Source: Mustelus asterias (taxonomy: Eukaryota). Taken from it: 64,000 nucleotides of DNA. The DNA lies in assembly GCF_964213995.1 (NCBI RefSeq), contig NC_135812.1, forward strand, positions 43,896,001-43,960,000. The letters are read 5' to 3'. The position numbers were made by a program, and so were the translations under genes. The number at the start of each line of letters is the position of its first letter. The first letter of the stretch is position 1. Shown one piece after another: positions 1 to 64,000 of this stretch. A model generated the notes under the pieces. That model was not told the DNA's origin, ran no database searches, and saw only the letters and a list, made by a program, of their open reading frames with translations.

Positions 1-200
1 GGAGGCTACCTCGTTAAATATGTTTAGGTCACAGGTAGATAGATTTCTGATCAATAAGGGAATTAAGGGTTATGGGGAGCGGGCGGGTAAGTGGAACTAA
101 ACCACTATCAGATCATCCATGATCTTATTGAATGGCAGGGCAGCCTCGAGGGGCTAGATGGCCTACTCCTGCTCCTATTTCTTATGTTCTTATGTTCTTA
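1..200 (+). mobile_element. CR1 LINE 3' end
   Basis: CR1-type 3' UTR (gatcttattgaatggc...atggcctactcctgctcctatt) ending in a (TTCTTATG)n tail. Confidence 0.85.
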
Positions 201-449
201 TTCCAGATATTCCAGTATCCATTATGCTCAGAAAAATGAATCTCAATTCCTGAGAGAACATCTTCATTGGCACAAAAATCTAACATCCACAAGATAATAA
301 GACGACTTTATTTTTGCTATCCTTCGCTTTTTTGTGAATTTCCATCATATTTTTGAGAAGCAAGATACATGGAACACCAGACCTTCTTTTAGGCTTTAAT
401 TGCTGTTTATATTTATCTATAATAAAAATATTACAGTAAAACATACAAT

Positions 450-588
450 GGCCAAAATCTTCTGGCCTCATTTGCGGCTGGGATTTTCCGGTGCCGTTGA
501 AAGTGAATAGAGGTTGGTCGGAACAGCAAATTTTCCATTCTCGCCTGCAACGGGTCCCACTGTGGACGAGACAGGAGAATCCCATCCA
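450..588. mobile_element. Short MITE-like element
   Basis: Imperfect inverted ends; core gctgggattttccggt recurs reverse-complemented at ~43047-43062. Confidence 0.5.
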
Positions 589-714
589 ATATTTCTTTTA
601 ATTGATGTTTATTAGTTTCTTTAATAATTTGCATGTTAAGCATTGCATGTTAAGCATTGCATGGTTATTTTCTTGCATTTTTATCAACTGCAGGAACTTA
701 CTAGCCTAACATGC

Positions 715-910
715 TAACTTTGGTTCAGTAGTAACACTGAATCAGAAGGTTGTAAATTCATTTCCTTTCCATAGACTTGAGCACATAACCTTGGCTACCA
801 CATCAACGCAGTACTGAGATATTGCAGTCAATGATCTAGTTGATTAAACTGAGGCCCAATCTGCCTGCTTGGGCAGATGTAAAAGATCCCATGGCAGCAT
901 TTCTAAGATA
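715..910 (+). mobile_element. DeuSINE (SacSINE1-like), 5' half
   Basis: tRNA-like head (tcagaaggttgt...agacttgagcacataa) plus Deu-domain motif gatgtaaaagatcccatggca. Confidence 0.65.
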
Positions 911-1675
911 ACATAGAAAATAGAACATAGAACATTACAGCGCAGAACAGGCCCTTCGGCCCACGATGTTGCACCGACCAGTTAAAAAAAAACAAAAAAA
1001 AAAAAACTGTGACCCTCCAACCTAAACCAATTTCTTTTCGTCCATGAACCTATCTACGGATCTCTTAAACGCCCCCAAACTAGGCGCATTTACAACTGAT
1101 GCTGGCAGGGCATTCCAATCCCTCACCACCCTCTGGGTAAAGAACCTACCCCTGACATCGGTTCTATAACTACCCCTCCTCAATTTAAAGCCATGCCCCC
1201 TCGTGCTGGATTTCTCCATCAGAGGAAAAAGGCTATCACTATCCACCCTATCTAAACCTCTAATCATCTTATATGTTTCAATAAGATCCCCTCTTAGCCG
1301 CCGCCTTTCCAGCGAAAACAATCCCAAATCCCTCAGCCTCTCCTCATAGGATCTCCCCTCCATACCAGGCAACATCCTGGTAAACCTCCTCTGCACCCTC
1401 TCCAAAGCCTCCACATCCTTCCTGTAATGTGGGGACCAGAACTGCACACAGTACTCCAAGTGCGGCCGCACCAGAGTTGTGTACAGTTGCAACATAACGC
1501 TACGACTCCTAAATTCAATCCCCCTACCAATAAACGCCAAGACACCATATGCCTTCTTAACAACCTTATCTACTTGATTCCCAACTTTCAGGGATCTATG
1601 CACACATACACCTAGATCCCTCTGCTCCTCCACACTATTCAAAGTCCTCCCGTTAGCCCTATACTCAACACATAC
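911..1675 (-). mobile_element. Young 5'-truncated CR1 LINE (ORF2 C-terminus intact, 1022-1678)
   Basis: LYTTLVRPHLEYCVQFWSPHY...LERRRLRGDLIE...FFTQRVVRDWNALP, with a (TTCTATG)-type tail near 911-930. Confidence 0.95.
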
Positions 1676-1840
1676 CATCCACCCTCACTGCTTTCCATCT
1701 CCCTCCCAGTGTTGGACAAACATCTCCCACCTTTAGCTTTGACAAAGGGTCACCCCGACCCGAAACATCAGCTCCCCCCCCTCCCCACAGACGCTGCCAG
1801 ACCCGCCGAGACCCTCCAGCACCTTTTCTTTTGGTTACAG
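1676..1840 (+). mobile_element. Penelope-like element terminal fragment, T>C hypermutated
   Basis: ttgacaaagggtc...gacccgaaac hammerhead-like core followed by acaga(c)gctgccagacc(c)gc(c)gag; homologous to 22195-22290 and 47178-47280 on the minus strand. Confidence 0.75.
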
Positions 1841-2111
1841 CTAAGCAGAACTTCCCATCTTATCAACTGGAGTTCTACATAAAATGCCATACTATCTGCA
1901 AGACATGGCCTAGGAAAAATGTTGAATGCATAGCAAGAGCTTTCCTGCCAGCTTAGTAGGTAAGTGCACCATACTGTGTGGTCTTAAGTCATAGAAACCA
2001 AGAGTTCTCAGATTAGTCATAGAGAGTGTTGGGTTTGTTGATCTCAGTAGCAGTTTGGGTATGACAAGAGCATTGGTAACCCTGGACTACATAAAGACAA
2101 AAGATAGAGTT

Positions 2112-2250
2112 AGGAACATATAGGAGCAGGAATAGGCTATATCTAGGTCATGGCTGATCCTCAATCACAACACCATCTTTCAGAACCATCTCTGTAATCT
2201 TTGATGTCATTGGTAACTAGAAATCTATTGATATCTGCTTTGGACATATT
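2112..2250 (-). mobile_element. Old CR1 3' tail fragment
   Basis: aggaacatataggagcaggaataggc is the reverse complement of a CR1 3' terminus. Confidence 0.6.
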
Positions 2251-2254
2251 TAGG

Positions 2255-2671
2255 GTTCTGATAGAGTGCCCAATCCATCACACAAACTAGCCTCCCATCC
2301 ATTGACTCTGTCTATACTTCCTGCTGCCTCAGAAAAGCAGCCAACATAATTAAGGACTCCACGCACACTGGACATTCTCTCTTCCACCTTCTTCCGTCGG
2401 GAAAAAGATACAAAGTCTGAGATCACGTACCAACCGACTCAAGGGCAGCTTCTTCCCTGCTGCCATCAGACTTTTGAATGGATCTACCTTATATTAAACT
2501 GATCTTTCTCTATACCCTAACTATGACTGTAACACTATTTTCTTCACTCTCTCCTTTCCTTCTCTCCTATGTTCTCTATGAACGGTATGTTTTATTTGTA
2601 TAGCTCGCAAGAAACAATACTTTTCACTGTATCCCAATATACGTGACAATAATAAATCAAACCAAATCAAA
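2255..2671 (+). mobile_element. Rex1/Babar LINE 3' fragment
   Basis: Colinear with the 3' end of the Rex1 at 55830-56217; tail gtgacaataataaatcaaa. Confidence 0.9.
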
Positions 2672-2829
2672 CTCCTGTTTATTATTTGGTGGCTCCTGCT
2701 GGGAGTTACAGATGGCAAAAACAGGACTAGATTCAGCTGTGATGCATCCCACATATCAAGTAGCTTGTTAATATTCAATGTCTATTGAGAAAACTATATT
2801 CGGGAAGATTTTTTTCCCCCCTAATTTTA

Positions 2830-3410
2830 TCAAGAAGAGACAAGTTATCAAAATCTGGAGAGTTATCCCCACTGTCCCTCAGCCAATATCATAAAACAGA
2901 TCATGTAGTCATCATCAGATTGCTGTTTGAGATACCAGCTCTGTACAAAGTGGCTAATAAAATTCCTATATAAATCACACTTCAATGCCTTCAATAGGGT
3001 GGCACAATGATTAGCACTGCTGCCTCACAGCACCAGGGACCCGGGCTCGAATCCTGGCTTGGGTCACTTTGTGTGGGGAGTCTGCACGTTCTCTCCGTGT
3101 CTGTATGGGTTTCCTCTGGGTGCTCCGGTTTCCTCCCACAGTTCAAAAGACATGCTGGTTAGGTGCATCGGCCATGCTAACTTCTCCTTCAGTGTACCCG
3201 AACAGGTGCCAGAATGTGGCAAATAGGGGATTTTCACGGTAACTTCATTGAAGTGTGAATGTAAGCCTACTTGTGACACTAATAAATAAACTTTAAACTA
3301 AATAAACTTTAAAAACTTTAAATTTCAAAATTACTTAATTGGTTACAAAGCTCGTGGAGATGTTGGAGTTGTGGAAGACATTTTATAAATGCAAGTTTTT
3401 TTTCCTTTCT
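2830..3410 (+). mobile_element. DeuSINE 3' half, interrupted by a V-SINE
   Basis: aaaacagatcat...attgctgtttg and an L2-type tail tataaatgcaagttttt flank the SINE at 2997-3320. Confidence 0.55.
2997..3320 (+). mobile_element. HE1-like V-SINE with tail type B (Rex1-like)
   Basis: tRNA head with A/B boxes, V-domain gggtttcctctgggtgctccggtttcctccca, tail ttttcacggta...tgtgacactaataaa. Confidence 0.9.
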
Positions 3411-3479
3411 TTGATCAAACCTTGTGATTGAACTCAAACTGTGATCTGATCAAATAATAAATACTCCACAGCAGGCCTG

Positions 3480-4085
3480 ACTGCTCCCTCTCTCTCCCTC
3501 TAGCCTCCATCTGCCATCCCTCTCTTCCCTTTCCCTTCTTCCCACAATTCCCTCTTGCATGCTCTCTCCCTCCCATCCTGCCCTCCTCCACCCTACTTTC
3601 CACAACCCACACCTCGTGCGCTCCCTCCTTACCACAACACTCCTTACTCTCCATTCCACAACCCACCTTGTGCACCATCAGCCAGGCTCCCATGCTTAGT
3701 TCCATGCCCACTCGGTCCTGCGCCCAATGCTGCCCCCTCTTCCCCCTTTGTGCATGCACACACAGGCATCTGCCCTGCCCTCCGTGGACAAGTTCTTGCT
3801 CTCTTTCACACACTGCTGCATCTGGGCATGCAGGCATATGCTCTCTCACAGTCCAGCGCTTGGGTGGGCTGCGCACATGGGTGCAGTCTCTCGCTCACAC
3901 ACCCCCTTGCCTGGGCACACAGTGCGAGCAACACGTGCATTTCTCCCCATCCCCCTCTCCAGGGACATGTGCGGTCTCCCTCTCACATATACCACCTAGT
4001 GTGGGCATGCTTGTGGGCTGTCTCCTTCTCATACACACACATTCCAGCTCACTTGGGCATGCACACACTCTCACCCTCATCCCCC
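3480..4085. repeat. C-rich low-complexity tract with degenerate gcatgcaca/ctctcaca repeats
   Basis: Strong pyrimidine skew; spurious ORFs in many frames. Confidence 0.6.
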
Positions 4086-5854
4086 TTACGCGGGACTGCA
4101 GTTTTGGTTGGTCCTGCAATTAGATTATTTTTCACATATTTACTGCTGTTAGACAAGTAGCAAACATTGGAAGAAATGGCCTGTGATTGGAGGAGCAGCT
4201 GCAGGCAGATTCTTCCTTACAAACTTACCTTTCTGACTGGCCTTTTGAAAACTGGCTCCGGGGACAACATAGAAGGGCTCTGTGGACCGCATGTTGGGCA
4301 AGATCACTCTGAAGTAACTGGTATTTATGATTTCAGCAAGTAGTCTTGTTGTAGCATTACCAAAAGCAGCATTCCAGTCAAGCAAAGTTAGAGGGACTGA
4401 AGCATCAATAGGTGTGGTGAGGAATGGATGTGGAGGCCTTACTTCTGGCAAGCGACCTTTCCTCTCCTGGGGCACTGATATTGACCTTTGAGGCAGGAGT
4501 CAATTCAAATTCACTCAGCATAAATCAGCAGCCTCCATCGACCATCTGCATAGATCCTCTCATTCCCTTGAATTGCAAGGGCCGTTAGGAATTGCTATAA
4601 AAATTCCTATCCATTTTTGAAATTGTGAACAGCATAAAATCCGATCCTCAACTTCCCACATTTGTTAGCTGCATGGCATATGCTTGGTAGTGGAATGATC
4701 ATAGATGGATCCCCGCTCCATTTACTAACTGGAGATTATACAATACGGTAGGGGATAATTCAAGTCTTTAACATTCGTTTTACATGTGTACATGGGGGTT
4801 GGCAGAGGCAGTATGTTATTATTTTAAAAACCTTATAGCCCATTTCCTTCAGATTTACATTACTTAATCAGTAACATAAAAATGGAAGCATCATTCTAGT
4901 GCAGCCATCCAGTTGCTCTATTAGATAACAGCCACAGCAGAAGCACCATCTTATTTCTGATCCAACATTACCATGACAGACAATTTATTAATGTGCAGGT
5001 CAACTATAGGATCAACTACAGGCATAAATGGTTCTGCAGATAGTTGTTAACACATTTCCAATGGATTTTGCCAAAGATGGAGCTTTACACGAGCATTTTC
5101 AGTCACATCAAACTGGAATGTTGTTAACTATTACCCAATTTCAAAACACATTTCAGTCATGCGCATGACTGCCAAACAATTACAGCACACTTTTGTTTGA
5201 ATCTTCCTTCACACTATCTGCTGAGATAAAGACGGCCTGCAGTCTTTGCAGCACTGTATTATAATGCAGTGGGAAACAAGGCTTTTTAAACTCCCTATGT
5301 ATTGTGAATGAATGAAAAAGGTACAGCAGCAGGCAGAAACTGGACAAAAATGCTTCAGTACAAAGAAAGGTGAAAAATACACATGCAAGTAGTTTTTCAC
5401 ATCCTCAGCTGGTTTTCCACAAGCAATTAAATATGTTTAAAGTGTAGTCACTGCCATATTGTGCGGAAATGCAGCCACCAATTTATACACAGCAAGGCCA
5501 CATAAATGGCCATGAGGTAAATGATCAAATTAACATGGTCAAAGTTTACTTTGGGGCTCAACAATCTGCTCATTTTATGCAAATTTGAAAACTGGGGAAA
5601 AATTGGCAAAGCAATTTTCTTAAATAGCTACTTCATTAGGGGGCATGCTTGAGAGGAAGCTATATGTTGCAATATTTAAACCTATAACATGAAAGGCCTT
5701 TGTTGATGGAAAGAACATTGGCTTTTTCACTCAACTACTCAACCTTCAGTTTCAGTTCTAACTAATGACTGGACTTGTGCAGTGGGCAGAAATCGCCCCC
5801 TCACACCATATATACATTGCTTCAAAAAAGCTACAGAAGATTATTTTCATACCG

Positions 5855-5928
5855 TTACCCAAGGCTGGAATTGAACCCAAGTCCCTGGCACTGTGATGCA
5901 GCAGTACTAACCACTGTGCCACCGTTGC
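5855..5928 (-). mobile_element. V-SINE tRNA-head fragment
   Basis: gaattgaacccaagtccctggcactgtgatgcagcagtactaaccactgtgccacc. Confidence 0.8.
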
Positions 5929-6566
5929 ACAGTTGCATTAACCTTTTTAGTTTGAGCTTAGCTCACAGTATCACAGAGTAAAATGATCTTGAATTTTAAA
6001 AGATCTAGGCACCTTAATACATTACAGATAGAGCAGCTAACATTCCAGCATTAGTCTGGAGGCTCCAGGAACTAAAAATCAATCTCCCAGGCAATGCTGT
6101 ATTTAAACCTGGAGAAATATCTTACAGGCATTTTAAAAAAGTTGTTTTTTTCATTGACTTTGAACATTTCTCATCACCAGATATAAAAATATTAGAAAAC
6201 TGGCTGATAGTTGAGCATCATCCAGCTGGTTATGAGTCTTTTTGCTTTCCAATTGACATAGGGAGGCAGTGAATCATAAGGATAGGATGTGTTGGCCAAC
6301 TAATGGCTGAAATGTGGGACAAGTCATGTAGTGAAACCTCCAGGAATACATTTAATCGCAATTGGCAACCTAATTACAGAGGGAATACTGCACTGTCCTA
6401 ATTGAACCTTTCTGGGCAGCATGGTGAATTGAGGTTCTAATGCTTTAGTTGTTTAGATAGATTATATGGTACTATTCTAAACACAGGTTCAACTGGTTGC
6501 TCAATTCAGATTGTGGAATCCTAGAGTATGCAAACTGGTTGCCGCTTTTGCCTGCAAAAGCAAGTC

Positions 6567-7210
6567 ATAAGAAATAGAAGCTCGAGTAGGCCATCTAGTC
6601 CTTCAAGCCTGCTCCATTATTCAATAATAGGTGAACTTCTATCCATTTTCATGTACTATCCTCATATCCCTTAATTCTTTTAATGCCCAAAACCTATTGC
6701 TCCGTCTTAAATATACTCAATGGTTGAACATTCACAACCCTCGGGTAAAGAAATCCAAGGATTTACAAGTCCTTTGAATGAAGGAAATTCTCATTTCAGT
6801 TCCAAATGACTAATCTCTTATTTTGAAACTGTTCTACATTTTCTCACCATTTGCCTTGTTGAAAAACCCTTTAAAGTTTTATGTATTTCAATGAGATAGT
6901 TTCTAATTATTTTCTATTTAATGGGTTATAGGCCTCCTCTACGCAATGGCTCCTCAAATCCCCTCACCCCAGGAACTTTTCTAGGAAATCTCTGGTGCAA
7001 GTGTGTCCTTTCTTGGGTAAGTAGACCAAAACTGCACACAGTACTCCAGACGTGACCTCATCAATGCCCAATATAATTGCAGTAAGACCTCTTTACTCTA
7101 AACCCTTTGCAAGGAAAGCTAATATGTTAAATGCCTTCCTAATTACTTTCTATGTCTATATATTAACTTTGTGATTCATTTACAAGGATAGTCAAGTACC
7201 TCCGAATGGA
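6567..7210 (-). mobile_element. Degenerate CR1 LINE 3' portion
   Basis: gaccaaaactgcacacagtactccag (LEYCVQFW on the minus strand); CR1 tail at 6567. Confidence 0.8.
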
Positions 7211-9364
7211 AACACTTATTTTCCTATGAACTGCTTTTCAAAAAATGCACCACATTTCTTTGGAACATCCTGAAGACATAATAAAAAGTACTACATGAAC
7301 CTAATTTGTTTCAAGAATTTCTCAAATTCAATTGTTAATTTTAATCTGAATGCATTAGTTTGATAGAGTAGTACTTTAAACCTTTCAAAATCTCCAATGA
7401 GTTACAATGTTACTCCTATTATACATTATCCTATTAACTGAAAGTAAAACTTGCAAGTTTTGCTCATGAAAACTGCCTCTGCTGAGGTCACATGGCACTG
7501 TTGAGGGAATGCCTGAACTGTAACATATAACATATAAACAACAGAATTCACTGGATGTGATATATTTAGACTTTATGAAAAGATTTGCAAGAAGTGCCAT
7601 GCAAGAGACTGTTTGGAAACAATGGGGTCAAGTGGTACCAACTCTATCCTATGTCATATAAAAGTTTTGAACACCGTGGAGTGACAACTTATTTTAACTT
7701 GCAGCTGAACTAAAAAGGAAAATCTTTCCCAGGTCATTTTATTTCCAGATGGTTATCTTTCCAGTGCGAGGGGATACACTTCAGCAGAACCATACGTCAA
7801 CCAAGCCACCAGTTTTGTCAATCCCGATATACAGCTGCAAATTAAATTATTTCAATTGAACCTGCTTGGTAAATAGTCATCCCCAAGGTCTTCAAAAGCA
7901 CGGTCAGTGCAAATCAACCAAGCTGCTGACAAGTTATGCTGTGGTGCTCCCAAATTCAGCATCCTTCAGGAATCCCGCTGGAATCACAATTATCTATTAA
8001 CAACAATTGTTTAGCTGGCCTTGGCTTAAGTGATTGCGCAAGACAAGTAGTCACAAATGGCTGGTTCCCCTGAGAGATGAAGGGATAGGCAGTTGATGCT
8101 GGGTCAGAAGCAGAAAGCTTGAATCTATGCTGCGATAATGGGTTGCATGTTGATCAGTGAAATCTCAAAAGGGTTAGTATAGGATAATTCAAATAGTCCA
8201 CAAGAGAACTTGAGGAAGAAAACCCCAAAGTAGGAATCTAAGAATTCTGAGTTTGTGTGTATATTTGATATTATTCTAATTCTTAACCATTATAAAAAGT
8301 TAAATAAGCTATGCATCATTAGCACATATTGATCAATGAGATTCTGACTAAATTGGTTATCAAGCCAGTCTGTGTCACTAAGTCACCATGTAGCATAAAT
8401 GTTTTGTGGTGCCTTTATGCAAGGCAGTAAAGATCACAGTTGGCCACTATGCCAAGGTGGAGGTAAAAGAACACATCACAGTGCTTAAACCCCAGTGGTG
8501 AACATTTTTTTAAAAAAAGTAAATAATTGTTTCAAAATCAAGAACAATTAAGACTAAGATGGAATGGAATTGAAAATTTGGAACAAGAGAATTGCAATTT
8601 TGTTGGTTTCAAAACAAGTAGAGTATTAACGCTTTATTTTCTGACAAGGCAGGGTTCATTATCTGCTGCCCGAGTGGATTTAGTGGGCGTCACCTTCGAT
8701 ATCACACAATATTTAAAAAAAAGACATTCTTCTGTAACATTTTGGCCCTGTGCCAATCCATATCCAATAGTTTGTGGCCTTTAAGATCTATAGAAGACCA
8801 CACATAGAGCTCTTACATAGCATATAAAAGACTGATTCTATACTTCTCTGCAGAGCTTGATGCAAAAATAAATTACAATTACTGAGGCTAAATGATGATC
8901 ATAATTATTGCAAAATCTCTAACTACGCGAAACCCAGTTCCTCCAATGCAAGTGGATCTCACATTGCACAAGCGGAATGAATCAGTGTGGGAAGATTTTG
9001 CTGGGGAGTTCTATCCTGTTTCAATCCTACAGTATACAAATGTGTCAGTTTAGTTCCTTACATCTTATGGAATTTGAGAGCGTCATAGCTTGAGAGGCAT
9101 CTTCCATGGTTTGATTTCTTATGATATGCGTCGTAATGAGCACAGTACAATGATTTAGAATGTTAAGATTTTTCTTGAGGATGACCAGGTTAAAAATGGA
9201 TTAGTGAGAGATATTTCAATCAATAGTTTAATATTACAAGTTTAAAAAAATTAACAATTTTCATTTAACTGGACTACATCTAATAAACTTATACTGACAT
9301 AAAACTTTACTGATGTCAGTCAATAGCAATGGGAGCACAAGCTGCTGCAATGCTACTTGATCAG

Positions 9365-9980
9365 TTAGGTAGTATGATGGTTCTGTTACTGAATTAGTAT
9401 CCGAGCATTTAACTAATAATCTAGCAAACCATGGACACTGCTTTCAGACTATGAAGCTACCAGATTGCCATAGAAACCCAACTGGTTCATTGAAGTCCTA
9501 ATGTTTTTAATCTGGTCTCCAGATGCACATCAAAGTGCAAATGCATCCATAGAAACCCTACAGTGCAGAAAGAGGCCATTCGGCCCATCGAGTCTGCACC
9601 GACAACAATCCCACCCAAGCCCTATCCCCACATATTTACCTGCTAATCCCTCTAACCCTCATATTTACCCACTAATCCCTCTAATCTATGCATCCCAGGA
9701 CACGAAGGGGCAATTTAGCTTGGCCAATCAACCTAACCCGCACATCTTTGGACTGTGGGAGGAAACCCATGCAGACACAGGGAGAATGTGCAAACTCCGC
9801 ACAGACAGTGACCCGAGCCGGGAATCAAACCCAGGTCCCTGGTGCTGTGAAGCAGCAGTGCTAACCACTGTGCTACCGTGCCGCCTTCTAATTGCTCTCA
9901 GAAGTGGCCAAGAAAGCAACTTGGATGTTAGTGTCAGCAACAAATGTTGACCTTGCCAGTGACATCCACAACCCATGAAG
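9365..9980 (+). mobile_element. Old tRNA-derived SINE (family of 60731-60940), interrupted by HE1
   Basis: aaacccaactggttcattga matches 60905-60925; 3' tail ccttgccagtgacatccacaacccatgaa resembles the LINE tail at 39780-39815. Confidence 0.5.
9548..9885 (-). mobile_element. HE1 V-SINE with CR1-type tail
   Basis: Reverse complement of the 12997-13338 SINE, with an internal duplication near 9630-9685. Confidence 0.92.
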
Positions 9981-10090
9981 GGCTTAAAATAACTACCAAA
10001 TCCTGCCAACTGCAATGGCTATTTTTGAACATAAATGATTTTTCCCAGCAGAGTAGCTTTCTGACACCCTACAAAGCCTACCGTTTAGAT

Positions 10091-10340
10091 ATAGAATCCC
10101 TACAGTGCAGGAGGCTGCCATTCGGCTCATCAAGCCTGCACCAACCACAATCCCACCCAGGTCCTATTCCCGTAATCCCTGCTAATCCCCTGACACTAGG
10201 GTCAATTTTAGCATGACTTAACCTAATCTTTGGACTGTGGGAGGAAACCCACGCAGACACAGGGAGAATGTGCAAACTCCACACAGTGACCTAGGGCTGG
10301 AATTGAACCCATGTCCCTGGCACTGAGGCAGCAGTGCTAA
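10091..10340 (-). mobile_element. HE1 V-SINE with CR1-type tail
   Basis: Same head, V-domain and tail, with internal deletions. Confidence 0.88.
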
Positions 10341-11359
10341 TCACTGCCACCATGCTGCCCTTTAAAGGGAGAAGGAAGCATCCTGTGACACACCATCACT
10401 TACTTGTAGCCTGCCCCTATTTCAAAGATTGTCACTGGCATAATGACACACATTAGACCTACGTTAGTTATTCTTTCAAGCCGATTACATGGCCCTGAGG
10501 TTTCCACACTATTGTGTGTGCACACTGTATACAATACAGTTAGAAGAGCAATGGTGAGTAACCCTCAAGGACAACGTCAGATTAGTGATGGATTTAACTA
10601 CATGTCCAAAGTTTCCCAAAGGAAAAAGCACATTCTAGTTGGATATTTCCAGACACAATCAAAAGCCTTCCAAATTGCATAGCCTGCAAAATGTATAGAC
10701 TGTGTATCAAGTCCAAGTCATATTATGTCACTATAATCATTTTTGCTACATCTTCACACTTCCCAATTGCTCTACATTAATTTAACTCCTAGGCAATGTC
10801 ATCAATATTTTGTGTTCTTCAATTAGTTCCCTGTAACATCTTGATTATGGATGGTAATACAGCTTAAGTGTGCCTGGGGTAATAATAATCCAGTTTGTTA
10901 CAGTGTACCTTAAGTGACAGAACTTTTCTCTTATGTTGTGCCAGGGTAACAATCTAATTATATCATGGAATGAGTTTTAATATGTAAAAATCTACCAACT
11001 TCAAACATTCATTTTAAACAAAGAAAACATGTGAGCCTTTGCCTTTTTACAGATTCTAAAGATTCTTCATTAACTTTAATTTGAACAATATTATGGGGTC
11101 ATTTAATTTGCCTGATCAGCACCATTCAATGTCTGCAGCAGAAAGCTGCAGTATAACAGATGGATTCCAGCAAATCCACAAAATGAAAGAGAAATGTACC
11201 TTGTAATAAGCTAATACTGAATTTCTTCTTACTACAGCAGGTATGCTGTACCATGTGCTGTGAAAAGCCAGTATTTTCTTTTGTGCAATGTTCCTTTAAG
11301 AACAAAATATGCTAGGGGTATTTTGAAAAATGGTTAATTAGGTTCCAAGAAATGCCTTT

Positions 11360-12197
11360 ATGTTGCCATGGAGATGAACATCTAAGAAGCAAAAGGTAAA
11401 TGGAAAGCAAGCTGCAGTGGGATAGGGTCAGCCTATTTTTCACTAGTTGGCAATTCAGGAGACAGAATTTAGTCAGAGAGAGAAGAGGCAAGACTCCCTC
11501 CCGGTGGAACAGTTTTCCGTTTGACAGTTTTTGAACAGATCTCAATGTGTTATACAGTTGGAAAGGACAGAACACTGAAGAGAGTAGGAGCAAGGGATTG
11601 TGGATTGGACAATAGCCATTGCTGCTGAAGCAGTGCCAGGGCCCAACTGGCCATTTAAAAGGGTCAGAGAAGGGAGTCTCTGTTGATTATGTGCCGCAAG
11701 AAGTCTCACAACACCAGGTTAAAGATCTGAAGCATTAAGATCTAGAGATTGAGAGACTTCTTACTGTGTTTACCCCAGTCCAATGCCAGCATCTCCACAT
11801 CATGATTATGTGCCATCAGACTCGAGTGTCCTGGCCAGAGTGAGAGGGCTTTCAAAGACATGGGCCTTGTCAGGGATAAACATGTCCAGGGACTTCATTT
11901 GGAATGCAGCTGCTGGCGAATGTGACTCAAGAGTTCAAAAGGTTAGATAGAAAAGAGAACGTACAAAGCAAAGGCTGACTTGGACTACACATGATGCCAC
12001 AATTGTGCGGAAAGGCACAACTTATTAAAATAAACATTTACCTTTTTATTTGAAACATCCTTCATCTGGTAAATTTTGATTTTAGTTGGTTTGTTAAAAT
12101 AAAAGAAAGTCAAATCTTCACTAGCCATTTTCTTTCCATTGGCTTCATGGAGATTCCCTTTTTACAAAGTTACTGCCACTACAGGGATCGTTAACAA
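11360..12197 (+). mobile_element. Possible solo LTR
   Basis: AATAAA motifs, then an end gggatcgttaaca; layout similar to 26978-27581 and 37200-38240; boundaries uncertain. Confidence 0.35.
11696..11802 (+). mobile_element. 107-bp Penelope mini-insertion with 12-bp TSD
   Basis: TSD tgattatgtgcc at 11684-11695 and 11803-11814; inverted aagaagtctc/gagacttctt; tail is the reverse complement of 47706-47755. Confidence 0.85.
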
Positions 12198-12996
12198 GAT
12201 CAAGATTCAAAATATTTAGAATGAATAATTTATTGGGGTGCATTCCTTTCTTCTCAAAAGTAGGGTGGAGGTAATCTCTTATGCTTAGCTTGCATTCTTG
12301 CTTCAGATCTTAAATATCCTTTGTATTCAACAATCTCAATCTTCCAGTTATTAAAACTTCTGCTGAACCACACCAGACTTGATTGGGTGACTGCGTCAGA
12401 AACACGTACAAGATTTTGAGCACAAGTATTGGAAAAGGTAGACAATTATACAAGAATACTCAAATGAAGCAAGAGGCATCAAGACGTATAGTCTAAATTG
12501 ACTCTTGTTCAAACTACTAATGGAAACTGTGCAATCCAAAAACTGTTGATGAGCTAGATCTCATGCACTAGCAAAAAGAAAATTAGCACTGTAGGAACTT
12601 TACTAATCTATCAAGGAACTTAAAACAATAAATTTGACTGCCAGTTTTGTCATAAAACAAGCTTCTACAATTTGCTCATTTAATCTAAATTATTTCTTTA
12701 TGAATAGGTACAAGCAGTGCAATAACTGCTGCTTATAAGCACACAAACATGATAAGTACAGTCCAAAGTTCTCCGAAATAACTGATTGTCTGGTTCAGAG
12801 GGATGGTTGAAGGAAAGTACCTTGTACTCAAAGTTTGTCTGCAGCAAATAACCCATGGATGTATTTGCTGAAAATCTTGGAATAGCCTAACATGAACACT
12901 ATATAACAGACTAGAAAAGATCCATTGGTCCATCAAACCTGCATCACATTACAGTTATGCTCCACCTACCTGAAGCCACATAATATTCTAGGAGAC

Positions 12997-13338
12997 GGGG
13001 CGGCACGGTAGCACAGTGGTTAGCACTGCTGCTTCACAGCTCCAGGGACCTGGGTTCGATTCCCGGCTTGGGTCACTGTCTGTGTGGAGTTTGCACATTC
13101 TCCTCGTGTCTGCGTGGGTTTCCTCCGGGTGCTCCGGTTTCCTCCCACAGTCCAAAGATGTGCGGGTTAGGTTGATTGGCCAGGTTAAAAATTGCCCCTT
13201 AGAGTCCTGAGATGCGTAGGTTAGAGGGATTAGCGGGTAAAATATGTGGGAGTAGGGCCTGGGTGGGATTGTGGTCGGTGCAGACTTGATGGGCCGAATG
13301 GCCTCCTTCTGCACTGTAGGGATTCTATGATTCTATGA
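12997..13338 (+). mobile_element. HE1 V-SINE, full length and young, CR1-type tail
   Basis: A box tagcacagtgg, B box ggttcgattcc, V-domain, tail gcactgtagggattctatgattctatga. Confidence 0.95.
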
Positions 13339-13689
13339 GACACAAATGAACCAGCCAAAGTTAGTAAAGTATCCTGGAAAATATACCTCCAACCCAAAAA
13401 CTAGCCCTGGAGATTATGTGGACCCTAATTATTACAGAATACCTAACTCTTGTACAAGGTACCAGAAATAGGTTGAGCCCTCTTCTGAAGGAATACAATA
13501 AATCAGTATTGAATACACAAGCTGTCAGCACGTTGGCCCCTGTCCAAGTTTCAGGTGAAAGGATATTTTAAGTTACCAATGCAAGTTTAAATTTGCATAG
13601 TGGTGCTCTTAGAAGCGCACTTATAATAATCATAACGTAGCAAACACATCTTACTCCTTCAACAATAGCTCTGTAGGAATGACACTGAA

Positions 13690-14150
13690 CTCAAATCATG
13701 AAAATCTGCATAAAATGGACAAACTCTATTCTAGAAAAAATGTTTAAGGGGTAACCTGAGAAAGGTCTTTATAAAAGTCTGATAGGACGCACAAATTAGA
13801 TGTTTCTACTAGTGGGGTCATAAATAAAATATGGTTTTCAATAAATCCAAAATTTCATTATCCAAAAGAGTGGAACTTGTCAGCATATGAGTATCTGAGC
13901 CGAATAGCATAAATGCATTTAAGGGGGAAAAAAATACATGCAACCACCAATATATTTCCCAAAATCCTAGTTTAGTGAAAAAGCCTCTTCTTTTGAATAA
14001 GTTTTGAAAATTTAAATCCACCACATCCACTGGTTCTTCCTTATTCCCCCCAATTTCAGCCTTAAAAAGCTTGAATATGATTTCCTTCCATAAACAAGTG
14101 CCTAAACTGCCAATCACATCACAATTCAAGTGCCCTGTTTCATTGTACCA
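13690..14150. mobile_element. Old CR1 RT fragments in both orientations
   Basis: aaggggtaacctgag (RG.L) on plus; PVDVVDLNFQ (VDVVYLDFQ-like) on minus. Confidence 0.55.
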
Positions 14151-14669
14151 TTAATAGATCTTAGTACTTTTCCTACTAGTAACAGGGGTTTAATGCTACC
14201 AGAGCACCACTCCAGCACCTCCAACCAGAGCCCGGGAGAGCAGCATGCAGTTCCAAACACTCGGTGTTTAAAATTGAGTTCTCATCATCCATGTTAAGCA
14301 GCCAAAGTTTAGGACCAAACGGACTGGATTTAAAAAAAAAAATCAAGATTTTCAGGCTTAGTTTTTTTAAAGCTGGCTGTCCAGTCCATTTTACTCTTGC
14401 TGTGGTACTGCTGGGGAAAGTAGGGGTGGGTGTGGAAGGGTAAGGACATGTCTAAATGGAGTGCCGCATCCACCACTGGGGGGGAAAATGTCATGCAATG
14501 ACTTTCACAAGGGTGTCAGCAGAGCTTAATAAAAAAAAACAACAAATCACGAAGTTTCAACAGCATTTATCAGGTAGGAGGAGGAGATTGTATGGCGGTT
14601 TTGGGGAGGTGCGACAGTATGGGCGAACAAAGTTCTTTCACCACAAACTCTTTAAAGCTAGCTGAACTT

Positions 14670-14962
14670 TATTTTATTTATTTTTTTATTAGTGTCACAA
14701 GTAGGCTTACATTAACACTGCAATGATGTTACTGTGAAAATCCCTTAGTCACCACACCCCAATGCCTGTTCAGGTACGCCAAGGGAGATTTTAGCATGGC
14801 AATGCACCTAATCAGATTTGTGGAAGGAAACCGAATCACCCGGAGGAAACCCACACAGACACGGGAGAGAACATGCAAATTCCACACAGACAGTGACCAA
14901 ACCGGGAATTGAACCCAGGTCCCTGAAGCTGTGAGGCAGCAGTGCTAACCACTGTGCCACCC
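14670..14962 (-). mobile_element. V-SINE with tail type B
   Basis: ttattagtgtcacaagtaggcttacatt... is the reverse complement of the 2997-3320 tail. Confidence 0.9.
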
Positions 14963-15501
14963 TTTAGGATATAGTTTGAGGTCGAAAAGTTGAGCAGCAA
15001 CAGGTACCAGCTATCAGGTGCTCTAGGTTTATCGATATCACTCACTGGGAAACCTGGTGGACCAACTTTTGTGGAATTTCTGGGGCATGCTCTTCATTGC
15101 TCACTCCCTTAGTCTCCATTTGGTAAATTCATCTCTTTCTCCTTTATTCTCCAACACCCTCAGCAGAATCATAGTACGAAATGTTAAAACCTGCATGTTG
15201 CGTTAGATTGAACCGGTATCTGTGTTTTCAAATGTTTCACAGGAGAAAGCACTGTGAACAAGTCTGACGGGTGGAACTGCAGTACGCCTCTCCTTCTCTC
15301 GCTTTTGTGGCCATACCAGAGATTGCCTCTATATATGCACACAAAAGGTGTATTTCTATTAGCAATGTTCACAAGCGCAGATGTCTCAAAGTACTCGACT
15401 GCCAACTAAGTTCTTTTAGAGTATGGTCACTGATGTAAACAGGCAGAGGGAGGGTAGGTTCTGTCCTTCGTTCTTCCAGTAATTCAAAGAAAGGGGTAAT
15501 T

Positions 15502-16528
15502 ATGAGTGGGAGGCCAGTTTGTTGCTGTCGGTGTCGGATGTGGGAGTTCATGGAGTCGCTTAGCCTCCCGGAAGTCCATATCTGCGCCAGGTGCGTCGAA
15601 CTGCAGCTCCTGAGACACCGCGTTAGTGAACTGGAGCTGCGGCTCGATGACCTTAGTCTAGTCAGGGAAAATGAGAAATTAATAGAGAGAAGTTACAGGC
15701 AGGTCGTCACACCAGGGCCACGGGAGGAAGACGCGTGGGTCACGGTTAGGAAGGGTAAAGGTCACGTACCAGAGAGTACCCCGGTGGTTGTCTCCCTTAA
15801 CAGTAAGGGATGGGTGTCAGACGGGAGAGAGGAGGGGAGAGAGCAGTCAGTGATGGGATCCCCTGTGGTTGTCCCCCTCCAGAATAAGTATACCGTTTTG
15901 GATACTGTGGGGGGAGGTGGGGAGGGGGGAGATGACCCTCCAGGGGTAAGCCACGGTGACCGGGTCACTGGCATGGAGTCGGGCTCTGTAGCTCGGAAGG
16001 GAAAAAGGGGGACTATGAGAGCAATAGTAGTGGGGGATGCAACAGTTAGAGGCACAGACAGGCGGTTCTGTGGGCACGAACGAGACTCCAGGATGGTAGT
16101 CTGCCTCCCTGGCACCAGGGTCCTGGATGTCTCTGAGCAGGTCGGAAGCATCCTAAAAAGGGGCAGGTAACCAGACAGACGTCATTGTCCACATTGGTGC
16201 AAATGACGTAGGCAGAAAGAGTAGGGAGATCGTGAGAGAGCAATTCAGGGAGTTGGGTAGTAGGCTGAAAAGCAGTGCCTCTAGGGTAGCGATCTCTGGA
16301 CTACGCCCAGTGCCACAAGCTAGTGAGGCTAGGAACAGGGAGATTGTACAGCTGAACGCGTGGCTAAAGGACTGGTGCAGGAGGGAGGGTTTCAAATTCG
16401 TGGATCACTGGGAAGTCTTCAAGAGAGGATGGCACCTGTACAAGAAGGACGGGTTACACCTAAAGTGGAGGGGCACGAATATCCTAGCTGGGAGTTTTGC
16501 TAGTGCGGTTCGGGTGGGTTTAAACTAA
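15502..16528 (+). pseudogene. CR1 ORF1 (Cys-rich/zipper N-terminus plus SGNH esterase), one frameshift near 16160
   Basis: CCCRCRMW...HICARCVELQLL; VGDATVRGTDRRFCG; CLPG; HIGAND; DGLH. Confidence 0.9.
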
Positions 16529-19455
16529 TGTGGCAGGGGGGTGGGGATCAGAACAATAGGTCAATAAGCTTAGAGGCTGGGGACAAGGTTGGAACCAAGA
16601 CAAGGCTAGCTAAGAGGAAGAGCATTCTGGCGGAGGATGACATCAGTGGGCCTGGAGGTCTGGAGTGCATCTGCTTCAATGCAAGGAGCGTCACGGGCAA
16701 GACAGATGAGCTTAGAGCCTTAATGCTTGCGCGGAACTTGGATGTGGTTGCAGTGACGGAGACTTGGTTAAAAGAAAGACAGGACTGGCAGCTGAATATT
16801 CCAGGGTATAAGTGTTTTAGGAGAGACAGAGGAGAGGCTAGGAGAGGTGGGGGAGTAGCAATGCTGGTAAGGGAGCATATTACTGCGGTACAGAGGGTGG
16901 ACAATTTTGAAGGATCAGGTAACGAGTCACTGTGGGTGGAGCTCAGAAACAGGAAGGGCGCAGTCACTATGCTGGGGGTATACTACAGGCCTCCCAACAG
17001 CCCACGGGAAGTTGAGGAACGGATAAGTAAGGAGATTCTGGACAGGTGCAGAAAAAATAGGGTTGTTATAGTGGGCGACTTTAATTTCCCTCACATAGAC
17101 TGGAAATCGCTTAGGGCTGGGGGCCTGGACGGGGAAGAATTTATAAAATGCGTACAGGAAGGTTCTTTGGAGCAATATGTTGACAGTCCAACTAGAGAGG
17201 GGGCTATACTGGACCTAGTACTGGGGAATGAGCCCGGTCAGGTCATCAAAGTTTCAGTGGGGGAACATGTGGCAAATAGTGACCACAATTCTGTAAACTT
17301 TAGGATAATAATGGAAAAAGATGAGTGTTGTCCTCTGGGTAAGGTGCTGAATTGGGGGAAGGCTAACTACAGCTGGATTAGGCAGGATTTGGTGGCTGTT
17401 GATTGGGAAAGGCTGTTCGAGGGTAAATCCACACCTGGCATGTGGGAGTCTTTTAAGGAGCAGTTGATAGGACTGCAGGATAGACATGTGCCTGTAAAGA
17501 GGAAGGATAGGAAAGGTAGGATTCGAGAGCCGTGTATAACCAGTGAAATTGTGGGTCTAATCAAAAAGAAAAAAGAGGCATACATGAGGTCCAGGCAGCT
17601 AAAAACAGATGGAACACTGGAGGAATACAGAGAAAGTAGAAAAGAACTCAAACAGGGAGTTAGAAGGGCAAAAAGGGGTCACGAAATGTCCTTGGCTGAC
17701 AGGATTAAGGAGAATCCCAAGGCATTTTATACATATGTTAGGAACAAGAGGGTTGTTAGGGAAAGAATCGGACCTCTCAGGGACAAAGGAGGGGAATTAT
17801 GCTTAGAACCAAAGGAAATAGGCGAGATCCTAAACGAATACTTTGCATCAGTATTCACAAAGGAGAGGGACATTTTGACTGGTAGTGTCTCAGAGATGTG
17901 TTGACCCGTTAGAAAAAAATCTCAATTACAAGGGAGGAAATGTTAGGTTTTTTAGGAAACATTAAGACAGACAAATCCCCAGGGCCAGATGGCATCTATC
18001 CTAGACTCCTCAGGGAGGCAAGAGATGAAATTGCTGGGCCTCTAACAGAAATCTTTGTCTCTTCACTGGACACAGGTGAGGTCCCAGAGGATTGGAGGAT
18101 AGCAAATGTGGTCCCGTTATTTAAGAAGGGTAGCAAGGATAACCTGGGTAATTATAGGCCGGTGAGCTTGACGTCCGTGGAAGGGAAATTGTTGGAGAAG
18201 ATTCTTAGTGATAGGATATATGCGCATTTAGAACTGAATAATCTCATTAGCAATAGAGAGCATGGTTTTGTACGAGGGAGGTCATGCCTCACAAATTTGG
18301 TTGAGTTTTTTGAGGAGGTAACAAAAACGATTGACGAGGGAAGGGCTGTGGATGTCGTCTATATGGATTTTAGTAAAGCGTTTGACAAGGTCCCTCATGG
18401 CAGGCTGGTGCAAAAGGTTAAATCTCACGGGATAAAAGGTGAGCTAGCTAGATGGGTGGAGAACTGGCTTAGCCATAGAAGACAGAGGGTATCAGTGGAG
18501 GGGTCTTTTTCCAGTTGGAGGTCTGTGACGAGTGAAGTTCCGCAGGGCTCTGTACTGGGACCTCTGCTGTTTGTGATATATATATATATAAATAAATAAA
18601 AATGATTTGGAGGAAGATGTAGCTGGTGTGATCAGTAAGTTTGCGGATGACACAAAGATTGCTGGAGTTGCGGATAGTGATGAACATTGTCAAAGAATAC
18701 AGCAGGATATAGATAGGCTGGAACATTGGGCGGAGAAATGGCAGATGGAATTTAATCCAGATAAATGCCAAGTGATGCATTTCGGTAGATCTAATGTAAG
18801 GGGGAGCTATACAATAAATGGCAGAACCATCAGGAGTATAGACACAGAGGGACCTGGGTGTACAAGTCCACAGATCCTTAAAGGTAGCAGCACAGGTGGA
18901 GAGGGTGGTCAAGAAGGCATATGGCATGCTTGCCTTTATTGGACGAGGCATAGAATATAAAAGTTGGCAATGATGTTGCGGCTGTATAGAACGTTGGTTA
19001 GGCCACATTTGGAATACTGCGTCCAGTTCTGGTCGCCACACTACCAGAAGGACGTGGAGGCTTTGGAGAGAGGACAGAAAAGGTTTACCAGGATGTTGCC
19101 TGGTATGGAGGGTCTTAGCTATGAGGAGAGATTGGGTAAACTGGGGATGTTCTCCCTGGAAAGACGGATGATGAGGGGCGACCTAATAGAGGTGTATAAA
19201 ATTATGAAGGGTACAGATAGGGTGAACAGTGGGAAGCTTTTTCCCAGGTCGGAGGTGATGAACACAAGGGGTCACAGGTTCAAGGTGAGGGGGGCAAGGT
19301 TCAACACAGATGTCAGGGGGACGTATTTTACACAGAAGGTGGTGGGGGCCTGGAATGCACTGCCAAGCAAGGTGATTGAGGCGGACACACTGGGATCGTT
19401 TAAGACTCATCTAGATAGCCACATGAACAGACTGGGAATAGAGGGATACAAATGA
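16528..19455 (+). pseudogene. CR1 ORF2 (APE endonuclease plus reverse transcriptase), several frameshifts
   Basis: FNARS, VAVTETW, YRPP, GDFN, SDH; KSPGPDG, NYRPVSL, DFSKAFD, PQGSVLGP, FADDTK; breaks near 17910, 18590, 18845 and 18965. Confidence 0.95.
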
Positions 19456-20104
19456 ATGGTCTAGTTGGGCACATGAGGGGCGCAGGCTTGGAAGGCCAAA
19501 GGGCCTGTTCCTAGGCTGTATTGTTCTTTGTTAAATGTAGGAAACAGATTAATCTAAAATGTGTAAATGTGATATCTTTAAAGATTGGGAGCAGTAGAGT
19601 TCCCAGTGGAGGGGGATTGATAAGGTTGGGAGAAGATTAGAAGGAATTGAGTGAGGGGGAGGATTCTCAGTGGAATCCACTCCATTAATTGTCAATGTTC
19701 AATCTACAAGATTGGTGTTGATTTAAATCCTCATTGCCTCCTGGTTTCCAGGAGTACCAAATGCAGGGGAATTTGTCTCATTGATGGCAACAACCAGAAC
19801 AGGAGGGAAATCCTCTCTCAACCATATAGGACTGCATGGCTTGGGATAGAGATGGCTTGTGCTGGGCCATGTCAATTGAACTTTGGCCTATGTTATTATG
19901 TGGAATACAGGGGCAAGTTTGGCTGCAAATTCCTGGAGTTTGAGTTCAGGCCAGATGACAAGAGTTTATTGGAATATCCAGAACTCACGATGTGGCTGTG
20001 AATCCAGAGGGAAGGCTGGGCCCAGGGTCCCAGGCTTCTTGCTGCTGCTGAATGTCTGAGTAAAGGGAATAGCAGCAGGAAAAGCAGTAACCCTCCTGAC
20101 TAAT

Positions 20105-21480
20105 CCTCTTTGCTTATAATGAGCCCACATTGGTTTTTGCTAATCTCTTCCTTTTTATAAATCTACAGAAACTTTTAGAATCTATTTATATTTCTTGCTC
20201 ATTTACTTTCATGTCATTTTTGCCCCATCAATTTCTTGGTCATCCTCTTTTGAATTCTAAAACCCTCCCAATTCTCAAGCATTTTGGCAAAGTCTCTTCC
20301 TGTAATCTCAAGGGAATGCATATTTGTTGCAAAATATGAACAAATTCTTACAATAACTATCATTCCTTATCTACAGTCATATCTTTTAATCTAGCTTTCC
20401 AATCTACCTTGGCCAACTCACTTACCCCTCATACCTACATAGTTTGCTTTGTTCAGACAAACTAAGCTGGAATTGAGGGATTGGTTACATGATCACTCTT
20501 CCCCAGAGGCTCCTTCACTCCAAAGTTAATTAACATTACCCCAATGAATAATACTCAATCCAAAATATCCTCGTTTCCTACTTGTTTCCTTAACATACTG
20601 ATCTAGAAAACTATCTTGAATGCATTCCGTGAACTTGCCCTGCACATTATTACTGCAGATTGGGTTTGTCCCAATCTATATAGATTAAAGCTCCCCCATG
20701 ATTAACTTAAATACGTGAGCCTCTAATTTACTGATTTATATGCTGTCTGATACACCCACCAGGGTTTTTTTTGCCCAGAGCTCCTTAGTGCCACTCAGAT
20801 TAATTTTACTTCGGTTTTTCAACCAAGATCCTTTCTACTGTCTTTATCACGGCTAACCTTCCTTTTCATCTTAACTAAGTCAAATATTATGGAATATCAC
20901 TCTGCAACGGTAACTAAATTAAAACAAATTATCTGTGCTATTTTGAGACAATAGCTTTGCACAGATGTAGTGCCTTTAACTTTTTTCTATTTAGCCTGTC
21001 ATCTTGGCCTCTGCCCTATTACCTAAATTACTACTCTGTTCTACAGCCTGGACAATTCTCTTATTGCCTTTGTATTTGCCCTTTCCTGAACCCTTCCACC
21101 TTTCGATCATTAGTTCAAAATCCAGTCTGGCATGTAGTAACTAGATTCAGCCTGGTTTAAGTGGAGCCCACCCCAACATATCAGATCCCTCTTCCCCTAG
21201 TAGAGGTGTAACACCCCATGAATCAAAACTCCTGTCTCCCACTCACTCTGAGGCATGCATTTAACTTGCTAATCCGTTTGCCCTTGTGGCAATTTGCCCA
21301 TGGCTCAGATAATAATCTAGAGAGATTCTGCACTTTAATCATGACCATAGCTCCTCAAGTTCTCTCAGCAGAACCTTGTTCTATGTTTTTGGTTCCTACA
21401 TGAACAGTGCTAAGGATCCTCCCATTCTCTAGCTGTGAGGAGACATCCTTAACCTTCACTCCAGGCAGGCAACACAACCT
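20105..21480 (-). mobile_element. Highly degenerate CR1 (EN/ORF1 region) fragments
   Basis: ctatatagattaaagctcccccatgat (MGDFNL-like on minus); ccttcactccaggcaggcaaca (CCLPG). Confidence 0.55.
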
Positions 21481-22194
21481 TTGAAACACCAAAATAAAAG
21501 CAAAATATTGTGTTTTTATTTCAGATTTCCAACACACGAAGTGCTGGAAATATCAACAGTGGAGTGAAATGGAGCTCACTGAGTTGAATAAGACTCTTCT
21601 TCAGAGCCAAGTATTTTTAGCACTTTGTTTTTACAATCTTTTGAACTCTGGGTCACAGCTGCAGAGAACATTATCGAACCCTCTGATTATAACATATCCT
21701 ATCACTACCACATTACCCTTTCATTCAAACAAACAATTGAATGGCTTCCTATACCATAGCGCCAGGATCAGTTTACCCAACTACCTTGCAGACTACACCC
21801 TCATCCATAAAGGCAGCAAAACTTTATAGTATCTGTTGAATAAGCATAAATGTTCCTCCAGCACTGGACCTGGGAACTTACCTACCTGGCTCAGTCACAT
21901 CCTCTTCCCAAAGTGTGCCAGTCTCCTGGATCAGTGCCCAGGTTAGACCCCTCCTCTTCATTCCCCACAATGTCTGTGACAGACTCCAACTCCCAAATTC
22001 TGCTGATACTCCTTGAGCTGGAAATACTTACTGCAGATGTGGCTGTCCAGAATCATGACATTCTTCATAAATTCCCACAAGCCGCAGTTATGGCACACCA
22101 ACAGCACAAACCCAAATCTTTCTAATCCTGTTTTATCTACATACTTAATTAAAGCTTGCTTATATATTCAACTTGACTTTAAAAAAAAATAAAA

Positions 22195-23215
22195 GAAATA
22201 CCCAAGAGGCTGGAATCTGAAAAAAAGAACAGAGGATGCTGGAAAACTCAGATCTAACAGCATCTGTAGGGAGAGAAAGCAGAGTTAACATGGAGTTCAT
22301 TTGGCTCTTTGTCTGAACTGGAGAAAATGTGTTACATATTAAAATGTAGCTGTGAGATATCACAACAAGATGTAGCGACTTTAAAGAGCAAAAGGCAGAT
22401 GGCTTGGTGTGGGATGATTTGCATTGACACAATACATGTATGGGATATTTTATTAAAGGGTTCAAGATGGAGGAGATAGGTCAATGTTGAGTCCTGAGGA
22501 CTGTAATGTGCATAATCAGATGAGATGCTGCTTTTCCAGCCTGCGTTGGGCTTCACTGGAGCATTGCAGCAGATCAAGGATGGACATGTGGCATGAGAAC
22601 AAGGTGCTGAGTTAAAATGGCAAGCAACAGGAAGGCTGGGGTCATGCTTGAGGACTGAGTGAAGGTATTCCACAAAGCAGTCACCCAGTCTGCATTTAGT
22701 CTCCCCTATGTAGAGGAGATCACATTGGGAGGAGTGAATACAATAGACCAAAATTGAAGGAAGTTCAAGGGAAACACTGCTTAAACTGAAAGGAGTGTTT
22801 GGGACCTTGAACGGTTAAGAGTGAGGAGGTAAAAGGACAGGTGTTGCACCTTCTGCGATTGCAAGGGAAAGCGCCTTTGGAAGAGGATGGGAGTTGGGTG
22901 TGTAGGATGAGTGAACCAGGTGTCACAGAGGGGGAAGTTCCTGTGGAATGCTGACAGGAGAGGAGGTGGTGAGATGTGTTTTGAGGTAGCATCATGCTGG
23001 CATTGGCAGACATTGCGGAGAACGATCCTTCGAGTGCAGAGGCTGGTGGGGTGGAAAGTGAGACTCTATCATGGTTCTAAGAGGGAGGGGAAGGGGCGAG
23101 GGAGAGGTGCAGCAAATAGGTTGAACGTCCTGTCAGCCATAGATCGGAGGAAAACCTTGGTTAAGGAAAAAAGCAGACATGTCGCCAGTTCAAAGAGTTA
23201 CATAATCAGATGAAA
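22195..23215 (-). mobile_element. Penelope-like element, GIY-YIG endonuclease region plus 3' end (degenerate)
   Basis: FPCNRRRCNTC; VYCIHSSQCDLLYIGETKCRLGD..EY; PVACHFN. Confidence 0.9.
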
Positions 23216-23811
23216 AGTTAGTCATGTGGTGTGTTCTAAGATTCACCAGAAAATGGTTTCTAGATAGTACTTACTAGACACTTGTAAACTTTTCCTCAAA
23301 GAGTAACTTGTCACAAGAGGAATTACCTTAGTATAAGAACTAGATATGTAACCTCCCTTTGATTTTCATAGAACTCTGTAAGTTACTACTGGCACCATAT
23401 CACCCAGGACAATGAAAATATCTAAAAATGGCAGCTCCATAGTGTCAACTGTTCTTTTCACTGTTGATTGGTGCCAGTGCCACTGTACAGCGATGACGAT
23501 TTGGGTGTTGCTAGGTTTGTCCATGTTCATTTGAATAATGTGGAAACCATTTTGCACCTGCTGCATACCAGCATGCTTTGCCAACCAGAAGCAATTTGGC
23601 AAGTTATGATTATCACATTTCACTGGCAAGTATTTTAAATAGTAATAGCAAGCTATTCTGATGCATTTTGCACACATCCTTATTCAACTATGGAAACATT
23701 GGTTTTGATCCAGGTAACTTGTCGCCAGGGTTAACATACAAGAACATTTCATACGGCCACAATCCAATTGGGGCGCACTCTCCATAAAAAAGTGTCACAA
23801 CTCCTCATTCA

Positions 23812-24080
23812 TGGGTGGCACAGTGGTTAGCACTGCTGTCTCAGTGCCAGGGACCCGGGTTCAATTCCCAGCTTGGGTCACTGTCTGTGTGGAGTTTGCA
23901 GATTCTCCCCGTGTCTGCATGGGTTTCCTCCAGGTGCTCCTGTTTCCTCCCGCAATCCAAAGATGTGCAGGTTAGGTGCATTGGCCATATTTTCCCCTCA
24001 GTGTACCCAAACAGGCGCCGGAGTGTGGTGACTAGGGGATTTTTTCAGTAACTTCATTACAGTGTGAATATAAGCTTACT
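23812..24080 (+). mobile_element. V-SINE with tail type B
   Basis: Head and V-domain, then cagtgtacccaaacaggcgccggagtgtggtgactagggg. Confidence 0.9.
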
Positions 24081-25304
24081 TCTATCAATTCTTGGTAGAA
24101 CTTGCCTGTTTTGTTGAATTTGCCTGTTTTATTTAATTTGTCTATAATGACCCTCCAAGGAGGGTCATTATAGAATCTAATTTCAGTGCTGAATATGCAT
24201 TCTATAGCACAACCGTATTGGGGGTTTTGTCACCCATATATTAAACCTTTAACTTGTGGGAAGCCTGAAGTAGAAAATAAAAACCAGTATCAGTTTAGAT
24301 GATAGAATGTTCAATAATCCTTCTCACCTAACCAACTTTGAAAAGCTGTGGAAAAGAGGAATGACATTAAAGGTGAGCAAACTTTAGTTGGGTGAGGGAG
24401 AGGAAATATGTACTGTAGCAATGGCATACCGTAGAGACTTGCAGATAATCATAGGTTGCTCTGTATGCAATGAAATATTCTACTAGGAGCCCCATGGATA
24501 TATCTTAATAAAATGGAGAACATCCAATTCACTTTAAAAAAAGTATGCAGTCATTTCAAACTCCAATCCCCTTTACCTCCAGCACCCCCTGCAATCCATC
24601 AATCCTTCAACCTGGACTTGCAATTGGAAACTTGCAATTAATTTCAAATCTTCCAACTTTCCTGACCATAATTACACTGATTAACAGACTGGTTTACTTA
24701 CATTAATTAGAATCTCTGGCCTTAAGGGATGCAAATCCCCCTTAGCAGTAGAATAATACTTTGTGTGCATTATATTGAAGCATTCTCCTGCCCTAAGCAA
24801 TATCATGGTAAATCTGTTCGTTACTCGAAAAAAAACTTATCATGACTTAGTACTGTGCAAACAGTTAAATTCAGTTTCAGAAAACCTCAAGACCATCAAA
24901 ACACAGCTGTTATCTCAAGCTGGATCAGGAAATGGAGGAACCTGGCACCTTGCTTGATCCAGAGCTCAGCTTCCTTCCCCATCCACTCAGTAATGAAAAC
25001 AGCTTTCTTCCATTTCCAAAACTCTGCCCACTTCCTCTCCCCCTTTTGTCAATGTGATCCTAATCTATGATTACTTTGAAATAAAAAGAAAATTAGCATT
25101 TATATAATCACTTTTCATGACATCAAGACACCCCAAAAGTTCATCAGACTAATACACTTTTCGAAGTGTAATCAGTTTTGTAATGCAACACAGCAGCCAC
25201 ACGGAGAGCGTCAAGCAGTTAGCGTTGACGTACAAGGAAAGGCCTGAAGACCAAGGAAATAGAAGACTTATGGGCAGGAAGAGCATATACAAAGGAGAAA
25301 TACA

Positions 25305-25560
25305 AAAGGGTCCAGAAGGGCAATGTTTTTTTCACTCAGAAGGTGGTGAGCATCTGGAACGAGTTGCCAGAGGCAGTAGGAGAGACGGGTACAATTTTGT
25401 CTTTTAAAAAGTATTTAGACAATTACATGGGTAAGGTGGGTATAGAGGGACATGGGCGAAATGCAGGCAATTGGGACTAGCTTAGTGGTAAAAACTGGGC
25501 AGCACGGACAAGTTGGGCCAAAAGGCCTGTCTCTATACTGTAAACCTCTATGATTCTATA
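25305..25560 (+). mobile_element. CR1 3' fragment
   Basis: FFTQKVVSIWNELP-like coding stretch and a (CTATGATT) tail. Confidence 0.85.
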
Positions 25561-25904
25561 TACCAGTAGAGAATTTGGGCCAGAAAATCCCATTTTGTGC
25601 TATGCATCCAAACATTAAAAATTAGCAATTTAAAGGCAGTGATCTAACCTAGGGGTCAGTCATAAGTCTACTCAAACAAATATATTGACCCAGTTCATGT
25701 CTTGTAAATTGCTTCTAGCTATCGATTATTCTCATGTTAGCCCACCTTTATGAGAAAAACTAATGAATTATGATGGAGTACACAGAGGTCCCAGTGCATT
25801 TTCTCTGAACTACAACAAACATAGCAGTCTATAAATAGTACTACTACACAACAAATTTTAGAAATGTTAATGATATGGAAACAAAAAGCCCAAGAAAACA
25901 TTTA

Positions 25905-26225
25905 TTTCAGGTGTTCTATGACCGCAGAACATTCTGTATTCCATAGTTAAATAAGTACTTTTGAAGAATATTCACTGTTGCAGGGGGAAAGTCAGCCAAT
26001 TTGTATATAGCAAGATCCTACAAACATAACAATAGTTATGGGACAGATAACTATTTTGGTGGGTGCTAATTTAGTGGTAAAACATTGGCCTCTCCTTTTC
26101 TTGGCTGAATCATGACATGGCAATTTTTACATCCATCTGAAAGCCTGTTAAATATCTCATTCGTAAGGTAATACCTTGGACAATGCAACACCCTCGCAGT
26201 ATTGCACAGGGAGTGCCAGCCTATC
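25905..26225 (-). mobile_element. DeuSINE relic
   Basis: catggcaatttttacatccatctga and ccctcgcagtattgcac match the reverse complement of the Deu domain. Confidence 0.55.
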
Positions 26226-26254
26226 TAAAAATAGGACGATTGACAGATGATGAC

Positions 26255-26670
26255 AGTGATCTGATGAGGAAAGGTTAGACAGGTTGAGCTGGTATCCACT
26301 GGCGTTTAGAAGGAGAGGTGATCTTATTGAAATGTACAACGTCCTGAAGGGACTTGACAGAGTGGATGCCGAAAGGATGTTTTCCTTTATAGGCAAGATC
26401 AGAACCAGGGGCAGAGTTTAAAAACAAAGGGCTTCTCATTTAAGAGAAGGTAAGCAGAAATATTTTCTGAGGGTTACGAGTCTGTGGAACTCCCTTCCAC
26501 AGTGGACAGCAAAGGCAGTGTCATTGAATATTTGTAAAGGCAGAGGTAGATAGATTCTTTGCTAACAAGAGAGTCAAAGGGTATGGAGGGGTAGGAAAGT
26601 GATGTAGAATCCAACCATGATCTTATTGAATGGCAGGGCAGACTTGGGTGCGGAATGGCCTACTCCTAAC
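26255..26670 (+). mobile_element. CR1 3' fragment
   Basis: RGDLIEMY..LKGLDRVD; tail atggcctactcct. Confidence 0.85.
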
Positions 26671-26977
26671 TCAGATGTCTGTTGTCGACTGTCACTCACT
26701 TCATGAATCCAAATTCTTGCTACAAAATGTATTTAAATACTTTTCCAAGTGGAATGTGTTTTTCCAGCACTACAAAAATGAGTTGAGTCATAGAACTAGA
26801 TTCTCAACATAGGATTGTCAGATGATCAATAATTAACATAGTATTAATTTGATATTTACGTCTTACTAAATTTCCTTTAAGAATGCAAGTCACAATCACC
26901 TTCAAAGGATTTAAAATACTACCTTGCTTCCTTTGCTATTCTCAAAACAAAAGAATCTCTAAACTTAGATACCTATT

Positions 26978-27581
26978 GTGACAATACTGTGCCTATATAT
27001 TCAGCTCTGGTTTACATGGTGCCAATTTGTCTGCAGCAGGCAGCTCACATGCTGAGAATCCAGGAGAATAATTGGTTTTAGATAAGGGGTGTTTTCTGTT
27101 TATGTTTGGCTTTTCCCTTGGGGTTTGAATAGAGTTTTGGTTAGGTTGATTGACAAGAGAGAGTCACATGCAAATGGGAGGAGTTAAGCTTGCAGGGAAG
27201 CAAAAGGTGCCTGTCTCTCTTCTTAAGTGTTCAAAAGCTCTAGGACTGTTAACAAGTAAAAACACCTAAGCCTGTGTTGTTTGCTAACTTATTTTGAAAA
27301 GGAGTTTAAGTCTTTAGGAGGAATATTGCTTGGATTGGAACTAATGGAGATAGATTAGCTGTTAAGAATTATATCTGGTCATGTTTAAGTATTTAAATTG
27401 GTAAAAGTTAAATTAATTCATGTGCTTTGGCTAAAATGTACTGTTAAAAATTGTTTTTTTAAAATAAAAGCTTCATCACACCTGGAGTAAAACACCTTAT
27501 CCTCACACCAATGCCAAAAGAAAGAAAAAATAGTTGGGATCTAATCCAACTTCATAACATACCTTTGATCTTGTCCCAAAC
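26978..27581 (+). mobile_element. Possible solo LTR
   Basis: tgtgaca...aaca ends, AATAAA at ~27463, non-coding. Confidence 0.35.
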
Positions 27582-27744
27582 ACCATTCATACCATAATTT
27601 TTCAGTTAGTGCCTTTTCTCTCATCTCCATCCCAAACTACCAATCCTTGATAACCTGGCAAAGTAATCAAGGCTAAAAGTAAAAGTTTGACTATCAATGA
27701 TTGCCAGAAACAGGAAGTTAGCAATTTCAAAGTTTTTCCACCAA

Positions 27745-28075
27745 GATAGAAATCATAGAATGCCTACAGTGCAGAAGGTGGTCATTTGGCCCATCAAGCC
27801 TGCACCACCAACAATCTCACCCAGGCGCTATCCCTGTAATCCCACATATTTACCCTAGTCCTCCAACACTAACCAGGACAATTTAACATGACCAATCAAC
27901 CTAACCTGCACATCTATGGGCTGCCATCTATGGACTGCAGGAGAAAACTGGAGCAGTCGGAGGAAACTCACGCAGACATGGGAAGAATGTGCAAACTCCA
28001 CACAGACAGTGACCCAAGGCCAGAATTAACACCAGGTCCCTGGCACTGTGAGGCAGCAGTGCTAACCACTGTGTC
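27745..28075 (-). mobile_element. HE1 V-SINE with CR1-type tail
   Basis: Diverged reverse-complement copy. Confidence 0.88.
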
Positions 28076-28126
28076 ATCCAAGATGGATTGGAGAGAGAAT
28101 TTTTCTTTAATATGGAGCATCAATTG

Positions 28127-28260
28127 TGTTGGACTGGTGTGGGCACAGTAAGAAGTCTCAACACCAGGAGCTCTACTCACCTGATGAAGGAGCAGCGCTC
28201 CAAAAGCTCATGATGCCAAATAAACCTGTTGGACTTGAACCTGGTGCAAGACTTCTTACT
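28127..28260. mobile_element. Penelope mini-element (inverted termini) with a mutated hammerhead
   Basis: agtaagaagtct / agacttcttact inverted; ctgatga...gctccAAAA. Confidence 0.8.
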
Positions 28261-31200
28261 TATAAATACAATCCTATTGTTCCAGGTAAAGTATATTTAA
28301 ACAGTGAGCAATGAGTCCACTCTTACAATTCAACATCCCAACTTGTTTTCCCTGCAACACCATGTAGCCTTCACATTACTGATGAACAATATTTAAATAC
28401 ATAATTCCAGCTGGAGGAAAAATCCTGTACACCAACTATCTCAATTCTTTGAGAAAACTAGTGCAGGTAGACAAACTTCAGATGGTAATATGGTTAATGT
28501 AAATGATAGTGTTGAGATGATATTTATTAATATATTTATTCAGTTCATTAGAATTCAAAAACCAATTATTGAATCGGTCATGAAACAAATTGGACAGAAG
28601 TTCATTAACATGACACTTGGGTATGTTTATCGTTCCTCAGTTTAACGCCTACTACAGAAAGAGTGGGCAATGACACTAGGTTGCAATTCTAAAAGACACC
28701 TAAAAGGATCCAACAATGATCGTAAATCATTGTCTGTAGTCAAATTTGTTTGTCAAGAGAAGAGACAGTAATGAACAAATCAACAGCTTTTTGCACCAAC
28801 ACATAAATATTGTACTTTGAAAGCAGAGCCACTGGTAACAAGCTTTCAAATTGGGTTGGTGGTAACTCCAACAGATCAGATTTCTGTAATTACTGAATTA
28901 CTACCATGCTATTTCCATTACAACATAAATGTTGAAACATTTTCTGCAATTATACCATTGTTTGGGTGATAGAGTTATCCAATGAAGTCAAGAAACCAGG
29001 TCCCCTAACAAGGAATCAGTATTTGCAGGGGCAGGGGTTATTATGCAAGTGTCTAAAAACCACTTTACAATAAGTGTAAAGTCACATTTAGGATCATCAT
29101 TCCATGGACCTTCTGCAATATAAGCAACATATAGAGTACAGAGTCAAAGTGTAATATTATTTGGTATGAGCTGCTATTCAGCTTTGTCAATATTGACTAT
29201 TTTAATTTTTAAAAAACCTCCACAAAACGCTGTTGGGAGCAGGTTGTAGCTTCCAATAGCACAGATCACATGTGTTTTTGCTGTTTCAGACAACCCTGCA
29301 GAGTAAAGGAAGTTCCTAAACACAAAACCAGAAAACGTATCAAATCAAAACTGTAGAATTCCCCCAGCAAAGATGTCTCACAATTCCAAGACATACAATA
29401 TTTGCTTGAATGGTTAAATAGGAAATGCAAGCAATAGAAACAAAATTTCACTTCAACATGAGTGGGAGAGAGTATCATTTTTCAGGCATCTGTGTTTAGA
29501 AGTTTTAAATTATACAGTGTGGCAATTCAAATAACTTGTTTCCTTTAAATTCAGTTTAATAACTCCTCAGTTAATTTGGGGGGGGAAAAAAAACTTTTTA
29601 AAAATGTAGCATTTTATTTTGTCTTCAGGATTAATTACCATGATTCCAGCTACTGGTAGAGGCACAACAGGGAACTCTGGGTTGGGCTTATTGGATTTGG
29701 TGTCAGAAAAGCTCAATTTAAAGATTATGCATTTCAGTGGATAGGAAAGGTTTGATTTTACAAATATTAGTTGAGTTGCTGGATTTTAAATGTAGTTTGG
29801 TAAGCCATTTAATTTGTGCACATTTTCTTCAAATTCCACAAAATGTACATTGCTGCAACTGCTATTTACAGTAATCAGTTTGAGTGTGCGGTCAGGAAAT
29901 GCTGAACAAGCAAAGCCAAAACTGGAAAGTTCAATTGTGGTTCACATTAAAGTACAGCAGGCAAATAAAATCAGTCAAACCATCTTTTTAAAACCAGCAT
30001 CCTTTTCACCTAGGAATCAAATTCAGATCATTATTCCCTTCGGAACTCCAAATATTTCTAATCTGTGACTAACATTGAAGGCATCAAGCTTTGAAAAAGA
30101 AGATCACAATTATTGCATTATTGTTGAAAGCTTAGCCATGCAGAAAAACACAGTTGCTTTACCAATTGAAGAATGAGAAAATTCAGTACCTTCTTGGTTC
30201 CAACCATGACTATTTGCTCACCACAGAGATGCAACTGATTTGAACCTTTAAAGTCAGCCACAGTCCTCTTACATTGGATAAACAGGAAGTGTTTCTGGCC
30301 AAACAGGGCAATCGTTAAAAATTAAGAGTCAATATTAAAATCCCTAAAACTCAGATCACTAGAGCAAACATTTTAACTGGGGCTAGGGGAACTCCACGCA
30401 AAAATACCCATTCCAGGTTGTCATGTTTTAAAATTGTAGGCCAGAGGCAATGAGAACAAGCCAGTAAATTCAGGTCTCTTAACTCCTCCCACACATTTCC
30501 CCTGTGTCTAATTTTTTTTTACCGGTTTCATACCAACACTCAACTCTTCAAACTATACACTTTTCATAATCCATGCAACATAACTGGATTCAGTCATTAT
30601 TACATAAATACCCAGCAAATATATCTCTTATGAATGAAAGGCCTCTAACTCAGAAGTACTCCAGATAGATAAATAAAACATCTAGTCTAAAAACTTGACT
30701 GATGTCAGATTTTTCAAATAAACATTAAAATGTGTTTTAAAAATGTATGAAAATGCATCTGAAAAGATTAGCAACTTGATAGTAGAAAACACTATAGTGT
30801 ACTAATGACATCAGGAATAATGGTCAGATCTTTACCTAATGTACAGCTGGAATACGGAGACTCTGCACCATAAATCAATGACACTCGGACATGAAACTAT
30901 TTCATTAAGTTTGCTGATGACACTTAAGTTAGGAAGCACAACAAATTGTGCAGATGGGAGCAAATGGCAAAGGGACAGACAGACTTAAGTGAATGGTAAA
31001 ACTGTGACAAAAATGGAATTCAACTTCATAAGTGGATTCATGACAGACAAATCAGAATAGTTTATGATTAAAAACTGAAGAGGCAAAGGAATCTGGGTGT
31101 TTAGTACTCAAATTGCACTTACAGAAGGTGTCAAAAAAAAAAACGAATCGAAGGTTGGCCTTTATTTCAGTTTGCCTGTTTCTATGACACAAGAGGCTAA

Positions 31201-31314
31201 ACTTGTAAATATGTAATTTCTCAAAGTAACAGCCAGTATTACTTGTGGTCACAGGAGATTTCAGCATATAAAAATAGGACAGGAGCCCATTTCATCAACT
31301 GTGTTTCACAATTA

Positions 31315-32432
31315 TCTTTGATTTGTCACATGTATTAGTATACAGTGAAAAGTATTATTTCTTGCATGCTCTACAAAGCATACCATTCATAGAGAAGGAG
31401 AGAATGCAGAATGTAGTGTTACAGTCATAGCTAGGGTGTAGAGAAATATCAACTTAATGCAAGGCGTTCATGACCCTTTGTAGTTTCTTGCAGTCTTGGA
31501 CAGAGCAGGAGCCGTACCAAGCTGTGATACAACCAGAAAAAATGCTTTCTTTAGTGCATCTGTAAAAGTTGGAGAGAGTCGCAGTGGAAATGCCAAATTT
31601 CCTTAGTCTCCTGAGAAAATAGAGGCATTGGTGGGCTTTAACTAGTGTCGGTAGGGGCGCGGGGGGGGGGGGGGGGGGGGGGGGGGGAAACCAGGACAGG
31701 TTGTTGTTGATCTGGACATCTAAAAACTTGAAGCTCTCGACCTTTTCTACTTCGTCCCAGGGGCATGTCCTCCGCTACACTTCATGAAGTCAATGACTAT
31801 CTCCTTGGTTTTGTTGACAGGGAAAGATTATTGTCATTGCACCAGTTCACCAGATTCCCTCTTTCCTGTACTCCATCTCGTCATTGTTTGAGATCTGACC
31901 CTCTACGGTGGTGTCATCAGCAAACTTGAAAATTGCATTGGAGGGGAATTTGGCCACACAGTCATAGGTATATAATGGGTAGAGTAAGGGGCCTTATGAG
32001 GCACTGGTGTTGAGGATGATCGTGGAGGTGTTGTTGTTACTGTTTGCGGTCTGTGGGTTAGGATGTTCAGGATCCAGTCACAGAGGGAAGAGCCAAGCCC
32101 CAGGCCACGGAGTTTGGAGATGAGTTTTGTAGAAATAATGGTGTTGAAGGCCGAGCTGTAGTAGATAAATAGGAGTCTGACATAGGTGTCTTTGTAATCT
32201 GGGTGTTCCAGGATTGAGTGCAGGGCCAGGGAGATGGTGTCTGCTGTGGACCTGTTGTGGCAGTGGACCTGTAACTGCAGTGGATCCAGGCAATCTGGGA
32301 GGCTGGAATTGATTGGTGCCATGACTAACCTTTTGAAGCACTTGCCACTGGACAATAGTCATTAAAGCACGCTGCTTGGCTTTTCTTTGATACCCGGGAT
32401 GATGGTCACCTTCTTGAAGCAGATAGGGACCT
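31315..32432 (-). mobile_element. Rex1/Babar LINE, 3' half
   Basis: [39 protein letters not shown]; poly-G run at 31661-31686. Confidence 0.92.
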
Positions 32433-35104
32433 TATCTAATCCAATTTCTAAGCTGAGCTCTTAGGTCACAACATCATGCTGACTCAACTTGCTGAAGATT
32501 AAATCCATGGATGGCTTTTGTGAATATGTAATAATCACCATGTTGTCAGTTTTAAAAACACAATGTCACATGCCAGTGTTGTTGGATATGGTGTTTTCTT
32601 TTACTGCAAAACGACAGAGAAAGGCCATTCATCCCAAAATTCTCTCATTCATTTAGGAATATTAGCCTAGTCACAGAATCCCAGCTGTTATATGATTCAA
32701 GGCCATTTTTTCCACCATACTATCTAGCAATCTTTTGCACAGGTGAAGTGTGAAGAAAAAGGCATGTATGCACAGGGAGGATAGAAAAAGATAGGAGGAA
32801 GAGAAAAAAATAAGGGAAAAAAGACAAAGGTTAAGAAGAGATAAATTGAAGTGAAGGAAGCATATATGATGTGGCGTAAAGATTTCAAGTAGTACAAAAT
32901 AGATTGGAAATTGTATGTGGTGGTTAGTCACAACTCAGCCCAGCTTACTAGTTGTATTGCAAGCACCTGGACTGCCCTAAAGGTTGCGTACGCTGCTCCA
33001 TTTATCTTTTTAACAGCTCAGCATTCCATTTGCTTCACTTGTTGCTCTACAGTATTTAGAGCTGGAATGTAACTGGTCACAAGTTAATTGGTATGTAAAT
33101 GTCCTTCCCCAGTGTATTTTTAGATCCAATTGAAAACCCTTTCCCCACTCCCAGTCACAAAGTACAAAGTGTCACTGTACTTTATTATGTGCTCCAGAAA
33201 ACTGCTAGTACACTGATGTAGCATTACTGCAGCACAAATTTGAACTCTGTTGTAACATACTGCTCAGTCCAACAGTTAAACCACACCAGACCATTCAACT
33301 GCTACACATCTATTGTATCACATACATAGATCAGCCCTATCCCTTGCATTCATGCTTGGGATATCTGATGCTCCCCAAGTAATCCTAAAACATCCAGAGC
33401 CAACTACAAAGCAGCTTCTATTGCAGGATTATGGTACAATTCGACAATTTGAATTATTCTGTCAAGTTACGTTATTACTGTTAAGACTTGTCCTAAAATC
33501 CAAACATGACAAATCAGTTTAAGTCTATGTTTGTACAATGTGTAATTAGGTTCCTTTAAGGCCAAAGCGCACAGGGCGCATGAAAAGACACTGCAATAAT
33601 TTAATTAGTCATTTCACTTTTATTACAACCAATAGCACAAAATTATTTTTGGACTCTAAATAAATAAATGGTATAAGAGATGAGTGTAAATGCAGCTTCA
33701 GGCAAGGCCTAGAGAAAGGAGTCTCATTCTGCGATTGGTATAGTCCTCAATGCTTAATTAGCTAAACAAGGCCAGTGCATTGCCAGAACTGCTTCAAGCC
33801 AATGCCGAAATTGTGCAAGTACATCCAAAAATCACATTTACATGGGCAACTCGATCAGCCAACTTGCACACCGGTAGTGACTGTTTTCAGGGGCATCTGA
33901 TAGTATGTTCCTTTGCTGAAAAAAAAATGTGTAGACCTGGGACAAAGTGACCCACTGCACCTAAATATTTGCACTGCTACTTAGCCAATACGAGCAGAAC
34001 AAACAGACAGTTTTCATTACTGGTGACAGATTAGGAGACCTCACAATATCCCTGGTGCTACTAGGCCAAGCCAAGGTTTAAATTTAACAGTCATCATTGA
34101 CAGAGCAGAACCTGCCCACAGAAATCAATAGAAATACTATGGAGTAGCAAGGCTTAAGTACCTCTTCAGAGATAGAAGAGTGTGGCAGCTAAACTGAGCC
34201 ATGCTAGATTAGAATCAGAGGTCTAATTTTAATCACAGGTATGAACAAGGTGCCTAACCATGTTTTGTATACAAAATGAAACTGGCCAATAATTTTAATG
34301 GAGCAAAGAAACAGCACAGAAATGTGGAAATTTAGTGAAGCTATCTGGCATGCCAATCAAGCTTACATCTCAGTCTTCAATTTTTATTGCTTGCTGGATC
34401 AGATCCATTGTTGCCATTTGCCATGCTTCCCTACTCCATTGACAAAAGCCTCACTCTACATATTGTATGCCTTGTCCTTTTCCACTTATAAACTCCCACT
34501 GGCAGAAATTGTTTTTAAAAACCTCCATCATTTCAAAAAGTGAAAAATTTAAAAAACTTCTAGTGCTATCCTGGCACTTAAGGACATGGAACGGATGATG
34601 GTTTGATTAAAATCCTCAGCTCACCAAGCTAGATACATGGTTCCATAACAGAATTTGATTTAAACGGCCAATGTATAAATAAAATGAAATATGAACATTA
34701 AGGCTCTGGACAGGGGACAATTGTGAAAAAGGAAGTCTAACTAGTAATTGCAATAGTGCTTGCACATGTTGTCAGAAAGCAACCAGCAGACCATTCAAAA
34801 GGGAACCTCAACACTTTTATCTTGACTATATACACCAGTGTTGTTCAGTTATATACTTTTTTAAAAATTAGTTGGAAAAAATGCAAATAGCAAAGGTAGC
34901 AGAGTGTGAGGAAAGTTTGACGTAGCTATTTTACAGGACAATGCATGCTGAAATGCAGAAAGATTAGGTTTTTTGTAGAGTATGTCAAAACCAAATTCAG
35001 AATGAAAATCCAAATACTTAGCAGTAATTTAAGTGAAACCATGGGGTAACTTGTAGTTAAAGTTCATGAACATATTTTCACTTTCCAAATCTTCCCCAGG
35101 AATG

Positions 35105-36215
35105 CCATGCTTGAATCCCATGTTTTTAACCCCCACCACAGTACTGAAACAGCTCTTAGCAAAATCAGTGACATCCTATGTGACTGCGACAAAGGAAGCA
35201 TTCCCCTCTATTTTTCTCAACCCGTCTGCAACCTCTGACAATTGACTATACCATTCTCCTCCAATGCCTCTCCACTGTCATTTAGCCTGGTAACTATGTG
35301 ACTGCTCCCACCTGGCTTCATTCTTATTTAATCCTAGCCACAGAATTGCTTGCATTGGTGTCTATTCCTCCTCCTGCAGCGTAATCTCTGATGTTCCCCC
35401 AAGGATCTATTTTTGGCCTCAGGCTGCTGATCAACATTCAGTACTGGATGAGCAGAAAATTTCTCCAAATTAAATACTAGGAAGACTGAAGCCATTATTT
35501 TCAGTCACTGCTCCAAACTCTGTTCCTTGGCTATTGACTACATCCTGACCCCTTGCATCTGTCTGAGATTAAGCCATTCTATTCATAATCTTGATGTCAT
35601 GTTTGATCCCGAAATGAGCTTCCGACCTCAAATTCATGCCACTAATAAGACTGTCTATTTCCACCTCCTGTAACCACTCAACTTCACCCATCTCAGCTCA
35701 TCTACTGTCAAAACCTTAATTTATCTCTTTTATTGACTGGACTTCCTCATTATTCCATAAACTTAAACTTATCCAAAACTCTGCTGCCTATGTCTTAAAT
35801 TTGGAGCAAGCCCTGTTCCCTTGTCACCTGTGCTAGCTGACCTATGTCGGGTACCAGTCGAGCAACACAATTTTAAAATTTTCATCCTTGGTTTCAAATC
35901 CCTCATGGCCTCACCCTTCCCTATCTCAAATTTCCTCCAGCCCCATAACCCTCAGGAGATACCCATGCTCTTCTTATGCATCAATTTTAATTGTTCCATC
36001 GTCGATGGTGGTCCTTTCAGCTGCCTAGGCCCCAAATTCTGAATTATCCTCCCTATAAACTCTCCACTTAATTTTCCTCCTTCAAGACACCGTTTAAAAA
36101 CCTCTGACCATCTGATCTAATATCACCTTACATGGTTTGGTGTCATACTTAGTTTTACAATGGCCACTTGAAACACCTCAGAATGTTACAATGCATTAAC
36201 AGTACTATTTAAAAA
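35105..36215 (+). mobile_element. Degenerate L2 LINE RT and 3' region
   Basis: cacagtactgaaacagctctt (HSTETAL), ggaagactgaa (KTE), atccaaaactctgctgcc (IQNSAA). Confidence 0.8.
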
Positions 36216-36526
36216 GTAAAGTTATTAAATACAGAATTTTTCTTTTATTCTGACCCATTTCCAATTTTCTCCCTTTATCTCACTCACCCTGCCAATTATA
36301 CCCCTCCTTAAGACAGCTATTCCTTATCTATGCATGGGCCCCCAAAGACAAAAGGTTCTCAGGTTGATACCTTGTCCATGTGGCCACTCCTTGGTTCACC
36401 AAGGCTTACAAACACAGTATTCTACTGAGGGAGCATCACTGCCAAACTCAATCCTGTCCATACTAGAGTCAGTTAAAAGTTACAGCATTCTTTTTGTCTA
36501 TTTGGATCAGAGTTGTTTATGCTTAA

Positions 36527-36650
36527 CTGGTTCAGTGGTAGCACACTCACCTTGGAAACAGAAGCTTATGGGTTCCAATTCCAATACAGAAAGTCAAACA
36601 CAAAATCTAAGCTGACATAGCATCACAACTAGAGAGTGCTGGCCTTCAGA
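36527..36650 (+). mobile_element. DeuSINE tRNA head relic
   Basis: ggttcagtggtagcac...cagaagcttatgggttc. Confidence 0.5.
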
Positions 36651-37199
36651 TGCAAAAAACCTACAACAGCAAATCACAACTCCAAAGATTCTCTTCTAAT
36701 TATAACACTTGCATACATTGGGACATGGACATAAATTTATGTTACCCTGTTGTAGCATGATGGAAATTGCTTGCACAAAAAAAAAAGTGCTTCTTCCCAA
36801 GACAAAGGCTTAAAAAGTTAAAGGTCAGTGCACACTACAAAGTAGAGATAAGCAAGTTCAAAAAAATCATTGTGGTCAGAAATTTTGGATTGCAATCCAG
36901 AAACTCCCTTTAGAAGAATGCATTTTCATTCCTACATGAGCAGTTAAGTTGATCATAATATCAAAAGGTGCCACTACTGCACATGGGCTGCCAGCTTGTT
37001 ACATTGAGCATATTTGTTTAAACAAAATTTAAAACAGAAATTGGGACATTCTGTTTCGTTTGCTGTAGTGATAGGACAGAGGATATGAAAGGTGCTATTT
37101 AAACACAAGTCAATGGCAGACAACAACCAATTTCTTACATTTCCTATAAAATAGGAAGGGAAGGTATGTTTAGGCCACTGCAAAATCAGTTCCTAAGAT

Positions 37200-38240
37200 G
37201 TGTCATTTGTTAAACTAGCCTTAAACAGAGATTGGGAACTTCAACTCGCAACGGGCCTCAGAATTTTTATACATGTGCAAACTGGGAGTAGGCTGCATGT
37301 GTGCAGATCTGCATTTTTGCATTCTTTAGGCCCACCACACTTATGCAAGAAGAAAAATGGCGACTGGGTGCAGAGCACCATCAAGAAGAAAAACCCCAGG
37401 CAGGGAACAAGGAGGTCTAAAAGATGAGACCCAGAGAGGGGACAGGGATAGAAAAAGTTAATAAGAGAGCAGCAGAGGGAAAAGGGGCTCCAAATAGCAA
37501 AAGGGCTGGGTGTAGCAGACTTTAATTGAAGAAGATTCAAGGGAAACCCTGGTAGCAAACAGGACTTGGAAGAAGGCCTGAACATCCAAGAAGGCAGTTG
37601 AAATTGGTGACTCAGGATGTTGGGGTAAAGGCACTCCTTGGGGCAGTGTGTTCTGCTCAGTATGGCTGAAGATCTGAAATTGTGCTTTGGTGAATTGGTA
37701 ATTGAATGTATACTTGGGAATTCAGAGGAACAGAATCTTGGGAGATGAGGTTGAAACCCTACAAGGTGAGCCATCATTAATGCCGTCCGAGTTGGAGCGA
37801 ATTTGGAGAGCGTTTCCAGGTTAGACCTTTGAAAGTGAAGACTTGAATCCTTTGCAAAAGAGGCAGAGATTCAGTGAGATTGGTTGACTCAATATTACGG
37901 ATGTCTAGGTGGATTGTTGAGAAATCCATGGATACTGCTTTGGTTGCATCTGCCATTTATTGTGTAGTGGGGTCTGTTCCATCACAGGTGCCTGTTAATT
38001 CACATGTATCTCATACTTACCCTGAATGCAGAGTATAAAATAGACATTGTAAATTGTTTTCTTTTTCTCATTTTGTGAAGTCTATTTTTGTTTGTTCAAA
38101 ACCCATGGAATTTTGTAGCCTTCTTCAGGACCAAAAGCCTTAAAATCTAAACTGTCTATTTTAAACAAAACCTTTTGGTCCTTAACCAGATCTTAGCAAT
38201 AATTTGGGCAGGGGGGTGGTCTGGCAATGAATCATAAGAC
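37200..38240 (+). mobile_element. Possible solo LTR
   Basis: Purine-rich U3-like body and an end resembling ...atcataa(c)a. Confidence 0.35.
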
Positions 38241-38831
38241 AGCACAACTAAAGATGAGGAAAATAAAGATAGAACCAGAACACAGTACAAAATCCACAAA
38301 ATGTTTAGGAAGGATACAAATTATAAAATATATATTTTACTCGGCAACATAATGGACATATAAACAGACACAATTCAATTTTTTCAGAAAAGGAGTTAGT
38401 TTGAGGTGACAGGATTGGTGTTCTTTAAACTCAACAACAGAGGGAAAGTCCACGATTGTAATCACACAACACCTCTGAACAAAGAATGCTATGAGTGCCC
38501 AGGGGATTTTGTATTACAACATACTATCTTGAAACTCCTGTGTAATTTCCCCATGTAATTTTATCACTCAGGTTCCTTGCTTCAAGCAGTGTAATGGAAC
38601 AACTCTTTTGACTTTATGACATCATGAAATAACTTAACCTTGCAGTAACATGTGCAAACCTGGTCATCTGGCCGGAACCAAAATTCACTAGTTTGACTGG
38701 ATATGTTTCCTGTCCACCAACAACCCCAACCTAAGAACGAACAATTCCAGTTCCAGTAAACAAGAGAGAATGCAACCATCTCTGACATTCAACAGCATTA
38801 TCCTCACTGAATCTCCTAAATGTAACATGTA

Positions 38832-39165
38832 GGGCGGCACGGTGGTGCAGTGGTGAGCACTGCTGCTTCACAGCTCCAGGGTCCCGGGTTCGATTCCCGG
38901 CTCGGGTCACTGTCTGTGTGGAGTTTGCACATTCTCCTCGTGTCTGCGTGGGTTTCCTCCGGGTGCTCCGGTTTCCTCCCACAGTCCAAATATGTGCGGG
39001 TTAGGTTGATTGGCCAGGTTAAAAATTGCCCCTTAGAGTCCTGGGATGCGTAGGTTAGAGGGATTAGCGGGTAAATATGTGGGGGTAGGGCCTGGGTGGG
39101 ATTGTGGTCAGTGCAGACTCGATGGGCCGAATGGCCTCCTTCTGCACTGTAGGGATTCTATGATG
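38832..39165 (+). mobile_element. HE1 V-SINE, young, CR1-type tail
   Basis: Nearly identical to 12997-13338. Confidence 0.95.
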
Positions 39166-39179
39166 ATTTCTTTTCTGTA

Positions 39180-39820
39180 ACATCTCAGGGGTTTATCATT
39201 GGCCAGAAACTTAACTGGACCAGCTACGTAAATACCGTGGTTATAAGAGGTCAGGAGTGACCATGACAGTGCCCATGGATTTCTCAACAGCCCACCCAGA
39301 TGTCAGTAATACTGAGTCAACCAAATCTCACGGAAACTCAGGTCAAACACTGGATATTCTGTAGTAACTCATCTCCCGACTCCCCACATCTGTCCACCAT
39401 CTACAAGGCGCAAATCAGGAGTGTGATGGAATACTCTCCACTTGCCTGGATGAGTGCAGCTCCAATAACATTCAAAAAACTAAACACCATCTTGGTCAAA
39501 GTAACCTGCTTGATTGATACCCCACTCCCCCCTGAAAACATACAATCCCTCTTACGCTGGCACACAGCAACAAAAACATGTAAAAGCTTGCAATTCACCA
39601 AGGTTCCTTCAACAGCATCGTCCACACACCCTTTGGATTTGGAACTACACTGTCATTTATTGTCACTGGGTCAGAAATGTGAAACTCCCTTCCTAACAGC
39701 ACTGTGGGTCTACCTACGCCATGGACTGCAACGGTTCAAAAAAAAAAAACCACTCACCACCAACTTCTCAAAGTCAGTTAGGGATCAAAATACTGGCCTT
39801 GTCAGAGACACTCATAAAAA
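39180..39820 (+). mobile_element. LINE 3' fragment (CR1/Jockey group, distinct family)
   Basis: LSTIYKAQIRSVMEYSPLAWMSAA; 3' tail ending in poly-A. Confidence 0.8.
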
Positions 39821-42769
39821 AAATAATTTCAATGAAACGGAGGAAATGGCCTCATCGTTGAAATTTCTATTTTGAAAGCAATAACTAAGATCTTTTAAAT
39901 CAATTTCTTTACTGATTGTTAAAACCATTTGTCCCCATTATGGATGTTTCTCAGTTTTCTTTGCATGATAAAGCTCGGAAAACAAATCAGTGAAGAGGAA
40001 TTCAAGGACAAGAGTCAGACCAAGTTCAGAGAAAAATCAGGTTTTATTTTGATAATTTTGATAAAATGACAAGCGAAAAACTAAAGATAAAATTACATGA
40101 AATCATTAATAATTATTTACACACTTTATGGGCCTCAAAGCAGTTCCAAAAGTAATATGATTAGTTTCTACAATCACAAAATACTGCCAAGCTATTTTAA
40201 CTCTAAAATACATTTCTAATGTCAGTGGCCATACGTTGACTGCTAAAAAGAATTATACCACCATTGCATTATGAATCACAAACATTTTAAAATTCTAAAT
40301 GAAGTGTTAAATAGTTGATGCTAAAATGGAATTTTGCACCATGTGGTGTGAAAAGTATATCGTGATCATTATATGCAAAATAGCCAGTGTGTTAATAACC
40401 TACTTTTAGCCATTACTCAGACTGTATAAACACAAATCCCAATAGTACAAATGTGACATGTGCGTATCTCTGGACCTGGTTACCAATGGTCTGCAAATAA
40501 ATACTAAGTAAAATATTACATTTATCTAAATATTCAAAACTGACTTCTGACTCTTTATTTGACATCTGATATGCAATCCAGAAGAGCCGCCTATACCCTT
40601 TAGGAAATGAAACATTAGCACAAATTAATATCACTGAAAAACACAGATCTAAGGCAGCCTTTCCACAACTAGGTCAAAATACTTGGATTGACAGAACATG
40701 GAGATAGCATAACTGTAGTCTGTATTTAATGTGAAAGAAGTCTCTATGTCCTGTTCCCAGTAAAATTAAATTCAAAGCAGTCATTTCCACTCCTGCACCA
40801 GCCGTCAATTGTGTTACATAGAAACAGTAGGAATAGACATTCAGCCTTTTAAGTCTGCTCTGCCATTCGCTAAGATCACAGTTGATCTTCTACCACAGCC
40901 ACACTTTCCCGATTCCCAAAAGCACTGTTGGAAAGATTGTCAGGCCCATCAGAAATTAAAAAGAATTGCCAAGAGTTTCAAAAACAATAAAGAAATCAGG
41001 ACCAGAAAGATGGAATCTTTTCTGCATTATTGAAATAACTGAGGAGAATTTCCTGGGCCTCATGTTGAATGATTTTGTTTAAAAAAATAGTATTTGAGAT
41101 TGCTGTAGTAGACCGAGTTCTGGAACTATGACTACACTATGGATTCCTTCACTCTGCTAAGTACTCAGAAGCAGAGACAGGCATCATCCTGTAAAAATTA
41201 AAACAAAAACCTAGGAATGACAAAGAGAAGGACTAGAGAGATCAGCAAACACGACCCTGGAAGATCAAAAAGAGGCAAATTAAAAGAGAAACATACACGC
41301 TCAAACCTTCCAAGGTTCTTAGCTATTTGAGTCTGCAAAAATCAACAAGTGACAAAACACGATGCTCCCTCAGGCAACCAAGTGCAAAACATTCCATTTA
41401 CAATGGAGAAATCTCAATCTGTATTGACAATTATGAGATCGTATCAACTAAGTATTTTACTGAGAAATAATTTTCTAGATTTTTCTGATCTATGATACAG
41501 TTGTACTGGTGAATTTTATGACATATACACATTTATCATATAATTTCCCATGACTAACAGTTACGCCTTAAAAAAATTAAGTCAGAAATTATAAATCCTT
41601 TAGTATTTGAGTATCAATTAATAACATGAACTATCTCAACTATTAACATCCAGTGATAGAGCTACTACCAGCCAGAAAACATGATGCAAGCACACACATC
41701 CATAACTCCAACACAAAAGCTCCAAATCAGAGCAAAACTATCCCATGAAGTCAATAGCCTAGAATTAAAAGTGTAGTTGTTTCAGAACTGCATCCCATCA
41801 CACAGCTCAGATCATTTGCAAACCAATTAAATGTTTCAGCAATTTGTCAAAATTGAACTCTTCAGTGTTTGGTTTGTAATTACTTTCAATATCTGCTTAC
41901 AAAGTCAAACATTTGGGCCCTACAAAGATCCAGCACTACAAACAAGCCTGATTTTAAAAAAATCTTTGCTACAATATAAATTTTAACTGCCAAAACAGTG
42001 GAGTATACAACTGAAGTGAAATGACTGTTATTTCAAGTCTAGCAACATTCTCATAGACAAGCTCATGTGTTGCAAAGGCAAGGCTCAACATGTACTTAAA
42101 GAGGAAGCAGCTAAAAAAGAAAATGATACAAAGTTTTACTACAACAAAGAAATGATCTGATTTTGATTCCAAGTGTGCGGAAAAGTAACAGAAATCGTTC
42201 AGAGTTGGAGGTTTTTCACTTTCACGTGTCACTGTACAATTGCTTATCACTACGCGAGTAAAACTTTGCAAATAAGTCCATAAAGCCACTTCCTCTCATT
42301 GTTGCACAAGCTTCACCAGCTTTCCATGCCCCTGACATTCTTGAATATAATGGAGTGGTTTGCTTAGCTGTTTCAGAGGTGGTTAACACATAACTGGCCT
42401 CACCCATGTTTTCTTGTCTCATGTCCTATTTGCTCCTTCAACTGGACTTCTTAATGTTCCACTCTCCCATTGCTGGCTTCTCATTCAACTACTGTGCGCC
42501 TTTCTATCCAACTTGCCACCACCTTCCCTACATTTATAAACTACTCCCTCTTTTGTTGTTGCTCTCCGTCAGTCTCCCGCTCAACATCATTTTTATGTCA
42601 ACCTAATGCTAAGTGCTGAGACAACTCACTGCACGCTAGCAGCATTATAGAAATGCAAGTAAATGTTGGACTGCTCGACTTTAGCTATTAGACTAACTCG
42701 CTATACAACTAGTTTAGCTGGAAAAGGAGAAGCAAAAAAAATAATGTTCTCGAAATAGTATGTTACAAA

Positions 42770-43235
42770 ATCCTACACGCAGCAGATGGCTCTGCAGCAA
42801 TGTGGTAGGAGGCTGAGCCATAAAAGATTCTGGGTTTGAAGAGCAATTTTGCTGAACTAGCTGATCTCAGTTGGGGCAGTCGTAAGGGTGCAACTCAGGA
42901 AACCTGCTAAGAAATACATTCATGTAGGTGTTTGGTATAAAGCGAATTGGGCTGGAACTCTCCAAAATTGCACATCCCGCTACCACTATTTACCGTGGGA
43001 ACGGTGAATTTAGCACTCAGCCACATCTCCATTCACAGCAGTGGGACCGGAAAATCCCAGCCATGGGCGAGATTGGAAAATTCCATCCTTGGTCTCAGCT
43101 ACACTGACCAAACTCTCACATGAAGAATGCAATTTCAGTGAGGTTGTACGGAGCAACATCAAAGTTTCCCAGTCATATACCGCCAACCACCTTCCCCCAC
43201 CATCCAAAGGTCAGCACCCAGGAGGGAGGATAATT
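42770..43235 (+). mobile_element. LF-SINE-like relic with a MITE inserted at 42949-43089
   Basis: gctgaactagctgatctcagttggggcag and cacatgaagaatg motifs recalled from LF-SINE. Confidence 0.5.
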
Positions 43236-43756
43236 GGAAAAAAAACAAATTAGAACAACATTAAAACCAATCTTATCAAGTATTTATCCAATTCCTGTTT
43301 GAAAATGACCATTAAATCTACTTCTAACAACCTTCCAGGCACTGCATTTTATATTACAATTTGCTACATTAAAAAAACATTTTTAGATGTCTATTTATTA
43401 AGTATATCAACATTAGGAATAAATATTTGAAGCAATTGATTGCCTAGCTGACATAGTATATTTTCAAACTAATTTCCCAATTACCAGTTGATATATGAGA
43501 AACAACCATCCAATATAACAACCACAACAACAGATATTCTGCAGCCATTCAGAAGACAGCAGTTACTAAACAATAGGGTGGAGTATAGCAGCGAGATAAC
43601 AATATGGTAGCTTGGACAAATAAAATGTGCTTGAACCATGCCTCGAATCCAAACCATACAAAAGCAACAAAGAGATTCAATGTTCAAAACAGTACCATCT
43701 GTTCACAAAGACAATTTTCCCTTCTCTGCCAGGAGAATCAATTTACTTAAAAATGT

Positions 43757-44688
43757 TGATTTGATTTGTCACATGTATTGGTATGCAGTGAAAAATATTG
43801 TTTCTTGTGCGCTATACAGACAAAGCATAGGGACATAGGGAAGGAACGAAGAGAGTGCAGAATGTTGTGTCACAGTCATAGTTAGGGTGTAGAGAAAGAT
43901 CAACTTAATGTGAGTTAGGTCCATTCAAAAGTCTGATGACAGCAGGGAAGAAACTGTTCTCGAGTCGGTTGGTACGTATTCTCAGACATTTGTATCTTTT
44001 TACCAATGGAAGGAGGTGGAAGAGAGAATGTTCGGGTGCTTGGGGTCCTGGATTACGCTGGCTGCTTTTCTGAGACAGCGGGAGGTGTAGTTAGTGTCAA
44101 TGGGTGGGAGACTGATTTGCGTGATGAACTGGGCTTCATTGACGACCCTTTGTAGTTTCTTGTGGTCTTGGACAGAGCAGGAGCCATATCAAGTCGTGTA
44201 ACAACCAGGAAGAATACTTTCTATGGTGCATCTGCAGAAGTTGGCGAGTGTCGTAGCAGACATGCCAAATTTCCTTAGTCTCCTGAGAAAGTAGAGGCGT
44301 TGGTGGGCTTTCTTAACTATAGTGTCTGCATGGAGGGACCAGGATAGGTTGTTGGTGATCTGGACACCTAAAACTTGAAGCTCTCGACCATTTCTACTTT
44401 GTCCCCATTGATGTAGATAGGGGCATACCCTCCACTATGCTTCCTGAAGTTGATGACTATCTCCTTAGTTTTGTTGACATTGAGGATAAGATTATTGTCG
44501 TTGCACCAGTTTCTCTCTCTCTTTCCTGTACTGTGTCTTATCATTGTTTGAGATGGTATCATCAGCAAACTTGAAAATTGAGTTGATGGGGAATTTGGTC
44601 ATACAGTCAGATGTATATAAGGAGCATAGTAAGGGGCTGAGGACACAGCCATGCGGAGCACTCGTGTTAAGGATGATCGTGGAGGACA
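43757..44688 (-). mobile_element. Rex1/Babar LINE 3' portion
   Basis: APHGCVLSPLL..KFADD; WCNDNNLILNVNKTKE. Confidence 0.92.
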
Positions 44689-46579
44689 TAAACAAGCTAT
44701 CAAAAAAAGTACATGACCTGAAAATGACTATCTTGCTATCTGAAGTCCATACTGTATAATTAGCTGATCACAATCTTTGTTTCACAACATGGAAGCATTT
44801 AATAACTTTATTAATGCGCCCACTTGTGATTGAGATTAAGAAATTGTCAATGAGTAGCTAATTGTATTAAACATAACATAATGCTCCAGACCTACATTAC
44901 ACAATCACAGCTACAAGTACCAAAAAGTGGAGTGTATAGCTTATTTTGTATTTATCATTTTGCTTGCACTAATACTGTACTTGTCCCACATATCAAATTC
45001 AGTACAACCATTACTGCTGTCCTAGTTTTACTTTCATTCTGCAGTGCCATTTACATTCAAAGATGAAGCAAGAGACCTTGGGAGGACTTGATACAGAGAC
45101 CCTCACTTCATCATTTGAAGATTAAACCAAGGACATTTACAACCTGTCCCAGGTTCTGAAAATAAGCACAGGAAGATTGTAATGGCTACCCAAATCCAAT
45201 GCTCAAGGCAACAACTTGTACAAGGGACAAAGCAAACAATTATAAATTTCAATTTGGACCCGAGGAACTTGCAATTATAGCGGTTAGGTTTGTAGAATCT
45301 TTACATTCAAAGAAATAATAATGCATCACATTCTCAGAAAATAAATCTTGTAATATACACATGACTGGCTGTCTACCATCCATACTGTTTGGAAAACAAG
45401 TCGCCACAGCAAAACTTTGACATGCACCCCCTAACATTTATGTGTATTCACTCAAGATAATTATTAGCTTGCAAAAAGTAAAAGCTTAACAGTATGTACC
45501 CATCTTTCAATAAAGTTAGGAACATACAAAACCCCTGGAACCCTCAGTCCCCAAGTTGTTGCTTTCCAGAACAATGGACTTTTGGTAAAACATTAGCTCA
45601 TTAAGCCCAAAGGTTACCTTCACAATCCCCAAAATGATCTTATATCCTCCAGTGTCAGGATAACAACCATTTTAATTTCTTTTCTCCTTAAAACAAAATC
45701 ACTTTAATAATCTATTAAAAAAAATATGATTCAAGCAGGCATATTAAAAACTGCAATGTGCATGATCCATTTTCAGTCAATAATGCCTTAGAAACATTTA
45801 AAACGGCTGAAATTTATGTTTAATATTAAACTATATGTTGGCTATACAACAAAATTAAAACTAATTATTCTTGGTTAATTTGTAACTGAAATGTACTTTC
45901 CCAATCAAATTGGTTTACTGTGTAAATATTTAGGCGTTTGGTTCACTACATTCAATAATGTACTGAATGAAGTACGTGGGAACCCATTCTGTGTTGCTTT
46001 TTTAAAATAATGCCACAGCCACGAGCAAACAAACTATCAGTACATACAGATGATGCACAGCAAGGAGATATTCTGTTATCTAGGGGCAGATGTGCTAAGA
46101 TTTATGACTAATTAAAGCAAATTCCTAAAAGGCTGGTTTGAATAATTAGGTCACTTCCTTTCTCAAAAGGAGAATCTGACACCTTGAGCTGCGAAGTATC
46201 CCACTTCCCTGAAGCTTTTTGATGTCTGTGGAAAGGGCACCATTATTTTCCAGTGCTGTGTGTTTTCTAAGGGTGGGATGAAAAGGCCTTGCCCAGTAGC
46301 AACAGCAGACACTCTGACTGAGACTTTCTCCCCACATCACCACACAACACACGCAGGCACATTAAGCCTTTAAGGAAAGTAGTAAAATGATTCTCAAAGG
46401 CTGACCTGAGAGGTGTCATAGTCTTCATCATCAGGACTCAGTGCCATGACCTTTCACAATTCATGCTGCCCAACCAAAGAAATCCAGTCATGGCTCTAGT
46501 AAGCACACTCTCACAGAATACACTCAACATTCACTAAGGACCTTCCTCCATCTACTGCTGCTCAACCTAACTTCACAAT

Positions 46580-47060
46580 GAAGTGCCTCGCCATCTGCGT
46601 GATTGACAGCCGGACCGCTCCAATCGCTGCGCGGGGCATCCAAGGACCGCCCGCCCACCCCGCTCGCATTCGCCAATCGGAGCGGGAGTGGGGCGGGACC
46701 TTCCAGCTCGCAGCTGGCGGCTGGGCGGTGTCAATCAACGCGCGCGGGCGGTGCGTTAGCGATTCAAAAGTGAGCACGCGCGGAGGGGCGGCTCAGGCTC
46801 GGAGCAGCAAGCGCACACGCGGTGACGGACAAGCATTCGCCGCGGCCCAACGGTCACTGCGCATGGCAACTGCGGGAACCCCGCCTACAGGCCGGACGTC
46901 TTGCGTCATCCTGAGGCTTCCTCACTCCTATTAGCTCCAGCAGATGTCAATCAATAACGTCTGCCGTCGCGGTGTTGACTGAGGGTTCTCAGGCGATGGC
47001 AATAACTGACGAAATTGAGCAGCGTGAAAGGGGGCTGAACAAATTCGCGAACGAGATTTA
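46580..47060. promoter_or_regulatory. CpG-island promoter (gene unidentified, possibly bidirectional)
   Basis: Only non-repeat CpG-dense tract in the window; CCAAT at 46620 and 46673, GC box at 46690, TGATTGACA x3, TTTGAA (minus) at 46763, catggcaac at 46862. Confidence 0.85.
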
Positions 47061-47177
47061 TTTATCTATCAATCATTTTTTGTGCTGCTGTTTGTGTGGA
47101 AATAAGGGCTGTGATTTTAAAGGGGTAGTCCACTTGGTGAAGTCTGAATCGACACGGAGGATTGGGCAATCAGTATA

Positions 47178-47290
47178 GCAAAATATTGCAGATGCTGGAA
47201 GCCTGAAATAAAAACAGAACATGCTGGGAAAATAATTCAGCAGGTCAGGCAGCATCTGTTGAGAGAGAAACAGAGTCAATACTTTATAGT
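47178..47290 (-). mobile_element. Penelope-like 3' terminal fragment
   Basis: tcagcaggtcaggcagcatctgt, homologous to 22195-22290. Confidence 0.7.
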
Positions 47291-47324
47291 ATAAGGGTCT
47301 AGCGCATATAGGAATACTGTTAAT

Positions 47325-47617
47325 TTTAAGTTTATTTATTAGTGTCACAAGTCGGCTTCCATTAACACTGCAATTAAGTTACTGTGAGAATCCCTGAGTC
47401 ACCACACTCCAGTGCCTGTTCGGGTACACTGAGGGAAAATTTAGCATAGCCAATGCACCTAACTGTGGGAGAAAACCAGAGCACCTGGAGGAAGCCCATG
47501 CAGACACGGGGAGAAGGTGCAGACTCCACACAGACAGTGAACGAAGGCCGGAATTTAACCCGGTCCCTGGCGCTGTGAGGCAGCAGTGCTAACACTACTG
47601 TGCCATTGTGCCATCCC
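47325..47617 (-). mobile_element. V-SINE with tail type B
   Basis: Reverse-complement copy of 2997-3320. Confidence 0.9.
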
Positions 47618-47799
47618 TATGTGGGACTGAGTAGAGTACAAATTATATCAGCGATATCAGAGAAAATATGACCTGCACCTCAGTCTAGTGTTGGTCAGAA
47701 TTGAGTGATGTGGAGATGCAGGTGTTGGACTGGGGTAAACACAGTAAGAAGTCTCACAACACCAGGTTAAAATCCAACAGGTTTATTTGGTAGCAAAAG

Positions 47800-47836
47800 T
47801 CACTAGCTTTCGGAGTGCTGCTCCCTCATCAGGTGA
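47800..47836 (-). ncRNA. Minimal hammerhead ribozyme motif in pLTR
   Basis: UCAC-CUGAUGA-G-GGAG-cagca-CUCC-GAAA-GC-UA-GUGA. Confidence 0.75.
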
Positions 47837-47950
47837 GTGGGAGTTCTGTTCACAAACAGGGCATTTAAAGACACAAACTCAATTTACAAAATAATGGTTG
47901 GAATGCGAGTCTTTACAGGTAATCGGGTAATACAGGTAATACAGGTAATG

Positions 47951-48300
47951 GGTGGCGTGGTAGCACAGTGGTTAGCACTGCTGCTTCACAGCTCCAGGGA
48001 CCTGGGTTCGATTCCCGGCTTGGGTCACTGTCTGTGTGGAGTTTGCTCATTCTCCTCGTGTCTGCGTGGGTTTCCTCCGGGTGCTCCGGTTTCCTCCCAC
48101 AGTCCAAAGATGTGCGGGTTAGGTTGATTGGCCGTGCTAAAAAAAAAAATTGCCCTTAGTGTCCTGAGATGTGTAGGTTAGAGGGATTAGTGGGTAAATA
48201 TGTAGGGATATGGGGGTAGGGCCTGGGTGGGATTGTGGTCGGTGCAGACTCGATGGGCCGAATGGCCTCTTTCTGTACTGTAGGGTTTCTATGATTTCTA
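47951..48300 (+). mobile_element. HE1 V-SINE inserted into the Penelope pLTR
   Basis: Full head, V-domain and CR1-type tail. Confidence 0.95.
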
Positions 48301-48708
48301 AATCTTAAAGGTACAGAAAATGTGAGTGGATAGAGGGTTAAGCACAGGTTAAAGAGATCTATATTGTCTCCAGCCAGGACAGTGAGATTTTGCAAGCCCA
48401 GGCAAGTCGTGCGGGTTACAGGTAGTGTGACGTGAACCCAAGATCCCGGTTGAGGCCGTCCTCATGTGTGCGGAACTTGGCTATCAGTCTCTGCTCAGCA
48501 ACTCTGCGCTGTCATGTGTCGTGAAGGCCGCCTTGGAGAACACTTACCTGAAGATCAGAGGCCAAATGCCCGTGACCGCTGAAGTGTTGGGGAATTAGAT
48601 TAAAACTAAACGTCACGTAAGATTACCTGTAAAGACTCACATTCCAACCATTATTTTGTAAATTGAATTTGTGTCTTTATATGCCCTGTTTGTGAACTGA
48701 AATCCCAC

Positions 48709-48745
48709 CCACCTGATGAAGGAACAGCGCTCCGAAAGCTAGTGG
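48709..48745 (+). ncRNA. Minimal hammerhead ribozyme motif in pLTR
   Basis: CCAC-CUGAUGA-A-GGAAC-agc-GCUCC-GAAA-GC-UA-GUGG. Confidence 0.7.
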
Positions 48746-49559
48746 CTTTGTCTACCAAATAAACCTGTTGGTCTTTAACCTGGGGTTATGAGACCTCTTA
48801 CAGAATTGAGTGCACAGGCAAGATTGGAGACAACTCCTAGGTTGAACACTTTACTATATATAGGTGCGTAGCTTTAGTAATTAGTTTTTGTAATTAATAA
48901 ATACGAACAGTTGATCAACTTAAGACTACAAAAGCTTCATTATGACTTACCAAATGGTGTCTGACACCTTCTAACATGGTGGCAGCAAATGAAAAAACAC
49001 AAAACCTTGCAAAAAATGCAGATTAAAACTAAACTTCACGTAAGACTAAAGAAAAATTCAAAGAAGCATTCTGACCCTGAAGAAAATTGCCAGGCAAAAG
49101 CTTTAAAGAAAGGATTGGAAGCTGAAAATAGAAATTTAAAATTCCTCACTGTAGCAGGAAACCGCATGGGATCCCTTGGAAGTCTAGCTTCAATTCTCAG
49201 AGTGCAGAGTCAGCAGACCTAGCAGGGGTGAGCTAAAGCCTTTAAATTCCAGGATGAAGCAAGTCCTGAGGAATTTTAAAATAATTCAGTGGTCAAAAAT
49301 TGCTGTTTAAAATTCGTGTCAGAAAAAACAAATTCCTGAGTCGGCGCCTAGACACGCTTCTGCGTTCACTCTGACAAAGAAAATGAATTGATTTGGAAGA
49401 ATTGCCATGAAAGGATCAGCTTTTAAGACCTTTTAAGGCCAAGATTCGATACATTTAGTGAAGCAGAGTTCTGAAACCGAGAAGTCAGTGGCTGGTGATT
49501 CAAGCAGCTATTGTTTTTTTCAATGTTAAGCATGAGGGCTGTTGCAATGGCAGCCCACT

Positions 49560-50460
49560 AAAACCAACAAGCACGGGTTAACCCTTGGGTGCGCTTGTCC
49601 CGCTAGTTGATTGGTGTAGTGAGCAGGTGAGATCAGGCGAGAGGGGAAAACTCAGGTTCATGCCATGTTTTTCGCCTCACGATGTTACCGGCACTGTTCT
49701 GCCAGCGAAATATTCAATAATCATTCAGTGATTTAAATATCATTAGTGAGTTCTGAGCTCTATCGTCCAGGCTCAATTGTACTTACCCCCTCACCAGTCG
49801 AGGTCCTCACCAGCAAGGGTTACATATAGTCCCCACCAAACAAAAACCTGACATGATGGCCTCGCCAGTGGTATCGGATGCCGTTGAAGCCCCCCAGGTG
49901 GTTGGGGCTGGGTCAGGCAGTGCCCCTTGGCCGGTGCCAGCCTGGCACTGCCTAGAAGGGGACGAGGCCTAAAGAAGTGGTTCCGTGATGGTGATGAGGA
50001 GGCTGGGGGAGGGGAGTTCTGTAGGGGTCAGAGGGGAAGGGAAGGGAGCACTCTGCATGGGGGGGTGCAGTGGGGATGGGCCAGGGAGGTTTTGGGTGGG
50101 GCGTGAAGATGGCAATCGGAGGGCATGTCAGGGAGGGGACGCGATGTCTGGGGGGGGGTGTCAAATGGAGGGGAGTGGGCACAATGTCTGGGGAGGGGAT
50201 TGATGTTCAGGGAGAGTGTGATGTGGGGGTGGCAATCAGGAGGTGAGGGGGAAGGGGGGTGCGAATGACAGATCTCCCAGTGTACTGTGTACACAGTTGG
50301 AGATTGGGACAACTGAGCAAGGCACTCCTAGAACTCTGCGTCCGGCTCCTGGCATGATTAGGCGGTGTACAATTGTATCTGGGAGCTCACCCAATAAACG
50401 GCATGACTCTCTCCCATCTTCACGCTCATTCGGCACTTAGAAATTTTTGGTAAGATACCC
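49560..50460. mobile_element. Probable non-autonomous DNA transposon with a G-rich core
   Basis: GC-rich insert interrupting the gag-like sequence; G-skewed 49990-50260; family not determined. Confidence 0.35.
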
Positions 50461-50784
50461 CCCACCCCCCAGTCTTCAAATAGACGATGGTGCCATTTTG
50501 ACTTTCAGCAAATTCTTAAAGCTGATTCTGAAACTAGGTTGACTCAGACACAATGGGTCAAATTTCCTCCTGTGCACTAACCATTCTATCATTCTGTTTG
50601 CTGACTTCAAGGGTTCTGCACAAACCAACTGTTCTCAGGTGTGGATACATTAGCTTGGACTTGGAGAATCAACAGATGCTCCACCAAACAGGACAAGCTG
50701 CTGAAATTGGAAGGAGTGGGAGGAGGGTTGTCAGCAGGAGACCATTTTCTTACTGGAGAATTATTTGTCTTGACAATAAAGGTT

Positions 50785-51405
50785 GTCCAGACGGAAGAAA
50801 AAGACTTGTTTTACTCCTCATAAGAATCTCAACGAGGCCAGAGTTCCGTCACCAACACCCATTATTTACATAGCGAGTGGAGCATCACTTCTGCAGCCAC
50901 AGTACACAGATCAAGCCCAGGGGTCCTTTGGCTGCTGGCCTGAGTAGATACAGCTCATTTTAAACTCCGGATGCTCTTTTCCTATTGGACAAGCCTCCAC
51001 TCACTTAATAGGGGAACTTATACTCCATAAGGCCCACAGGGAGATCTATTGACGATCCCCCGTGGCTGTCATAACACTGACCCTGTATGTCTTCAGTCTG
51101 AACTTCCACTATAGTAACCACACGTTGGGTGGCTTCTGCTTGTACGGCAATAGACATCAGTCACCAGAAGCTGCACTGTGGGTGCGCACACAAATGTGCT
51201 AATAGAGTTGGTCACCACTTCCCTGTTGACGAGGATGGGCCCCAAGCCAAGTTCGATGTAAAGCCCTTGCCAGGTTGGTGTCAGACTCCCCCATGCTCCT
51301 TGACATTGGTTGCAGGCTTTCTGGCAGGCCTTGCAGTGCAGCAGGCGTTACATTTTGTATATCCATAGCCTATTCTTGTCGACCTCACCATTAAAATCCT
51401 CGCCT
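50785..51405 (-). mobile_element. Second LTR element fragment (LTR-like tgt...aaca at 50785-51076 plus internal piece)
   Basis: TG...CA ends; AATAAT/TTTAAA motifs on minus; ggcgaggat PBS-like remnant near 51400. Confidence 0.35.
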
Positions 51406-53051
51406 GTGTCTTTTGCAGCAGAATCTTTGGGCATAGAGACATCAGAGTGTCCAATATTCAAATCGAAGAAACAAAGATTGTAAAATCATCTTCTGCCAAA
51501 TGCAAAACGAAACTTGAAATTATACAGAAGGTTATGGTCCACTCCTTTTAACTAAAAGGTACATAGTTTGAATTGCCTGATAATTTGAAAATTGTTTGCA
51601 TTAAATTTGTACTTTGCTGTGTTATTTACATTGTTTATTTCAAATGACTGGATCATTTCATGTTTCAATGTAAAGAAATGGCCTTGACTTTTTATGACTA
51701 GATGGTGATAAATGGTAGCCCTGAATAAATGTGTCTGAAATTCCTCTAACTGCTATCTTTGTGAAATGTTTGCAGGCTTAAAATAAAATAGTAGATGATA
51801 CAACTTCGGACAAATGCATTAAAAGTTAATACCTAACAATTCCACAGTGTGACTTCAAGGCCAAGGAGATAAAGTGCAAAATAACCTTATCTTATGGAGG
51901 CAGGTGAGTAAGGTGGTGAATACAGATACGCAATTGGACAATAACATATGAAAAAATGCTTACAAAACAGTTGTTTGTTGCAATGAAGGTTAGTGACAAT
52001 GTAGATGTTACGTTTCTGTGGATCATGAATCCAGATGAATGGAGACAATCAGTTTCTTCACAGATACAATGCCAAAATAGAATTGTAGAATGGATCCCTG
52101 ATGCTTCCATAGGCTATTGTAGAGAAAATTGTCCCAGAAAAGTGCACATGATCTTGAGTTTCAGTCTATAGTTAAAGATATCTCACTAGTGTGGAAGTGT
52201 ATTGGAAACTAAGCCTTCCAAAGGTGCAGGCAGTTGATATCATTTTGTTATTACTATTAATATCAAGCCAATAACAAAAGATAATTAAACATTTGTATCT
52301 CTGGGGCTGGGGTCTTCTCTGCCCCCCCCCCCCCCCCCTGCCTCCCCACCCCCTCTCCCCCCACCGCCCAGCTTCCACCGAACCCGATGGCCAGACCAGC
52401 AAGTCTGGAACCAGGACCTCCACTCCATCAGCCCCCAACCCCTCTGACCCAGAGAGCTGCGACCGCCTGCAGGCCCCAAACACTCCCTCCACTCCCCCCT
52501 TCTATAATCACCCCACACTCCTAAAAATCAACTCCCGCTGCCTAAAAATCACTAACACTGCTCTGCTAAATTTACTTGCAGGTCTAGGGATCCTCCAACC
52601 TCCGAAGGAAGACCCCGACCTGGCAATGGCCAGAAGACCCCAACATGTGTACCCAGACAACAACACATCCGGACCCCAGAGATGTCATCGACCCATCCAC
52701 GCTGGAGCGTGGTCTAAACGTCCTCCGATCTCCGAAACCAAACCACAGCCCGGCAGCAACCTGGAACGCCCAACCACACAGATCCACATTGACACAGAAG
52801 CTGCAAACAAGGCAGCAAATCCTCCATCCACACACCAGCGAGAGTGAAGAACCTCATTAGATGCACCTATACCCTTAACACCGCATACTACTCTCACCGT
52901 CTCCCAGGCCTGAAAAGAAGCAGTCACGCCAAGAAGCATGGAAAACGTGCAGGCCTGCAGGTGAGAGTGAAACAACACAGTCCTAAGGCTCCCCTCCCCA
53001 GCTTACTCCTAGCAAATGTCCAAACTCTGGAAAACAAGCTAGACAAACTTA

Positions 53052-53547
53052 TGATGTGGAGTCGCTGGCGTTGGACTGGGGTAGGCACAGTAAGTAGTCT
53101 CACAACACCAAGTTAAAGTCCTGGGCTCGCGCATTGCTCAAATTGTACACATGCACAGTGCTGAGTTGGAGCTCGGCCTCATGCTCTGGGGATTTAACAG
53201 CCGCGGCGCGTGACCCCCAACAGCCGCAGCGCGCGACCCCCAACAGCCGCAGCGCGCGCCTGCGTGGGGCTTGGAGTCTCCCCCTCCTGAGACAGGAGTG
53301 TGAGACAACTCACACTTCTTTAACCTGTGCTTAACCCTTTCTCCACTCACATTGTCTGCATTTGTAAAGACTTGATTACCTATTAAGACCCGCATTCCAA
53401 CCATTATCTTGTAATTGAGTTTCTGTCTATATATGCCCCTGTTTGTGAACTGAACTCTTCACTCACCTGATGAAGGGACAAACCTCCGAAAGCTCGTGCT
53501 ACCAAATAAACCTATTGGATTTTAACTTGGTGTTGTGAGACTAGTTA
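53052..53547 (+). mobile_element. Non-autonomous Penelope-derived element inserted in Rex1
   Basis: 13-bp TSD ctagacaaactta at 53039-53051 and 53548-53560; inverted termini; pLTR with hammerhead; no ORF homology. Confidence 0.9.
53463..53498 (+). ncRNA. Minimal hammerhead ribozyme motif (weak stem II)
   Basis: UCAC-CUGAUGA-AGGGACAAACCUCC-GAAA-GC-UC-GUG. Confidence 0.6.
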
Positions 53548-56500
53548 CTAGACAAACTTAAAGCCAGACTCACTTTCCAAAGAGAACTGAGGGACTGCTG
53601 TGTATTCTGTTTCATGGAGAGATGGCTCACTCCTGCTTCACTGGACTGTGCCCTACAACCAGAGGGCTTCTCAATCCACTGAATGGACTGTACAGCGGCC
53701 TCAGGCAAGGCTGGGGGAGGTGGGGTCTGCCTTCTAATCAACACCTGGTGGTGCCTAGACATAGCTGCACTGACAAGTTTCTGCTCCTTGGACCTCTAAC
53801 GCTAAAATGCCAGCCCTACTATCTTCCGCGGGAGTTCATCTCTGTTACCCTGACAGCAGTTTATATCCTACCCCACGCGGATGTGAAGACTGCGCTGGAC
53901 GAAATATACAACACTACAAATAACCTTGAGATGAAACATCCCGAGGCCTTGTTCATCATGGCTGGGGATTTCAATCAAGCCAAGCTCAAGAGCGTTCTAC
54001 CAATGTATCATCAACACGTCTCCTGTTCCACTAGAGGCCCAAACATCCCAGACCACTGCTACACAAATATCAAACATGCCTACCGCTCCATCGCCCACCC
54101 ACATTTTGGTAAATCACACCACAAGGTTGTGCTCCTGCTCCCGGCTTACAAGCAAAAACTGAAATGGGAGAATCCATCAAAGAAAGTCGTGCAATGTTGG
54201 TCTGAGGAATCGGATGATCTCCTACGGGACTGCTTAGAGTCAGTAGACTGGTCAGTATTTAAAAACTCTGTGACCAGCCTGAACAAGTACGCCACTGCAG
54301 TAACTGACTTTATTAGTAAGTGTGTAGAAGACTGTGTGCCAAAGAAGCAAATCCGTGTGTTTTCCAATCGGAAACCATGGATGAACAGGGATATCCACTG
54401 CTTGCTGAAGTCCAGGTCTGAGGTGTTCCAGTCAGGCGACACTGACCTATACAGGAAAACCAGATATGATCTACAGAAATCCATCAAAAATGCCAAAAGA
54501 CAGTACCGGACCAAGCTAGAATCCCAGGCTAGCCACCTGGCTCCTGCCATCTATGACAAGGTCTGCAAGACATAACAGGCTACAAGATGAAGAAAGGTAA
54601 ATTCGCCGGCTCCAATGCTCCCCTCCACAATGAGCTCAATACATTCTATGCCCGTTTTGAGCAAGAGGTCAGTGAGAGCACGCTCTCCATCCCGGAAGCC
54701 TCGGATGAACCGGTATCCAAGGTCACCATTGCCGATGTCAAAGCAGCCTTCTCAAAAGTCAACCCACGAAAAGCAACTGGCCCAGATGGGGTACCCAGAC
54801 GAGCACTCAGGTCCTGCGCGGACCAGCTTCAACCTCTCTTTACACCAATCTGAGGTCCCTACCTGCTTCAAGAAAGCGACCATCATCCCGATATCAAAGA
54901 AAAGCCAGGCAGCGTGCCTTAATGATGATCGGCCGGTGGCTCTGACATCCATCATTCTGAAGTGCTTCGAAAGGTTAGTCATGGCACAAATCAATTCCTG
55001 CCTCCCAGACTGCCTGAGTCCACTACAGTTTGCCTATTGCCGCAACAGGTCCACAGCAGATGCCATCTCCCTGGCCCTACACTCAACCCTGGAACACCGA
55101 GATAACAAAGACACCAATGTCAGACTCCTATTTATAGACTACAGATCAATCTTTAACACCATCATTCCTACGAGACTCATCTCCAAACTTCGTGGGCTGG
55201 GGCTTGGCTCCTCCCTCTGCAACTGGATCCTAGACGTCTTAACCCACAGACCGCAGTTAGTAAGGATAGGCAATAACACCTCCTTCACGATCATCCACAA
55301 CACCGGTGCTCCGCAGGCTGTGTCCTCAGCCCCTTATACAGCCTCCTTATACACCTCTGACTGGCCAAATTCCCCTCCAATTCAATTTTCAAGTTTGCTG
55401 GTGACATCACCGTTGCGGGTTGGATCTCAAACAATGATAAGACGGAGTACAGGAAAGAGCTAGAGAATCTGGTGAACTGGTGAGACAACAATAATCTTTG
55501 TCAACAAAACGAAGGAGATAGTCGTCGACTTTAGGAAGTGTAGTGGAGGACATACCCCCGTCTACATCAATGGGGACGAAGTAGAAATGGTCGAGAGCTT
55601 CAAGTTATTAGGTGTACAGGTCACCAACAACCTGTCCTGGTCCATTCAGGCAGACGCTATAGTTAAGAAAACCCATCAGTGCCTCTACTTTCTCAGGAGA
55701 TTAAGGAAATTTGGCGTGTCCACTATAACTCTCACCAATATTTACAGATGCACCACAGAAAGCATTATTTCTGGTTGGCATGGCTCCTGCTCTGTCCAAG
55801 ACCACATGAAACTACAAAGGGCCATGAATGAAGCCCAGGATATCACTCAAACTAGCCTCCCACCCATTGACACTGTCTACACTTCCCACTGTCTTGGAAA
55901 AGCAGCCAGCATAATTAAGGACCCCATGCATCCCAGACATACTCTCTTCCATCTTCTTCCATCGGGAAAAAAACACAAAATTCTGTGATCAGGTACCATA
56001 CGACTCAAAAACAGCTTCTTCCCTGCTGCCATCAGACTTTTGAACGGACCTACCTTGCATTAAGTTGATCTTTCTTTCCATCCTAGCTATGACTGTAACA
56101 CTACATTCTGAATTCTCTCCTTTCCTTTCCTATATACTGTATGCTTTGTATAGCGCGCAAGAAACAGTACTTTTCACTGTATACTAATACATGTGACAAT
56201 AATAAATCAAATCAAATAAAGATGGGAAAGTAAGCATACATTACTTTCATGCATGGTACTGAAATGTGAAACCAGTAGTGTGGGCTGTGATGGAAAGTGC
56301 TTGTTGCATTGAAAAGAGTCTCCAATTTCTGATTTATGGGCTAGTTACAAAAGAAATGCTCACACTCGTTAGTGATCCCACAGACTGTATGAACATTGTG
56401 ACAGTTGTGAAACCAAAACCAACACCATCCTTCATTCCGTGGGCTAGACTTTGACTTTATGCATTAGTGTAAAATAAATGATAGTGAAACAGCAGCTGGC

Positions 56501-56724
56501 TTTATATCTGTCTTTATTCGCAAAAAATGGAAATAAAAGTCAGGAGCGATGTGTCGCTGGCTACTAATTTGATATTGCTCTTTTCACTTACCAATCAATG
56601 TTAAGATCTACCCCCGTGCAAGACAGTCACTTCCTGTCTGAAATCAAGATATAAGGAAGCCAAAATTTTCTGCAACTCAACATTGTCAGAACCGAAACCA
56701 TCCTGTTTAATAACTGTTCTAAAC

Positions 56725-57897
56725 TCTGCTCCATCTCCATTGCCCCACACTCCAGAGCCCTTTTCCAGTGCTCCACACTCCAGAACTCACTCCATTGCTC
56801 CACATTCCAGAACCATCTCCATTGCCCCACACTCCAGAGCCCTTTCCAGTGCTCCACACTCCAGAACTCACTCCATTGCTCCACATTCCAGAACCATCTC
56901 CATTGCCCCACACTCCAGAGCCCTTTCCAGTGCTCCACACTCCAGAACTCACTCCATTGCTCCACATTCCAGAACCCTCTCCATTGCCCCACACTCCTGA
57001 ACCCTTCTCATTGCTCCATACTCCAGAACTCACTCCATTGCTCCACACTCCAAAACCCTCTCCGTTGCCCCACACTCCAGAACTCTCTCCATTGCCCTAC
57101 ACTCTTGCTCCTTCTCCATTGCCCCACACTCCATAACCCTCTTCAATGCTCCACACTCCAGAATCCTCTCCATTACCCCACACTCCAGAACCCTTTCCGT
57201 TGCCCCACACTCCATAACCCTCTCAATTGCCCCACACTCTATAACCCTCTCCATTGCCCCACACTCCAGAACCATCTCCATTGCCCCACACTCCAGAGCC
57301 CTCTCCATTGCCCCACACTCCAGAACCCTCTCCATTGCCCCACACTCCAGAACCCTCTCCATTGCCCCACACTCTATAACCCTCTCCATTGCCCCACACT
57401 CCAGAACCCTCTCCATTGCCCCACACTCCAGAACCCTCTCCATTGCCCCACACTCCAGAACCCTCTCCATTGCCCCACACTCCAGAACCCTCTCCATTGC
57501 CCCACACTCCAGAACCCTCTCCATTGCCCCACACTCCAGAACCCTCTCCATTGCCCCACACTCTATAACCCTCTCCATTGCCCCACACTCCAGAGCCCTC
57601 TCCATTGCCCCACACTCCAGAACCCTCTCCATTGCCCCACACTCCAGAACCCTCTCCATTGCCCCACACTCCAGAACCCTCTCCATTGCCCCACACTCTA
57701 TAACCCTCTCCATTGCCCCACACTCCAGAGCCCTCTCCATTGCCCCACACTCCAGAACCCTCTCCATTGCCCCACACTCCAGAACCCTCTCCATTGCCCC
57801 ACACTCCAGAACCCTCTCCATTGCTCCACACTCCAGAACTCCCTCCATTGCCTCACACTCCAGAACCCTCTCCATTGCTCCACACTCCAGAACCCTT
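56725..57897. repeat. 27-bp minisatellite (CCATTGCCCCACACTCCAGAACCCTCT)n, about 43 units
   Basis: Directly visible; 9-aa periodicity in all the translated frames. Confidence 0.97.
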
Positions 57898-58009
57898 CTC
57901 TACCTACAAAAGTTTATTCTTCAACTGCCCTGCCTTTCCTATATCTGACATTGACCAATACGGTACTTTGGGATTTTTTTATTAAGGGAATTTGATAAAA
58001 ACACAATAT

Positions 58010-58540
58010 AATTACAGTTTATGTAGTGCCTTTAATAACAAAAGATCCAGGATTTTTCACAAATGCATCTGTATTCTGTAAGAGACTGCATACCATGGAT
58101 GGAGAGATTAGAATGGATGAGCAAAGATTTGACGAGATAGATTGGTTTGAAAAGGTTTTGAAGGGTGCAGGAGGTTTGTGGCTGTGGTGGGTGGTGGATA
58201 TGGTCGCATCAGGTGGCTCAAAGCAGACGGAGGAGAATGGATTAAAACCCTGAGGACCAAAGGGAGCAGGGCAGGATACAAGGCTGAACGATTGTAAAGA
58301 CAGGTAAAAGGCAATGGCTGAATTTGAAGATGAGGCCAAGGATTTTAAATTTTATATGTTGGAGTAGGTCAGCAAACATTAGGGAGACTGAGTTAATGGA
58401 TAATACAGACTTTATGTGAAGGATGGAAAATGAGAAGACAACAGTAAGGAGGGGATTCTAATAGTCAAGTCCCGAATTGGCAAAAGCATAGACGAGGGTT
58501 TCAACAGTGGATGAATGATGGTGGGGCAAAGATGGGCATT
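58010..58540 (-). mobile_element. Degenerate L2 3' region
   Basis: ttatgtagtgcctttaa tail; gaggccaaggattttaaatt; ttctaatagtcaagtc. Confidence 0.65.
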
Positions 58541-59439
58541 AACTCTGGTTGTTACTTGGTCTGTTGCTTTTGACACTGCTGTTGTCTTCCATTACCCTTC
58601 TAGCTTTCTCCTTCTACTTCCTCATTTTTAATTGATGCTCTCTTTTTACTTCTCTTTTGTTTTCTCTCTCTATTTTTCACTGTCCTGCCTATGTTTAGAG
58701 TAACCAACCATCTCACTAATTCCTACCGTTTGTCCCTTGAGCATCTTTCCTAGTATCACTCTACGTTGTACATGCTTCCTCCTGCTTGTGCTAGCAGCCT
58801 GTGTTTATGTTTCACATTCTCTATCTCTTTCACCTTACTTGATCTCCTGCTCACAAATAATTACTTCCTCTTTAATCATCTTTCTCTATCTGATGTATTT
58901 CTTTGGTGATTTTTGGCCTTTCATACCATTTCCCCTCCCTCCCCTTTCTTTAGCTAAGTCCCTTCCATATCTTCTCGGCTATTTACAAAGTTTACCAAGA
59001 AGAAACTAAGACCAGATGTTCACTACACCGTTACATGGCTGCTTCATTGGATAATTCACTGTCTACATTACATTTGCTGCCACTGTTCCTAAAATGTGAT
59101 ATCTCAGGCTTAGAAGACAATTTATGGAGCTTAGTGTAGAACATACATTATATTTAATTAATCACAGGCTTGCAAGAGAATTTGGTTAGCTTTCTGAGTG
59201 AAAATGAGATCATATCGCAATGGCTATGAAGGGTTCAATTTATAATGCTTGAATTATATGTTTACAAAAAAGGTTAATAGTCCTCCACTCCCAGTGGCTC
59301 TGCTGCAGCCATCTCCTTTACCAGTGCCTGCTGTCTGAGAAAATGAGAACTTCATCATTGCTCCCATCATTGCTCCTGGCGTCTTCTCATTTTTCTGTGC
59401 CTTATTCCTCAATCACGAGAGTCTCCCCTTAGGCATATC

Positions 59440-59725
59440 TTTCATGCTTTTCTTTCTCTCTGTTCTTCTGCCATAATCAGTTACACCTACTCTGGAACCA
59501 TGTTGTCTTTCTTGTCTCATTATCAGTTCCTTTTGCCTTGCAACGTTTTAACAGTTAATTGCTTCTTCCTTCCATCCTATCACAGACTTTCCTTTTTCTC
59601 CTTTCTCAACTCCTTTTTCCTAGATTTGTACTTGCTAAAAAAAATGTTAACCGTCTGATTTCTTTCGGTTCTGATGAAAGGTCACTGTCCCCACATATAT
59701 TGTCTGACGTGCTATAGATTTTCCT
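59440..59725 (+). mobile_element. Old Penelope-like 3' fragment
   Basis: Pyrimidine-rich 3' UTR, then ttctgatgaaaggtcac (hammerhead remnant). Confidence 0.5.
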
Positions 59726-60730
59726 TCTCTTGGAGTCTGGCCTACATATGCACTACCCTATTTTAGATGTGGGGAAAAGGAATATGCTGAAATGGTGGAA
59801 AACCATTTTTGAATCTCTAATTTAGTTCAAAGACTGTGAATTTTGTTCTTGCAGTTTCCCATCTTATCCTCACTGCCTTACACCACCTGTGCCTCCATCT
59901 TCCATTACTTTGAGAATCTGTAACTTCACCTGCAAGGAACCTCCCCAAAGCGTTAGCAAACTGATCAAATTTCATTACAGGGCATAGTGTTTAATAGAAA
60001 TTGAAACCATCAAGTGGAATTTGTTTCTGCATGAACCTGTACCTTGGTATAAAGTTGTTTGATCTTTGAAGCACTTGATTTCTGAAGTAAAAGAATATAG
60101 TAATTAATCCATTTTCCCTTTGAAATCTTTTGACATTGCTTCTACCGAGACCACTCACATGGATTAATGAATTACTTTTAACTTTTTGAAACTAATTTCA
60201 CGCTTTCTCAGAAGGTAGAATTTCTTATATATTTATTTATGTAAAACACAAGTCACCTATTTAAAGTTTTGAAACAAAAGCTATGAATTTCATACTTTAA
60301 GTTTATTGCAGTAGACAAGCTTTGAAATTGCAGCTGAAAATAAGAAAAATGGCAGATGGTATCTTCAGGTAATAATTTGATGCTTTTAAATGTTACTTGT
60401 CATGGCCAGTCCAGGCATGTCCTATTATGAACTTTCAGTCGATACTTAAAAAAATTGGACAAAAACCAATTGTTAGGATGGCTGTCGCAAATCATGTGAT
60501 TTTATGTACTTCAACTACAGACAGTGTCAAGTCTCTGGCAAATACTTAATTAAATATGGAAATAGATGAGGGTACCTCACAGCCATCAGTGGAATTCACA
60601 CATCTCATTGTTTAAGGATCAGCCAACATGTCATGACTATGGAGTTTCCAGACTACCTGACTCCATGTTTCATACTTGCAATAGGGAAATCGAAACTCAA
60701 AGGTTACTATCAACGTCCCATCACATCACA

Positions 60731-60940
60731 GGGAGGCAATGGCCTAGTGGTATTATCACTAGACTATTAATCCAGAAACTCAGCTAGTGTTCTGGGGACC
60801 TGGGTTTGAGTCCCACCACGGCAGATAGTAGAATTTGAATTCAATAAAAAAATCTGGAATTAAGAATCTACTGATGACCATGAAACCATTGTTGATTGTT
60901 GGAAAAACCCATCTGGTTCAGTAATGAACTTTAGGGAAGG
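60731..60940 (+). mobile_element. tRNA-derived SINE / LINE 5' head
   Basis: A box tggcctagtgg, B box ggtttgagtcc; homologous to 62830-62985 on minus. Confidence 0.8.
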
Positions 60941-60999
60941 GTTAGGGTTATAGTGGGATTCACCAGTGGTCAGTATTGGTACCCCTGTTTTTCTTAATA

Positions 61000-62295
61000 T
61001 TTGATTTGATTTATTATTGTCACGTATTATTATGCAGTGAAAAGTATTGTTTCTTGTGCACTATACAGACAAAGCATACTGTACACAGGAAAGGAGAGAG
61101 TACAGAATGTAGTGTTACAGTCATAGCTAGGGTGTAGAGAAAATCGACTTAATGCGAGGTAGGTCCATTGAAATGTCTGATGGCAGCAGGGAAGAAGCTG
61201 TTTTTGAGTCGGTTGATATGTGATCTCAGATTTTTATATCTTTATCCCAACGGAAGAAAGTGGGAGAGAATATGTCCGGTGTGTGTGGGGTCCTGGACTA
61301 TGCTGGCTGCTTTTCCGAAGCAGTGGGAAGTGTAGACAGAGTCAAAGGATGGGAGGCTGGTTTGAGTGATGGACTGGGCTTCATTCATGAGCCTTTGTAG
61401 TTTCTTGTGGTCTTGGACAGAGCAGGAGCCGTACCAAGCTGTGTAACAACCAGAAAGAATGCTTTCTATGGTGCATCTGTAGATGTTGGTGAGAGTTGTA
61501 GAGGACATGCCAAATTTCCTTAGTCTCCTGAGAAAGTAGAGGTGTTGGTGGGCTTTCTTAACTATAGCGTCCGCATGGAGGGACCAAAACAGGTTGTTGA
61601 TGATCTGGACACCTAAAACCTTGAAGCTCTGGGCCATTTCTACTTCGTCCCCATTGATGTAGATGGGGGCATGTCCTCCACTACACTTCCTAAAGTTGAT
61701 GACTATCTCCTTCCTTTTATTGGCATTGAGGGAGAGATTATTGTCATCGCACCAGTTCACTAAATTCTCTTTCTCTTTCCTGTACTCTATCTCATCATTG
61801 TTTGAGATCCACCACCACAATGGTGGTGTCATCAGCAAACTTGAAAATCGAATTGGAGGGGAATTTGGCCACACAGTCAAAGGTATATAAGGATTATAGT
61901 AAGGGGCTGACAACACAGCCTTGCAGAGCACCGGTGTTGCGAATGATTGTGGAGGAGGTGTTGTTGCCTATCCTTACTGATTGCGGTCTGTGGGTTAGGA
62001 AGTCTAGGATCCAGTTGCAGAGGGAGGAGCCGAGCCCCAGGCCAAGAAGTTTGGAGATGAGTCTCATAGGAGTAATGGTGTTAAAGGCTGAGCTGCAGTC
62101 TATGAATAGGAGTGTGACATAGGTGTCTTTGTTATCTAGGTGTTCCAGGGTTGAGTGTAGGGCCAGGGAGATGGCATCTGCTGTGGACCTGTTGCGATGA
62201 TAGGTGTAGTGGATCCAGGCAGTCTGGTAGACAGGAATTAATTTGTGCCATGGCTAACCTTTCAAAGCACGATGGATGTCAGAGCCACCGGACGA
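61000..62295 (-). mobile_element. Rex1/Babar LINE, 3' half
   Basis: WCDDNNLSLN..KE; LYFLRRLRKFG; (AAATC)n tail at 61000. Confidence 0.93.
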
Positions 62296-62987
62296 TGGAT
62301 TTTCAGCACGGAGAAGTACTGATTCATCAGCTGAGGCTATAGCTGGTAATCAGCAGGAAGTCCCCTTGCCCATGTTTGACCTGGTGCCATTAGATTTCAT
62401 GGGATCCAGAGTCAATATTGAGAAGCCCAGGGCGACTCCCTCATGACTATACCTCTGGTGGGGATGTCCTGTCAGTGAGACTGGACATAGCTGGGGATGG
62501 TGATGGTGGTGACTGGAATATTTTAGGTATGATTCAGTCAGCATGACACTGTGAAGCTGTTGCTTGACTAGTCTGTGAGACAGCTCACCCAAATTTGGCA
62601 CAAGTCCCCAAATGTTAGTAAGGAGGATTTTGCAAAGTTGATAGGGCTGTGTTTGACAGTGTCAATTCTGGTGCCTAGGTCGATGCTGGGTGATCTGTCC
62701 AATTTTGTTCCTTTTTTGGTAGACTTGGGAGTGGATTGATACAACTGCGTGGCCTGCTAGGCCATTTCAGGGTGAACCATATTGCTGTGGGTCTGCAGTC
62801 ACATCCAGGCCAGATCAGGTAAGGATGGCAGATTTCCTTCTTAAACGGTATTTGTGAACCAGATGGGATTTTTCAACAATTGACAATGATTTTGTGCTTA
62901 TTATTACAGAAAATAATCTTTTAATTCCAGATCTTTATTCACTGAATTCAAATTTCACCAGTTGTCATGATGGGATTCGAACCTATA

Positions 62988-63522
62988 TGTAGTGTCCATT
63001 CATTCCTTTGAATAGACGAAGGCGGCACTGGTACAGAGTTTAAATGAATTTTTTTTATTGAACAGAACTCAAAATTAAATCATTACAGAAAGTGAACAGA
63101 AAGACAACAGCTAGAGAGAGAGAGAGAGACTGGCTTCTTTTGCCGGTCCTGTACTGATCAAAACAGAACTCCAAAGCAGATTGCACTAAACTGAAAACAT
63201 AGAGCTGAAACTACAATATATGTGATTCGTTATCTTGCTATCGAAATTGTTTGGCACATGCTGACTCTAACTTGGAGAAACAGGCCTGGCCTTGCAGATG
63301 TTGTTCATGAAAAGCTTTGTTTGGCTTATAAAAAGCCTGTTTTGCTGGCATTGTACTTTGTAAAAATGCAGTCAATTTTCTAACTAACCCAGCATGCCTT
63401 CTGAGTTTTAAAATGTAGTAAGTTAATTTTTTAAGCTTAGCATTTAAATGTAATTGCATAGGCAGAAATATCTTAAAATGAAGTCTTTGCATAAATGAAG
63501 CAAACCATACACAGGTTCAACA
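62988..63522 (-). mobile_element. Solo-LTR-like insertion
   Basis: tgt...aaca ends; AATAAA on minus near 63055; splits the SINE-like head between its A and B boxes. Confidence 0.5.
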
Positions 63523-63552
63523 CCGTGTCCCCAGAGCATTAGCCTGAGCCTT

Positions 63553-63884
63553 AGGGCAGCATGGTGGCACAGTGCTTAGCACTGCTGTCTCACAGCGCTA
63601 GAGACCCGGGTTCGATTCCCCGCTTGAGTCACTGTCTGTGTAGAGTTTGCACATTCTCCCCGTGTCTGCATGGGTTTTCTCCGGGTGCTCCGGTTTCCTC
63701 CCACAGCCCAAAGATCCGCCAGTTAGGTGAATTGGCTGTGCTAAAAAAAATGCCCCTTAGTGCCAGGCGGACTAGCTAGAGTAAATGCACAGGGTTATGG
63801 GGATAGGGCCTGGGTAGGGTTGTGGTCACTGCAGACTCGATGGGCTGAAAGGCCTTTTTCTGCACTGTAGGATTCTATGATTCT
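63553..63884 (+). mobile_element. HE1 V-SINE with CR1-type tail
   Basis: Head, V-domain, tail gcactgtaggattctatgattct. Confidence 0.92.
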
Positions 63885-64000
63885 CTGGAATATTCCAGAT
63901 AGTGACATTATGTGGGGACATTACCACTGAGCCACCAACTTTCCATTTCATAGTTAACAAAATAATTTTGATGCATAGATGCTGTAGTAACGTAGAGTAT

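What the first reader, a model, noticed from the sequence alone, without database searches (positions are those of the whole stretch)
47696..48810. Penelope pLTRs carry minimal hammerhead ribozymes, with stem I pairing preserved between copies
Seen: both arms of the inverted repeat contain CUGAUGA-[stem II]-GAAA-GC-UA. Stem I is UCAC/GUGA in one arm (47800-47836, minus) and CCAC/GUGG in the other (48709-48745), so pairing survives the differences. Stem III is reduced to the palindrome AGCU. Further copies occur at 53463 (CUC triplet) and 28177. A second Penelope family shows related cores (1739-1765, 59671). Known: Penelope-like elements carry minimal hammerheads thought to act as dimers. Inference: a self-cleaving shark family in which the inverted layout places a ribozyme on each strand.
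Basis: partly seen in the sequence, partly recalled or inferred. Interest (0 to 1): 0.7.

Follow-up and report, generated by a model that had tools for sequence, protein, structure and literature searches.

The report
Penelope hammerheads in a decayed insertion
The two motifs are real but decayed copies of a tiny RNA motif, predicted to cut itself, that is already known from Penelope-type jumping genes; the fresh point lies in a sister branch of the family, where extra copies begin right at the predicted cut, a likely trace of cutting in the living animal.

Summary
The motifs are real: minimal hammerheads at 47800-47836(-), 48709-48745(+) and 53464-53498(+), against 0.01 per simulated window. 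They sit in the pseudo-LTR of a Neptune-type Penelope element with at least 171,007 tail copies. This class is known (Cervera & De la Pena 2014).

Relatives carry a U.G wobble (33 of 42), so U-A versus C-G is one single change per arm, and each arm also has a broken stem II pair. True covariation lies between branches (C-G/U-A, 56 of 59 paired). The inverted layout is a known insertion pattern: a 12-bp target duplication, a long tail on one arm only (26 of 28 pairs), cores intact in both arms in only 13 of 28, and a read-through RNA predicted to pair the motifs away. The 28177, 1739 and 59671 copies are broken.

Fresh point: in sister branch D, arms starting at the predicted cut outnumber both neighbouring positions (716 vs 285 and 243). 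No such peak appears in branch C or in a variant of this locus's branch. The scan noted this footprint before on other DNA of this genome. No cleavage was tested.

The parts
47696..47707 (+). left target-site duplication, 12 bp (last 2 bases shared with the element's long end)
47706..47924 (-). left arm: pLTR with the ~40-nt long tail
   Evidence: (86% to full-length element L201)
47800..47836 (-). minimal hammerhead, core intact, stem II pair 5 broken, bulge A>G; predicted cut between 47804 and 47803
47950..48295 (+). dispersed repeat, likely a tRNA-derived SINE, inserted into the left arm
   Evidence: families D2/D4; weak tRNA hit on the sister copy at 38836 (below gathering score); element sequence is contiguous across it
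48300..48589 (-). rest of the left arm: last 57 codons of the ORF (48419-48589, one stop inside) and start of the 3' region
   Evidence: (tblastn 86% to aa 836-892 of the L201 ORF)
48590..48620 (.). head-to-head junction, about 30 bases of filler of unknown origin
   Evidence: no match to L201 element
48621..48801 (+). right arm: 5'-truncated pLTR ending at the short end, no tail
48709..48745 (+). minimal hammerhead, core intact, stem II pair 4 broken; predicted cut between 48741 and 48742
48801..48812 (+). right target-site duplication, 12 bp
53464..53498 (+). third minimal hammerhead (CUC triplet, 3-bp stem II left) in a copy at 53302-53549; its head-to-head partner 53051-53121(-) has no hammerhead
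28177..28260 (+). family-1 stub with a dead core (G12>A)
1736..1766 (+). degenerate member of a second, ACGU-type motif family; Penelope link not shown
59669..59688 (+). 5' half of a hammerhead-like motif only

Best explanation
47696-48812 is one decayed insertion of a very abundant Neptune-type Penelope-like retroelement, two head-to-head copies of its end between 12-bp target duplications, each carrying the known minimal hammerhead motif, which likely cuts the element's RNA only in intact source copies. SHOWN: the anatomy; full-length relatives of the form pLTR(motif) - 892-aa RT/GIY-YIG ORF - pLTR(motif), period about 3.0 kb, with the predicted cut about 100 nt upstream of the first ATG; covariation between branches; private damage in both arms here. 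INFERRED: the protein nicks both strands about 12 bp apart and primes reverse transcription from both ends, one at the long-tail start and one at the short start, so the inversion is a by-product. INFERRED: the motif is kept by selection on source elements and cuts weakly, as a dimer through the AGCU palindrome or with protein help. INFERRED: most templates are uncut, because most copies keep the whole motif, while in branch D a few percent were cut before copying.
For: Motifs against chance. Genome counts: 171,007 exact tail 29-mers and 15,788 exact core patterns, controls 0. Full-length structure in L201, L204, L212 of 20 fetched loci. RVT_1 in 2 of 2 ORFs, GIY-YIG in 1 of 2; CX4CxxC linker. 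In 59 of 127 tail-anchored copies that also had the upstream flank, stem I pair 1 is C-G 32 / U-A 24 with 56 of 59 paired, and stem II pairs 1-5 are paired in 56-59 of 59. Structure count: 96.4% of cells paired, 0 of 500 shuffles as high, slid controls 29-54%. Branch differences fall at N7, H17, stem I and stem II, not in the fixed core. 26 of 28 head-to-head pairs have exactly one long tail (p 1.5e-6), and 22 of 28 share an 8-15-bp flank duplication against 2 of 200 mismatched partners. PMC11167929 (parts 1-2 read): the anole protein cuts and extends both strands, starts at two sites that define the tail, and its motif cuts only with protein. PMC8557442 and PMC3846280 (passages): inverted copy, one-sided tail and 8-10-bp duplications are the typical pattern. 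Branch D counts 716 / 285 / 243.
Against: No cleavage assay. Covariation rests on only 2 pairs with a change on both sides (219 of 500 shuffles reach that), i.e. a few inherited events. Monomer folds are no better than shuffles in 5 of 6 sequences, and only 1 of 6 minimum-energy folds shows both stems I and II. PMC11167929 found no RNA-seq reads ending at the cut and no need of cleavage for insertion in vitro; PMC4209133 found only low activity in dimers. No cut-site peak in branch C (9 of 100 listed, about 10 expected, hand tally) or in a variant of this locus's branch (3 of 100, hand tally). In the flank-anchored sample 3 of 131 copies start at the cut. Double priming is not proven: fold-back self-priming is proposed in PMC3846280.
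Confidence: 0.85

Rival explanations
1. The inverted pair is functional: a ribozyme on each strand processes transcripts from both directions at this locus.
For: Both cores are intact, and stem I pairs in both arms.
Against: Each arm has a broken stem II pair, and the stem I difference derives from a wobble. The arms are 90.6% identical, with a repeat inserted in one. Of 28 pairs, the core is intact in both arms in 13, one in 6, none in 9. A read-through RNA is predicted to pair 34-35 of 37 motif bases with the other arm. A cis dimer needs same-strand copies.
Confidence: 0.04
2. The motif is kept as a protein-binding, promoter or folding signal and rarely cuts; the excess of branch D starts comes from a polymerase stop or a junction microhomology at that base.
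For: Most copies contain the uncut motif. 20 of 100 listed cut-site junctions read ...CAAAA|G, where the G could belong to either side; moving that share to -1 lowers the contrast to about 1.4x. No peak in branches C and B'. HHR mutants still insert in vitro (PMC11167929).
Against: The partner arm also ends exactly at the cut in 12, 11 and 9 of 100 listed junctions, against 2, 0 and 0 for the +2 register that passes the same filter (hand counts). Four of those insertions are blunt palindromes with both arms starting at the cut. A structural stop would be expected on entering stem I, not on leaving it (inference). The catalytic residues are what is conserved between branches.
Confidence: 0.25
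3. The head-to-head pair forms by fold-back self-priming of one cDNA rather than by priming from both target ends.
For: Palindromic junctions are common; proposed in PMC3846280. Here the long-tail arm is also the longer arm.
Against: Among long elements with an inverted partner, the main arm has the long tail in 4 (L201, L202, L205, L218) and the short end in 9 (7 of the 20 loci left out: 5 without an inverted partner, L203 and L210 too complex or unclear). So neither end is always first. The anole protein extends both strands in vitro (PMC11167929).
Confidence: 0.25

Closest known systems
Minimal hammerheads (min-HHR) in pLTRs of metazoan Penelope-like elements (Cervera & De la Pena 2014, PMC4209133; main text parts 1-3 read)
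   Same: Type I core, extra base between positions 9 and 10.1, G10.1-C11.1 pair, palindromic 15.2-16.2, short helix I, several consensus families per genome, most copies dispersed and truncated, and pairs 100-700 bp apart on opposite strands already noted there.
   Different: No shark is named in the text read, nor in 2 supplementary text files (file 1 not searched, figures not seen). Copy number here is higher: at least 15,788 for one pattern against about 4,000 and 9,000 in coelacanth and Xenopus. Stem II is 5-6 bp. No cut-site truncation analysis there.
Neptune clade of endonuclease-bearing Penelope-like elements, with inverted 5'-truncated copy and one-sided tail (PMC8557442 and PMC3846280, passages read)
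   Same: Single ORF with RT and C-terminal GIY-YIG, CX2-5CxxC linker, partial-tandem pLTRs, inverted copy, tail at one end, short target duplication.
   Different: Clade placed by linker motif only; no tree built, Nematis not excluded. The one-sided tail is quantified here (26 of 28).
Poseidon element of Anolis carolinensis, PAc (PMC11167929, parts 1-2 of 4 read)
   Same: Two reverse-transcription start sites that define the tail; hammerhead near the ORF start; both target strands cut and extended.
   Different: In PAc the cut lies 26 nt inside the ORF; here it lies about 100 nt upstream of the first ATG, and the long tail ends at that ATG. No ends at the cut were found in anole RNA-seq; here one branch shows an excess of DNA copies starting there.
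Non-LTR retrozymes of animals (bioRxiv 10.64898/2026.07.22.740005, passages read; supplements not seen)
   Same: Hammerhead-bearing sequences related to pLTRs; reported in one chondrichthyan genome.
   Different: Those are head-to-tail tandem repeats; this is a dispersed head-to-head insertion.

Membership tests
min-HHR of metazoan PLEs | Core CUGANGA ... GAAA ... UH | tested here: met
   for three window copies; (57 of 59 with an intact 5' core)
min-HHR of metazoan PLEs | Extra base between 9 and 10.1, and G10.1-C11.1 pair | tested here: met
   A in 59 of 59; G-C 52 and G.U 6 of 59
min-HHR of metazoan PLEs | Palindromic 15.2-16.2, no helix III | tested here: met
   GC in 56 of 59; GC 104 and CG 31 of 158 generic hits
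min-HHR of metazoan PLEs | Covarying helices I and II across families | tested here: met
   met between branches, not between the two arms; few independent events
min-HHR of metazoan PLEs | Located in pLTRs flanking a PLE ORF | tested here: met
   L201, L204, L212; window arm contiguous with the ORF end
min-HHR of metazoan PLEs | Self-cleavage as dimer or with protein | not testable with these tools
   indirect only:
EN+ Penelope-like element | Single ORF with RT and C-terminal GIY-YIG | tested here: met
   (RVT_1 2 of 2; GIY-YIG above cut-off in 1 of 2)
EN+ Penelope-like element | pLTRs, inverted truncated copy, one-sided tail, target duplication | tested here: met
Neptune clade | CX2-5CxxC linker between RT and EN | tested here: met
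   residue 754 of the L201 ORF; shared with Nematis per PMC8557442
Neptune clade | RT phylogeny | not tested
   no reference sequences in hand
Non-LTR retrozyme | Head-to-tail tandem units | tested here: not met
   head-to-head pair; neighbours within 4 kb: 28 head-to-head, 6 same-strand, 2 tail-to-tail
PLE (second, ACGU-type motif family) | Motif joined to a PLE ORF | tested here: inconclusive
   no divergent ORF within 1.5 kb in 30 loci; motif family is real (6,787 vs 1,186 control)

The most novel reading that the evidence does not exclude
The genome keeps a fossil record of hammerhead cleavage in living cells. In the branch with a 6-bp stem II, a few percent of insertions were copied from RNA already cut at the ribozyme site, often in both arms, sometimes with the copied end repeated as if the reverse transcriptase ran off and re-primed. 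Branches with the 5-bp stem II show no such record, so natural variants would rank ribozyme activity in vivo.
Probability: 0.5. Interest if true: 0.62.

Novelty: new member of a known kind. Interest (0 to 1): 0.36.

Why it matters
The locus itself is ordinary. The family matters because the role of hammerheads in endonuclease-bearing Penelope elements is stated to be unclear (PMC8557442), and RNA-level evidence was negative in anole (PMC11167929). With more than 170,000 copies, insertion ends can be counted at single-base resolution. The contrast between branch D and branches B'/C gives a direct prediction: D motifs should cut better. The one-long-one-short rule with 12-bp duplications also gives numbers for models of how these elements insert.

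Tried and rejected
Rfam scan: no hammerhead model hit at E<=1. The two-arm 'compensation' was rejected. My first structure count was mis-registered and is void; it was redone. Monomer folding was uninformative. Cut-site peak: not seen in 131 tail-anchored copies (3 at the cut), in branch C (offsets -2..+4 = 6, 24, 9, 22, 14, 9, 16 of 100 listed of 1,108; my rough uniform expectation 12, 10, 10, 19, 17, 14, 17), or in the B' variant (3 of 100 listed of 167). The branch A list was too mixed with other branches to tally. The exact branch of this locus could not be separated from D by a short pattern, so it was tested only through B'. Sequencing runs: no RNA holder listed on record; contigs of 4 runs guessed to be RNA cover the pLTR but cannot show ends or strand, so no claim on expression. 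Literature searches: Penelope+hammerhead (45 papers, 30 listed); with 'shark' (1 paper, whose only 'shark' is the hammerhead simile); inverted/pLTR/tail; truncation at the cleavage site (11 listings, none on this point by title or abstract start); shark genome+Penelope+Neptune. The library lacks most subscription papers and Repbase, so absence from print is not established. Supplements not seen (file 1 and figures of PMC4209133, all of the bioRxiv preprint) may hold shark motifs. No protein homologue search, tree or structure prediction was run.

Full report
OBSERVATION. A scan for the hammerhead core with stems I and II found three minimal motifs in the window: 47800-47836(-), 48709-48745(+) and 53464-53498(+). 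100 resampled windows gave a mean of 0.01. The two arms form a 181-nt inverted repeat, 91% complementary. Rfam has no hit.

ANATOMY. Mapped on a full-length relative (L201), the left copy runs from 48589 to 47706 on the minus strand. It holds the last 57 codons of the ORF and the pLTR with the long tail, and is interrupted by a dispersed repeat at about 47950-48295. The right copy is 48621-48801 and ends at the short end. The same 12 bases flank both sides (47696-47707, 48801-48812), so this is one insertion. Three of 20 long loci show pLTR - ORF - pLTR with a motif in each pLTR. The ORF is 892 aa in the two scanned, with RVT_1 in both and GIY-YIG in one and a CX4CxxC linker, which PMC8557442 gives as the mark of Neptune and Nematis. 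The long tail ends at the first ATG, and the predicted cut is about 100 nt upstream of it. The genome holds 171,007 exact tail 29-mers and 15,788 exact matches to one core pattern; reversed controls gave 0.

THE TWO-ARM DIFFERENCE IS NOT COVARIATION. In this locus's branch (B) the fourth stem I pair is U.G in 33 of 42 held copies, C-G in 7, U-A in 1 and A.G in 1 (the set is partly selected for likeness to the right arm). The left arm thus needs one G>A change and the right arm one U>C change. The family's stem II has five pairs; the right arm breaks pair 4 and the left arm pair 5. The arms differ at 5 of 37 motif positions and are 90.6% identical overall, which fits neutral decay.

REAL COVARIATION LIES BETWEEN BRANCHES. 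I anchored copies on both flanks, so that the motif itself was not selected: 59 of 127 tail copies had both flanks. Stem I pair 1 is C-G in 32 and U-A in 24, paired in 56 of 59. Stem II pairs 1-5 are paired in 56-59 of 59, and branch D adds a sixth pair. N7 and H17 vary freely while the fixed core does not. The structure count gave 96.4% paired cells, 0 of 500 shuffles as high, and 29-54% for slid partners. Only 2 pairs change on both sides, so these are a few inherited events (one search was mis-registered and is void). A second motif family with an ACGU palindrome is real (6,787 vs 1,186 control), but I found no ORF of its own in 30 loci.

THE INVERTED LAYOUT. In 800 kb taken without regard to the motif, 82 tail copies gave 36 neighbour pairs within 4 kb: 28 head-to-head, 6 same-strand, 2 tail-to-tail. 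The core was intact in both arms in 13, one in 6 and none in 9. In a re-count within single records that includes this locus, 26 of 28 pairs had exactly one long tail (p 1.5e-6), and 22 of 28 shared an 8-15-bp flank duplication against 2 of 200 mismatched partners. PMC8557442 and PMC3846280 describe this pattern as typical, and PMC4209133 already notes motif pairs on opposite strands. PMC11167929 shows the anole protein extending both strands from two start sites that define the tail. I infer priming from both nicked target ends; fold-back priming remains a rival. A transcript through this locus is predicted to pair 34-35 of the 37 motif bases with the other arm, so the layout would work against ribozyme folding.

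IS THERE A TRACE OF CUTTING? Copies made from cut RNA should begin at the cut. My first tests were negative: 3 of 131 copies, and no peak in branch C. Earlier notes of the scan reported such a footprint, so I tested other branches. A listing for B/D showed 16 of 100 at the D cut against 9, 5, 6 and 4 at offsets -1, +1, +2 and +3 (hand tally of 100 of 747). Whole-genome counts with matched filters gave 716 at the cut, 285 at -1 and 243 at +1, or 1376, 507 and 433 after correcting for filter pass rates. In the first 100 listings of each, the partner arm ends exactly at the cut in 12, 11 and 9, against 2, 0 and 0 for the +2 register. The 30 loci fetched represent 28 separate insertions at different places, some with the copied end repeated up to the cut. 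Against this: 20 of 100 junctions are ambiguous by one base, and assigning that share to -1 leaves 1101 vs 762 and 433. Only two neighbouring positions were counted genome-wide. The B' variant shows no peak (3 of 100). With D at 24 of 82 copies, the excess is roughly 3% of D copies (my estimate). This locus is not part of that signal: both of its arms hold the whole motif.

MECHANISM. Shown: anatomy, family structure, branch covariation, decay of these arms, and the D excess. Inferred: source elements in partial tandem make RNA with the motif about 100 nt before the ATG; the motif cuts weakly, as a dimer or with protein help (PMC4209133, PMC11167929); most templates are copied uncut; in D some are cut first and the enzyme runs off at the new 5' end.

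NOVELTY AND VERDICT. A new member of a known kind. The cut-site excess was not found in the papers searched, but that library is incomplete. The scan had noted it before on other DNA of this genome; I re-tested it and found it limited to branch D among the three branches I could tally. Papers seen: PMC4209133 parts 1-3 of 4 plus a supplement word search; PMC11167929 parts 1-2 of 4; passages only of PMC8557442, PMC3846280, PMC6155905 and bioRxiv 10.64898/2026.07.22.740005; listings only for the rest. Interest 0.36.

Noticed in passing
window 22332-22814 (-): ORF remnant with a YIGET motif resembling a GIY-YIG domain, not matched by the family-1 protein; possibly another Penelope family.
   Followed up: no
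window 56655-57995: Tandem array of a 27-bp unit, about 40 overlapping copies listed, with open frames on both strands.
   Followed up: no
window 48590-48620: About 30 bases of filler at the head-to-head junction with no match to the element.
   Followed up: partly
window 48738-48752 and L004, L013 etc.: Branch B differs from branch A by what looks like a 7-base duplication of the cut site and the 3' strand of stem I.
   Followed up: partly
L114:6782-6831, L226, L232: Junctions where the copied end is repeated and stops again at the predicted cut, like telomerase-style re-priming.
   Followed up: partly
one search set (L031-L170, window): 23 of 62 apparent 5' ends fall 32-39 bases upstream of the cut, just before stem I; this may be a transcription start, but some are artefacts of branch divergence from my reference copies.
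   Followed up: partly
L061-L090: In the ACGU-type family, homology seems to begin a few bases before the core in most of 30 loci, and several are head-to-head (by eye).
   Followed up: no
window 1022-1684, 15439-19455, 53562-55988, 61242-61967: Remnants of LINE-type reverse transcriptase and endonuclease genes, judged by eye from the translations.
   Followed up: no
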